NCBI GenBank assembly: GCA_946965045.2
Contig: OX337241.1
Coordinates: 372,001-436,000 of the forward strand
Length of the DNA stretch: 64,000 nucleotides
Reading direction: 5' to 3'
Source: Epithemia pelagica
Lineage: Eukaryota; Protista; Bacillariophyta
Shown here: positions 1 to 64,000 of the stretch, piece after piece
Position numbering within the stretch: position 1 is the first letter of the stretch
How the letters are laid out: each line of letters opens with the position of its first letter
The notes under the pieces: generated by a model
What the model was told of the DNA's origin: nothing
Seen by the model: the letters and a program-made list of their open reading frames with translations, nothing else
The model's database searches: none
Position numbers and translations under genes: made by a program

Positions 1-3000
1 AAATGGACCCGCATTATCGCTCATACCTTTCGGGTCTATCGACAATTGCGACGTCGCGTCTTGCAACAAACACCGGCCTCGCATCATCATAATTCGCAAT
101 CGGCGTCCACACGACGGTCCACAGCATCAGCACGGTCTACCACAACCACCACCAATCCAACCTCTCCGTCCACCACGTCTCCATCCACCAACAATAACAG
201 TGGGGAACGTTCACCACAACCAGCTTTGGCCAGCAGCACTGCTTCTTCTTCGGCTCGTCGCAGTACTACTAGTACTACGAGTGGTGGTGGTCCGAGTCAC
301 CACCACAAAAAACCTCGTCGACTCAAACGTCCCATTACCGAAATGACCATGACACGCGAATTTCTCTTGGCGGGGAAATTACATCGAGCCATTACCTTTG
401 GCCTCGATGTACCATCCTTATTGTTTGCCGATGCTTCGGGACGTGAATGTGGCATTTTGGATCCGAATAGTAGTAATAGCCAACAAGATTCCACGGCAGC
501 GGCCCGCCCACCAACTACCAGCACCATGACACCGGATCAAGTCTTGGAACACCGATTGTTTCAAACACCACTCTTGCGAGAATGTGAATTGGATTACAAT
601 CGGGTCTTGGCCCATCGCATGATTCGGGCCTTGGCCAGTCGGACCGATTCGGCATCGCCCGTCCTCAGTGCCCTCTTGACCGAACTCTTTGCCTCGACCG
701 TACTCACTTCCACCATGAGTTTGTTTGGACCCGATACCCTCAATGGATGGATTTTGCAAGCATTGGCGACCGATAGTACTACTGCGAGTAACAGTACTAA
801 TTCGACCAAGGACAATGCCAAATCCGACGCAACCACCACCACCGACAAGACAAGCAAACCCACCACTGCCAAAGGGACTGCAACAGCAGGACCTCGAAAA
901 TCCCAATCCACGTCGGCCTTGACGACGGCAAGTCCACGAAAACATTCCTTGACTACTCACAACAAAGGAATGGGACACTCCCTGTCTGCCGTCCAAGAAG
1001 AAACAGTCTTGGACGAAACTACCGACGACGACAAGATTCATGACAATGCACGATACACGTCGCATGCATCCTCTCTGGCCCTGTCCTCGTCGTCGTCCTT
1101 TCCCGATTCCATGGATACCACTGTGGAAGATCATGGAAATGACGATGATGTGACGGATCCCATTTTGATTGCCTTGCGTCAATCCTTGTTGGAAATGCGG
1201 AATTATATGGATTTTGATCAATTGCGGGCTCGGTCTCTTTCACCCCGATCCTCCTCTTCCTTATTGCATACGACGACTGAAGGAATTGTGGATACGGTCG
1301 AATGGGACGATCCCGATTGTCGTGCGGCCGTACTGAAATTGGTCTTGGTGTTGGAAGCCACCCTGTGTCATGGACGAGCCAACAACAAGAACAAGAACAA
1401 AAAGGCAGCTGTGACACGACCCGTTCGCACGCATTCGGAAGACATGGCGTACAACAACAATGGTGACGAGGATGATCCTCTGGATCCTCAGAATAACAAT
1501 ATCAGCAGCAACAGCAATCACAGTACAGAGTTTGCCAAGGAAAGAGACGAATCAGGACGAGAAGAGGAGGATGAGGATGACGACCATGACGACACTCACA
1601 GAAGTGAAGAGCAGGACATGAACAGGACCAGATCGTTAACCACCGACAGTCAGATAGACGATTCCTTGGCTGATGACCCTGCAATGTTGGCGACAGAATA
1701 CAGAGAGGAGGTGGAAGCCTCTGTAACATTGCCGCAACTATTAATGGAGATGACGGGAGATATTGATGCCTTTGAAGAACGTGTTGCCTCGGAAAATTCG
1801 GTCCTTATGGCACAGGAATCGGTGGCCGAAGGATACTACTCGACCAAGCAGGGCAATGAGGAGGATGGCGATGACGACCATGAGCTTCACCATCATGTGT
1901 TGCCACCCACGGAACAATCCACGCTCCGTACCTTGATTGCCGCATGGCTTCATACGGGGCAAATCCATCGTATCATGACGCTGATTGTACAGGCCCATGC
2001 GACCATTTTGGCTCCCTATTATCACAAATCGGCCTTTTTGCGATCGCTGTCGAAAACCTCCCGTCTAGTACGACATCTACAAGTCTTGGATCAGGTGGAT
2101 GTCTTGGTTGATACCATGGAGGTGCTGGCGAGTCGTCAATGGGATATCCCCATCCATCATGTAAGGAAAAAGAAAGCACCGAAAAAGATTCCTCCACCGG
2201 TGATAATGAGTAGTATGACAACCACTACCAGTGTGAGCACACATGAGGATACCGATGACGAAGCCACACTTGTCACTACAGATTCCACACGCACCATCAA
2301 CGTTAGCGATCATGGCGACTCCATCATCTCTTCATCCCATACCTTAGAAGCCCAGGCGCAGCAGCAGGCGCAGTCTACCAGCGCATCCATGCAAGCCTCG
2401 CAACTTCTTTTGTCGTCCGCAACCGTTCCTCGTCATTTTGATTATCACCGAAACGAAGCCTTTGCAGCCAGTCTGCGCTCTGAGCGGGAACGGCGAATGC
2501 AGTCGTGGTATGCCTATTCCAATATGGACCTGCACAAATCTCCGTCCATGGAAGACGAGTTATCGTCCATGTTTGTGAGTCGAACGACGCGGAACGAAGC
2601 CGAAACACAACGACACAAGGAATTGCACCAAATTGCCCGCATCTTTTACAACGGCACCAACCTTATTTCGATTCGGGATGCGGCGCGGAGAAAGAATGCG
2701 CCACCCCTCACGATACCAATGTCGCCGATGGACAACGCCAACAATAATACACAAGAAACATCATCACCGGAGCAACAGTCACAGACACCAACTGATCCAG
2801 TACAAGATCGTGCCGAGGAGTCTTCTATACAAGCACAACAAGCTTCATCGGAGGAGGAAGATTTGGTGTGGGTATCACTCTTGACCGTAGAGACAGTTTG
2901 CGGTCGAAGGCGTATTGAAGTTCCCGATGACGATTCTTCCTTTCTGTTGCGTGCACAACCACGACCCCTGCATGCGGTGGGTGTTCATCGTGATCAACGC

Positions 3001-5310
3001 AATCACGACCAAAGCTTCAAATGTTTTGCGGCTTCCTACGAAGAACCTGCATTGGGGTCCGATCACTATGCTGGTGGACGGTATATTCGAATGTGTTTAG
3101 TACGCTATTATCCCATTGATCGTACAGCCGCCATTTTCCCCCCACAACAGCAAGATGTAAGGAATAAACTGGATCAGCGGAAAATCGGCAATGTCAACAC
3201 TGTTCCAGAGTTAATCACGCTTGATGTGTCGTCCCCGGCATCCAATCGTCCACAACCAGCACCTGTTCTCTCCTCCGACTTCCTTCGTGAACGGCATATA
3301 TGCCATCGTTGGATTCCGCGAGGAACATCTCGGACACATTCCATGCTTGCCAGTAATGTAATGGAACCCTCGGATTTTACAGCACAACCCAGAACTGGCA
3401 AAGCTATCGACTTTGTTTACCGTATGTCCCTTTACGAGAAACCAATGATTGAATTGAGAAACAAAAAGTTTACGGTTAATGATTCCTTGGCGGCTCGCAA
3501 CACCCATCGCGCGGATGCAAGCTCTATGGAAATAAGTGACGCAACGCTAAGTGCAGCATTGTATGTTTTGGGTGAGTCAACGACAAGCCTGGCTGTAGAA
3601 GAAGGGGGTTCTACTTTGGGCAGCAATGTCCAAATGGGCGAAGATGGATATCCAATCATATGGATGAAATTCAACAGGCAAACACGCGACAGCCAAATTG
3701 AAGTGAAGCCTTATCGCCTCTCTTTTGTTCGGGCGGCCCTGTTGGTCACGGAGGCCCGTCAAGAGGCTCAACTGCAGTCGCTAATTGCCTGCGTCAAAAT
3801 AGGCTCCGCAAAAAACGCCACCAAAGCATTGACCGATGCACGTCTCAAGCCATCTTTAAGGTTATTGTACCATGCCAGTCATAAGAGTCGAGAGAAACAA
3901 TCGCTTTTGCTTCGCGATCTCAAGTTGGGTATTAACCATGTGGATCGTGAACAACTACGCCGAAATGGTCTTCTGAATCCCCGATACCCTACTCAGATTC
4001 AAGATCTTTCAGTGTATGTAGAGGATGCTCTCTTCGCAGAAGACGTTCACGATGCTAATCTTTTTGGGACGACAGGAACGGTCTACAAGATCAAATGCAA
4101 AGCTGTCATCGAACTTATTCACGACGATAATGATCCAGTGGACCAGGAGTGTTATGGCAAACATACTGGATCATTCTCAGAAGAATGGGTCGTCTACCGA
4201 TCATTCAAAGAGTTCCAAACCCTCCACAGGCACCTCAAAGCCATGGTGTCCTCATCGGAATCCTCTGGAAATGCTGTTACTCGGTTGAGTGCTTCCATTC
4301 ATGGGGCCACGAACCCATCATCCATACCGAAACGACATCGTGGTGCTCTTGTTCCTTCACTCTCTCAAGCATCCAAGATTGGGACACTTGGTCTCACGAA
4401 AAAATCCATGCAAAAGCGTAAAGAACATCTTGAAGGTTACCTCAGTTATCTCTTTGCTCCCAACCATCTTTTAAATCGATGTCCCGAATTGCTGTTGTTT
4501 GTGGGTGCGTTTTATCCTCTTCCTCCAGCCGTGAAACTGGATGTGTGCGTCACAGGATTGCCTGACCCGCTCGGTCGAACACGAATGAAGAGGAAAATCA
4601 TTGAGGAAGAAAAACCTGTGATCACTGAACCAAGCTTAGAAGTTGTGTTGGGAGCTACAGGTCTAGGGACCAAACTCAGTAATAGCGATGATGCCGAAGG
4701 GATAGGCGAAGAGAAGGTGGAAACAAAGGTTCGAAAGCCCCGCAGAAAGACAGTTATCTATATGATTCCAGCTATTCGACACAAGATTGATAAAGTGCCT
4801 CTTTCCCAAGTACGGAACCGTATCTTTGAGCTATTCCGTTATCAGTTTGGATTTGACAATGCCTCTTTTATGCGCAACAGAATGCTGGCTGGTCTAAAGA
4901 CGGCTAGTTTCGCTGTTACCAGCGCATCGGACTTTCGCCGTCTACTTTATACGTGGCACACCACGAATCTGAGTACGTCGGCAGTGGCAGGATGGATTGA
5001 CTTCGGTTTGGATCTCATTTGGCCGAATGGAGTATTCTTTCAGGCAGCCCCACCTCTTACACCTGAGCAGCTGGTCGACCAAGCGAAAAAATCAAAACAG
5101 GCATTGCACCAAGCATTCCCAGATGCGGTGCGTGCTCTTCTCGGGCAAGAACTGACTCGAGATGGCCTCAACATTGTCCATGAAATGCTTCAAAACAGGC
5201 TTGTGGTAAAAAGTATGGCATATATGCTATTCGACCTGCTGTGGCTGGAAGTATTTCCAGAGATTGGGGATGTTCTTCAGGGAGGAGCAGCGCTAGATAT
5301 TGACAAGTAA
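1..5310 (+). CDS. Sorting-nexin-like protein, PXA - RUN-like - PX - Nexin_C (SNX13/14/Mdm1-like); 5' partial
   Basis: Frame 1 is open from base 1 (KWTRIIAHTFRVYRQL...) to TAA at 5308-5310, so the gene starts upstream of the window. Motifs: PXA C-terminal-like LLTELFASTVL...PDTLNGWILQ; RUN-like LVLVLEATLCHG and LRTLIAAWL...YYHKSAFLRS; PX WVVYRSFKEFQTLHRHL...KRKEHLEGYL; Nexin_C LIWPNG and VVKSMAYMLFDLLWLEVFPE. Confidence 0.8.
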   Translation, partial: KWTRIIAHTFRVYRQLRRRVLQQTPASHHHNSQSASTRRSTASARSTTTTTNPTSPSTTSPSTNNNSGERSPQPALASSTASSSARRSTTSTTSGGGPSHHHKKPRRLKRPITEMTMTREFLLAGKLHRAITFGLDVPSLLFADASGRECGILDPNSSNSQQDSTAAARPPTTSTMTPDQVLEHRLFQTPLLRECELDYNRVLAHRMIRALASRTDSASPVLSALLTELFASTVLTSTMSLFGPDTLNGWILQALATDSTTASNSTNSTKDNAKSDATTTTDKTSKPTTAKGTATAGPRKSQSTSALTTASPRKHSLTTHNKGMGHSLSAVQEETVLDETTDDDKIHDNARYTSHASSLALSSSSSFPDSMDTTVEDHGNDDDVTDPILIALRQSLLEMRNYMDFDQLRARSLSPRSSSSLLHTTTEGIVDTVEWDDPDCRAAVLKLVLVLEATLCHGRANNKNKNKKAAVTRPVRTHSEDMAYNNNGDEDDPLDPQNNNISSNSNHSTEFAKERDESGREEEDEDDDHDDTHRSEEQDMNRTRSLTTDSQIDDSLADDPAMLATEYREEVEASVTLPQLLMEMTGDIDAFEERVASENSVLMAQESVAEGYYSTKQGNEEDGDDDHELHHHVLPPTEQSTLRTLIAAWLHTGQIHRIMTLIVQAHATILAPYYHKSAFLRSLSKTSRLVRHLQVLDQVDVLVDTMEVLASRQWDIPIHHVRKKKAPKKIPPPVIMSSMTTTTSVSTHEDTDDEATLVTTDSTRTINVSDHGDSIISSSHTLEAQAQQQAQSTSASMQASQLLLSSATVPRHFDYHRNEAFAASLRSERERRMQSWYAYSNMDLHKSPSMEDELSSMFVSRTTRNEAETQRHKELHQIARIFYNGTNLISIRDAARRKNAPPLTIPMSPMDNANNNTQETSSPEQQSQTPTDPVQDRAEESSIQAQQASSEEEDLVWVSLLTVETVCGRRRIEVPDDDSSFLLRAQPRPLHAVGVHRDQRNHDQSFKCFAASYEEPALGSDHYAGGRYIRMCLVRYYPIDRTAAIFPPQQQDVRNKLDQRKIGNVNTVPELITLDVSSPASNRPQPAPVLSSDFLRERHICHRWIPRGTSRTHSMLASNVMEPSDFTAQPRTGKAIDFVYRMSLYEKPMIELRNKKFTVNDSLAARNTHRADASSMEISDATLSAALYVLGESTTSLAVEEGGSTLGSNVQMGEDGYPIIWMKFNRQTRDSQIEVKPYRLSFVRAALLVTEARQEAQLQSLIACVKIGSAKNATKALTDARLKPSLRLLYHASHKSREKQSLLLRDLKLGINHVDREQLRRNGLLNPRYPTQIQDLSVYVEDALFAEDVHDANLFGTTGTVYKIKCKAVIELIHDDNDPVDQECYGKHTGSFSEEWVVYRSFKEFQTLHRHLKAMVSSSESSGNAVTRLSASIHGATNPSSIPKRHRGALVPSLSQASKIGTLGLTKKSMQKRKEHLEGYLSYLFAPNHLLNRCPELLLFVGAFYPLPPAVKLDVCVTGLPDPLGRTRMKRKIIEEEKPVITEPSLEVVLGATGLGTKLSNSDDAEGIGEEKVETKVRKPRRKTVIYMIPAIRHKIDKVPLSQVRNRIFELFRYQFGFDNASFMRNRMLAGLKTASFAVTSASDFRRLLYTWHTTNLSTSAVAGWIDFGLDLIWPNGVFFQAAPPLTPEQLVDQAKKSKQALHQAFPDAVRALLGQELTRDGLNIVHEMLQNRLVVKSMAYMLFDLLWLEVFPEIGDVLQGGAALDIDK

Positions 5311-5401
5311 AGTAACTAACTCGGTTTCGATTCTGCTTCCAAAGCGTCTGACTCATTGGTCGTTGGTCGGAACCCCAAAATTTTCAAGACGAGTTCAGCA
5401 T

Positions 5402-8400
5402 CTAGCCAACCGCAGACACTGGTTCATGGGGTGTCGACTCTGAACCAGCCTCATCTTCTGGCTCTCTGATCATCTCCACTGCCACAGTTGATTCACCATG
5501 GCGAGACTCAGTTCCTAACGTCACCTTGCGCTGATGACGTAGCTCTTGCTTGCTCAAATTAAGGAGCTGTGCCTCAACGGAAGTGGACTGGGATGAAAGA
5601 GACTCAAGACTTCCGACTGCTTGTAAGTTTCGGTTATCCTCTTCCAGCTGTATCACATAGTGTGTAACGACTTGTCGTTGCTCTTTGCCACTGCTCCCAA
5701 CCATGTTCCTGCGGTTGCCCAATGCATCAGATAATGAAGTCGAAGCTGGTAGTTTCCGTCGTTTGGCTGAAAATTCTTTGTCATCGTGCTCTTTTACCCC
5801 CGGCCTTGCAACTCCCGTCCCCACATGCAGCTCGCTCGCCAACTTCCGTCGCTTCTGATCGTGGTCATCATCTTCAATGGGATGAGGATGGAATAATGAA
5901 GACTGTTCAGAAACGATAGGTGCAATTGAGGCATGGCAGGCAATTGCCTGTTTTGGTGTACTTGCCCCACTCGAGAGACTTTGGTCTCGTGTTCCTCGAA
6001 CACTAGTACGGCGATCGACGGCAGCAGTGTTGGCATGGACACTTATCATACCACTAGCCGATGATGATGTCCCCCCGACCGGTGGCCCTTCTTTGTGAAA
6101 TGCGACACTTTTCCCAACCAACTGCCGATTCTTGGACACAACATGAACCAGATGAAGCCGACCAAAGCCACTAGCTGCAACCAGACGTTCAAGGGTGCTC
6201 TGATTCCGTGAATAGTGCCGTCTTCCTCTACTTGTCATGTCTGTCGTTGGTCTTCCTCTCCCATCTACTGAGGCAAAGGATGGGCTCGAATACACAGTAT
6301 TTTGATTCGAGACACTAGCTTGTGGATTTCCTGAGGCCGAGGACGAGTGTTCACCGTCTGCTCTGCTCACCTGTCGATCGAACATTGCAGCGTCGTTCGG
6401 AAGCGACAACACATGCCGAATGGGCTTGCCCGTGACTTTGTGGGCATCGATCCCAGTAAGTCGTGTGAATGCAGCATTTGAGTGGACAATCAAAAATGGG
6501 TATGTCGATTGAATCACAACTCTGTTTTCGAGGAATGGTGATTGAGATCAAGTGAGTAACTCTTCACGATTCACAACTACGTGAACAAAAAAACACAGAA
6601 CCAACCACATACCTTGGAATCTTGCTAAACTGAAGAACTTGGTCAAACGAAATTGGCTTGCCTGGTCGAAAGAGATTTTCTGGTTTTCGATCACTAGATT
6701 CGGACGACTCCATATATTGTTGAGCCTCATACTCTCTTCGCATTTCGATACGTTTCCGCTTCTTGTCCTGCAGTTTTCGTTCGCGTTCAGCTTCAATGTT
6801 TTCCTTGCGGGCAAGTGATGACGAAGCAGCAGCAGGGGCAACAGCAGCGTTTGGCCCAGGTGTTGGTGGCTCCTTTTTGTGGTGGTGGTGGTGGTTATCA
6901 ACACCCTGATGGTGGTGGGGATGATGATGAGACGGATCACGTGCCTTTGCCACCAATGCACCAGAATGTATCTTGGTATCCGACTGGTCCGAACCGGCTT
7001 CCGTGTTTCCCCCTTTGGCTTCCCCTCCGGCAGGAATCTGCTCTTCACTGGCACTGCCGCCCTTTCCTTCTTCGCTACTCCCTGCCTTTCCTCCCTCTTC
7101 GCTACTCCCCACCTTGCCCCCTTCTTCACTTGCACTTCCCTTGTTGAATTCATTGCCACTTCCAGAACTGCCTTGGCCACTTCCACTTCCACTTCCTGTA
7201 TTACCTGCACTGCCCGACGATGCGGCGCTGGGTCCTGTACTATCGGTTCGATTGCTGGAGGATATATCAGTCACAATTCTTGGTGGGACAGCCTCTCGGT
7301 GATTGTGGTGGTGAAGATGATGGTGGTGATGGGGGAGATGGTGATGATGAAAGGCTGCACCCGGTGGTGGTGGGGGTGCCGCCGAGGAAGACGAGGCCGA
7401 ACTTTCGGGACTATCGTCGCATTCTTTGCGTTTGGCCGGAGCAGCACTCAAGGAAGCTGCTGTGGCCACAGCACTTTGGTCTTGTCCTTTGGGCTTTTGG
7501 TCCATGGCAGAACTGGAGGAGTCTTCTTCTTCTCCATCGTCCGCGTTGGGAGTCTGCTTCTTTTCTTGGATTCGTACACGGCGTTCCCCTCCGGCAGCCG
7601 TCGTCGTCGTATTAGCTGCCGTGGTTTGTGGCTCGCCATTTGCTTCTTGGTCCCCCTTTTGACTGGCCTTGGCCAAGTGCTTTCGCTTGGTTCGTGCTAG
7701 AACCACCATGGAAGAAGAGTCCGACTTGTTGGTATCTTCGTCGTCGTCATTGTCATCCTTTTGGGTAGTACGTCTCTTTCCGTGTGCCACAGGTAGTGCC
7801 TCGCCATGGGGTTGAGCCATGGTAGTACCGCTGCTTGTCGTTGTGGCTGCTGCACTTGTGGGTGGTGGTGGTGGAGGTCGTTTTTGGCCTCCTTCACCCG
7901 ATGAGGAACCACTTTGTTGACTGGAATGAGTGGTGGTAAAAAACGACGTGAAACCCTCCGACGTTGAGTCTTGTTGTTGTTGTTGCGACGAAGGAGGAGG
8001 GGGTAGTTTTGGTTCGACCGCTGTGGTGGCGTCGGCCATGACTGCATCCGACGAGGTGGCGGTCCCATGGGAATCTGGTTCTTGCAATGGTTGCTGCTCT
8101 TGTGGCTGTTGCTGCTGTTGTTGCATCATTTGTTGTTGTTGTTGTTGATTGGCCAACAAATGATTGGACAAGAGAACGCCATGGTATAGAAAAAATGGCC
8201 GTACCATCTAAACAAAATTCACACCAACAATAAAAAACAAAACAGTAGAGGCCAAACAGTAAGAGACAAATTCCTTTTGGACTGGCACACACACACGCAC
8301 AATTCTGCTCGAATCCACAAACCTACCTCCATGAGCTGAATATAACTATTGACAGTCGGTGTCTCGGTAGCGTCTCCGGCAAGCTTGCTTTCCCCCTTTG

Positions 8401-9727
8401 CGATGCTCTCTCCGGAACCCGTTGCTTGGCCATTGCCCTCTGCCGCAGCAGCGGAGGAGGAGGTTGTGGTCGGTGGTGGTGGGGGAAGAGGAATGGGGAA
8501 CAAGGAATTTTCAGTATTGGGTAGTACCGATACCGAACTGAGATCAATGCGTGGATCCATGGGATTGCCGACGCGAATCCCATTGAATTGTGGCAACCAA
8601 GACGCCGGGATTGGTGGCAATGGCAGCTGTGAGGATGCTGTTGCAGCGGTGGTGGTGGCCCCCAAGGGATTGGGTGTTTCCGTAGTAGTACCGCCCATGG
8701 TGGTTTTGCCAAAAAAGCTGGCATTTTCCAGCTCCAGTTGGGCACGAGCTTTCCAAATGGCTTCAATATCCAAAATATCGGGAGATTTGAGTGGCAACGT
8801 GGGCAATCCGGCCAGCGAGGAGGACACCATGCCCGTTTGCGATGCCCTTCGACTTTGCAAAATCTGTTCCAAATCACGTTCCGCTTCATCCATGGTCATG
8901 GCTGTATCGTCCATCAGGGCATGACTCTCTTTGCGTCGTCGCGAAGATGCTGCCGCAGCAAGGGCACCATGCGAAGACGACTTTGTCATGCCTGTCGTGG
9001 AGGAGGATATGGTAGCTGTCCTTCCAGTACGTGCTTGGTCTCCTGCAGTCGTAGTGTTGTGGCTGTTGTTGTTGCCTTGTTTGGTGTGGCTGCTGCCCTT
9101 GGTGGGATCCTCATCTTCGGGATCATGAATGTCCAATTGATTCATGAGGAGAAGGGGATTGTTGTTGTTGTTGGTAGTGGTTGGACCGGTAGTACTATTG
9201 CCAGTGCCCTTGTTTTTGTTGGCACTTTCATCCGACGATTGATCCGAGGCGGAACAATCGGCACTGTATCCACCCGTTCCACTGCTGCTAGAATGACCCT
9301 TATTGTCACCACTCCGTGATGACGAAGCTGCCGAATCCGAGGAGGAGGCTTCCTTGGCATCTTCCTCGTCGTCTTCTTCCGAACCCGAAGCCGCAGCCGC
9401 AGTGTTGCTGTTGTTGTTGTTGGCTGCTGCTGCTGCCGTGGATGGACCCGAAATTGTTGGTTCTTCTTCGTTGTGTGCCGGCTGTTGTTGTTGTTGTGGT
9501 TGCGGCTCTCTTGTTTCGTGGGGCAGTGGTTGGAATGGATCAAGTGGTGACAAAGGATTTCCTCCTCCAGTGGTTTCTCCCATTGTACTAGGAGTGTCCT
9601 CCTCCATTTGCATTGGAGCCATGGACACTTGCTCGTTCTTGTGGTTGTGGTTGCAGCCCGCCTCCTCCTTGGATGAGTCTTCCCCCATTATTGCATGGTC
9701 CTCCTCCAGGACGGAATTGTTATTCAT
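5402..9727 (-). CDS. Low-complexity protein with a C-terminal PAS-like fold (about 1371 aa, 3 exons)
   Basis: Three ORFs join in frame through GT-AG introns. Exons: 9727-8327, 8207-6613, 6521-5402. Introns: 8326-8208 (GTAGGT...TTTAG, phase 0) and 6612-6522 (GTATGT...AACAG, phase 2). Total 4116 nt. PAS-like RVVIQSTYPFLIVHSNAAFTRLTGIDAHKVTGKPI. Confidence 0.7.
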
Positions 9728-11645
9728 TGTTGTTGTTTTGTTGCTTGTAGTGTGTCAGAGTAGTATTAGTTGTTGTACCAATCATTGGTTGCACACATTT
9801 GTCTCGTTGTTTCAGTTGTTGTGTGATGGCATACGATTGTTGTGGCTTTTTCTATTTTCTTGAAGATTGGAACGATAGACAATATTCTTGCAGCAGCGCG
9901 GACTTTTTTAATTGGATGACAAGGACGACAACGAGAACGAATCGTCCGAGACTTTGCCACTACGTGAGGGGGATCGAAAAGTGCGTGCCTCGAAAGCACG
10001 GTGTGCGTACGAATTTTGTGGCAAATCCGAATGGAAAGAAGAACCAAATTCCTTAAATGGAATGAATATGATGCATTCTTTTGTTCCTCTTGTGAAATGA
10101 CGTCAATGTACGTCATAAATTATAGTTAACAAAACGGCTGGATCTCGACGTTCATCACTCTGTGTCACAATAAGTGAAACGGGGTGCGACAGAAAGCTCT
10201 AACACAGTACCGCCCAGGGACCAATGCTCTCTCGAACCCGGTTTGGAAAACCCGAACCACACAGAGAGTCTGTGAGGATGATGGCCTCATCGAACATCAC
10301 GGATCAAACGCCGCCATGAGAACCATTCTATCTCTCTCTATTGCTCATACTACCCTTAAATAGACAAATTCGAATACTCCATTTCGCTCTTGGCACTAGC
10401 TACTAGAGGGAACCCAAGGACACACGAGCCGGAAATCCGTGTGTGGTTTCCTCCATTCTCACATACTTGAAATCAAAGAAGGACGGCAACTACTCTAGAG
10501 AGCTGGGAGACCATGCATCACACACAGTGTTGGAGAACCACATACTACCTCGAGACACTGTGTGGACTTGGAAAACAAAAAGGGTGATAACTCTTTGGTC
10601 ATGACCGTTTCTACTCTCTAGAGTGTTGGTGCACCCTCGTTCTGGAGTTTTGTGGATCGGCGTGCCTCTCTCATTGTCTCTTCTTCTTCTTCTTCTTCTT
10701 CTCTCCTCATTGCGTCGCAACCGCAAAATCAACGGCCCAAACTCAATTCCCACATATCCAAAGATGGCGCCATGTTTGCTTCAGTGGTTCCAAACAACCC
10801 ATGTAGACTCTCTCTCTCTCTCTCTCTCAGACTGGGCCACCTTTTTTTCTTGGAAACCAAGTTTGACGTGGTCTGTAGGAGGTTATTCGGCCTTGGTTCA
10901 TAGGACACATTGCAGTATAATCCCAACTGTCGAGAGTTCGGGTGGCCTATTGTGTTGCAGCCGTTTTCTGCGGTCCAAGGAAAGGTCGTGATTGATTCGA
11001 GCAGCAAAAATGACCTTGGTTCCAGACTGTGCCACTTCACACTCGACTACTACCTACTTTGGTGGGGAACAATCGTTTTGTGCCGAAACGTCTGGTTATG
11101 TACTATCGAGGTTTCAAAGCGCCGGATAACTATAAAGCACCAATATGTGACTTGCAGCTCTCTTTTTCGTGGAGCACTAGGTGTCGATGGGAGAGCCAAT
11201 GGCAAAGAACAGACAAGAGCTCCTGGATGACATGGATCACCCCGTTAGTTGGTTCCGAATCAGTGCAACAAGAAGAGCGGAAAAGAGACAATATAGCATA
11301 AAGTGACATGGATCCCTGTTGGGTTTGTAGTTGGGAAGGCAGTGATTGCGGGGGTACCTTTGCTCGTCCGTCATCCGAAAGGAAAAAATTGCCTCGTATT
11401 TTTCCCCAAAGCGCCAGCCGTGTCAAAGCGCCAGCATGCCTTTGATCGTTCGAAATTTACGCGCCTGTCATGCCGGTCACGCCTTGTATTCCTTGCATGA
11501 ATCGTCTCCTTTTTCGTGCAATACCACAAAAGACAACCATTGGCAATGGGCACACCAAAAACCAAAAGAAAACCATCCAGCGTAACGAAAGACCACAATC
11601 ACAACTTTATGGTCAAAACAATCCACCAAGATCACACAAGGTGGC

Positions 11646-12548
11646 ATGCATCAATGGAAGGATGACAACATGACAATCAACCACTGCAATGCAGAAGCGG
11701 AGAAGGTTTGGACGATGAAGCCAAATGAAGGACAGCTTCATCCTGTGACTTTGGGTGGTCGGGATTGGAAAATTCATTCCCGGTCCTTGGGGACATTAGG
11801 GGGGAAGAATGCGAATCCAACGGTCATAGTCATTTACCCATTACCTCTGTACTTGGAAGGCGGATCCAAGCTACGTAGTTTCTAAGCTTAGTCTTTTGTT
11901 TGAATTGGAACTTGCTTTCGTTACGACACGAATAAGTGATTGTTTTGTGACAATCCAGATTGGACAGATTGGACAATGTCATTTTCCTCCCCATGCGACT
12001 CGAGAAAGTTTCCCTTTTCAACTGGAGACAAGAAGATTTATCTCAGCACCCTTATCGACGACGAGAAGGTTGTCGAACACGTTTTGATGCTCGCCAAGAA
12101 CGAAGATGACCCCCCGCTTGTTTTTGGATGGAATGACGCTGGTTTGCAGGAATTTTGGGGTAAGGCTGCTGCTTATGGTGCTACTATGGGCGCCCTGCTG
12201 CCTCCAAATTCCATCAATGGGGGCGTTGCGATTCCTGCCCATGGCGCGATGGCCACGGTGGGCCAAGACCTTGACAATCTCAAGATTTGGATTCTCGATT
12301 TCGTCCGCCTACAGGAGAACCCTCCTCCTGCGGTCTTTGGAGTCACGGCAGGGTTGGCCTGTTCTCAACAACAGTTCTTTTTAATGGGTGTTCGTCTTGC
12401 GCAGATGATTCACCATCCATGGTTTGCGGCTGTCATTGGCCATGGCGCGCAGATCACTCAACCTTTGGTGAGTATTTGGCTTCCTCGTCCGCGTGTTGCC
12501 AGTGGACTATGCGATCCAATTCCTGTGGGATCCGCATTGATCCAGTAA
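11646..12548 (+). CDS. Hypothetical protein, possibly 2 exons (about 272 aa)
   Basis: ORF 11646-11874 can splice in phase 1 through GTAGTT(11875)...ATCCAG(11958) into the 11940-12548 ORF. No family recognised. Confidence 0.35.
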
Positions 12549-13105
12549 ATTCAAGTCAAAGGGAGGAAATACTGTAAACAAAGCCCTCTTAGATCCTTTG
12601 GCAAATTCAATAAAGCTTTACGAGACACGCTGATTGTCGGAGAGGCGACTTCCGGTCTCAGACGCTCTACTACAATTCTACAACAGCCTTTTGTTAACCT
12701 CTATATGAAAAAGAACTATATATTTCATGAGATCGTAGCAGGATGTGACTCCTCCTGCTCCTTCTAGTAAAAGTAATAACATACCCTCAAGGATATATCT
12801 ATGGATATTTCAGAGCTCGATTACGCAAAAGGCGGAAACATGCCCAACACGTAAAGCTTGAAGACAAGGAGAATTGCCAGGGAAAGTGATTGCAAAGTTT
12901 CCAAAAATCACAATCCCAGTTGTCGGCAGATTTATGCATCATGGAAAAGAGAAAAAAGGCGTTATGAATGGTAGACGGAATGTCAACTAGGCTATGAGGT
13001 GCTTTGGGCCCCGAGGTAGGAGAATTATGAATTGCGTACGCATGCAACAATAACAACAACAATGTTGAGCAGGCTTGTTGTCGTTTGTTGTGCGTTTGGC
13101 TGTGA

Positions 13106-15180
13106 TTACGCGCTATGAAAGTATGAACGTTGCGCCTGCAGAGGAGTGGCCAACAAACGTTGGACAAGTGGAAAACAAGTCTTTCCCCTACGCGTTGGAC
13201 GAGCACGACACGGTGATGTTTGTTCTTTCGAAAGGTCCATAGGATTGGTTCGCAACAGTTGAAGCGTCATGGACGCCATGTGATCGTTGTTCGAGGAGGA
13301 TTGAGCCATTTGCAAACAGGGAACCGTGCTCGTGACTGGATCGACCAGTCCAAACTCTCAAGAAAGGAATGAACCTAGTTGTGAGTCGCCACCCACAATG
13401 CGACACACTCTTGTTGCCCATTACCGTCGTTGCTTGCTAGTGATAAAGCCTTGTTGGGTCCTGGTTTAGACAGTCCAGATGACAATGCAAGGGCAGTCGC
13501 CCATGTTCATCGCGAACATGACTGGCATCTGGATACAATCGAAGCAAGGTTTGAATCCACTGGACTCAAACCTCAATGTTGCGGTCTATCCTGGTAGCAG
13601 TCGTAGTTGCTGCGTGGCCATTTTTGATGGCACCAAGGGCAAAGGGTGCAGGAATCGAAGTACGTACTGTCACGGCATGATGCAAGGGTAATTGGCCATT
13701 ACTGTGTGGTGGCCGTTAGTTGTTGTGGTTGTGGTTGCGTGGCCGTTCTTGATGGTGCCATTGTCAAGCGTTACAGGAATCCAAGAGCAAGGGTAACTGG
13801 CCATTGTTGTCGCGCAAGCGAACTTGCTCTGGAAATTTCCACAACAGATACTAGTCCATGAGAAACCATGGAAGGGTGGTGGTGGTAGGAGCAGTGCCGC
13901 TGTCATTGGTGATTGGAGTGTCTCGAGTAGTGCGAGCATTGCTCCGGCCAAAGTCCGAACCGGAGCAGGGCGATTGGTGGATGCTGGTGTCATTCCAGGA
14001 AGTGGGCCACAGCAGAGCTTGAGGAGTCCTTGTGGTTGTTTGAAAGTTGTATTTTCATTGAACCAACGTGTGGCATTCAAGAGGAGTACATGCGCGGAAA
14101 AACTTGATACTCGATGCGATAGGAATGGCCATTGAATTCATGAATTTTTCGGCATTGTCGGTCTCCTCTTCCAGTGTCTGTTGGAGCAGTTGTTGGGGAT
14201 GTTTGAACGCCTTGATCGACAAGGAGTACCAGGACACGACAAACTCCCGCAACAAGTATTCCATCCATTGCGCCAAGGCTTGTTGCATGCGTGGATGCGG
14301 TAAAGGAGGGTCCCTATACCTGCGTCATGGCTTCCAAGGCTCACGTGCCATGTTCCAATCGATATCGATTGCTGGTTGCGAGGATGATGCTCGAGACGAG
14401 GAGACATGTCCACGCAACCAGGCGGTCGCTGTCGTACTGGTGGTTACTGTATCGCCTGTGGCTGCTGATTGTTGGTATTGCGATTGTGCATGTTTTGGAG
14501 GCTAGGTTCGACCGCAAATCGTCCTCCTCCTCTTTTTGGTGATTCTGTTTTCGGTGGTATTGCGGTGGTAATCGCCACTGGATTCTGGATTGGAATTGAC
14601 TATACTGTGGATCCATGTCCTGGTCATCATCCTCATCATGATGATCACTGTGGTTGTGGTTGTCCTCCAAACGAAATTCAAATGTTTCTGTTTGGCAGTG
14701 GTTTGGATTCGTTTTCTTTCGTTGTTCCTGCCGACACTCCAACGGACCCCTTGTTGGTATCGCCTGGTGGGCTTGTCGTCCAGGCACAAGGCGGAGGAAC
14801 CTTGATGTTTTTGTGGTTGTTTTGTTGTCATTGTCCTGGGTACTACTAATATCAGAAGGACTGACGGAGGGGAACGACGTAATAGAAACCGCAACGGTTG
14901 TTTCTCCAAGGTCATTGTTGTTGGGACGATTCATGGATGGATGGTCCTTGCTAGAAGCAGTCGTGTCTACCATGGTCGAACCACAAACTAAAAAGGCCGA
15001 GGGGATGGGACATGGTATCACCCCCCAGCGAGGGTGGCTTTGAGGTTGTAAGTACACTAGTTTTTGTGGCGGACAAAAGGAGGACCGTAGGAAGGACGAC
15101 GAATCATTCGTCATGCTGCTGCTGCTGCTGCTTCTGTGGACTGGATCTGGCTTTGGCTTTGGGGCGTCGGCAAGAGCCAT
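13106..15180 (-). pseudogene. Degenerate ankyrin-like repeat gene (diatom G-x-LPLH family)
   Basis: Read through stops, one minus frame gives YLLWKFPEQVRLRDNNGQLPL, NGQLPLHHAV and IQTLLRLYPDASHVRDEHGRLPLH. A shifted frame gives the C-terminal DPVTSTVPCLQMA...TLQLLRTNP. Seven in-frame stops lie at 14325, 14055, 13851, 13764, 13716, 13566 and 13437. The 5' extent (ORF 15180-14341) is uncertain. Confidence 0.65.
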
Positions 15181-15874
15181 GGCGACGGTGGATCACCAGA
15201 AGCAACAGACTCACTCCATCAGCGTCATGTGAGAGAGAGAGTGACAGAGAGCGAATGCAAAACAATCGAGGAATCGTCACACGTCGTGCGTGCGTTTGGG
15301 AGTGGTATTGCTGGTTGCCTGCTGGTATATCTTGTAGAGAAGAATCACCGATTCGAGGAGGGTTGCTCTATATTATTATGATAGCACAGCAGGAGAGGAA
15401 AACTGCAAGAGCAAACACTCGCAGCTCGCAGCAATCGTTCGGATCGTCATTGTCGTTGGAAGCAAATTTGGAGCACGTTGGTTGATTTGAAAGCTACTTC
15501 GGAATAAAGTGCTAGATTTTAGACGGGCTATCGTGGGGGCACTTACGTGCGGCTGTGGAGTCTACGACTGTTGGGATTGGGGTGCGGTGACTCCGGGTCG
15601 CTGCACAACGCAATACATTCAGATGTCCGTCATCAGTCAGTCATGAAGTCAGTCAGTCCGTGAAAGAAAACGCCGGGCGGATATTTTTGGAAATACGCGA
15701 CCGAGACTGTTTGTCAAAACCGCGGTCGGTTGGATCGGGATTTTTGAGGGAGAGAGGCAACAACACCACTCCTTTGTTTGGAGAACAAATCATAGAAAGA
15801 GGAGGAGGAACGCCACCGAGTCCAACGACCATTCGTGTTGTCGTTCGTGCTGCTGCTGGTTCGTTGGAACAACG

Positions 15875-17761
15875 ATGACAATGACAAGGAACCATGAAGC
15901 CAAGACCAAGAACAACAATACAAAGAAAAAGAAAACTCGAACAGCAGCAGTTATCTCACCAGTGGCCCATGCCTTGGTGGCTGGCACCATTGTGCAATGG
16001 GCCATTTTGTGGACCGTCAGTACCCTCCTCCTGGACTCGTCGTCGTCTTGGTCCTCGTTGCCAATGGTACGAAGTACCCTGGCCGATCATAGCGGTACTG
16101 GAAGGAAGGATCCAACACCCAACGACAAGAATCATCATGCCAACAAGCAGAACTACGCACATGACTCGGCATCAGTGGCCTTGAAGAACGACGAGGACGA
16201 CAACGACGACAACGACTTGCCCATTTTGATGGTGAGTGGTTCCGATGGCAGTGGCACGCGCCTGGTGGTGGACCTCTTGGGTCGATTGGGTGTGCCCATG
16301 ATCTTGGACAATGCCGCCACGGCCGATGTCGATGCTTCCGTCTTGTTCAATGGACAAGGATGGCCCCCCTTGGTTCAGGCCGTCCTACAAACCACGCACA
16401 GTGCCAATTACGAGTGGAACCATGCGGATTTCAATGCCTCGCAACAAGCCATGGTGCAACAAGCGCTGCACGACTTGCATGCTTCGTATCACCCCCGGGG
16501 ATACGCCTTGCGACAGCAAGGACTCCGACAAGGCATGGCCGTGGCCCGCAAGGTGGCCTATGGATTCAAGGCACCCATTACCCTCGTCTTGTGGCCCCTC
16601 TTTGCCCAGTTTTACGGCAGTAACAAGAAGAAGAAGAACCAGATTCGCGTGTTGCATGTGGTTCGCGATGGACGCGATGTCGCGCTGAGTTCCAATCAAA
16701 GTCCGGTCCAAAAGTTTTACAACAGCATGTATGGACGCCATGAGAATACGACTACCACCACCACAGCACCACTGCCATGGACCGAACAAGATCAATCCCT
16801 CGCGGCCATGCACTTGTGGAACGATTGGAATGTCCAAGCCTACCAGTGGGCGCAACAACAGCAACAACTCAACGACGACGATTCAGTTTCGTACCTGGTG
16901 CTTCGGACCGAAGATTTGTTGCATCCCACGACACGATTGGCCAGTTTGCATCGCTTGGCCGACTTTGTCGGATCGCCCCGCCAACCGCCGGAAGTGTGTT
17001 GTTTGAGTCAGCATGGCGTCCTTCACGACATGGGCAAGTCGGCTCCCGGACCGGCCATGACGAGTACCACAACCACAACCACATCCAGTCGAACGAACAA
17101 GAACGGCAAGGAATGGCAGGCCTTACCGGCGGCTCACCAACTCCGTCTCCATCCAACGGCACGACGGGAGGAAGATGTACCCTACAAATCACAACCACAA
17201 CAACCACAACGAGGACGACGACGTTTGAATGAGGCTCCTTGGCCGGCCTTGGACCACCGCCACCACGACTACAACCACAAGCGATTCCACCACAATCCGC
17301 ATCCTGTCCATCCATCATTTCCATTTCAACCGGGAGTCAATGTACCACCGTGGAACCAAGACATGGTACATCACAAAAAGGCCTTTCATCCATCTCTGGG
17401 TACTGGTCAAGCGAATTGGGTGCCGATCACGGAACATGTCAAGTGGGATACCATGGTGGAGAAATTAACACGCACGCGCATGAAACATGCCCCCATTCCC
17501 TTGCAAAGTTGTAGCAAGAACAGCAAGAACCACAACAAGAACAAGAACCAACAGTCGCGACGAGCCGAAGCCGCCTTGAATCAACGCTATGGCAAATGGA
17601 AACACCGATTGGAGGGTCACCCGGAATGGAGCCGTCAGTTGCATACGGCAGGGGCCACTGGATTGGCCCTCTTTGGCTATGAGCCATATGTGCAAGACTG
17701 GTCTATTACCAATCATGGGAATATGGTTCCGGACACGACCATGGACGAGTGCTCTTTGTAA
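15875..17761 (+). CDS. Sulfotransferase-family protein with a probable signal anchor
   Basis: 628-aa ORF. 5'-PSB-like loop ILMVSGSDGSGTRLVVDLL; YGFKAP; 3'-PB LHVVRDGRDVALS; LRTEDL. N-terminal hydrophobic segment ALVAGTIVQWAILWTVSTLLL. Confidence 0.8.
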   Translation: MTMTRNHEAKTKNNNTKKKKTRTAAVISPVAHALVAGTIVQWAILWTVSTLLLDSSSSWSSLPMVRSTLADHSGTGRKDPTPNDKNHHANKQNYAHDSASVALKNDEDDNDDNDLPILMVSGSDGSGTRLVVDLLGRLGVPMILDNAATADVDASVLFNGQGWPPLVQAVLQTTHSANYEWNHADFNASQQAMVQQALHDLHASYHPRGYALRQQGLRQGMAVARKVAYGFKAPITLVLWPLFAQFYGSNKKKKNQIRVLHVVRDGRDVALSSNQSPVQKFYNSMYGRHENTTTTTTAPLPWTEQDQSLAAMHLWNDWNVQAYQWAQQQQQLNDDDSVSYLVLRTEDLLHPTTRLASLHRLADFVGSPRQPPEVCCLSQHGVLHDMGKSAPGPAMTSTTTTTTSSRTNKNGKEWQALPAAHQLRLHPTARREEDVPYKSQPQQPQRGRRRLNEAPWPALDHRHHDYNHKRFHHNPHPVHPSFPFQPGVNVPPWNQDMVHHKKAFHPSLGTGQANWVPITEHVKWDTMVEKLTRTRMKHAPIPLQSCSKNSKNHNKNKNQQSRRAEAALNQRYGKWKHRLEGHPEWSRQLHTAGATGLALFGYEPYVQDWSITNHGNMVPDTTMDECSL

Positions 17762-19387
17762 ACGCCAAGACAAAATCATCCTTCGACAGATACTACAGAT
17801 ATATATCTGCTGGGTATCATGCCAAACAGCAGCCGACAACAACAAGGCATTGGGGGATGCCGGTTACCGCTACCTACCTAGTCCTGTACTCCTAGTAGAA
17901 ACCTGACTGCATCTTGCCATGGCATGTTCGGTACCCATTTGGTTGTCGCGGTGATCTGCGGACAATGACAACTGTTGGTTTGGTCGCTGTTGCTGTTGTC
18001 ATTCGGGTCAAGGCAACTATTCGTACTCTCGACGCTCACCCGTTGCTTGGAAAAGACTCGTGTCGCCTATTCCGTTTTCAAGGTGCCGCCTCTTCCACCC
18101 GTTCTGGAAAATCTCTGTCACTTTATTCCACCTCTCCTCCCTTGTTCCAATCCATTCGAAAATGCTATACAAGGCCTTGGCCAGAATGGCCTGTTCGAAG
18201 GAGACAAAGCATTCTGACCAGTGGCTCGTCAATCACCAATCAATCAATGTGTGTTTGTACATGAGCATGAAAACGTCAATGCCCGAGACAAGTACGCATG
18301 AGGATTGTTGCAATAATGAATACCAGCCTTGTGGATAGATGTGAGAACTCTGGCTTGTCAAAAGCTGGAATGCATCCTACTTCTTCTGTCTCATGTCTGA
18401 TGCCTGCCATCATGTTTTCTGCACCCAATAGTACTAAGATTCTGAGCCACATATTATTGTCGAGGTACTTCCCGCAAAGCCCGTCCGAGACGGGAGTCTC
18501 CGTCTCCCGGCATCAGTCGACATTCGGCATTCGGCATGTCTCCGTGTTCCGTGTGCATAGTGCATATGCATGCGTTGCTTTCTTGTTTCTTGTCCATCCA
18601 TCATCCATGATGATCCATGGTTAATTATGATAAAGGTTGACTTTCATCATGATGTTTCTTTCTAGATGATGGATAATGGCCTTTGTAATAAAATCGCTTC
18701 CTTTCTGCTTTCTGCTTTCTGATATTTCTTGCCGATCGACGCCATTCTTCCGTGATAGCGCAATTATACTCCCTAGCGTTTCATGATGTATTACAGATGA
18801 AAATCAAAATTTCACCCTGCTTCGAACGCTCAGGATTGTTGATTTTGTACGCGACTGGTCCATGGACACGCAGAGGACGCAGCATTTTCCGGTTTCCGGT
18901 GTGTCTTCTTTCTCGACTATAGACATCTGAGTTCTCTTCCGTCTTTTCTCACCATGAAGAGAGAAAAGAAGAAGTATGAAACAAAGAAATAAGCCGCACG
19001 GAGAGAAACATCAGAAAGGCCTCCAACCTCCAATATCAACCACCGATCCTGTCCAACCGATTGTGTGAAAGGAACAGAAGACTCCAAAGAAGTCTACATC
19101 GGAAATCGGAGGGTACTATCAAAACTCACCGTTCGTACAATGCCCATTCGCCGCTTCCTTCCACATACGACATCTATGACTTTCCGACTTTCGACTCCAC
19201 ATCCACGAACCAACAAACTTACAACGTACCACTGATGCTTCCGAATAGTGATGTCATTGGTACCTTTGAGCCTAGTATCCAATCAGCACCAAATGAGATA
19301 CCATTTCCATGGTCTCATAAAAACCAAGAACGGCAAAAGCTCTCACAAGCCAATCGGTTCATTTTGCTGCAGTCCATTCCTTTCATC

Positions 19388-19891
19388 ATGTTTATCTCCA
19401 AGATTGCTACTTTGTTTCTCCTCTCCGCATTGCCAACCAGTTTCGCTGATGAAGAAGAGTTCATTTTGCAGGCGAGTGGCCCTTGTGAAACATCCGCGGG
19501 CCAAACCGGATGGAAATATACGTTGAGTGTATACCCCGAACCCGTGGATGACGACGGTCCATCTACGAACCAAGTGGAAATCGAGTTGGACATTGAAAAG
19601 CCCGTCCCGCAAGGGGAACTGCAAGATTTGGCGGAGTATACATTCACCGTGAACCTCTCGTACGACATGGCCGAGCACGAGGCCAAGAGTCAAGTGGCAC
19701 GTTTGATCCAACCTTTGGATTCTGAAGATCCTCCAGAGGCCGAGGTTGCCGTCGAGTGGACCACCGACTTTACTCCGGCTGAGGATGGTGTTGCCGAGTT
19801 TACCGCCATGGCTGTGAACGAGGCGAATACGGTGGTCTGCAGTGTGACGATCCGCGACATGGATGGAGCTTTTGCCGCCATTTTTTCTTAA
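19388..19891 (+). CDS. Small secreted acidic protein of unknown function (167 aa)
   Basis: First plausible ATG at 19388 starts the signal peptide MFISKIATLFLLSALPTSFA, followed by an acidic, beta-rich domain. The ORF-track start at 19061 is a TTG. Confidence 0.6.
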   Translation: MFISKIATLFLLSALPTSFADEEEFILQASGPCETSAGQTGWKYTLSVYPEPVDDDGPSTNQVEIELDIEKPVPQGELQDLAEYTFTVNLSYDMAEHEAKSQVARLIQPLDSEDPPEAEVAVEWTTDFTPAEDGVAEFTAMAVNEANTVVCSVTIRDMDGAFAAIFS

Positions 19892-20353
19892 AGAACGTAT
19901 GAAAAGCTTCCGGTTTTCGTGAGATAGAGCAAGTATAGTTTGGTTCAATGCATCGGAACTCACCATGGCAACGAGCAATTCATAGTCAAACTACTCCTTA
20001 GAAAGATATATTACAACTACTCCTAGTCATATTCTAATGCACGCTTTATAAAGGTTAGCATATGAATTTGAAGCTTATGGAAACAGCAGTCACTAAAATC
20101 GTCACAGTTCTTGTGCTTCACAATCCGATTGCTTTAAATTTTACGAAAATGACAAAGATTGTGCTGTCTGGTCCGTTGCGTTTTCGCCGCGTGAGATTGC
20201 GCGATGACTGCTACCGACTCGGAATCAATGGATGGGCGGTTCAGCAATGCAAGCGTGTGTTTTGGACGATCGGCCTTTCGACACCGTTTCGAATATCTTT
20301 GTCGATGAATTAAGTAAATAGTCATGGTCGGGTATATAAGAGGCCTTGTTGAT

Positions 20354-23300
20354 TTAGTTTCTTCTCGACTTGTCGTCGATCAAGGTTTCCCAGACCCATT
20401 CGACAATGGTACTCGTCGTGTTGGTGGGAAGTGCTTGAACGGTGGATCCTTGTTCGAGAGAAAAGTGTCGTTGCACCGTTTCCAAGTCAAATAGCTGTCC
20501 ATTGCATTGAATCGCGGCCGAGCCCGTGGGAGTATAGTACTGATTGGAACTGAGACCAAACGACGAGTTTTCACAAGCACTGTACATGGTTCCCACAATG
20601 ACGAGTGCGGCGGATGCATTCCTCCATGATGAATGGTGATGACTCTTGCGGCTCCTGCTCCTGCTTTTGGGACTGTCATTGTGTTGTTGTTTCATGCGTC
20701 GTCGCGGTGACTGCGATAACAGAAGCGGTGGACGAAACATAGATGAATGTTCGGAACACATAGGATCACCACATCCCTGATGATAAGGATGAGAATCTCC
20801 TTGGAGACCCACCAGACACTTGTTGCGTCGCATGGCATGTCCATGACCAGGCAAAAAGTTGGCCACTTCAAAACAGTCACTATGATTCAAACCATACGAC
20901 AAGACGAGATTGTCTTCAAACACGCTATCGTGACCCCCATAATCCATTTTGAATCCCTTGGCGTCATAAAAGACATTGCGATAGATATGATACCACGACG
21001 ATCCATCGTCATTGTCCACCCCTTGACTGGCCCCATAATTGGCAAAAATCAAATTGTGACGAATGATTCGAGGAATGGGATCAAAGCTGGGGGTGTCAGT
21101 CCCATACCGCAACGTGGTGAGAAAGGGTTGTCGGTCCCAGGTATTACTGGGTCCATGATCACCACTTTCACGACACGTGTTGAAAATGAGATTGCCTTCC
21201 ACAATGTCACCCCCACCCAACATGTCATTGAAATTAATCGCGGCACGGGGCATGTTGAACATGATATTGTTGCGAATGGTAGTCATGGCCGCCTTGCACT
21301 GTCCCACAGCCGACGATTGCTTTTGGTAAATGCCCAACTCCCGCATCAGATTGTGTTGAATGACCGTGTACATGGGAAAGTTTTCTTCCGTACCATCGTA
21401 ATCCTTGGTCTCGCCCCACGTGGCAATGGCATTTTCTCCCAACCAGCCAAAGGAATTGTGTTCAATCGTGACGTGACGAGTCTTTTGGGACAGGAAAATG
21501 GCCGTCCCATCCAACTTTTCAAACCTACAATGTCGAATGGTAATATTGGACACGTTTTGCAGAAAAATGGCACCATTGCGATGCAAACTCCAATCGCCTC
21601 CACTGGGTGCCGACCAGTCGGGAGCCAGATAGGTGCTGGCAGTTTCCCGAAATCCCAGGTTTTGAATCGTCACGTCCTCGACGCCATCTCGCAAGTCCAA
21701 CAAACGTTCCAACCATCCCAGACGGAAATCTTGGACCCACTCATCATTGTTTACCGTGTGTGTGTCATTGGTGTCTTGGTTACTGTCAGTACTATGATCA
21801 TTCTTGTTCGTAGTGTCGTTGTTTTCGTCGTCATGGCTGTCTGTAATCCTTGTTTTGTTGGGGATGACATAGAGAATCAAGTCTTGTCGATCCAAAAAGT
21901 ATTCTCCCGGTTGATCCAATTCGTCCAAGACATTTTCCACCATCCACGTGCCACTAATGAGACGGGTATCCTTCCATGGCTGGGTTGCATCGTGTTGTCC
22001 ACACCAGGATGCCGCATAGGTACATTGATCGCACCGACACCAATTCCGTCCGCCCTGTCGTCCTCCACCGGGAGCAAATTGCAATCGGCCGGTTGTTGGA
22101 CCATTTGGTGCGGGATCCAGACCATGATCCTGATGGGTAATTTCAAACATGTGCATGGACCATGTTTGGGAATGCCACGCATGGACAATGCCACCCGTCC
22201 AATTGGGACCATGCTGATGGTTCCTGTCGTCGTGAGGATAATGATGGGGATAATCGGGTCGTTCTTGCAAGGCTGTGAGATTGTACGTCATGGAGAGGGG
22301 CAATTGCAAGTGACCTGTTTGGGCACACTCTTGATCGACTTCGGCCCATCCACCTTGGGAATGATTGGAACACCAATAGGATGGAAAGGGACCCCACATA
22401 TCTACGCAGACTCCACCGACGCCACTGGCATAGCCATTGTATCCGGACATGGCGGAATTGTTTTTGCGGGGCACACTACTACTATTATTGGAGGGCGTGT
22501 CAAAATTGATCCAGGTAAACTGCGGAGGACGACCCGGCGGTGGTCGATGCCATTCCACGACGGCCGCACTGTCAATCGAGTACTGCAGCTTGTGCGGAGA
22601 GGCATAGCCCCATTGGTCCAGTTCGGGATTGGCATTGGGCCATCGGGCTCGGACATAGCGAATCGATTCGTCGTTGTCGTGGTGTCCGGCAAAGAGGGAG
22701 ACCAATTTCGGAACGTCCACGTCATGGACGGAGGAATGGTCGTCGTTCTTTTTATTGGTGTCCTTTGGATCGTCGTCTCTGCTCTGCTGTTGCAGGTCGT
22801 TATCGCCACCACCCATCCTGGTCTCTGATGCACTACTAGCACTTTGAGAATGAGTCTTGCGGTTCCACTCCAACCACCAGTCACGGAGATCAAGGGCGTA
22901 GATTGTATTAGATTCCCTCTTTTTGTTTCTGGTGGTGGGTCGTTGGGTTTGTTGTTGTTTCTGTGGGAGTTTCCCAGTGCTGCTACTGCTATTCCTGCGA
23001 CTATTAGTATGCCCCCGCCTTGCTAGTTGTGGAGATTGTGCGGTTCTTTTTCTTGTTGGTTTGGTTGTGATTGCTTTTGCTGTCGTGACGACTCGTCGAC
23101 TTCCCACAATCCATGCCGAGTGTCCGGGCATGGCTTGAATCGTCACGTGACTGTGCCATGGTCCGTGCAAGACCAACGGCCGCGTCAATTCGTAAATGCC
23201 CTCGTGCAACCACACGTGAATACAAGAACAACACACAGTCGTACCAGAATGGGTCCCATTGGCTGTGGAATGGGTACTACGAGTCGTGGGTTTGTGCTGC

Positions 23301-24040
23301 TCTGGTTGTGGCTGTGTAGCAACCTCGTGGGAGTGTCGTCGTATTCGAGCCACATGGTCCAAGGCTTGTTGCAACCCAGGCCATGGACGATGCCGGGATC
23401 CATTGGGTGCGGCTCCTTTCTCGTCTGTTTCGTTCTGGTCGTTTTCGGCATGGTTCTGGGGGACGCGGGAACCATGACGAGACTGACGAGAAGAATACGT
23501 GGCTTGCACATGAATGGAATGAGAGGAGAGTCTTGTCTTGTTTCCGTCGTCCTCTTTGTCGTCATGGAAATGATCCGGCTGGTGGAGGGTCGGACAAGAA
23601 CAGCTCGTCGTGGGGGAAGAACGAGGAACGTCGTCTTGTGGTTGTGGTTGTGGGGAACTTTGGGTGTGCCTCCTATTCCAATCAGAGTCTTGTCGTCGTT
23701 GTCGTGATGGCAATTCGGGGGGACACAGGTCGGCCAACCTCAAGGCATTCTCGACCAAACCGAGCCACGAATCATGAAAATGACGATGAGGAGCAGTCGG
23801 GTAGTGATCACGAGCATCCCACTCCTCCTCCAGCTTGTTCGTGTGGTGGTGGTTGGCATGCTCTAGGGCACTGTCCTCGGAATGCTTCTCGACGGCGTCT
23901 TGTCGTGGTGGTGGTGGTTTTTGTGGATCTTCCCACTCTTTTTTTTTGCGAAACTTGAAACGACGACCACGACCAGGATATATTGCTCGTGGAGTTACCT
24001 TATTGTCGGTGGTGCTGGTCCAGCAGTTCGTTGGGTCCAT
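20354..24040 (-). CDS. Right-handed parallel beta-helix protein (pectin-lyase fold, GH141-like)
   Basis: About 1228 aa from ATG 24040. Motifs VWLHEGIYEL, RARWPNANPE, VENVLDELDQPGEYFLD, CRESGDHGPSNTWDR and DNDDGSSWYHIYRNVF. The true start is uncertain. Confidence 0.75.
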   Translation of the reverse strand: MDPTNCWTSTTDNKVTPRAIYPGRGRRFKFRKKKEWEDPQKPPPPRQDAVEKHSEDSALEHANHHHTNKLEEEWDARDHYPTAPHRHFHDSWLGLVENALRLADLCPPELPSRQRRQDSDWNRRHTQSSPQPQPQDDVPRSSPTTSCSCPTLHQPDHFHDDKEDDGNKTRLSSHSIHVQATYSSRQSRHGSRVPQNHAENDQNETDEKGAAPNGSRHRPWPGLQQALDHVARIRRHSHEVATQPQPEQHKPTTRSTHSTANGTHSGTTVCCSCIHVWLHEGIYELTRPLVLHGPWHSHVTIQAMPGHSAWIVGSRRVVTTAKAITTKPTRKRTAQSPQLARRGHTNSRRNSSSSTGKLPQKQQQTQRPTTRNKKRESNTIYALDLRDWWLEWNRKTHSQSASSASETRMGGGDNDLQQQSRDDDPKDTNKKNDDHSSVHDVDVPKLVSLFAGHHDNDESIRYVRARWPNANPELDQWGYASPHKLQYSIDSAAVVEWHRPPPGRPPQFTWINFDTPSNNSSSVPRKNNSAMSGYNGYASGVGGVCVDMWGPFPSYWCSNHSQGGWAEVDQECAQTGHLQLPLSMTYNLTALQERPDYPHHYPHDDRNHQHGPNWTGGIVHAWHSQTWSMHMFEITHQDHGLDPAPNGPTTGRLQFAPGGGRQGGRNWCRCDQCTYAASWCGQHDATQPWKDTRLISGTWMVENVLDELDQPGEYFLDRQDLILYVIPNKTRITDSHDDENNDTTNKNDHSTDSNQDTNDTHTVNNDEWVQDFRLGWLERLLDLRDGVEDVTIQNLGFRETASTYLAPDWSAPSGGDWSLHRNGAIFLQNVSNITIRHCRFEKLDGTAIFLSQKTRHVTIEHNSFGWLGENAIATWGETKDYDGTEENFPMYTVIQHNLMRELGIYQKQSSAVGQCKAAMTTIRNNIMFNMPRAAINFNDMLGGGDIVEGNLIFNTCRESGDHGPSNTWDRQPFLTTLRYGTDTPSFDPIPRIIRHNLIFANYGASQGVDNDDGSSWYHIYRNVFYDAKGFKMDYGGHDSVFEDNLVLSYGLNHSDCFEVANFLPGHGHAMRRNKCLVGLQGDSHPYHQGCGDPMCSEHSSMFRPPLLLSQSPRRRMKQQHNDSPKSRSRSRKSHHHSSWRNASAALVIVGTMYSACENSSFGLSSNQYYTPTGSAAIQCNGQLFDLETVQRHFSLEQGSTVQALPTNTTSTIVEWVWETLIDDKSRRN

Positions 24041-24109
24041 TCCTGTTCTTTCGAACGGCAACAACTATACCACAGCGCTCCACAGAACCACACACAACAC
24101 AACACAAAA

Positions 24110-24793
24110 ATGTCCCACAACATGTCCAACCACAACCACAACGAAGTACCACGACCACCACTGCCCAACCGTCCCAATGATTCTACGTATTGGGTGATTC
24201 CGGGACGATTCTTGGCCGGAGAATATCCAGCCGTAGTACACGGTGACGAACAAGCCTCGCGTGTGAAATTGCGTCGTTATTTGCAAGTCTCGGGTATCAC
24301 GCACGTGTTGGATTTGACCCGACCCGGAGAATGCACCGACTATCATACCTGGCTGTGGCAAGAAGCGGCGGCCCTCCAACAAACCGTGACGGTCGAACGC
24401 ATCTCCATTCCGGATTATGACATTCCGTCCTCTCCAGACGTGATGATGGAAATTTTGAATCGATTGGATGCCATTCTCTCGAATAATCCCAACAATCGCG
24501 TCTATGTCCATTGTCGAGGAGGTATTGGTCGCACGGGAACCGTCGTGGGATGCTTCTTGGCACGACAATTCTGGAACCAACACCAACAACAACCGCAAAC
24601 TCCCAGGATGCTGCAAGACATTGGAATGCGGGCCTGGCACGAAACCAATCGCCTGTTTCAAGCATCGGCTCAAAGTCGTGCGGCTACGGGACAACCAATC
24701 CAATCGCCCGAAACCATTCCCCAACAACGCTACGTTGTAAATTGGCCCATGTACGAACAACAACAACAAGAACAACAACAACAATCGTCCTGA
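24110..24793 (+). CDS. Dual-specificity / protein-tyrosine phosphatase family protein (227 aa)
   Basis: Intact CX5R motif VYVHCRGGIGRTGT; YWVIPGRFLAGEYP; IPDYDIP; SPETIPQQRYV. ATG at 24110 follows an AC-rich leader. Confidence 0.85.
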   Translation: MSHNMSNHNHNEVPRPPLPNRPNDSTYWVIPGRFLAGEYPAVVHGDEQASRVKLRRYLQVSGITHVLDLTRPGECTDYHTWLWQEAAALQQTVTVERISIPDYDIPSSPDVMMEILNRLDAILSNNPNNRVYVHCRGGIGRTGTVVGCFLARQFWNQHQQQPQTPRMLQDIGMRAWHETNRLFQASAQSRAATGQPIQSPETIPQQRYVVNWPMYEQQQQEQQQQSS

Positions 24794-26020
24794 TTCTACG
24801 GATACATTGTGAATTGACCCGTATACGAGAACACCAACACCCACACCACGCCCCAGTCGCAACAAGAATCAAAGAACTAGTTCCATACGAAAGAGAGAGA
24901 GAGAGAGAGTCGTTGGGGTTTGAAACCCTGGATCCAGAAGCGAATGATTCTTTGATACCAATGAATGGATTCTGTGAAACCAACAAGACAGTGCGAAAAC
25001 ACCAGAACATTAGTAGTAGTGCCATTGTGGTCTTCTCTTGAGGAACGCGCAAGTAAAACGTTCTATTATATTTACTGGTTGAGCGTCTCCGAGTACCATC
25101 TTATACATTCATCTCCTTGTATTAACAGCCGACCAACTCTCTCAACATATATAGGTGACAGCACGCACTGAAGGACCCCAAATAAAACGAACCACAACGA
25201 TTTGAGCAGGACAATGCAATTGTCGTAGTAGTAGTAGTCAACAAGAACCATTCGAGTAGTAGGATCCGGAACAAGCCAAACACTGTGTCGGTTCCAGATG
25301 GCGCGTTTGAAACGTGAATTGTGCCACGCGGCAATTTTGGTTCCAACCAACTACCACTATCGAAAACGTCTTGTTCCCATTCCGAATCATACGAATCTCT
25401 TTCGTACCGTGTGGTGTCACGACCGTTTCGTTTCATCTCCGTCTCATTATCATCATCATCATGTCCACAACACCCACGACTCTGGACAAGAGCTGGGGGT
25501 ACACTCGACTCTGCTTCATGATGGTACTTGGTCCACCACTTGTCGTGATCCATATCTCGTGGTGCAGCAGCATTCTGAATGGTAAGACACTGTAGGTCGG
25601 ATGTTATCGTGGTGGTGTTGTACTGGCAGAGGGTTTCTCGACCTTATGTGCCACCATGGGTTCTTGGCACAAAACAACAGGATCGCTCCACCCTGTCCGT
25701 GTTGTGAGTGATGTGGGATTGCATCTCACACTGTGCCATATGCTCTATATGACTGTCTGTGGATCCCATTCTCTCTTTATCTCATCGGCAGCCAACTCCA
25801 CCAACCTGTCTCGAGGGGCACAACTCGTGTGGACCCTGTGTCATGTTTGCCTTTACATTACCAGTAAGTGAGAATTGGCTGGATGTGCATGCATCCGCTT
25901 TCCATTCACGTGTCGTACTCGGTTGATTGTTGGTATCGTTCTTTGATTGCTCACTGGAGGTCTCTCTCTTGTTCTCTTGTACCGTTCAAATCACGGAGAG
26001 CAGATTGGATCGAACTTGGC

Positions 26021-27769
26021 ATGTACATGGCACAACGACTCAAGAATCATCCCATCTCGCATCCTTCGTCCACTTGTAATCCCGGGACGGTTCCTCCCAG
26101 TTGTAACGAGCGCATGATGCGTGATGCAAGTGTACGGGACACTGCCAACCTGTGCTCCGACCACAATAAGAATAATAAAAAGAAGAAGAAAGACGAGGGA
26201 AACCAGCACAATGACCAGGACAACAACAACAACGACGACGACGACGAAGAAGAAGAATGGTCCCTGATTCATGGAGGAGGAGAACCGTCCTTGTTTCCAG
26301 CATCCAACCAACCAAAACTACGAAACAATGCACAAAATAATGTCATGAAAAAGGAACAGACAAGTACGGTGGACAAATCACTGCCATCATCCACAGTGGA
26401 CCCACCAAGAGACACTGTGCAGTCTTCCAGTAGCCAAATCCGCAGCGACCAAGGCAAGAGATCCATTGTGACCAACTCGAGTGATAAAGTTGCCACCCAA
26501 ACGTCGTCATCCTCCGATACTATCATGTCCAAACACCCCATGGTGGAGGAATTTCTCTGGGCCATTCGATGGATCACCCAGATTCTGATCACCCTCCTTT
26601 TCGTTATTCCTTGGGTGCTAGGATCTATGCGGTCCAGCTGGCTGGTTCCTTATTCCTGGTTGCACCATCCTCCTCGAGCAGCCCCGTCCTTCTTTGTGGA
26701 ATATTCCCGAACCGAGCTTCGTCAGAATCCCGAGGCTCGTCGAGCGGCGCAACAACTCTTTGTGGAAGCGTCCCACGCCTATCAAACCTTGATCACGGCC
26801 ACGCCCAATGAATTGCAAGCTCACATCGCGGAGTGGCACCGTCCACCTCGCCCTTGTGACACTTGGTTCCTCCTCCCTACACTGCTTCGCGTGGTCGTTT
26901 GGACGTGTACGGCCCTCTTGGTCGCGCGCACCATGGTGTATTGGTACTCTTGCAGGATCCAGACGGCCGTTGTCAACCAGCCATTGGACGTTCCTCCAAA
27001 GGAAACCAACAACAAGAATGATAGTCGTTCGACCAACGTCACAAAAAAGGACAGGGACCCGAACAAAACGAGTGCCAACGCATCCATCCTCCCCAAACAC
27101 TGCAACAACAACAACAACAACAACAATAGTTGCAGCGCTATCCAGCCGGCGGGTGAGGCTCATAACGACGACAAAAATGATAGTCCTTCGACAAACGTCA
27201 CAAAGGACACGGACCAGACAACGAGTGCAGACGCATCCATTCTCCCCAAACACTGCAACAGCAACAACAGCGCTCTCCATCCGGCCGGTGAGGCCCGTAA
27301 CTTGATATCCAATCAGGACTCTTTTCGTTCCGAACACACATCGAAAGAAGAAACCAAAGGGCAACCACCACCACAAACGATTTCTCTCGACAACTCGTCC
27401 CATTCCAGAATCCTTGGAATCTCCTCCAGCTACTGGTCTTACTTCCAACAACACACCCACAGTATTCTTATTTTTATTTGGAACACAGTGGTCTATTGGA
27501 ATGCACAAACCACAAAGGTGATGGAGCATTGGATGTACCACAATGGTCGTTTCACCCCGTGTCTGATGGTGCTCAGTGTCCTGCTAAGTCACTTGTTGGT
27601 GCCGTGGATCGACTCCTTGTGGAACCTGGATCCGTGTCGTCACACGACGGACCACCCGAATCCCTTTGTGGCACTGCACATGGAGGAGCCCACAACCGAC
27701 TTGGATCTCATCAAGCAAGCCTATCGCAAACTCTCCCTCCTCTATCATCCGGATTTTTATTCCGAGTAG
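26021..27769 (+). CDS. Putative membrane protein ending in a truncated J-domain
   Basis: Hydrophobic segments WAIRWITQILITLLFVIPWVLG and LLRVVVWTCTALLVARTMVYWY. C-terminus [35 protein letters not shown]. The start codon is uncertain (first ATG is 26021). Confidence 0.6.
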   Translation: MYMAQRLKNHPISHPSSTCNPGTVPPSCNERMMRDASVRDTANLCSDHNKNNKKKKKDEGNQHNDQDNNNNDDDDEEEEWSLIHGGGEPSLFPASNQPKLRNNAQNNVMKKEQTSTVDKSLPSSTVDPPRDTVQSSSSQIRSDQGKRSIVTNSSDKVATQTSSSSDTIMSKHPMVEEFLWAIRWITQILITLLFVIPWVLGSMRSSWLVPYSWLHHPPRAAPSFFVEYSRTELRQNPEARRAAQQLFVEASHAYQTLITATPNELQAHIAEWHRPPRPCDTWFLLPTLLRVVVWTCTALLVARTMVYWYSCRIQTAVVNQPLDVPPKETNNKNDSRSTNVTKKDRDPNKTSANASILPKHCNNNNNNNNSCSAIQPAGEAHNDDKNDSPSTNVTKDTDQTTSADASILPKHCNSNNSALHPAGEARNLISNQDSFRSEHTSKEETKGQPPPQTISLDNSSHSRILGISSSYWSYFQQHTHSILIFIWNTVVYWNAQTTKVMEHWMYHNGRFTPCLMVLSVLLSHLLVPWIDSLWNLDPCRHTTDHPNPFVALHMEEPTTDLDLIKQAYRKLSLLYHPDFYSE

Positions 27770-28180
27770 CTGTGTAATCTATAAAAAGACGTTTCGCCTG
27801 TACTAAACTAGTACCTCCCAAAGTCCGACCATTTTCCAAGAGATATCATAATAGATGAGGAACCAACGACGAGCACTTCTCCTTTTGTCTCGTTCGAGTT
27901 TGTCAAACGGCAATCAACTCCTCATGTCCTCATGGTGAAATCGCTGTGAGTATGACGTACCTCTGCAAGGAATCATCCCGAATCCCGACAGAAAATTCAA
28001 AACGTCCGGGTCCTTAATGCTCTTCATCCTTTTGTCTTTTGTGTCTTGTGTCGCCTTTGTATTCTTCAACAAGGAAGACTTAACAGCACAATTTCTGAGG
28101 TGTACGTCAGCCAATTCCACCGTCTCTTATTCTTTCTTGAATCTTGAAGCAGGGTCCAATCAGTGTACTAGTTACCAGTG

Positions 28181-28372
28181 CGAGTACGAGTGCTACTCGT
28201 ATGTGATCAAGATTCGAGTACTCGTACTGGTACTCGTAGAATACACTCGGTACTCGTACCTCGTACGCGATGGGGTGTGCCGGTTGCCTCACTCGGGACT
28301 CGGTACGAGTCCCGAATACCAATACTCGTACCCAATCTGCAGAAAACTGTACTCGTGGAGTCTTGTTCCCCA
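28181..28372. repeat. Cluster of ACTCG/CGAGT motifs with perfect palindrome and hairpin
   Basis: About 14 ACTCG-type motifs in both orientations in 190 bp. Palindrome CGAGTACTCG at 28215-28224. Hairpin TCGGGACTCG-gta-CGAGTCCCGA at 28293-28315. Confidence 0.75.
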
Positions 28373-28664
28373 TACTTCATACACTTTTGACTATCGACAA
28401 TAATTGTGTACCTCCCAGCCGACATCCGAAATTGGACTCCATGCCTCAGAAATTCACGTTCACTGGGTCAGAAAAAGTGTTATGGAACTTATGGACCGAA
28501 GGGCGTCGTGGAGGGCTCAACCAAAGTGCAGAGTAACAAGGGGACGCCGAGCACCAAGCCGCGAAATCCCTTTTGGCGTGAGCTCCGTGGCTCCATTCCA
28601 CGGTCCGCGGTGTTGTGTTGCACAACCGAGCGACGTTTTGTATTCACGCCACTGGACTACCACC

Positions 28665-30299
28665 ATGGCTTCGCCTCGTCCCTCCACTGCCATGCCCCCA
28701 GCAGACGAATCGAAGGATCATGAACTCATGAAGACGACGACAACGACGACCAGTGTTGCTGCTTTGTCGGCGGATCCGCCGACGGCCCAGAAACGTCGCA
28801 AACCACGATCCAAAAAGCTGGACTTTGACTTTCCGGTGGAACCTCGGACCATTCAAGTGGTCAAGAAACCCAAAACCTTTGTCGATCATTCGTATCGAGA
28901 CTTTAGTGGTGTGCCACCCTCCCTCAAGCAACAGCAAGACGACGACGACTCAAACGCCAAGAAACCAATTTCGGAAATGACCTTTGCCGAAAAAGTCTTT
29001 GACATGTTACAGGAGGAACGCTATGCCAATTGGATTACCTGGTTGCCTCATGGCCGGGGCTTTAAAATTACCGTGCCCAAATTGCTCGAAACAAGTCGCG
29101 TCTTGCAACAATATTTTGGCCACAATCGGTACTCATCCTTTTTGCGACAACTCAACAATCATGGATTCAAACACTTGACACGGGGCATGGATCGGAATTC
29201 CTATTATCACGAATGTTTTTTGCGTGGCTTGCCCCACTTGCTTCCGTACATACCACCGGGACGCGATGCCCGACGACTCTTGCCCGATCCCGACAATGAA
29301 CCAGATTTGTACGCCATTTCAAGATTGTGTCCCCTCCCCGATCATCCAGTCCACAAGAACAAGAACGAGATGGACCCAAACACGAACAAGGACGAAACAG
29401 CACCCACTTCCACAACGTTAGCGACTGCCATGGTTCCTGCTCCGCTGAATGCTTCTTCTTCTACTATGACGACGACACCTTCTCGATCCAACCGAGAGTT
29501 GCCGCCCTTGACGGCCACCAGTCTTTCTCAGTTGGCCGGATCCTTGTCGCAAACGACTCATCCGAATCATCATACCCCAGTGAGTCTTTCGTTGCAGTCT
29601 CTTCAAGCGGCTGCTCGTGAACAACAACAACAATTGGAACAGGCTCAGGTTGCGGCTTCCTTGGAAAAGGTGGCTTCGTTGCAACAACAAGTGGCCTCCC
29701 TCGAACAAGTGGCGTCCCTGCAACAACAAGCCGCGTCCTTGGAACAAGCCGCCGCCCTCCAACAACAAGCGGCAGCTCTGCGACAACAAGTCGCCTCGCT
29801 GACCGATGCAGCAGCGTCATCGTCATCGTCTCTCCAGCAACAACAAGCCGCCGAGGCACTGCTCTTGAGCCGGCGTCCTCCCCCAGTCACTCCTAAAAGT
29901 CTGCAACAACACCAACAACAAGCCGATGTGGCTCGGTCGCTTGCAGTTCAACAGCATGTCGCCGCCCTGCAACGACAGCAGCAACAACAACAACAAACAT
30001 CTGCCGTGGCCACTGCCTTGTGGAAGGAACAAGCCGCCGATGCGTTCTCCTATTTGGCCTCCTTGGTCACTGCTGCCGCCAACCCCAAGACTGTGGTTCC
30101 CGAGCCACCACTGCGAAACGCTCGCCTCATGGACGATCCAGCCGTCCTCGCACTCTTGTTGCAGCAGCAACAGCAACAACAATCGCGTACCAATCCCTCG
30201 GTCCTGGCACTCTTGTTGCAGCAACAACAGCAGCAACAGCAATCGCGTTCCAATCCCTCGAGAGGAGGAGGGCCGTCCTCCTCCTTGTTTGGAGGATAA
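28665..30299 (+). CDS. Heat shock factor (HSF-type DNA-binding domain) transcription factor
   Basis: TFAEKVFDML...ITWLPHGRGFKI...YFGHNRYSSFLRQLNNHGFK...YYHECFLRG, followed by a Q/A-rich coiled-coil region. ATG 28665 was chosen; upstream in-frame starts exist. Confidence 0.9.
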   Translation: MASPRPSTAMPPADESKDHELMKTTTTTTSVAALSADPPTAQKRRKPRSKKLDFDFPVEPRTIQVVKKPKTFVDHSYRDFSGVPPSLKQQQDDDDSNAKKPISEMTFAEKVFDMLQEERYANWITWLPHGRGFKITVPKLLETSRVLQQYFGHNRYSSFLRQLNNHGFKHLTRGMDRNSYYHECFLRGLPHLLPYIPPGRDARRLLPDPDNEPDLYAISRLCPLPDHPVHKNKNEMDPNTNKDETAPTSTTLATAMVPAPLNASSSTMTTTPSRSNRELPPLTATSLSQLAGSLSQTTHPNHHTPVSLSLQSLQAAAREQQQQLEQAQVAASLEKVASLQQQVASLEQVASLQQQAASLEQAAALQQQAAALRQQVASLTDAAASSSSSLQQQQAAEALLLSRRPPPVTPKSLQQHQQQADVARSLAVQQHVAALQRQQQQQQQTSAVATALWKEQAADAFSYLASLVTAAANPKTVVPEPPLRNARLMDDPAVLALLLQQQQQQQSRTNPSVLALLLQQQQQQQQSRSNPSRGGGPSSSLFGG

Positions 30300-31522
30300 A
30301 CAGCCTTTTGCTATTTCGTTTTCCATTGATCCAAACGTACCACGGTTTTCGGTTTCCTCTCGTGTGTCGTATTGGAGAATTTCATTTTTCTGTCCGATCC
30401 GGCGGGTGTATAACTTCTGTCATCCATCCGACATTTTTTTTTCATTTTAGTTTTTACTTAAAATTATAACTCAGTTTTTTCTCTAAAAACAGTAATTATA
30501 ACGTCCATAGCAACTGTCATAACTGGCTTCGCGCGCTTCGCCCTGGCTTTGGCTTGATACTTGATACGGAGCACGACGCGAAGAAATCCCACACAAGGAT
30601 GAACAGTGAACACACACGTGAAACAGAAAAAAACATGCACAAACACAAGACAAGTGGCAATGGCCCACAACAAGGAAAGCTCTTAGTACATTGACTGAAC
30701 CTAAAATACAAGCATAGTCAACTCTATATGTATCTAGGTACTCCTCCTATTTGTTTAGGCTTCCTGGCCCTATCCATTGTATTGTGTCCTTCCTTAGACT
30801 CTGATGTCGTCCACACACTGGTTGATTGTCATCTTGTCATTTTTCATCCTTCTTCTCATTCGGTTGATTGCCGCGTTTACTGATGATCCAGGGGGTAGAT
30901 CTTGACAGTAGTATTCATGCTATGGTCATTCATTTTGCTGGATTGTTCGATTTTGTTGCAGCCCCATTGTCATTTCTTGTTGTTCGTCGAATAGTGAGAA
31001 GTGAGACGATTCATGGCACAAAATACGAGGCGAGGCCGGCGTTCAGATTTCAACGATCGAAGGCAGGCTGACGATTTGACATGGCAGGCGCTTTGGAAAA
31101 AAAACAAGAGGCCAAAGTTGGGCAACGCACGAAGGACAGAAAATATACACCTCTTGAATCGTTCCCATAAACCGCAGTTTCTTCTTTCTTGCCACGCATG
31201 TATATCGTTTCGTGTGGCGCACTGGACTAGGGGGAGCCTGTGTGGATTGGATCGACACTATACTAGGTCCACGATACATGGAGAGTCTCGAATCATGATG
31301 CATCCTATTACCTAGAGATAGAGATTGAGAAGAGAGGATGATGAGCAGATTAGGAATTACTCCCTAGGAGTCAGGATATCATTAGCGCTAGGGTTACCAT
31401 GCGATCTGCGTTCCGAAGTCGCGGTTTGGTCGTCTTAAAGTGATGGTATCTTTGTGGAGCATCGTCGTATCTTTTTGTGTTTCCTCTTGTCCATGGCGTT
31501 CTACTGGTTGCCGTCCTTTTCC

Positions 31523-32614
31523 ATGAGTCTCAATCCTTGCCGTGCGCCTCTTCTTCTTGCTGTCGTCGTATCCTTCTTCCTCTTCTTGTGGACTGATTCG
31601 GTTCAGTCCTTTTCTCCCATTCGTCCAACATTGTCCAGCATCTCAGGACCCCGTATTACTCCAACGGCTCAATCTATTCATACCATGTCCTCCTCGCTCC
31701 TCCAGGCCTCCTCCTCCTCGCCAAACAGGGATGATGAAAAAGAGGATTTTGACGACACTACCATTCGGGACCCGACGGATTCAAGTAGGGCCACCAACGA
31801 AGAATCTTCTCTTGCTGTTCATCCCTTTTGCAAATTGCCAGGCGATCCATCCTTGTTGTTGACGACCAATGTCAATTTGGGAAGCAAAAAAGTGGAACTC
31901 ATGAAAGGTAGGATAGGACAATGATGGACCACAAGCACGACACATGTGTGCCGTCGGTCGCAGTCTCATGCTCACTCTCACACACACTCTTTGCTTTGTT
32001 TGTTTGTTTGTTTTTTTTGGACATTAGCCATGTCCAAAGCCATTTCGGAATGTACTGGAAAACCAGAATCCTATGTGGGTACGTTCTATACTACTATAGA
32101 CTGTGATGGGATCGGATCCCCGAGAAGAATAGAATGAATCTCTAGAACAACAAGACATTGCACAACACAACCATTCTACTGGGTCTCGTGTGTGTGTGTT
32201 TGATATCACGTTCTCACAACATGCACCTTCTTGTTTCTATTTTTTTGGACGTTCTTTCTCATGTCCTTGTTTCTTCTTTTGGCGCTTGGTTTGATTTTGG
32301 GGTGGTGGTGGTTGTTATTATTGTGGTTCTTGTTTGGACCTGTTGTCGTCTCACACATTTATACATCTGTTTCAGCCGTTTCCATTACCGATCAAGCCAG
32401 TCTCGTGTTTGGAGGATCGGAGGATCCGGCCGCCTTGGGCGTCTTGTATTCGATTGGAGCCATTGGCAAGGAAAGCAATGGGGCCATTACCAAGGCGGTC
32501 ACCGACTTGTTGTCGGTCGATGAATTTGGTGTCGCGGAAAATCGCATTTACCTCAACTTTTTTGACATGCCACGGGCCAATGTGGGATGGAGCCGACGAA
32601 CCTTTGCGGGATAA
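31523..32614 (+). CDS. MIF / tautomerase-family protein with a bipartite (probably plastid) presequence, 3 exons
   Basis: Exons 31523-31907, 32028-32078 and 32376-32614 join through GT-AG phase-1 introns. MIF core PSLLLTTNV...TGKPESYVAV...FGGSEDPAA...SIG...RIYLNFFDMPRANVGW. Signal peptide ends in VQS-FSP. Confidence 0.85.
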
Positions 32615-32890
32615 GAATAAATAGAAAACTCCTTATCCGACACAACCAAACCTAAAAACCAAGCAACCGAAACAAGATCCAATTAAAAGAAGAAGAAGAA
32701 GAATACCACACAAGGAACGTCTACCTATATTCACAACATCATAGTAGGAATTCTCACAAACGAGAGAGAGATTCGAGGACAAAGGCCTCTACCCGAGTCG
32801 AGAAGAGTTTCTACTGGAAGCGCGATTAGGGAGACGCTTTCTAGGTCTAATCCCGGTAGCTGCCACGGGGCCGACAGCGAGTCGCCTTAC

Positions 32891-34052
32891 TTACTTACGT
32901 CCGTCCTTGCGTTGTAGTACCTTGGATGCTGGTTTGAGGATTTGAAAGGAGCACATGAGGGATTCGTCAATGTTCATGATTGCTCCGCTGTTGTCAAACT
33001 CTCCGCAATAGTTGGGAGCGGAAAAAATGGTGACGAGACCCCGTTGGGCAAAAAATTCGTACCCATCCTCCACCACCTGGTGGGCACGACATATCAAATC
33101 TAGATCGTGCTTCTCCAGGAATTTGGTCACAATGTCCTCTCCGAACGTGAAGGAGACACCTCGATCGTTTTCGCCCCATCCATGGATGCCCTTTTCGGGA
33201 TCCCCCCAAATGAGGTCACACAACAGCCCGTGTTCGGGAATTCTCGTGGGCCGGCGAATCCTTTGGAGCTGATCGAGGCTGGTCAGCTCGGGGCTGAGTC
33301 CCCCATGGACACACAAAATCTTGTCGTCAATGACGGCGGAAATCGGAAGGCACTCAAACACTTGGCAAAACCGTTTCCAGAGTTTGGCATTCTTGTACCG
33401 CCGTTTGCATTCGGAAAAAAAGCCATAAATTTGAGAAATGGTCGCACACTCATGGTTGCCTCGGAGCAGAAAAAAGTTTTCGGGATATTTAATCTTGTAG
33501 GCCAACACCAGTGACATGCACTCGAGGCTCTGTTCGCCCCGATCCACATAATCGCCAAGAAACAGGTAGTTGGCCTCGGGCGGGAAGCCCCCAAACTCAA
33601 AAATTCTCAACAAATCGTAGTACTGGCCGTGAATATCTCCCACAATCTTGAGTGGGGCGGACAATTCCAGCATGGATGGCTGCGCGAGCAAAATCGCCAT
33701 GGCTTGATGGCACAGCAGTTCCACCTCCGACTCGAGCAGATCCACCACCGTTCCTGGTTTCTTTTGGCGAACGCTTTCCGAAAACAAAAAAGACAAAACA
33801 CGACGCAGCAGCAAACGATTCGTTTTGAGAGACAAACCAGGACATTCTACAGCGTCCATTCCAGCAAGGTCCGCTGGGCTCGTCATCACCTCCCAAGATG
33901 ATGATGATGATACTGATACTGATGGAATGGAGAGCAGCCTACCTGAGTAATTTCTCAATGATGGCATCGATTGGGTCCGGCTGTTCTTCGGCAGCTACGG
34001 CGTCGTTGTTGTTGTTGTTTCGAGTCGACATGGGACGTCGTATCCTCTTCAT
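32891..34052 (-). CDS. PP1: Serine/threonine protein phosphatase 1 catalytic subunit (about 330 aa, 2 exons)
   Basis: [38 protein letters not shown] and [11 protein letters not shown]. Exon 34052-33943 and intron 33942-33774 (GTAGGC...AAAG) restore [17 protein letters not shown]. Confidence 0.93.
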
Positions 34053-34546
34053 TGCCGTCTTCTTTTTGTGTGTTATTTTACCGGTCTATGTATTGTGGAA
34101 CTCCTAAGCGGTAAGCGATCAGAGGAGTGGGGCGTCCGGTCCCGGCGAGAGAAAATCTGCAACAGGCCGTGGGGAGTAAAGTGGTGTTACCGGGGCGAAG
34201 TTCGTTCTGGCTAAGTTTGCCAGCTGGGTTGTGCGCGATCTTTGTGCTGTTGTGTGTGCTCTGTTGGCCGCAATTTGGTTGTTGTCTCATATCGAATCGG
34301 AATACTAAGGATTACTATAGATACCACGATTCTTCTGGCATTCCGGCGAGAGAAATTGTGAGGCGCGCCGCCGAGAGAAAAAGGCCTCCTGCTGTTTTTG
34401 GCCTATCCATGGTCGTCCGGCGAGGAAGTTCGTCTTTTGTCGCGTATCGATCGCGTTAGAGTCGCTCAAATGTCCCGGAAGAGTGACATCTGGCAAAGAA
34501 CAATTCGGGAGGACGACGACATGACCATGAGATCTCCGAGAAGAGA

Positions 34547-34549
<3 letters not shown>

Positions 34550-34579
<30 letters not shown>
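34550..34579. repeat. (GA)15 microsatellite in the divergent PP1 / PPR intergenic region
   Basis: Perfect GA dinucleotide run, read directly. Confidence 0.9.
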
Positions 34580-34582
<3 letters not shown>

Positions 34583-34765
34583 TTGTTGCCGATTGCTGCA
34601 CACCATTCCTCTCGTCCTTGATTTCTCGCCTCAATTATTGTGTATAGAATATAGAGACCCCCAAAACGAGAACCACAACAACACGGACTTGATAGAGAAA
34701 ATCAAGGCCCGTAGAGGTCACAGAGTTCTTTGTTTGCCACAGCGCCAACCATATAATACAAGCAG

Positions 34766-37700
34766 ATGGTATTATCCTCTGCGTTTGTTGGGTGGCTCGC
34801 CGCCTCCCGAACTACGACACGGCAACGTTGTTATTGTAATGGTTGGAGGAGGACAACGCCAGTGGCAGGATCGTGTGCCGTATCGGGACGAACCTCCGTT
34901 TGGGTGGGGAGGACGACGATGAGACACGTGGTGCATCGGTCATTGGCGTCCTGGTCGTCGTCGTCGTGCCAGCAGGGTGCTAGCCACAACAGCAGGTCCT
35001 TATTCTTGGATTCGTCGTCGTCCACCTCCTTCCTGCCGTCGTCGTTCGTGTCCACCACCACTCGAATACTACGACCCACCACAAACCATCAGCACCCTCG
35101 AACCATTCATACCGACCACCACAACCACAAGAACGACTCTGAGACTGTTGCTAGTAGTAGTAGTACTACGACTCTAGCAGAATCCAACCAGCAATCTCCT
35201 GCTGCTGCGACTGCGGGTGCTACGGATGTTGGAACGGAGGAGGGCCCTGCTGATACCACCATTGTCACTCCTCACCCACACCAAACTCCTCCTTCTACGA
35301 CCAGCACCAACACAAGGTCGTCGGAATGGATGCAACTGCAACAAGCTATCGTGGCACAACCCATTGGAAGCATGACCCCAGCCGATTGGAAACAAGCGCA
35401 CCAGTGGATGCAAACGCCCTTGCATCATTTGACGGATCGGTACGACAAACAGACCAAACCGAAAATGAAGAAACACAACAGGAACCACCACAACCACCAG
35501 ACTCAACCACAACCACAATCCTCCTCCTCCTCCTCCTTTGTGTACAAGACACCCTTGGTTTTGCAAGTTTGGGATCGATTGATTCAAGAGATTGAGGCCA
35601 CCACCGCCGCCAAGACGAAATCAGGCATGAATACGAATGATGATTCGTGTAGTAGTACGACCAGCAACAACCACCATTCGTTTGTGCCTCCCTGGAATGC
35701 CAATGACAAGAGCAAAAATGGCTTGTTGATGGGCATTCTCAAGGATTGGAAAACGGAATCCTTGCAGGCCTTGACAAAGGACGACCCAAACAACAATCAC
35801 AACCACACGTTGTTGGAGACACCGGTCCAACTGTGGAACCGACTGGTGCACGCTAGCCAGGTGGGCTTGTGGACCCCCCTGGACACACCCATGGTACCCG
35901 GACTGCTACTGTCCGTCTTGGCCCATCAAGCCGCATCGGCCCAAGACGTGCAAGACTTGATGAATCAATTTCTACAAGTGCAACAAGAACAACAACAAGC
36001 CGCATTGCAACAACAACAACAACAACAATCAGAGTCCCTCACAGAGGAGTCCATGGACCAGCATGACGAGAGCCACAACAACACTCCACTGCTTTCTCGC
36101 AACACTCATAATAACAACCACCGACCCGCTGTGCTGGTGGATGCCTGGACGTACAAGACGGTGGTTCTGGCCTGGCGTCGAGCCGGTCAAGCACACCACT
36201 GCGATCGATTGGTCCGACAATTGGTGCAGCAGCAACAACAATTGGTGCAACAACAACAACTCGAGGCGGGACATGGTATTCCGTCCACCAGCACCAGTAC
36301 CAGCAACACGGTCGTGACCGCTTCCCACGTGTTGAATGTCGCCTTGACCGCCTGGACGCAACAAGCGCTGGCGCAACAGTCGTTGTCGAATCATCCATCG
36401 GCATCCCATGCCACCTACCAGGCTTGGACCTTGTATCAAGATTTGAAACATATTTGTACCCCGGATTTGGTCTCCTTTCATTCCCTACTCAATATCTTGG
36501 CCAAACAATGGCGCCCCGATTTGGTCGACCAAGTGTTTCACGACGTGCAACAATTGTACCAACAGCACAATCGATTGGAGTTGCGACCCGACGTGCCCTT
36601 GTACCGCGTTCGATTGCAAGCGTGGGCGACCATTCTCACGGCGGCGTCGAGCCCAAAACGACAAGAACGACCACCCACAACAATTTCTCCCAAGGATCAA
36701 GATTATCAATCTCAATTGGAATTCAAGGCATGGAAAACGCATCGACACAAGGCACCCGAACAAGCCACACACGTCCTTCGAGAAATGATGCAAGTGCCTT
36801 GGATTGGTCTCCAGGATTCCGCAACATCGGATCCTTCCAAGAGCCATTCGGACTCATGGGTTCCCTTTGTGGATCACTCCAACAATCCTCCTCAGGATGA
36901 CAAAAAGAAACATACTATTGCACAACAGCAACGACAACAACGACGGCAGGGACGTCGTCGGTGGCATGCCGTTGATGTTACGGCCGTCCAGGGACCCAAC
37001 AAGTTGGATTTTGATCTCGTGTTGAAATGTTGGGCTCAATCCAAACGACCCGATGCCGGCGTGCAAGCCGAACAAGTCATGCGAGACATGCTGAAGTACC
37101 ACTCTCAACTTCAACAGCAACTTCAACAACGACAAGAGGACGGCGGCATTGTGGTGGATTGCTTTCCCAATGCCATGTCCTGGAATCATGTGTTGACGGC
37201 CCATCTCAAATCCGGTGCACCGGGTAGTTTGGAACGTGTCTATCAACTCTTTGTGGAATTGAAACAACAGCAACAATTGCTCCAACAGCAACCTGTCAAA
37301 GGCACTGACACCGCAGCAGCAGCATCGTTGGGTCACGTGGATTTGGATGTGGCCCTCTATACCACAGTCTTGCAAGCCTTGGTACGATCCCGAGATCCCA
37401 TGGCCTTGGAACGTGCCGAAGAACTCTTTCAAGAGCTCAAGCGACAAGAACAAGAACAACCAGCATCGTCCACTTTGTCGTCCACGTCGACACGGATTCA
37501 CCAAGTCGATGCCGTGGTCTATCAAGTCATGGTTCAAGTCGCGCACGAACGACAGGATCCTCAACGGATTGAAGAATTGTTTCACGAAATGAAAGAGACT
37601 CGTCGTATTCAGCCCTTGCAGTATTGTCATTGTTTGCGAGTCCAATCCTGGGCGGCCGCCGGATATCCGGAACACACGGCAGCGGCCCTCCAAGAATGGA

Positions 37701-38632
37701 GTCATCAAGCCTCCTTGCCGCCACGAATACCATCACCAGACCATGCGGACCAGCAACGACCCCTTCACGATGGTGGCAGGACCAAACCACCACGATCCCA
37801 GGATTATGATTCCGTCTTGCAAGCATGGTCGCACTGTGCCACGACACGACCGGATGCACCGGCTCAAGCAGAAGCAGAACTCCGTCGACGATGGGATCAA
37901 GTCCAGAATCCAGATCCGTCGTCGAATACGAATGCCGGGGCAATGGAACTGACACCGTCGGTCGTTTCCTATACCCATGTGTTGACAACCCTCGCTCGAT
38001 CGGGTGCCCCCCAAGCAGGAGTACAGGCACTCCGATTGTTGCGGGAATTGCAGCAATTGGCCAAAGGTTCCCATCATACCAATGAATCGGAACGGACATT
38101 GTCACGGGAAGAAAACACCAACTATGCATTGGCATATCGTTTCCAACCACCCTTGGACACTTATGTTCAAGTCATTTCCGCCATGTGTCGGTCGAGAAAT
38201 CAGTTTGCGGCTTCCACCACCTTACAAGCCAACAACAGCAATGACACCGACGACAATTCCACCACCACAACAACTCTAGCAACCACTACGCCCTCGTCGT
38301 CCGAGACGACTCCGGAGGAGGCCATTCAAGGCTTGATTACCGAACTGTACAATGTCCCTCATCCTCGCTTGTTTGGGGCCACATCATCAACCTCGACACC
38401 AATGAATGCTGAGGATGTGATACAATCCTTTGACAAAATGATGGGAGACATTCAAAGCAGTCTGTATCTACGGGATCCAGCTCAAAAGGAACGATTGTTG
38501 CACCAACTCGTTCAATTGCGACAATCCATCGTTCAAGATCATGCCGGCCAGGGCGGCGCTACAACTAGTAGTATGGTACAATCATCATCATCATCATCAC
38601 GGCGCTATCCGGACATGCGGGTCCATTCCTAG
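34766..38632 (+). CDS. PPR-like helical repeat protein, probably mitochondrion-targeted
   Basis: 1288-aa ORF with an R/S/T-rich N-terminus. About 35-aa repeats, e.g. PDLVSFHSLLNILAK, PNAMSWNHVLTAHLKSG, DVALYTTVLQALVRS, PSVVSYTHVLTTLARSG. Confidence 0.75.
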   Translation: MVLSSAFVGWLAASRTTTRQRCYCNGWRRTTPVAGSCAVSGRTSVWVGRTTMRHVVHRSLASWSSSSCQQGASHNSRSLFLDSSSSTSFLPSSFVSTTTRILRPTTNHQHPRTIHTDHHNHKNDSETVASSSSTTTLAESNQQSPAAATAGATDVGTEEGPADTTIVTPHPHQTPPSTTSTNTRSSEWMQLQQAIVAQPIGSMTPADWKQAHQWMQTPLHHLTDRYDKQTKPKMKKHNRNHHNHQTQPQPQSSSSSSFVYKTPLVLQVWDRLIQEIEATTAAKTKSGMNTNDDSCSSTTSNNHHSFVPPWNANDKSKNGLLMGILKDWKTESLQALTKDDPNNNHNHTLLETPVQLWNRLVHASQVGLWTPLDTPMVPGLLLSVLAHQAASAQDVQDLMNQFLQVQQEQQQAALQQQQQQQSESLTEESMDQHDESHNNTPLLSRNTHNNNHRPAVLVDAWTYKTVVLAWRRAGQAHHCDRLVRQLVQQQQQLVQQQQLEAGHGIPSTSTSTSNTVVTASHVLNVALTAWTQQALAQQSLSNHPSASHATYQAWTLYQDLKHICTPDLVSFHSLLNILAKQWRPDLVDQVFHDVQQLYQQHNRLELRPDVPLYRVRLQAWATILTAASSPKRQERPPTTISPKDQDYQSQLEFKAWKTHRHKAPEQATHVLREMMQVPWIGLQDSATSDPSKSHSDSWVPFVDHSNNPPQDDKKKHTIAQQQRQQRRQGRRRWHAVDVTAVQGPNKLDFDLVLKCWAQSKRPDAGVQAEQVMRDMLKYHSQLQQQLQQRQEDGGIVVDCFPNAMSWNHVLTAHLKSGAPGSLERVYQLFVELKQQQQLLQQQPVKGTDTAAAASLGHVDLDVALYTTVLQALVRSRDPMALERAEELFQELKRQEQEQPASSTLSSTSTRIHQVDAVVYQVMVQVAHERQDPQRIEELFHEMKETRRIQPLQYCHCLRVQSWAAAGYPEHTAAALQEWSHQASLPPRIPSPDHADQQRPLHDGGRTKPPRSQDYDSVLQAWSHCATTRPDAPAQAEAELRRRWDQVQNPDPSSNTNAGAMELTPSVVSYTHVLTTLARSGAPQAGVQALRLLRELQQLAKGSHHTNESERTLSREENTNYALAYRFQPPLDTYVQVISAMCRSRNQFAASTTLQANNSNDTDDNSTTTTTLATTTPSSSETTPEEAIQGLITELYNVPHPRLFGATSSTSTPMNAEDVIQSFDKMMGDIQSSLYLRDPAQKERLLHQLVQLRQSIVQDHAGQGGATTSSMVQSSSSSSRRYPDMRVHS

Positions 38633-39073
38633 TCAGAGGTTGGTAGTTTTTCCAAACCAGTTCCAGTCGTAAGAACGATCAGGTGTGCAAATGCATCGAA
38701 TGTGAGTGGTGCTTTTACTGGAAACCGTGTTTTATAATAATAGCAGATCAGGCATTCGCTGGAATGTGTTTCGCAGAAACAAAAGTACACGAACATTCTC
38801 CATCTTACAGCATTGTGAGCTTCTTTCTAGGCGAACTATAGCATCAAGTATAGCTAGTCCGAGTCACGAACAATTGTCCGCCTAGCAAGATAGCTATCCG
38901 AGTTGTTTCGTTTTCTAGGATCCCAGCAACCGTCCAGTCAGTGCGCCAGAGACGCCACGTACGTGGCTCGCGTCATGTTCTGAAATCAAAAACGAAAAAG
39001 ACAACCATGGCGTCACTCTTTGTTTCACAAACACTCTGTTGGAATCGACCCCATCATTGCAAAGACTTTTGGC

Positions 39074-39997
39074 ATGATGCGGGATTCTTGGTCGTCTTCG
39101 TTTGGCACCTTGCCTCCGTTTCATCGGAGTACGGCTTGTGTTGTCCTGTTTCTCTCGTTCCTCTGTTTGGAGCAGACACAACCAGTGCACGCCTTGCAAA
39201 CGCTCTGGAACAATTTCCCCCAAACCATGCCCAGTCCGGTAGAGTTCTTGTTTCCATCGACCAGTAGTAACCAAAAGAAGAACAAGCAGCAACGAGAATT
39301 GGAAGACGAATTGCTTTCCTTGATTGATCGTCAAGGTCAACGATTGGCCAATTCGGACGAGATTTCGCGACTGGTGATGGAATTGGAAGAACAAAATCCC
39401 ACATCCGAACCAGCCATTGCCCCTCAAGTGTATGGACGATGGAAACTCTTGTACACCACCAATGCCGATACCAGCAGTCCTATCCAACGAAAGGCCGTCG
39501 ATGCCCAAACCTTTACCATTTACCAAGATATTCTCGTGGTCGACTCCAAGGAGGACGACAACCAGCAACAACCACAACAAGTCTTGCAAGTCAATCAAGT
39601 CGTGGAATTTTCCGATCGCATCCGGTTGAGTGTAGATGCATTGGCGTCGACATTGGCCTATCCGTTGGCTGAATTGACGGCTCGACAAGGGACGGGCAAA
39701 ATTTTGGGCATTAATGTTTTGGGTGTGAGTTTGGTCGGCGAAGAAGCTCAACCCGATCCGTCTCGTCCCAATTCTCGTATTGACTTTGTCTTTGATGAGG
39801 GCAATTTCATGATTATGGGCGAAAACGACAAGGACAAACCCCTCTTTCAAGTCCCTTATCCAGTACCCTTTCGATGGCCCATCTTCCGTGATGCCGTCAA
39901 GGGATGGATTGATATTACCTATCTTAGTGACCGACTCCGCATCGCGCGAGGAAACAAGGGGACCACATTTATTTTAGAGAAACAACCAGAACAATAA
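39074..39997 (+). CDS. PAP/fibrillin (plastid lipid-associated) protein
   Basis: ELEEQNPT...YGRWKLLYTT and GWIDITYLSDRLRIARGNKGTTFIL. The N-terminal hydrophobic signal ends in VHA-L. Confidence 0.88.
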   Translation: MMRDSWSSSFGTLPPFHRSTACVVLFLSFLCLEQTQPVHALQTLWNNFPQTMPSPVEFLFPSTSSNQKKNKQQRELEDELLSLIDRQGQRLANSDEISRLVMELEEQNPTSEPAIAPQVYGRWKLLYTTNADTSSPIQRKAVDAQTFTIYQDILVVDSKEDDNQQQPQQVLQVNQVVEFSDRIRLSVDALASTLAYPLAELTARQGTGKILGINVLGVSLVGEEAQPDPSRPNSRIDFVFDEGNFMIMGENDKDKPLFQVPYPVPFRWPIFRDAVKGWIDITYLSDRLRIARGNKGTTFILEKQPEQ

Positions 39998-40637
39998 ACA
40001 AGAGAAATAGGAGCTTGGTCACTAGAGGCTTGCGTGATTCGAAATGACTAGGAATAATATTCTATCAACTCAAAACCTTGCAGAAAGACTCGTTACAGAA
40101 GGAAAGACCAGCCGAAATGTGTACTTTTGAGATTGTCTGCCCCTTGTTGTCCTTTTTCTCCATTATGTTTTTGCCGGATGGACGACTCACGCGAGGAATC
40201 CACGTTTAGAATAGAGGCAAATCAGGTTCAGATTGGCTCGCTGATTGGCCGGATAGATGGCTCTTGATTTTCAAACAAGGATCAAAAGAGCAAGGGGCAC
40301 CAAAGGTTGATGGCCCGTTTTATAGTGTCCTCGATGAGTCTGGTGTTGGAAGATTTTCAAAAAGTAGTAACACCCAGAATCTCCATTCGGCTTGTTGGTC
40401 GTGCCGTGAAAAAACGAAAATGGGTCGGTACGCTCTCTTGACATTCTCGCTCTGTCGTTTTTGTTGGATCGAAAGTCCATCATCATAGTTGTGCTTGACT
40501 ACCAGAAACGGTTCGAACAGTTTGAAGAAACGGTTGTGTGAACTTGTTGCCTTTGTTCCTTTTTCAAACTCTGGGTGGTAGTGACATGTTGAATTCTGTG
40601 GGGAAAAAAGTGGCACACACATGCCAGTCGTTTGTGG

Positions 40638-42573
40638 TCATGTCACAATTGTAGGCACCAAGGATCGAACGAGGCCAAACAGAGTCGTACTCCTCGTTTG
40701 CGATGAAGCAGGGTCACAATAATCTGGGGTGGAAGAAGCAACCGTAGCACGAGCACAAGACGAATGCTGCTGGGCCCACTTTTCCAAGAGCCATGGAAGG
40801 ACCGAACACAGACTCTTGTGGTGTCGCGAGTGATTTCGGGTGGGTACAACCGTCGATGTACCAGCACTGACACTGTCGTCTTGTTCTTGTGGTGGTGGGA
40901 CAAACTGCACCAAATCAGCCACCGCTGCAGGATAGGCTTGCACCAACAACCTCCACCAGCAACAACCACCACCACCATCGGCCTCGTCGGCAGAGGAGGA
41001 GGAGGTGACCAAGATGGGATTTTGCAAGGCCAACTCGAGGGGCAAGACTCCATCCGACTGTCGTCGACACGAAGCGGCCGCCGTGGCGGCTGGGTGGTAC
41101 TCGTTGGTACTAGTATTCTTGATAGGGAATCCCATGCATTGCCACACGAGTTGAAATCCTTGTGTGGTTGCATATTGAGCTGCCCAATGCAACGGTGTGC
41201 CATCCATAGTGTCGTGGGTTTTGTTGGTGGCATTGACGTGGCAAACGTTGGAGGTCGTCTCGTTGGAAGGGCAAGGATGATACAGGGCAAAAAGAATGGG
41301 TTGGTATACCAAAATGGCATATTCTTGCAGGGATGGTGGACGATGAGAATGACACAAGGCGGCACGTACTACCCGAAAGGGTTGATTGTCCAGAACGTCG
41401 TCCTGGGTGGTGATGGTGTTGTCATTTGGAGGAGAGTGAGAAGAGGAGGCGTCTGACTGTTTCATCACGACTACCAGAGGAGTTTGTTCATATTCGGCCA
41501 CGAGCAAAACACTGGCAATTTTCCAAAAGTGTGTGTATCGATAATTGTCCAATTCCGCTTGCCACGACTCCAAGGACGACGACGAGGATGGTTCTGGTTG
41601 TTGATGCAGGAGCAACCCCGTCCGCATACGATTGCGTCGGGTTTGACAGACGTTCAAATTTTTGCGCAAATTCCAAACTTCCAACGGTTTGACGCCATAG
41701 AGAGGATCGGGTCGGGTCGTGATTGAGACACCTAGCGGAGTTTTCAACAAAGCGACAAAGGCATTCACATCGGCATGTCCATACCCCGTCAACAAGTGCA
41801 AGGGATAGCGAGGTCGGGGATACGACGAGGATGGTGACGAAGACCAAGCCATTGCAACCGCTTCTGGATAGGCTTGTACCAAACAGTCCAAGACAGCGGC
41901 TGAAGCGCGATACGAGCAGGCCACTGAGAAAAAAGATGAAGCAAAACATGCCAAAGAATACAAGACGATGAGGAATGTTTTGTGGATCGGAATCCATGCA
42001 ACAAACGTTCCAAACGATACATTTCTCATGTGCTTGTTGCATGCAGCATCGCAAAACGGACGTACCATGCAAGGGCAAACATCCTTGCGCGTTGGCAGTC
42101 TGGGCCAACTCGGGACAAGCGCGAAGCAACTGTTGTACCACTGTCACGGGTGGATTGCCAAACACGGTCCAATGCAACTGGGTATCTCCCGTGTTATCGT
42201 CCACAAACTGTACCGAGACTTCGTGAGGATGGGTTTGACACCGATATTCCAAGGCCACCCACGCCCATTGACGAGCCAAATGATAGGCCAATGGTTTGTG
42301 TTGGTTGCTGCGGTTGTTGTCGATTGAAGGCAAAGTTTCTGGATTATCGTTGTTGTTACCTTCCGAGCTGGATCTCCTGTTATTGTTGGACCGAGAAGCG
42401 GGGGCGTCGACCACTTGCACTTGAGGAAGAGAGATTGTGACTCCATCATGAACGACCACATCTTCGTCATTCTCCGTGTCCTTGCTTCGTCTTCGAATTC
42501 GTTGCCAAACCCGACGCAAGGACTGCTTGGAGGGCATCCACGGCAACGAAGAGGAGGAGGAGGAGGAGGACAT
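40638..42573 (-). CDS. Ankyrin-like repeat protein (diatom G-x-LPLH family), about 597 aa, 2 exons
   Basis: Exons 42573-42066 and 41923-40638; intron 42065-41924 (GTACGT...CTCAG). Splicing restores GCLPLHVACSYRASAAVLDCLVQAYPEAV. Also GDTQLHW, GTPLHWAAQY, DGVLPLELAL. Confidence 0.8.
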
Positions 42574-43046
42574 CTGCTGATGAAGTTTCGGTATAGTTTT
42601 GGAAGCGATTGCTTAAGCCTCTTGGAACGAACCTTCACGGTTCAAGCATTGGATGATCACAAAGAGATGAGGACAATGATGAAATAAGACTTAGATAGGA
42701 TTTCTGTCAAATTCGATTCTTCATCCTCCATGGTCGCCGTCAGCAGACTTCAGGTTTTGGGGGTATCACCCCCAAAATTTGTGCTCGAATCACACGCCCG
42801 CTAAAACTAAAATGGGAAGGAAACTATGTTTGATGTTTGATAGGAAAAACTATTCCTGAGTATGATTCTGTTGGAACAAAACCACAAACGGACCCAATTA
42901 TGGATACGATGATAGATAGGATGATTCTAAGGATTTCCATATTCCCTCCCGTTTCTAATGGAACCATATTTGTATGGTCATTGGATGCAAGGGACCGAGA
43001 ATTTCTTTATAGGTACAGATGGTCTGTGTGCCATTGATAAATTGTA

Positions 43047-45675
43047 TTAGTTAGATAGGGATGGGTCGTTCCGGACCAGGACAAGACGTTGCAACTCAAT
43101 CACCTTGGCCCGTAATTCTTGTCGTACATTCATGGAAAAGAGGGGAGAATCCGCAGCATTGACCATTTTGTTCACGGACCGTTCCAGTTCCTTTCGTCGC
43201 GTCGCAGGGTCCTGTGCCGAGGACCATCTCTTGGTAATAGTAGCCGCATTGTGTCCCTGCTGCTGTTGTTGCTCGAGTTGCCCACGGGCCTCTTGACACA
43301 ACGAGTCCAACAACGTGTGCATCTCGTGAGCGGCTTGTTGGGGATCTACCGCCGTCGATAAACTCAAGGCGGAAAGGACAGTTGCATACGTCATCATGGT
43401 CGGTTGCATGGAACCTCGCTTGGAGTGATGGTGTTGTTGTTCTTCTTGTTCTTGTTGATGCAGTTGATTCATTTCATGCAACAATCGCAGGGCTTCTTGG
43501 CCCGCTTGTGGCAACCCCAATTTGACATGACCACCCATGAGAATGGTATAGGACGATGCCGTGGGTGCACCGCTCCAAAAGTGTGAGGTTTGGACAAAGT
43601 TCCACATGTCTCGCACTACCTGTTCGGCTTGTTGCAGAGCCTGTTGCCGATGCTGCACGACGTCAGCGTTAATAGAACTCATCAAGTCCATGTCGGAGCT
43701 CGCAGAAATACCGTCCGCCATGTTGTTGTTGTGCTGGAACCCCCATCGAATCCAAGCATGGAGCAAATGATTCCAGTCATGTGTTTTGGGAGGATGAAGG
43801 GAAAAGCGTGTCGTGCTGCCGGGCTCTGGATAGTGTTCTTCTTGGTCTTGGGCATCGGCAATCCACTCCTTGAGCGCTTGTGCCGTTTGATGCGGATTGC
43901 CCGCCAGGGACCAAGCCTCCACACGATGAAGATGACAATATCGGGAGGGCCGCAATCCTTGCCCTTGTTTCTTCATTTCTTGAAACAAGGCTTCGACTCG
44001 TTCGGGAAGTTGTTGCTGGACGGCAAGTTCCATCATGTTTTGATATACAACCTCATCGAGTGCTTGGGTCGAGGAAAGTTTGCGTTTGCGTGCCGGAAGT
44101 GAATGAGACGGCTGGAATCCATGAACTTGTTGTTGTTGTTCTTGTTGTTGCATGCCTTTGAGATGCTCAAAGAGTTCCCAGGCACGCTCTTGTGCCCATG
44201 GATCCTGGGAAGCCGCGGCAATCAAGGATTGGAGGACGGTCGTATGGACCGCCAAATCCAGGGGAATGTGGGGAAATTGACGGGAAAACTGTTGCCACAA
44301 TTGATAGACCCGACCATGAGCGTGGCATCGCGCATGCGCCGTGAGTACCATGTTGACGGTGACGGCATCGGGACAACACTGAGCGACCCACGGGGGACGC
44401 AGGGGTTGGGAGGAGGACGCCCACAATGACGATTGTGGGAGAGTGGTGTCACACACTTGAATCATGTGTTCCAGTACTTGTTCGGCCTTGTATCCGGCTT
44501 GGGCATGTTGGGATCGACACCACGCACGCAAGACCATGTCACAATCCAATTTGTTGGGCAGGCCATTGGGACCACCACGAGAACCGGGAGGAAGAGGAGG
44601 AATGGTGGTCATTGAGTCATGGTTGTGGCTCACTACTACAGACTCGGCAACGGCGGCATCGAGCATTTCCTTCAAGGCTTGAGTGGCCATTTCCGCATGT
44701 GGGTGGCCTCCATTGCGATTGGCCGCCCAGGCACTAATGCGCAACCGATGGGTTTCCCACGTGGGTGGACCACAACCACCACCCATGGCGTCGCTCCTGG
44801 ATTTGTTGTTGTTGTTGTTGTTGTTCGTTTGCATTGCTTGAAACAAGTCTTCCACTTGATCGGGACGTTGCACACGATACCACATTTGGATCAAGGTATG
44901 CATCAGGGGAGTATCGGCAACCATATCGAAGGAAGCGTAGCGTGCCGTATCTTGAAGCAATTGATACAGTTCCATGGCCCGTTCGGCTGCCTGAATGTCC
45001 GACTCTTGTGTCCTTATTGTCGTGGTGGAATTTTCCTTCCCATCCGTGCCCTGGAAATTGGGTTGGGGAGAAAATGTGGCACGATGATTCTTGAATGCCA
45101 ATGACGACGACGACGATAGTTGTTCGGCCCACGCGGCAATGGCCGTTTGAAACAATCGAACATCCTTGGCTTGCACCAAAATTTGACCCTGTTGAACGCG
45201 TCGACAGTATTCTTGGACCAAGGCGTGACATTCTTGGGGTCGCTTGGCTTGACGCCAGGCTTGGAGTACCGTATAAAAGGCCAGTCCATCCGGTGCGAGC
45301 GCCTTCCACAAGGAGGAGGACGACGATGCGTCGACTGAATTCGGGTGATTGTGGTCGTGGTCCTCCTCCATGGGTTCGTCCTTCCAAGAAGCAGCAGCAG
45401 CATTGTCGTCATGAATGGGTGTTGGTGTTGGAGGAGAATGATTCATGGACTGCAACATCATGTCTTGTAATTCTTGGGGACTGTATCGGGGGAACATGCC
45501 ATTGAGTAACAGACCATAATAGGCAGATCGAGGAGGGAACAAACCAGCTTGGACATAGGTTTGAATTTTGTGCAAGAGAGTGTAGGGACACGAGACTTGA
45601 TGCAATGGCATTGTCATGGTAGGAGTATCCGTCAGTGGTGGTGAAAGAATCGTTTCTGGCTGCTCGTCTTGTTGA

Positions 45676-45711
<36 letters not shown>

Positions 45712-46592
45712 GGAACATGGTTGTTGGCCGTCCAAATGGGGGAGGAGGGCGTCGTACTACTGGTACGGTCCGTGGCCAGAATGTGCCATTTTCGCAAGGC
45801 ATGAATCAAGAGGGTCGGTGACCAACTTGTTCGAACAGGAGGTGCCGAAAAAGAGGAAAACGAGGCACTGTCATGTTCCTTCTCCTTCTGCCCCTCCTCC
45901 TCAGGCATAAGTGGTTTCAGGAGTGGTTCTTGTTGTTTCAGCAAGACCAATTGATCCAACAAACAAAAGACGTGTGGGGCATGAGGATGCAATTCCACCA
46001 CGTTGCGATAGGCTTGAAAGATGCGATTGGCTTGATTCCAATACCGGGTCCAAGTTGGTCCATCCAATACTACTGGCATGTCGTTGTTGGTGTCATAGTT
46101 GGTGGTGTGGTGATGCAACTCGGTCCACAAGGATTCCACGGCTGGAATCCATTGGGATGCCGACTCAAAAAAGACATTGTCGTAATTGTGGTCGTCAGTC
46201 GTCGTATCCGATTGGGACGACAAGGATGAAGTGGGTGGTGGATTGGGAGAATCCGTCCTTGTTGTTGTTGGGGATGGCAGAGAAGTTGAGGATTCTGGTG
46301 TCAAAGCATTGGATGACTCGTTTGACAAGGCTTGTAGAGTCGAAAAGCAAGAAGAATAAGAGACTCGCGGGAAATTCCTCTGAGCTCCAATCGTATGTTG
46401 TCGACCACTTGGCCAAACGCAACTGCTACTACAAGCCGTCCGGATGCTGGTGGTCGTTCTTCTTGTCTGCAGCAGACTCTTTTGCAACCATCTCGATTCA
46501 TTGTTGTAGCATGGAGGGCGGTGTATCCTAGAAAGCAAGTGTCGACGAGCAATAATAGTCTCCATGGTATAGATAGAGTGCAAATGGTACAT
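43047..46592 (-). CDS. PPR-like helical repeat protein, probably mitochondrion-targeted (paralog of 34766-38632)
   Basis: 1181-aa ORF with repeats PDGLAFYTVLQAW, PDAVTVNMVLTAHAR, DLAVHTTVLQSL, PTASSYTILMGGHVKLG, PTMMTYATVLSAL. Confidence 0.75.
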
Positions 46593-47105
46593 CGTTTTGT
46601 TCTTCGCGTTGTCTCTCTCTCGTTCGATCCAAGGTCAGTCACTGTAGGCAAAGAACCACTCTTCGTAGATGTGTTCTCTCTGTCTTTCTCTCTCTCTCTC
46701 TTGGAAACCGGTACACCACAATGGGTTTGTGGTTCCTTCAGACTTGAGTTTGTCCCTGCGGCAAATCGTCGTCGTCGTCGTCGTCGTCGTTCGACTTTCT
46801 CTGAAAAGAATAAAAAGATACGATTTTGTTCGCGCGTCTCGCCGTGTGGCTTGGCACTGGGATGTGTGGTCGGTTCTTTGCTCAAGGTCTTGCCATCGCA
46901 CGGCTATGTACATAGAGGGTCCCATAGTATAGAGAAGTGTGTACGCTGTCGTCTAGTAGAGCCTGAGACGAATGAGACGATGAATCTCGAACGTCAATCG
47001 AGACGGAAGCAGTCCATCCCTCTGTTGTCCTCTATAGTATTGAAGAAGTCTCACGAATCTATTCGAAAAGAAGTTATATAGATAGGTTTTTATCGTCCGG
47101 GGTAT

Positions 47106-49456
47106 TTATTTCTTGTTGGGTGTAACATCTTCCACCTCGTCGTCGTCGTCATCATCATCATCGTCGTCGTCATCATCGTCGTCGTTTCGTGCATTGCGCT
47201 GTGCCCGTTTCTTGGCACCTGCTATTGCGTCCCCCTTTTTCTTCTTGTTGTCGTCTTGTTCGTCGGCGTCGCCGTCCCCATCTTCATTGTCGTCGTCGTC
47301 CTCATCTTCATCGTCGGAATCTTCTTCGACATGATCATTCAACATTTGTTCAAAGAGTGTTGGTTCATCGTCCAATTCGGCATCTTCGGGATGAATCTTG
47401 TATTCCGGCAAATTCGAATTGTCGAGGGATTCCAAGGAAATGCGCACCTTCTTGTCGGCCCCGACATAGGCATTGGATTTCACCACCAAATCAAATTCAT
47501 AGCGACCCTTGGGCGGGGCCATTAATTTGATATCGTGATGGACCACTCCGGTACTGGCATTGCGACCCTTGGTGGCACTCACCTTTTCAATCGACATGAT
47601 TTTGCCCTCCTTGATTTGCGCCAAAATCACCCACCAGGCTTCTCGTTTGGGAAAGGGAAAGAGGGGCGCATGGACCAAATCGCCTTGGGATTGAAATTGC
47701 GCATCGTCCGCCTCCCATTGATTGCGCGCAATCGACACTCGAATGGTACACACATCGCCTTCGTACACCTTGTCGTCTTCATCGTCTTCGGTAAAAATCT
47801 TGGCTGTCACCGTCACATCGGGATAAATGTACTTGCAATAATTCCGGACATCCGCCTTTTGTTCCTCGGTAAAATTCGCCATGCCCTTGCGATCCTCCTC
47901 GTCTTGGGCCAAGTATTGTTCCACCGTGGTAATTTTGGGACCCTTGCTTTTGCCCACCTTGCCTTCGCAATGCTTGACTTCTTCGGGACCGTAATGGGGC
48001 AATTGCAAGAGGGGCGAATCCTTGACCCACAAGGCTTGCGTCACGTATTGTCCAAATTCAATACAATGAATGGCCGTTTGGGCGGCATCCAAGGATTTGC
48101 AAACAGAAATCATGGCATCAATCAATTCCGTCGCATGTTGCAACATGACCTTCAAATCACTGGCATCCCGTGCCGTCAAGGCGGCCGTTTGTCGCAACAC
48201 GTGCGAATGCATCAAGACATTGCCCTTGATACAGACGGGATGCATATATTTGGGTTTGAGCATGAATTGTTTCAAAGCCGTCGTTTGTTTGGCAATCGAT
48301 TGCTTTTCCTCCACCGACGTGGGTTTGTTGCGTTGCCGAAATTCCGCCGACCCGGCAAAAATTTCCGGCAAGGCCTTGATCAAGGTATGTTCCGACAAGG
48401 CATGATGAAACCAGGCATAGGTATCGTACATGACATTCTTTTCGCCGTATTGACTGGAATCGGCGTAATAGGTATAGACACAATAGGGAATGACGCCCAC
48501 CATAAAAATGAGATAACCGACCAAGACCAAATTCTTGTTGTCGGCATCCAACAAAAAGGCCGGCAAGCCAATCGAGACTTGCATATTTTGACGACCATCC
48601 GGATTGCCATATTTTTCATAATTTTCGCGGGCCGTTTCATCCGTCAAGGCTTCGTAGGCCTTGCTGACCATGACAAATTTGGCTTCGGCGGCTCGATCGC
48701 CCGGATTCTTGTCGGGATGGTACAAGAGACTGAGTTTGCGGTAGGCCTTTTTAATCACCTTATTGTCGGCGCCGTGATCAATTTCCAAAATTTGGTAGGG
48801 ATCAAAGGAATGGACTTGGCCATCGGCCGACACGGACACAATCAACCAAACGAACAGGACCGTCAAGAGAATGGTGACAATCATATTCCACACAAAGAAC
48901 CGAGAGGAAAACAACGACTTTTTGGAATCCGTCTTTAAACGATGGGCCTTTTGTTTCTCGGCGGCTGTACGTGCCACGGCACCAATCGTCTCATCCTTCA
49001 TGGTATACACTTGGTACATGGAACTGCCAATATAATACCACGCTGTAGTAGCAACCACACAAGGATGGTTCACGAGAGAACCAGGACAAACGCAAGTACA
49101 AAACAGGAGTGACAAGAATCCAATGGAAAGCCATGGTCCAGATGGAAACGTCATGTCGTCGTTGTAATTTGCAATCGACAAACGTGTGCCAAACCGTCAA
49201 GGTAGGACAGGAAACGAGAATAGAGTTTCCAGAAGGGCAATCGTCCAAAGACAAAAGAACAACAACAAGAACCAAAGAACAACAATCACAACACTGTGAG
49301 AGAAATGCTGGTCGTCGACACTCTCGCACCACTCGGCACAGACTCGTCGTCCTTGGCCACCGACCACCAACACTGATGGAACTTACAAGGCAAGAGATAA
49401 AAGCTGAGAATGCTCATGGCAAAAAAGTAAAAGGCCGAGTTGTCATATTCCAACAT
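47106..49456 (-). CDS. SEC63: Translocation protein SEC63 (about 668 aa, 2 exons)
   Basis: Exon 49456-49387 (MLEYDNSAFYFFAMSILSFYLLP), intron 49386-49043 (GTAAGT...TACAG), exon 49042-47106. J-domain FDPYQILE...AYRKLSLLYHPDKNPGD; YEKYGNPDG; Sec63 domain with FPFPKREAWWV; acidic tail. Confidence 0.93.
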
Positions 49457-50298
49457 GATGGCACGTTATATTAGGATTCTTTTTGCAGAGGGATGCGATG
49501 GGTGATGGTAGTACGAATGCAAGGACCACACCACAAGGCTTGTTCTTCAACTTGTGTGGTTGTTCGGTGCTTTTGTTGTGGTTCCCACCAAAGAGAGACG
49601 TGCTGTCTCGAACGCGAGAGGACGGATTCTAGAATAGATATGAAATAGGAGAGAGAGAGAGTTCCAACCAAGAACAGATTGTGTTGTTGGATCGTCGAGA
49701 CCAGAAACGTTTGGGAGGCCACTACTACCAAAAACCACTACACCAAACGACGAGAGCAAGTTGCGCAACGGATGGATGTTGATGGAGTAGAGTAGCGAGA
49801 GAGAGTGTGATGTGTTGTGTTTTGTGTTGCCGTGTGGATGGAGGATGGAGCGAAAACTCTCCACGTGTTGCAAATGGGAGTGTCTCGGAACGCGACTTCT
49901 ACGCGACCGACTAACGAGGAATGTAAAGCGACCAACAAGCGATCTGTTATGCGATCAATGACGGAGTCGCGGATAGCTTGCTGGACAACTGTTTGCATTC
50001 TATGTGAGATGTGAAGTGACACCTTTTCTGTCATCGACGCGATCCGGATTGGCACATGGAAAGACACGAGAAATGATTCTTCTGGAATCTTGTGGTGATT
50101 GACATTATAAAAATTCTGGAGATCGACAACGACAACAAGGAGAGAGGGGAAAGAACGAGTTTGCTGGACGCAGTATTGGGTGTCGATCGACTATCGACTC
50201 CAGATCCTTGAGAGAACCAACCGTCCACGAATCCCATCCAACCGATTGTTTGCCACATCTCAGCCTCGATATAAGAACACCAAGAAAAAAGGTCCACG

Positions 50299-52971
50299 AT
50301 GATTCTGTCTCGTCTGAAACAGGGCATTCCTCGTCCTACAACCACGACGACCATGACCAGGATGCCACGACGACACCCAGTCTCGAGTCGCTGGACTCAT
50401 CCCTGGAGGGCAACGACCATTCATTGCTGCTGTTTCAGTAGTGCCGCCGTACCAGAAGTCGAGGACGACGATCCTCCCGCATCCCAGCAGCAACAGCAGC
50501 CATTGCACTATCCTCGCTTGTTTGAACCCTTGCACTTGGGCCCCGACATTGGCGTCTTGCCCAATCGTGTCTTGATGGGATCCATGCATACCGGTTTGGA
50601 AGGCACTTCGATGCCCTCGTGGATGATTCCCCTCGTGACGGGTCGTTTTGAGTCGCACAATCATCACAAATCATTGGATCGCATGGCAGCCTATTTTCAC
50701 GAACGCGCTCAGGGCGGCGTCGGTCTCATGGTGACGGGTGGCATTGCCCCCAATCGCGCCGGATGGACGGCCCCCTTTAGTGGTCAATTGACCAATCACG
50801 ACGAAATGGTCCGCCATCAAGTCGTGACCCAAGCCGTGCACAGTGTCCAAGTCCCCATTGTCGGGCAACCACAGCAACCGCAAGCCGCCGGGGGTGAACC
50901 AACCACCACAGATGCCGGATTGCCCTCATCGGTTCCGGCTCGTATTTGTTTGCAAATTTTGCATGCCGGTCGCTATGCCTATCATCCTTGGGCCGTTTCG
51001 GCCAGTGCCACGCAGTCGCCCATTTCGCCCTTTCGGGCACGAGCTCTGAGTCGGTCCGACTTGGACGCCACCAAGCGGGATTTTCTTCAAACGGCCGTCT
51101 TGGCCCAACAAGCCGGATACGACGGCGTCGAAGTCATGGCCAGTGAAGGCTACTTGTTGTCCCAATTCTTGTCCCCCCGCACCAATCATCGCACCGATGA
51201 GTACGGTGGACCCAGCTTGGAAAATCGCGCTCGATGGCCCTTGGAAATTCTGCGCGACATGCGACAGGCCGTGGGACCGAACTTCATTATTATTTTTCGA
51301 CTCAGCTTGTTGGATTTGGTCAAGGATGGCTTGTCCTTTGACGAATCCGTCATGGTGGCCCAAGCCGTTCAAGATGCGGGTGCCACCATTTTGAATACCG
51401 GCATTGGCTGGCACGAATCGCGGGTACCCACCATTCACACGTCGGTCCCCCGTGCCGCCTTTAGTTTTCCCACTCACGCCTTGAAACAAGCGAATGTCGT
51501 CGACATTCCCATTGTCGCCACAAATCGCATCAATCATCCCCAAACGGCCGAAGACTTGTTGATGCGAGATTCCTGCGATTTGATTTCCATGGCCCGACCC
51601 TTTTTGGCCGATGCCCAATTGCTGCAAAAGGCTCGAACCGGTCAGACGGCCGAAATCAATACCTGCATTGGCTGCAATCAAGCCTGTTTGGATCATGCCT
51701 TTGTCGGCCGAACGGCCAGTTGTTTGGTCAATCCCCGCGCCTGTCACGAAACGGAATTGCCCCAGCGGACACAGCCCCTGCCCCAATCACAACGACTCAC
51801 CCTTGGAGTGGTGGGAGCCGGACCGGCTGGATGTGCCTTGGCCGTCACGGCGGCCCATGAATTGGGCCATGACGTGGTCGTCTACGACAAGGATTGTCGG
51901 ATTGGTGGACAATTTCAAATGGCCCAACAAATTCCCGGCAAGGAGGAATTTACCGAAACGCTCCGCTACTTTGAGACACTCTTGCACAAGCCCCCGACGA
52001 CGACAACGACGACGCCCAATAATGACGACAACACGAACGACACGAACAATCGTCGTCCCGGATCGATTGAGGTACGATTGAATACGTACTTGACGGCGGC
52101 TCAAATGGACGCTGACACGACGGTCGACGTGTGGATTGATGCCACGGGCGTGGAACCACGCAATCCCCACATTCCCGGACAAGACCACGCGCCCAATGTC
52201 GTCACGTACATTGATGTCTTGAAACATCACGTACCTGTCGGTCAGCGTGTCGCCCTCATTGGAGCCGGCGGCATTGGCTTTGATGTGGCCGAATACTTGT
52301 TGCATCATTCGGCAGCGGATCAGGATACGACAGTCACGGCACCGGCCGATGTGGATCCGCAAACCTTTTGGAAGACGTGGGGAATTGATACCAGTTTGCA
52401 AACGCGAGGAGGATTGGTCTCGTCCGCCGAGAACGACAAGAACCAGAAACACGAGACGGCATCCTCGTCCCCCCAACCACAACGACAATTGTACTTGTTG
52501 CAACGCAAAACGTCCAAATTGGGCAAGGGATTGGGAAAAACCACGGGATGGATTCATCGAACCACCTTGAAACAATCGGGGGCGGTGGAAATGATTGCCG
52601 GTGCCACCTACAACGAAATTGACCCACAAGGCCGATTGCACATTTCCATTACTGACCCCAAGAACAAGACCACCAAGACGAATCGAGTTTTGGACGTGGA
52701 TACCATTGTCCTGTGTTCCGGACAAGTGGAACATACCACACTCCGAGACGAAGCGTCTCCCGCGTTGCGGCGACGCCTCTATGCCATTGGTGGAGCCTAT
52801 CAGGCGGGAGAATTGGATGCGAAACGTGCCATTGACATGGGAACCCGGTTGGCCCACCAATTGCATACCCTCCACGCACAAGATACGGATGCTTCCACCT
52901 ATGTGCATCCCGGACCACCACCACCGGGCGTGGAACAATCCATGTTTCAACTCTTGAGAAAACTCATGTAA
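50299..52971 (+). CDS. fadH: NADPH-dependent 2,4-dienoyl-CoA reductase, FadH type (FMN / 4Fe-4S / FAD)
   Basis: LPNRVLMGSMHTGLE, GYDGVEVMASEGYLLSQFL, SMARPFLAD, Fe-S motif CIGCNQACLDH, GAGPAG, GAGGIGFDVAE, ELDAKRAI. The N-terminal extension looks like an organellar presequence. Confidence 0.92.
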   Translation: MILSRLKQGIPRPTTTTTMTRMPRRHPVSSRWTHPWRATTIHCCCFSSAAVPEVEDDDPPASQQQQQPLHYPRLFEPLHLGPDIGVLPNRVLMGSMHTGLEGTSMPSWMIPLVTGRFESHNHHKSLDRMAAYFHERAQGGVGLMVTGGIAPNRAGWTAPFSGQLTNHDEMVRHQVVTQAVHSVQVPIVGQPQQPQAAGGEPTTTDAGLPSSVPARICLQILHAGRYAYHPWAVSASATQSPISPFRARALSRSDLDATKRDFLQTAVLAQQAGYDGVEVMASEGYLLSQFLSPRTNHRTDEYGGPSLENRARWPLEILRDMRQAVGPNFIIIFRLSLLDLVKDGLSFDESVMVAQAVQDAGATILNTGIGWHESRVPTIHTSVPRAAFSFPTHALKQANVVDIPIVATNRINHPQTAEDLLMRDSCDLISMARPFLADAQLLQKARTGQTAEINTCIGCNQACLDHAFVGRTASCLVNPRACHETELPQRTQPLPQSQRLTLGVVGAGPAGCALAVTAAHELGHDVVVYDKDCRIGGQFQMAQQIPGKEEFTETLRYFETLLHKPPTTTTTTPNNDDNTNDTNNRRPGSIEVRLNTYLTAAQMDADTTVDVWIDATGVEPRNPHIPGQDHAPNVVTYIDVLKHHVPVGQRVALIGAGGIGFDVAEYLLHHSAADQDTTVTAPADVDPQTFWKTWGIDTSLQTRGGLVSSAENDKNQKHETASSSPQPQRQLYLLQRKTSKLGKGLGKTTGWIHRTTLKQSGAVEMIAGATYNEIDPQGRLHISITDPKNKTTKTNRVLDVDTIVLCSGQVEHTTLRDEASPALRRRLYAIGGAYQAGELDAKRAIDMGTRLAHQLHTLHAQDTDASTYVHPGPPPPGVEQSMFQLLRKLM

Positions 52972-53084
52972 CACGTGTCTCAACCAACACAGGGGGGAGA
53001 AACTACCGTTTGTGTGAGAGATAACAAATAATACTAGGTACGAGTCCATCTATTCCAAATAGCATCGATATCGTTTCTTGTACA

Positions 53085-56042
53085 CTACACAGCAAATGCC
53101 AAGGCAGCATTGGCGACATGTTGATGATCCATGACAGGCTGCTGCACTTCCTCCTGTACATCACCAACCACCAAGGAACTGACACTCATTTTGGTATTGC
53201 CCGTTCCACTCGACAGTTTTACAATCACACTCGTGTCGTCACTGGGAAACAATTGGGCGGTCAATGGGGTATCGTCCTCTTCCTCTTCTGAATTCTCGTT
53301 GCAGTCTGATTCTTCCACGACCTCCGTGTTGTTGTGAACTTTTTCGGTCACAACAAGCGTGTCGTCCTGGTGGGGTTGCTTATCATGGTCGACCACATCG
53401 TCCGATTTGTTGTCGTCATGATCAATGCTGGAACACCCTTTTCTAATTTTGGAGTCGTACTTGTTGGCCAAGGACAACATCAAGTGTCCGATATAAACTT
53501 GAATGAACAAGAGCAATCCCATGGCCAAGGAAAGAACCATGGTAAAGGTTTGCTTGGTGATATTGCCCATGTCGAACCACTCCGAAAAGCTGTGCGCACC
53601 GAGTTTCCACGAGGCATCGGCTCCTGATCCACTTTGTGCCAAGACGGTAGCCACCATACCAATCACGGCGAGCTTGCAGACGATAAACATCCATCCCGAT
53701 ACCCGACAGAGAGGTGGCCACCAAGGCCGATGAGCATAGCCAAAATTCTTGAGCAACAATGTCAAGTAAAAGGGTTGTTCCGTCACTGCCATGAGTGTCA
53801 ATTGCATTCCCACCTTGACACAAACTACAAACCCAAAGGTCGAATTGGCCGTGGCGTAAATGAAAATGACCAAGAGAACCGCCACTGAATGGTGTAACAC
53901 AACCGTCCATCGAATTTGAATGCGATAAAAGAGCTCCACCAAGTACAACAAGGATTGTACCAGTATCATGCATCGGGCCAACTTCCATGTTTCTTGTCCC
54001 GTTGCCGCGTCATAGGTATCCGTCGCAGGAAAGGTACGGATGACTTCCGTCAACACAATCGGCAATGCGACCAAACTGAAGACGAGATGAATGACATAAA
54101 TGGTAGTATTCCGACGTTCCCGTTCGGAATCAATGCGTTGGATACGAGGCCATTGCGACACGATAAAACCACTGGCAAAAATGAAAATGACAATTGTCTG
54201 AGCAGGAATTTCCGGAGACGCAAATGTCGTTTTCGGCAATTGCACTTGATCACGAATCACCAATTCACAATTACTTTCATCTGCCATTGGCTGATAAAAG
54301 CTATCTGCATTGGGCTCAAACTGTGCGAACTCGTACTCCAAAGTTTCCGGAAGGCGACCATCGGACAATCCCATGTAGCATCCCAAAAATGGATCTCCGT
54401 CCTTCATCATGTATCCCACTGCATAATCCACATTGGGAAGTTCAGGAGCTATACCCAAAACCAATACACACATTTCGTCATCCATCGACCACCCTCCAAC
54501 AATGTCACGATCGGGCAAGGGACGGTAGCTACAGGTTACAATCAAAGTATCTCCGGGCAGGAGTTTCCACAAATCTTATGTCGGTGCTTCCGCATCAAAG
54601 TCGTACATATCATACTGAACGACGTTTGCAATGTGAACACCATTGCGAATGAGTTTGACTTGAGCTTGATATCCAGCAACTTCGTTCATATGCACATGGG
54701 ACGAAAATACTTGGACGCCTTGTGTTGGTATAATGGCTCGTGTCGCATCCGATGAGATTTGAAACGACAAGGACAGTTTGCGGCGTTGTGGATCAGCTGG
54801 TATCTGAATGGTACTGTGTTGTCCGTACATATGAATCAGTTGACCAGGGTTGGTCAATTGACTGGATGCGACTACCAACGGTGGTTCCACCCACAGACGT
54901 AATCCCACCGAGTCATCTTCAATATCCGAACCATCAGAGTTGTCATAGTGGACCATGAGGACGTATAGACCCTGACGAAGCGGAATATGAACGGATGCTG
55001 GAGTTTCGATAATACCAGAACCGGCTTGGGTGAAATGGCGCTCGCACGATTGAGGGACATAATCCATACAATTCGAAACGACAACACCGTCCTCAAACAG
55101 CGATGGATCAAGAGCTTCGGGATCTCTGCAATGGTATACCACTTGATGATGCAGGTAGGATGGATACGTCGATGAATCCATACCAGCAGTATTTCCACTC
55201 CATGCGACTTGAACAGCAATTAAATTCAAATCAAGAGGCATGGAAAAGGCGGCGCAACGATGAGCTATGGTCTCGCTGGAGCTCACAGTTGTATTCATCA
55301 GCTGGACGTCTATAGCAATTGGTGCAGTCGATGTCATAGGATTGCCATGGAAACGGACACCAGGACTCAGAAAGCTTGAAGAACTAACGCTGTCGGGTTG
55401 GCCATCGGTGGCAGAGTCTTCTTCAGGGATATCTGGTAACACTAGCTTCCTAGCAGTCAATAAGTCTTCATCCACGAAAAGGTTCACCAATGCCTTGCCA
55501 TACTGGGGACCATGATATTGGATATCTCCTGTTTCTGGATCGGTGGGACCTGAAGCACAGATGATGTATCTCTTTGTGGCCACTGTAATGCTCATATCAT
55601 CTTTATCACACGTTTCCAGTCGTCTTCTCAATAAGGCGCGTATCCGATCTTGATCATCGACATATGCTTGCAATAGTTCGACGTTCTGCAAGACATCCAG
55701 TTCTGGTTTCTCGTAGTCTTGAGAGTAACGGTCATCGACTTCGAAACCGTTGTCATTATTAATCCTTCGGACCATCATGATATCGGCACCTCGCATGCCA
55801 CGTGTTCCGGACAAGCCCAGTCCTACCCAATCAGCTCCAGGGACACTTCGAACCGCAAAAGTTGCTTGTTGGGCTTCTCGATCAATCGTCCATTCGACAT
55901 CGGAACATCCAGTTCCCTCCACCTCCACTCGCCGCTCCAGTCCAAACTCATTCTTTGTTGAGGTCGATGCGACTGAAGATGAGCATAGAGCGTGGGTCAA
56001 CAACAAAAACAGAGCTTTTACTCTCCTGCCTTTTGGCCACAT
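53085..56042 (-). pseudogene. DOMON + copper type II monooxygenase (DBH/MOXD1-like) + multi-pass TM domain, with one in-frame TAA
   Basis: ORFs 56054-54576 and 54572-53085 are in the same frame, separated by TAA GAT (...DFDAEAPT*DLWKLLPGDTLIVTCSY...). Signal peptide; DOMON WVGLGLS...GMRGADIM; copper ligand motifs LHH, LMVHY, HVH and DEMC; about 7 TM segments at the C-terminus. Confidence 0.8.
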
Positions 56043-56391
56043 TTCAGTTCGCAATTCGTGTGCTTGTCCACTTGATGTGTTTCGACGACAGTCGAGAAGA
56101 GAATTTATGAACTGGGTTGTTGTTTTCCTTACTAGCGAGTAAAGAAAAGGACTCTTGTTGCAAAAATTGTGTGTCTACGGTGTTAGGTTCTACGTCTCCG
56201 TTCCCAACTGTCGTCGATGCGTTGAATCGTTGGTGGAGACGTTGTATCACCAATTTGGGCGACGAGATGTGTTATGGACGGGCCTGCCACCGTTCGTGGG
56301 ATATCGCTGCCTCTAAGTATCTTCTGATTCACTTAGGGCCATGGACCGTTATGACAATGGTCATGGGATCCCGTCCTTAAGAACAACAATG

Positions 56392-56760
56392 GGTACGTGG
56401 TGTTTCAAGACATCAATGTACGTGACGACATTTGGCGCTTGGTCTTGTCCGGGAATGTGGGGATTGCGTGGTTCCACGCCCGTGGCATCAATCCACACGT
56501 CAACCGTCGTGTCAGCGTCCATTTGAGCCGCCGTCAAGTACGTATTCAATCGTACCTCAATCGATCCGGGACGACGATTGTTCGTGTCGTTCGTGTTGTC
56601 GTCATTATTGGGCGTCGTCGTTGTCGTCGTCGGGGGCTTGTGCAAGAGTGTCTCAAAGTAGCGGAGCGTTTCGGTAAATTCTTCCTTGCCAGGAATTTGT
56701 TGGGCCATTTGAAATTGTCCACCAATCCGACAATCCTTGTCGTAGACGACCACGTCATGG
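56392..56760 (-). repeat. Inverted 369-bp copy of an internal fadH segment (51867-52235)
   Basis: Base-by-base comparison gives 6 substitutions, no indels (about 98.4% identity) and sharp ends. Confidence 0.95.
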
Positions 56761-56824
56761 TGGGTGAACTGACGTCACATTCTTCATTCTAATGATGCCT
56801 ACAGTGGCCAAACTCTTATTGTTA

Positions 56825-57078
56825 GCAAATGGAGCTTCAATGTTTTTTATTATTGTATATATGCATTTATTTCGTGGGCTCTATTGGGGATCATATATTG
56901 AACCGCGTGAATATATATGGTCATCGGGTGTAATTATTTTATTATTAATGATGGGAACTGCATTTACTGGTTATGTTTTACCTTGGGGTCAAATGAGTTT
57001 TTCGGGAGCGACTGTAATAACAAGTATGCTATCAATTTTACCAAAAGGTCAAATTATCGTTGAATGGTTATGGGGCGG
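56825..57078 (+). pseudogene. cob: NUMT: fragment of mitochondrial cytochrome b
   Basis: AT-rich 254 bp encoding [24 protein letters not shown]...[22 protein letters not shown]...EWLWGG. The conserved W of QMSFWGATVIT is TCG (Ser). Truncated at both ends. Confidence 0.93.
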
Positions 57079-57081
57079 CAA

Positions 57082-57655
57082 ATTCCAGAATCCTTGGAAT
57101 CCTTGGAATCTCCTCCAGCAGCTGGTCTCATTTTCAACAACACACCCACAGTATTCTTATTTTTATTTGGAACACTGTGGTCTATTGGAATGCACAAACC
57201 ACAAAGGTGATGGAGCATTGGATGTACCACAATGGTCGTCTCACCCCGTGTCTGATGGTGCTCAGTGTCCTGCTAAGTCACTTGTTGGTGCCGTGGATCG
57301 ACTCCTTGTGGAACCTGGATCCGTGTCGTCACACGACGGACCATCCGAATCCCTTTGTGGCACTGCACATGGAGGATCCCACAACCGACTTGCATCTCGT
57401 CAAACAAGCCTATCGCAAACTCTTCCTCCTCTATCATCCGGATTTTTATTCCGAGTAGTTGTGTAGTCTATAAAAAGACGTTTCGCCTGTACTAGAGAAG
57501 TACCTCCCAAAGTCCGACCATTTCCAAGAGATATCATAATAGATGAGGAACCAACGACGAGCACTTCTCCTTTTGTCTCGTTCGAGTTTGTCAAACGGCA
57601 ATCAACTCCTCATGGTGAAATCGACTCTCGGGGCTGCTGTGAGTATGACGTACCT
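57082..57655 (+). repeat. 574-bp copy of the 3' end and downstream flank of the J-domain gene (27402-27962)
   Basis: About 18 substitutions plus four indels (+9 tandem TCCTTGGAA, -1, -8, +13). The copy keeps YHPDFYSE* and about 190 bp of 3' flank. Confidence 0.95.
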
Positions 57656-57727
57656 GCATGGAGTCGTTCTTGGGTCGCTGAAAGATCCCGATAGAAAATT
57701 AGACCGCTTCGCGGTAAAGAGTCGACT

Positions 57728-57876
57728 AAGTTCAGTATCTGTTATCTGTGCAGTGGAATCCGTGACTGAACGAACCAGAAGTACTGAAATATGTAGACTA
57801 CTTAGGAGTGAGAATAAAGAGAGACGGTGTAACTGAACTTGCTCTGTACTCCTGGGAGTAGTTATGGAATTCTAGT
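57728..57876 (+). other. Inverted repeat + hairpin + CTAG/T junction (Helitron/Helentron-like terminus, tentative)
   Basis: AAGTTCAGT (57728-57736) and ACTGAACTT (57832-57840) form a 9-bp inverted repeat. Hairpin TACTCC-tg-GGAGTA at 57847-57860, 11-nt spacer, CTAG at 57872-57875, then T. The sequence pattern is certain; the element interpretation is weak. Confidence 0.3.
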
Positions 57877-60800
57877 ATCCACATGTTTTGGAATGTGAAA
57901 CTGTTGTCACTTATAGTCCACGCCATAAGCTATCTGAAACTGCAATGCAATTTGGGTTCGGCAACTTTGATGGTATACTTGATCCTGTTCGACTTGAGGC
58001 TATTGTACTACAAGATTTGGCGCCATTTGTTTCGTGTGAGAACAACTCTAGTATCCACATGTTTTGGAATGTGAAAATGTTGTCACTTATCGTCCACGTC
58101 AAAAGCTATCTGAAACTGCAATGCAATTTGGGTGCGGCAACTTTGATGGTATACTTGTTCCTGTTCGACTTGAGGCTATTGTACTATAAGATTTGTCGCC
58201 ATTTGTTTCGCGTGAGAACAACTCTAGTATCCACAGGTTTTGGAATGTGAAACTGTTGTCACTAATAGTCCACGCCATAAGGTAGATGATGATGCAATGC
58301 AATTTGGTTCGATAACTTTGATGGTATACTTGTTCCTGTTCGACTTGAGGCTATTGTACTATAAGATTTGTCGCCATTTGTTTCGCGTGAGAACAACTCT
58401 AGTATCCAAAGGTTTTGGAATGTGAAACTATTGTCACTTATAGTCCACGTCATAAGGTAGCTGATAATGCAATGCAATTTGGGTGCGGCAACTTTGATGG
58501 TATACTTGTTCCTGTTCGACTTGAGGCTATTGTACTATAAGATTTGTCGCCATTTGTTTCGCGTGAGAACAACTCTAGAATCCACATGTTTTGGAATGTG
58601 AAAATGTTGTCACTTATAGTCCACGCCCAAAATAAGCTTATGATGCAATGTAATTTGGGTGCGGCAACTTTAATGGTATACTTGCTCCTGTTCGACTTGA
58701 GGCTATTGTACTACAAGATTTGTCGCCATTTGTTTCGCGTGAGAACAACTCTAGAATCCACATGTTTTGGAATGTGAAAATGTTGTCACTTATAGTCCAC
58801 GCCCAAAATAAGCTGATGATGCAATGCAATTTGGGTTCGGCAACTTTGATGGTATACTTGTTCCTGTTCGACTTGAGGCTATTGTACTATAAGATTTGTT
58901 GCCATTTGTTTCGTGTGAGAACAACTCTAGTATCCACATGTTTTGGAATGTCAAACTGTTGTCACTTATCGTCCACGGCATAAGGTAGCTGATGATGCAA
59001 TGCAATTTTGGTGCGGCAACTTTGATGGTATACTTGTTCCTGTTCGACTTGAGGCTATTGTACTATTAGATTTGTCGCCATTTGTTTCGTGTGAGAACAA
59101 CTCTAGTATCCACAGGTTTTGGAATGTGATACTGTCGTCACTTATAGTCCACGCCATAAGCTATCTGAAACTGCAATGCAATTTGGGTGCTGCAACTTTG
59201 ATGGTATACTTGTTCCTGTTCGACTTGAGGCTATTGTACTACAAGATTTGTCGCCATTTGTTTTGCGTGAGAACAACTCTAGAATCCACATGTTTTGGAA
59301 TGTGAAACTGTTGTCACTTATAGTCCACGTCATAAGGTAGCTGAAAATGCAATGCAATTTGGGTTCGGTAACTTTGATGGTATACTTGTTCCTGTTCGAC
59401 TTGAGGCTATTGTACTATTAGATTTGTCGCCATTTGTTTCGCGTGAGAACAACTCTAGTATCCAAAGGTTTTGGAATGTGAAACTGTTGTCACTTATAGT
59501 CCATGTCATAAGGTATCTGATAAATGCAATGCAATTTGGGTGCGGCAACTTTGATGGTATACTTGTTCCTGTTCGACTTGAGGCAATTGTACTATTAGAT
59601 TTGGCGCCATTTGTTTCGTGTGAGAACAACTCTAGTATCCACGTGTTTTGGAATGTGATACTGTTGTCACTTATAGTCCACGCCATAAGGTATCTGATGA
59701 TGGAATGCAATTTGGGTGCTGCAACTTTGATGGTATACTTGTTCCTGTTCGACTTGAGGCTATTGTACTACAAGATTTGTCGCCATTTGTTTTGCGTGAG
59801 AACAACTCTAGAATCCACATGTTTTGGAATGTGAAAATGTTGTCACTTATAGTCCACGCCAAAAAAAGGCTGATGATGCAATGCAATTTTGGTGCGGCAA
59901 CATTGATGGTATACTTGTTCCTGTTCGACTTGAGGCTATTGTACTATAAGATTTGTCGCCATTTGTTTCGCGTGAGAACAACTCTAGTATCCAAAGGTTT
60001 TGGAATGTGAAACTGTTGTCACTTATAGTCCATGTCATAAGGTATCTGATGATGCAATGCAATTTGGGTGCGGCAACTTTGATGGTATACTTGTTCCTGT
60101 TCGACTTGAGGCTATTGTACTATTAGATTTGTCGCCATTTGTTTCGCGTGAGAACAACTCTAGTATCCAAAGGTTTTGGAATATGAAACTGTTGTCACTT
60201 ATAGTCCACGCCATAAGGTATCTAATAATGTAATGCAATTTGGGCTCGGTAACTTTGATGGTATACTTGTTCATGTTGGACTCGAGGCTATTGTACTACA
60301 AGATTTGTCGCCATTTGTTTCGCGTGAGAACAACTCTAGTATCCAAAGGTTTTGGAATGTGAAACTGTTGTCACTTATAGTCCATGTAATAAGGTATCTG
60401 ATAAATGCAATGCAATTTGGGTGCGGCAACTTTGATGGTATACTTGTTCCTGTTCGACTTGAGGCTATTGTACTATAAGATTTGTCGCGATTTGTTTCGC
60501 GTGAGAACAACTCTAGTATCCAAAGGTTTTGGAATATGAAACTGTTGTCACTTATAGTCCACGCCATAAGGTATCTAATAATGTAATGCAATTTGGGCTC
60601 GGTAACTTTGATGGTATACTTGTTCCTGTTCGACTTGAGGCTATTGTACTATTAGATTTGTTGCCATTTGTTTCGCGTGAGAACAACTCTAGTATCCAAA
60701 GGTTTTGGAATGTGAAAATGTTGTCACTTATCGTCCACGCCAAAAGGTAGCTGATAATGCAATGCAATTTGGGTGTGGCAACTTTGATGGTATACTTGTT

Positions 60801-63800
60801 CCTGTTCGACTTGAGGCTATTGGAATGTCAAACTGTTGACACTTATCGTCCACGCCAAAAGCTATCTGAAACTGCAATGCAATTTGGGTTCGGTAACTTT
60901 GATGGTATACTTGTTCATGTTGGACTCGAGGCTATTGTACTACAAGATTTGTCGCCATTTGTTTCGCGTAAGAACAACTCTAGTATCCAAAGGTTTTGGA
61001 ATGTGAAAATGTTGTCACTTATAGTCCACACCATAAGGTATCTGATGATGCAATGCAATTTGGGGCGGCAACTTTAATGGTATACTTGTTCCTGTTCGAC
61101 TTGAGACTATTGTACTATAAGATTTGTCGCCATTTGTTTCGCGTGAGAACAACTCTAGAATCCACATGTTTTGGAATGTGAAACTGTTGTCACTTAAAGT
61201 CCACGCAAAAAAAAAACTGATGATGCAATGCAATTTGGGTTCGGTAACTTTGATGGTATACTTGTTCCTGTTGGACTTGAGGCTATTGTACTATAAGATT
61301 TGTCGCGATTTGTTTCGCGTGAGAACAACTCTAGTATCCACAGGTTTTGGAATGTGAAAATGTTGTCACTTATCGTCCACGCCAAAAGGTAGCTGATAAT
61401 GCAATGCAATTTGGGTGTGGCAACTTTGATGGTATACTTGTTCCTGTTCGACTTGAGGCTATTGTACTACAAGATTTGTCGCCATTTGTTTCGCATGAGA
61501 ACAACTCTAGTATCCAAAGGTTTTGGAATGTGAAACTGTTGTCACTTATAGTCCACGCCATAAGGTATCTGATGATGCAATGCAATTTGGGTGCGGCAAC
61601 TTTGATGGTATACTTGTTCCTGTTCGACTTGAGGCTATTGTACTATAAGATTTGTCGCCATTTGTTTCGCGTGAGAGTAACTCTAGTATCCACATGTTTT
61701 GGAATGTGAAAATGTTGTCACTTATAGTCCGCACCATAAGGTATATGATGATGCAATGCAATTTGGGTTCGGTAACTTTGATGGTATACTTGTTCCTGTT
61801 CGACTTGAGGCAATTGTACTATTAGATTTGGCGCCATTTGTTTCGTGTGAGAACAACTCTAGTATCCAAAGGTTTTGGAATGTGAAACTGTTGTCACTTA
61901 TCGTCCACGTCATAAGGTATCTGATGATGCAATGCAATTTGGGTTCGGTAACTTTGATGGTATACTTGTTCCTGTTCGACTTGAAGCTATTGTAATACAA
62001 GATTTGTCGCCATTTGTTTCGCGTGAGAACAACTCTAGAATCCACATGTTTTGGAATGTGAAAATGTTGTCACTTATAGTCCACGTCATAAGGTAGCTGA
62101 TGATGCAATGCATTTTGGGTGCGGCAACTTTAATGGTATACTTGTTCCTGTTCGACTTGAGACTATTGTACTATAAGATTTGTTGCCATTTGTTTCGTGT
62201 GAGAACAACTCTAGTATCCAAAGGTTTTGGAATGTGAAAATGTTGTCACTTATCGTCCACGCCATAAGGTATCTGATGATGCAATGCAATTTGGGTTCGG
62301 TAACTTTGATGGTATACTTGTTCATGTTGGACTCGAGGCTATTGTACTACAAGATTTGTCGCCATTCGTTTCGCGTGAGAACAACTCTAGTATCCACAGG
62401 TTTTGGTATGTGAAACTGTTGTCACTTATAGTCCACGCCCAAAATAAGCATATGATGCAATGCAATATGGGTGCGGCTACTTTAATGGTATACTTGTTCC
62501 TGTTTGACTTGAGGCTATTGTACTATAAGATTTGTCGCCATTTGTTTCGCGTGAGAACAACTCTAGAATCCAAAGGTTTTGGAATGTGAAACTGTTGTCA
62601 CTTATAGTCCGCGCCATAAGGTAGCTGATAATGCAATGCAATTTAGGTTCGGTAACTTTGATGGTATACTTGTTCATGTTGGACTCGAGGCTATTGTACT
62701 ACAAGATTTGTCGCCATTTGTTTCGCGTGAGAACAACTCTAGTATCCACAGGTTTTGGAATGTGAAACTGTTGTCACTTATAGTCCACGTCATAAGGTAG
62801 ATGATGATGCAATGCAATTTAGGTTCGGTAACTTTGATGGTATACTTGTTCCTGTTCGACTTGAGGCTATTGTACTATTAGATTTGTTGCCATTTGTTTC
62901 GCGTGAGAACAACTCTAGTATCCAAAGGTTTTGGAATGTGAAACTGTTGTCACTTATCGTCCACGCCAAAAGGTAGCTGATAATGCAATGCAATTTGGGT
63001 GTGGCAACTTTGATGGTATACTTGTTCCTGTTCGACTTGAGGCTATTGGAATGTCAAACTGTTGTCACTTATCGTCCACGCCAAAAGGTAGCTGATAATG
63101 CAATGCAATTTGGGTTCGGCAACTTTGATGGTATACTTGTTCCTGTTCGACTTGAGGCTATTGTACTATAAGATTTGTCGCCATTTGTTTCGCGTGAGAA
63201 CAACTCTAGTATCCAAAGGTTTTGGAATGTCAAACTGTTGTCACTAATAGTCCACGCCAAAAGGTAGCTGATGATGCAATGCAATTTGGGTGCGGCAACT
63301 TTGATGGTATACTTGTTCCTGCTCGACTTGAGGCTATTGTACTACAAGATTTGTCGCCATTTGTTTCGCGTGAGAACAACTCTAGTATCCAAAGGTTTTG
63401 GAATGTGAAAATGTTGTCACTTATCGTCCACGCCAAAAGGTAGCTGATGATGCAATGCAATTTGGGTGCGGCAACTTTGATGGTATACTTGTTCATGTTG
63501 GACTTGAGGCTATTGTACTATAAGATTTGTCGCGATTTGTTTCGCGTGAGAACAACTCTAGTATCCACATGTTTTGGAATGTGAAACTGGTGTCACTTAT
63601 AGTCCACGCCATAAGCTATCTGAAACTGCAATGCAATTTGGGTTCGGCAACTTTGATGGTATACTTGTTCCTGTTCGACTTGAGGCTATTGGACTACAAG
63701 ATTTGTCGCCATTTGTTTCGTGTGAGAACAACTCTAGTATCCACATGTTTTGGAATGTGAAAATGTTGTCACTTATCGTCCACGCCAAAAGCTATCTGAA

Positions 63801-64000
63801 ACTGCAATGCACTTTGGGTGCGGCAACTTTGATGGTATACTTGTTCCTGTTCGACTTGAGGCTATTGTACTATAAGATTTGTCGCCATTTGTTTCGCGTG
63901 AGAACAACTCTAGTATCCAAAGGTTTTGGAATGTGAAACTGTTGTCACTTATTAACCACGCCATAAGGTAGATGATGATGCAATGCAATTTGGTTCGGTA
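57871..64000 (+). repeat. Tandem satellite array, 176-bp monomer, about 35 units, continues past the window end
   Basis: The unit TCTAGTATCCACATGTTTTGGAATGTGAAA...GTGAGAACAAC starts at 57871 and recurs at 58047 (176 bp) and onward. About 41% GC in the first unit. Units are head-to-tail, with occasional 1-bp length variants and two 115-bp deleted units. Confidence 0.98.

Follow-up and report, generated by a model that had tools for sequence, protein, structure and literature searches.

Patchwork of Nuclear and Mitochondrial Fragments in the Diatom Epithemia pelagica as a Probable Stack of Independent Rearrangement Scars

Organization of the Locus

The window analysed here is a stretch of 64,000 nucleotides from the diatom Epithemia pelagica, and coordinates throughout refer to it. 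The J gene, a 633-aa open reading frame (ORF) at 25868–27769, encodes a partial DnaJ domain with the HPD motif at its C-terminus (Pfam DnaJ). A FadH-like gene (fadH) of 890 aa, with Oxidored_FMN and Pyr_redox_2 domains, occupies 50299–52971, and a DOMON/Cu-monooxygenase and multi-TM gene occupies 53085–56054 on the minus strand. On the window haplotype, the DOMON gene has an in-frame TAA at 54576–54578, which reads TGG in the other haplotype and in a second copy of the neighbourhood, U2. The upstream region of this gene holds a patchwork of fragments of different origin.

The patchwork begins at up57 (56055–56116), the native upstream sequence of the DOMON gene, which is common to U2 (80590–80646) and to an unlinked locus, locus B. 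It continues with a dispersed repeat of about 272 bp, Y (56117–56390, delimited by public-run k-mer depth and flank comparison), and a 370-bp inverted copy of part of fadH (56391–56760, minus strand, aligned at base level to 51867–52235(+3)). After a short stretch of old local flank (56761–56824) comes a 255-bp fragment of the mitochondrial cob gene, a NUMT (56825–57079, plus strand, Pfam Cytochrome_B), with the residues ANGASMFF...EWLWGG. Two bases, AA (57080–57081), explained by neither source in the base-level alignment, join the NUMT to the left part of a piece copied from the J gene (57082–57700, plus strand, donor 27402 to ~28012), in which a 9-bp tandem duplication lies at 57088–57096. 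At this point the J piece is interrupted by a Helitron2-type element of 18.6 kb (57701 to ~76262, minus strand), delimited by termini common to other copies and by an empty site. The right part of the J piece, about 70 bp, follows the Helitron at ~76263–76335, outside the window. U2 (76480–82435) lies downstream of the Helitron, about 25 kb from the patchwork of the window, and the copy of the neighbourhood to which that patchwork belongs is referred to as U1.

Sequences Compared

Sequence beyond 64,000 was read to window coordinate 91986 on contig ctg1289l (496 kb, ENA ERZ21939226), where the window coordinate equals the record coordinate minus 387284; the loci L002, L007, and L008 are on the same contig. 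Both haplotypes are present in assembly ERZ21939226. The contigs from public sequencing runs are Logan unitigs, which stop at each branch and which support branch points and the alternative flanks that belong to U2, the donor, mitochondrial DNA, and locus B.

Pieces of the Patchwork and Their Sources

A BLAST search of 56000–58000 against the window located both nuclear donors inside it, as a sequence-only reading of this DNA had stated: 56392–56760 is the reverse complement of 51867–52235 with 6 differences in 369 positions, and 27408–27974 is matched by 57097–57665 at 93.2% identity. BLAST, base-level alignment, and Pfam together confirm the same reading in its description of three sharp-edged pieces, two nuclear and one mitochondrial.

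The donor of the inverted fadH piece (51866–52238, plus strand) is internal to the FadH-like gene. Both the inversion and the six differences stand as first described, and the addition of the second haplotype identifies these differences as allelic polymorphism. The inverted copy on haplotype 2 is identical to the haplotype-2 fadH allele (0/369), and the inverted copy of the window is one site, a private change, apart from that allele. The joins of the piece show 3 bp of microhomology (GGG) on the left and 1 bp (C) on the right. The piece replaced about 0.65 kb of older sequence, the X...X' stretch (A-W-A'), which is kept in U2 and at locus B. The adjoining 56761–56824 had been taken for 64 bp of filler of no known source; it is contiguous with X' in U2 (81298–81364) and at locus B, and is thus old intergenic flank of the NUMT. 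For annotation, the 131-aa ORF at 56397–56792 is antisense fadH.

The J piece is about 665 bp long and colinear with its donor from 27402 to ~28066 (plus strand), which comprises the last ~368 bp of coding sequence and ~295 bp downstream. It is split at 57700/57701 by the Helitron and resumes at ~76263. The first reading was right about a donor 30 kb away and about the 9-bp duplication, and too short at ~570 bp for the length of the piece. The J copies differ from both J alleles by 5.4–6.6% substitutions, with 26 fixed differences, while the alleles are 2.35% apart. A search for a closer J paralogue returned only the allelic gene (96% aa), so the J piece is really old, and by divergence it appears to be the oldest piece. 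The 9-bp duplication is common to U1 on both haplotypes and to locus B, and is present neither in U2 nor in the donor.

The cob ORF matches Pfam Cytochrome_B and Cytochrom_B_N_2. Among the matches listed, the best foreign cob protein is 84% identical (aa) and comes from a metagenome, and the named ones are from pennate diatoms at 74–77% aa (Amphora 77%, Pleurosigma and Phaeodactylum 74%). Public-run contigs at 40–100 times nuclear depth match the cob piece at ≥98%, where 98% is the filter set on the Logan contigs, so that the identity of the NUMT to mitochondrial DNA is given by depth and this filter. One such contig runs upstream into cob exactly from 56825, the left edge of the NUMT. A protein word search for the organism's own mitochondrial cob did not find it, the best non-self match being at 84%; the gene was probably missed because TGA codons split it in the gene calls. 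On nuclear contigs, the NUMT is present in five copies on four contigs of 0.45–2.07 Mb, where ORFs of 217–224 aa that would be annotated as 'Cytochrome_B' are NUMT/J chimeras and not genes. The NUMT may be younger than the J piece, or it may simply stand beside a slowly changing source. Among the copies of this module, no unfilled (pre-insertion) site for the J and cob pieces was found.

The stretch at 56118–56389 had passed for plain intergenic DNA and is the dispersed repeat Y. In public runs, Y has a k-mer depth about 10–20 times that of single-copy sequence and several differing left flanks. It ends in TGTTG...CAACA with TGGG at either side, and over the first 57 bp it resembles the end of a neighbouring Copia LTR (88394–88450) at 83%. 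A BLAST search of Y and of the segments X, W, and S against all DNA examined returned no source, save this 57-bp LTR-like match. Y is not in U2 and is partly present at locus B. These features are those of a solo-LTR-like or MITE-like insertion. Y was inserted 1–4 bp from a rearrangement breakpoint.

The contiguity of the patchwork was examined with 40-mers across five joins, namely up57/Y, Y/inverted fadH, inverted fadH/flank, flank/cob, and cob/J. All five are present with 0 mismatches on a second contig, ctg1270l (L009), which is 4.6% divergent overall; the 40-mer across the J/Helitron join is present there with 2 mismatches. Contig ctg1270l carries an allelic J gene (96% aa) and an allelic fadH-DOMON region and is therefore the other haplotype. 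Five exact joins on the contig of a second haplotype argue that the patchwork is not a chimeric assembly, a possibility that the first reading had wished to see excluded, and the structure appears to be real. The cob/J join is also bridged by one public-run contig of 115 nt.

The Tandem Copy and the Empty Site

U2 matches 51853–56117 at 98.3–99.8%, 56760–57700 at 97.6%, and 76263–76481 at 99.1%. Within U2, 81298–82220 corresponds to 56760–57700, and 82217–82435 corresponds to 76263–76481. The tandem unit is 6.07 kb long and extends from the middle of fadH (51853) to 160 bp past the J piece. The U1/U2 join, which reads ...TTATGC/CCATGAATT..., has 2 bp (GC) of microhomology, falls at fadH position 51853, and is seen on a single contig. 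The incomplete fadH copy in U2 carries 7 substitutions of its own and lacks 3 bp.

At the insertion point of the Helitron, U2 reads GAAAATTC, and U1 has GAAAATT, the 18.6-kb element, and AATTC. The element was inserted in a T-run of the J piece without target duplication, as seen by comparison of the empty site (GAA-TTTT-C) with the filled site. In U2, the J piece is unbroken and colinear with the donor from 27402 to ~28066, with neither a Helitron nor an adjoining satellite. U2 thus runs through the insertion point without a break, so cob and J were already there when the Helitron and its satellite arrived, and the pieces lie outside the element. Unitigs of two public runs end exactly at 57700, as expected if filled and empty sites coexist.

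The Helitron and Its Satellite

The Helitron carries RepHel ORFs (66255–71971, minus strand; Pfam Helitron_like_N, DUF6570, and PIF1), which have 8–9 paralogues at 95–99% aa identity on other contigs. Four RepHel paralogue loci (L003–L006) were compared with the window, and all show the same layout of RepHel, array, and 3' end. The termini are common to L003, L005, and L006, with divergence at 57698–57700 and at ~76262. A 5' end at ~76324, suggested by copy-to-copy homology, was corrected to ~76262 by the empty site. The 5' end, TCGTCTAAGTTCAGTAT, is common to L003, L005, L006, and the window, and is repeated in inverted form (16/17) just before the 3' hairpin. The 3' terminal region of 170 bp (57701–57870, minus strand) ends with the hairpin ACCGC-GAA-GCGGT followed by C(T/C)AAT, and L005 and L006 remain homologous to the window across the satellite and this tail, as far as 57698–57700. 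An inverted 5'-end repeat near the 3' end, a hairpin, no target duplication, and a T-run are the marks of a Helitron2/Helentron-type element. Read depth is very low over 57722–57822 in two public runs.

The 176-bp satellite array (57871–66254, in the window to 64000, minus strand) lies between the RepHel stop codon and the 3' end of the element. It begins directly at the Rep-helicase stop codon, and its other limit at 57871 agrees with the start of the satellite given by the first reading. Among the Helitron copies, the arrays are 2.5, 6.7, 8.4, and >10 kb long. The satellite is thus internal cargo of the Helitron and does not form a chromosomal (centromeric or subtelomeric) satellite border.

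An Onward Copy at Locus B

ORFs of the chimeric cob/J cluster have members on three further contigs (L009, L010, and L011). L010 and L011 are two haplotypes of locus B, whose neighbours are a PAP2 gene on one side and glucan-synthase genes on the other. This locus holds a sharp-edged copy of 2.48 kb with blunt-looking ends and 0–2 bp of microhomology or untemplated bases. It starts with 120 bp of DOMON coding sequence, up57, part of Y, and the A-W-A' stretch as in U2, and continues with cob, J-left, the J/Helitron join found in U1, the Helitron tail of 170 bp, and 2.1 units of the satellite. Its Helitron part comprises 0.55 kb of the 3' end, breaks inside a satellite unit, and has no 5' end. 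Inspection by eye found no terminus-like signal at the far end of the patch. The right join of locus B is also seen as a loose end in one public run.

Order of Events and Proposed Mechanism

The 940-bp flank-cob-J module exists in five copies that are 5–7 substitutions apart, and cob and J predate everything else because all five copies carry them. The 9-bp duplication, Y, and the Helitron are present in U1 and at locus B and not in U2, which places the copying of locus B after the tandem duplication and its source in the U1 lineage. The A-W-A' stretch still exists at locus B, which means that the inverted fadH piece replaced that stretch of U1 later. By this comparison, the inverted fadH piece would be the youngest event, in keeping with its 0–1 differences from the haplotype-2 fadH allele.

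We consider it likely that independent rearrangements of ordinary kinds left their scars one upon another in the patchwork, and that no capture hotspot tied to a satellite produced it. The sequence of events begins with a copy of about 665 bp of DNA from the J 3' end beside a 255-bp cob fragment, with 2 unexplained bases between them. A unit of 6.07 kb was then duplicated in tandem, giving U1, which is in the window, and U2. The U1 lineage gained the 9-bp slip, the Y insertion, and the 18.6-kb Helitron, with its own satellite, in the T-run of J. A 2.48-kb stretch of this U1 state was copied to the unlinked locus B, and finally ~0.65 kb of U1 was replaced by the inverted 370-bp copy of fadH. 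The joins that do not involve a transposon have 0–3 bp of microhomology or two untemplated bases, and have no target-site duplication, terminal repeats, or poly(A). From these features, we infer that they were made by double-strand-break repair. The organelle DNA was likely captured by end joining, and the nearby nuclear pieces likely arose by synthesis-dependent copying with template switching ('repair-mediated duplication'). One breakpoint of the tandem duplication and one of the inverted piece fall on paired positions of a single 17-bp palindrome in fadH, which hints at a locally fragile site. The stepwise accretion that the first reading had deduced from unequal divergences is supported, as the events differ in age.

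Alternative Explanations

One replication-based event may have made both the tandem duplication and the inverted fadH piece, through MMBIR, fork-stalling and template switching, or snap-back at a palindrome in fadH, with the youth of the piece being a product of gene conversion. The 17-bp palindrome, GGCCCA-TGAAT-TGGGCC (51852–51868), contains two breakpoints, the start of U2 at 51853 and the end of the inverted piece at 51867, which are 14 bp apart and would pair in the stem of a hairpin; the chance of such a coincidence is ~0.1–0.5%. The motif occurs once in the window, and its DNA fold has an energy of –7.6 kcal/mol (z –2.07). The inverted piece and the start of U2 also flank the cob-J module as inverted repeats, and all three joins have 1–3 bp of microhomology. 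Gene conversion between inverted repeats could make the fadH piece look young, in which case it would possibly be as old as the tandem duplication. Against a single event, the fadH of U2 has 7 private substitutions and an indel versus 0–1 in the inverted piece, and locus B was copied from a U1 in which Y, the 9-bp duplication, and the Helitron were in place and the U2-like stretch, later replaced by the inverted piece, was still intact. Star-like three-way divergence would by itself suggest a joint origin, but on comparison with haplotype 2 the 'private' changes of the inverted fadH piece are states of the other allele. The palindrome would mark either one fragile site used twice or one complex event blurred by gene conversion. 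Two events are favoured over one complex event on the evidence of locus B, and we regard the single event as improbable.

Helitron-mediated capture, which the first reading had listed among known sources of such composites, would mean that the element acquired the pieces by reading through its 3' end and carries them along, with locus B as a transduction. Helitrons are known to capture flanking DNA in this manner, and locus B does carry the Helitron 3' end fused to the J, cob, and upstream sequence seen in the window. However, the pieces lie outside the termini common to L003, L005, and L006, whose flanks are unrelated, and J is found on both sides of the element. Further, U2, the empty site, has cob and an uninterrupted J without a Helitron, and locus B holds only the 0.55 kb of the 3' end, with neither a 5' terminus nor a terminus-like end on the far side. 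We consider this explanation very improbable.

The first reading had placed the patchwork at a gene/satellite border and had proposed a capture hotspot at the edge of heterochromatin (centromere or subtelomere) that repeatedly samples nuclear and organelle DNA. Several patches are indeed clustered within 1.6 kb, and the module has undergone repeated rearrangement. The satellite, however, lies between the Helitron termini as transposon cargo and arrived later than cob and J, the cob-J module of U2 has no adjoining satellite, and at L005 and L006 the arrays of the 176-bp satellite give way to unrelated host sequence. The hotspot is scarcely credible on these grounds.

An assembly artefact, either a chimeric contig or haplotypes strung into a false tandem duplication, might be suspected, as Logan unitigs stop at branches, only ~0.7 of the sampled words were found in public runs, and the U1/U2 join at 76480 is on one contig only, but it is just as hard to credit given five of five joins exact on a 4.6%-divergent contig with an allelic J gene, a U2 structure that differs from both U1 haplotypes, an arrangement mirrored at locus B on two further contigs, and unitigs of two runs that stop exactly at 57700, which fits filled and empty sites.

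Significance

The main value of the stack of independent scars as a reading is that of a correction: a mosaic at the edge of a satellite is made of unrelated events side by side, with the satellite as the cargo of a transposon. Break-repair patches of a diatom are here well resolved as a series in time, with internal controls that are rarely available, namely a tandem paralogue with an empty site, a second haplotype, and an onward copy elsewhere. A broader reading, which we think unlikely, is that this diatom has an unusually active templated-patch repair, which would copy stretches of 0.3–2.5 kb, including composites and transposon ends, into breaks nearby and on other chromosomes, with short palindromes such as that of fadH as recurrent break sites. 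If this were true and many such patches existed genome-wide, diatoms would have a significant, undescribed means of shuffling gene fragments and multiplying NUMTs.

Comparison with Known Systems

The nuclear patches have a close counterpart in repair-mediated duplications of neighbouring chromosomal sequence, which are attributed to synthesis-dependent strand annealing (PMC2671141). The patches of that study resemble the J piece (30 kb from its donor) and the fadH piece (4 kb) in being sharp, a few hundred bp long, and derived from a closely linked source, and, as here, they occur in either orientation and without target duplications. Those patches are linked and up to 619 bp, whereas here a 2.5-kb composite was copied to an unlinked locus. 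They are also from vertebrates, whereas the host here is a diatom in which patches are stacked with NUMT and transposon insertions.

End joining is known to insert NUMTs where double strands have broken (Hazkani-Covo & Covo 2008, PMC2567098; reviewed in PMC2820518), and mosaic organelle insertions have been described (PMC6215612). Like known NUMTs, the cob piece is a short, sharp-ended, intergenic fragment with 0–2 unexplained bases at its joins that adjoins another captured fragment. Unlike in mosaic organelle insertions, the partner fragment is nuclear and not a second organelle piece. The NUMT owes its presence at no fewer than three places, in five sequenced copies, to nuclear duplication and not to repeated transfer.

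Rolling-circle elements with internal satellite arrays have been described in oyster (Cg_HINE, PMC7492417) and Drosophila (DINE-1, PMC4067079). The element of the window shares with Helitron2/Helentron types the RepHel protein, an inverted 5' end near the 3' end, a 3' hairpin, and the lack of a target duplication, and, like those that carry arrays, it has an internal satellite-like array whose length differs between copies. In contrast to them, it is autonomous-looking and 18.6 kb long, and its array, of kilobase scale, follows the helicase stop codon immediately. As it was inserted into the patchwork, the Helitron is a bystander to it.

Complex tandem duplications attributed to MMBIR, FoSTeS, or polymerase-theta snap-back share with this locus microhomology, a palindrome, and an inverted copy taken from beside the breakpoint. 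They differ from it in that a single complex tandem duplication is one event, and the ages of the sequences here indicate two or more separate events. The locus is a well-documented instance of known processes in a diatom and an ordinary kind of event.

Apparent damage to the DOMON/Cu-monooxygenase gene

On the window haplotype, the DOMON/Cu-monooxygenase plus multi-TM gene is interrupted by an in-frame TAA at 54576-54578 (minus strand), a position held by TGG in the other haplotype (contig L009), where the gene is a single uninterrupted ORF of 985 aa, and also in U2, the tandem paralogue of the 6.07-kb unit U1. The U2 gene copy lacks 95 bp, the equivalent of 54782-54875. Because the U1 copy carries the TAA and the U2 copy has this loss, both DOMON copies on the window haplotype look damaged. 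A Copia-type LTR retrotransposon (82598-88450, beyond the window), with RVT_2 and 463-bp LTRs that are 99.4% alike, begins 160 bp past the end of U2.

Block duplication and the composite copy at locus B

A 270-bp block, consisting of 57 bp of DOMON upstream sequence, the 146-bp stretch X, and the 64-bp flank, is present twice in U2 (80590-81364 downstream on the same contig, read on L007/L008) and at the unlinked locus B, with 97.8% identity between the repeats. The two block copies are separated by W, a stretch of 238 bp for which BLAST against all fetched DNA gave no source, and the pair around W is a further small duplication with an insert. Locus B harbors a sharp-edged composite copy of 2.48 kb in both of its haplotypes (L010, 8974-11453; L011, 8974-11454), which takes in the 3′ end of the Helitron and 2.1 satellite units. 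Within this copy, a repeat of 19-22 bp, matching the sequence just after the dispersed repeat Y, stands in place of the left 100 bp of Y.

Helitron relatives and depth of the 3′ tail

At another locus (L004, 1-12685), the window Helitron's family is represented by two RepHel copies in head-to-tail arrangement with about 6.8 kb between them, the first having no satellite array behind it. On the 3′ tail of the window's own Helitron copy (57722-57822), contigs matching at least 98% have a depth of only about 7-8 in two public runs, where single-copy DNA stands at about 200; a third run of the same sample gives about 2900. This discrepancy may come from library type or filtering.

The cob-J open frame

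The mitochondrial cob piece of the window has GG at 56886-56887, and the other four copies have AT, which restores the conserved cob motif LYYGSY. The difference is an adjacent double change, like the GG to AA at 54576-54578. In all five copies of the module (56792-57466 in the window and four sister copies), an ORF of 217-224 aa is open; it crosses the cob/J join, reads the J part in a frame other than J's own, and is labeled Cytochrome_B by gene callers. This ORF has probably arisen by chance and is likely to mislead annotation.
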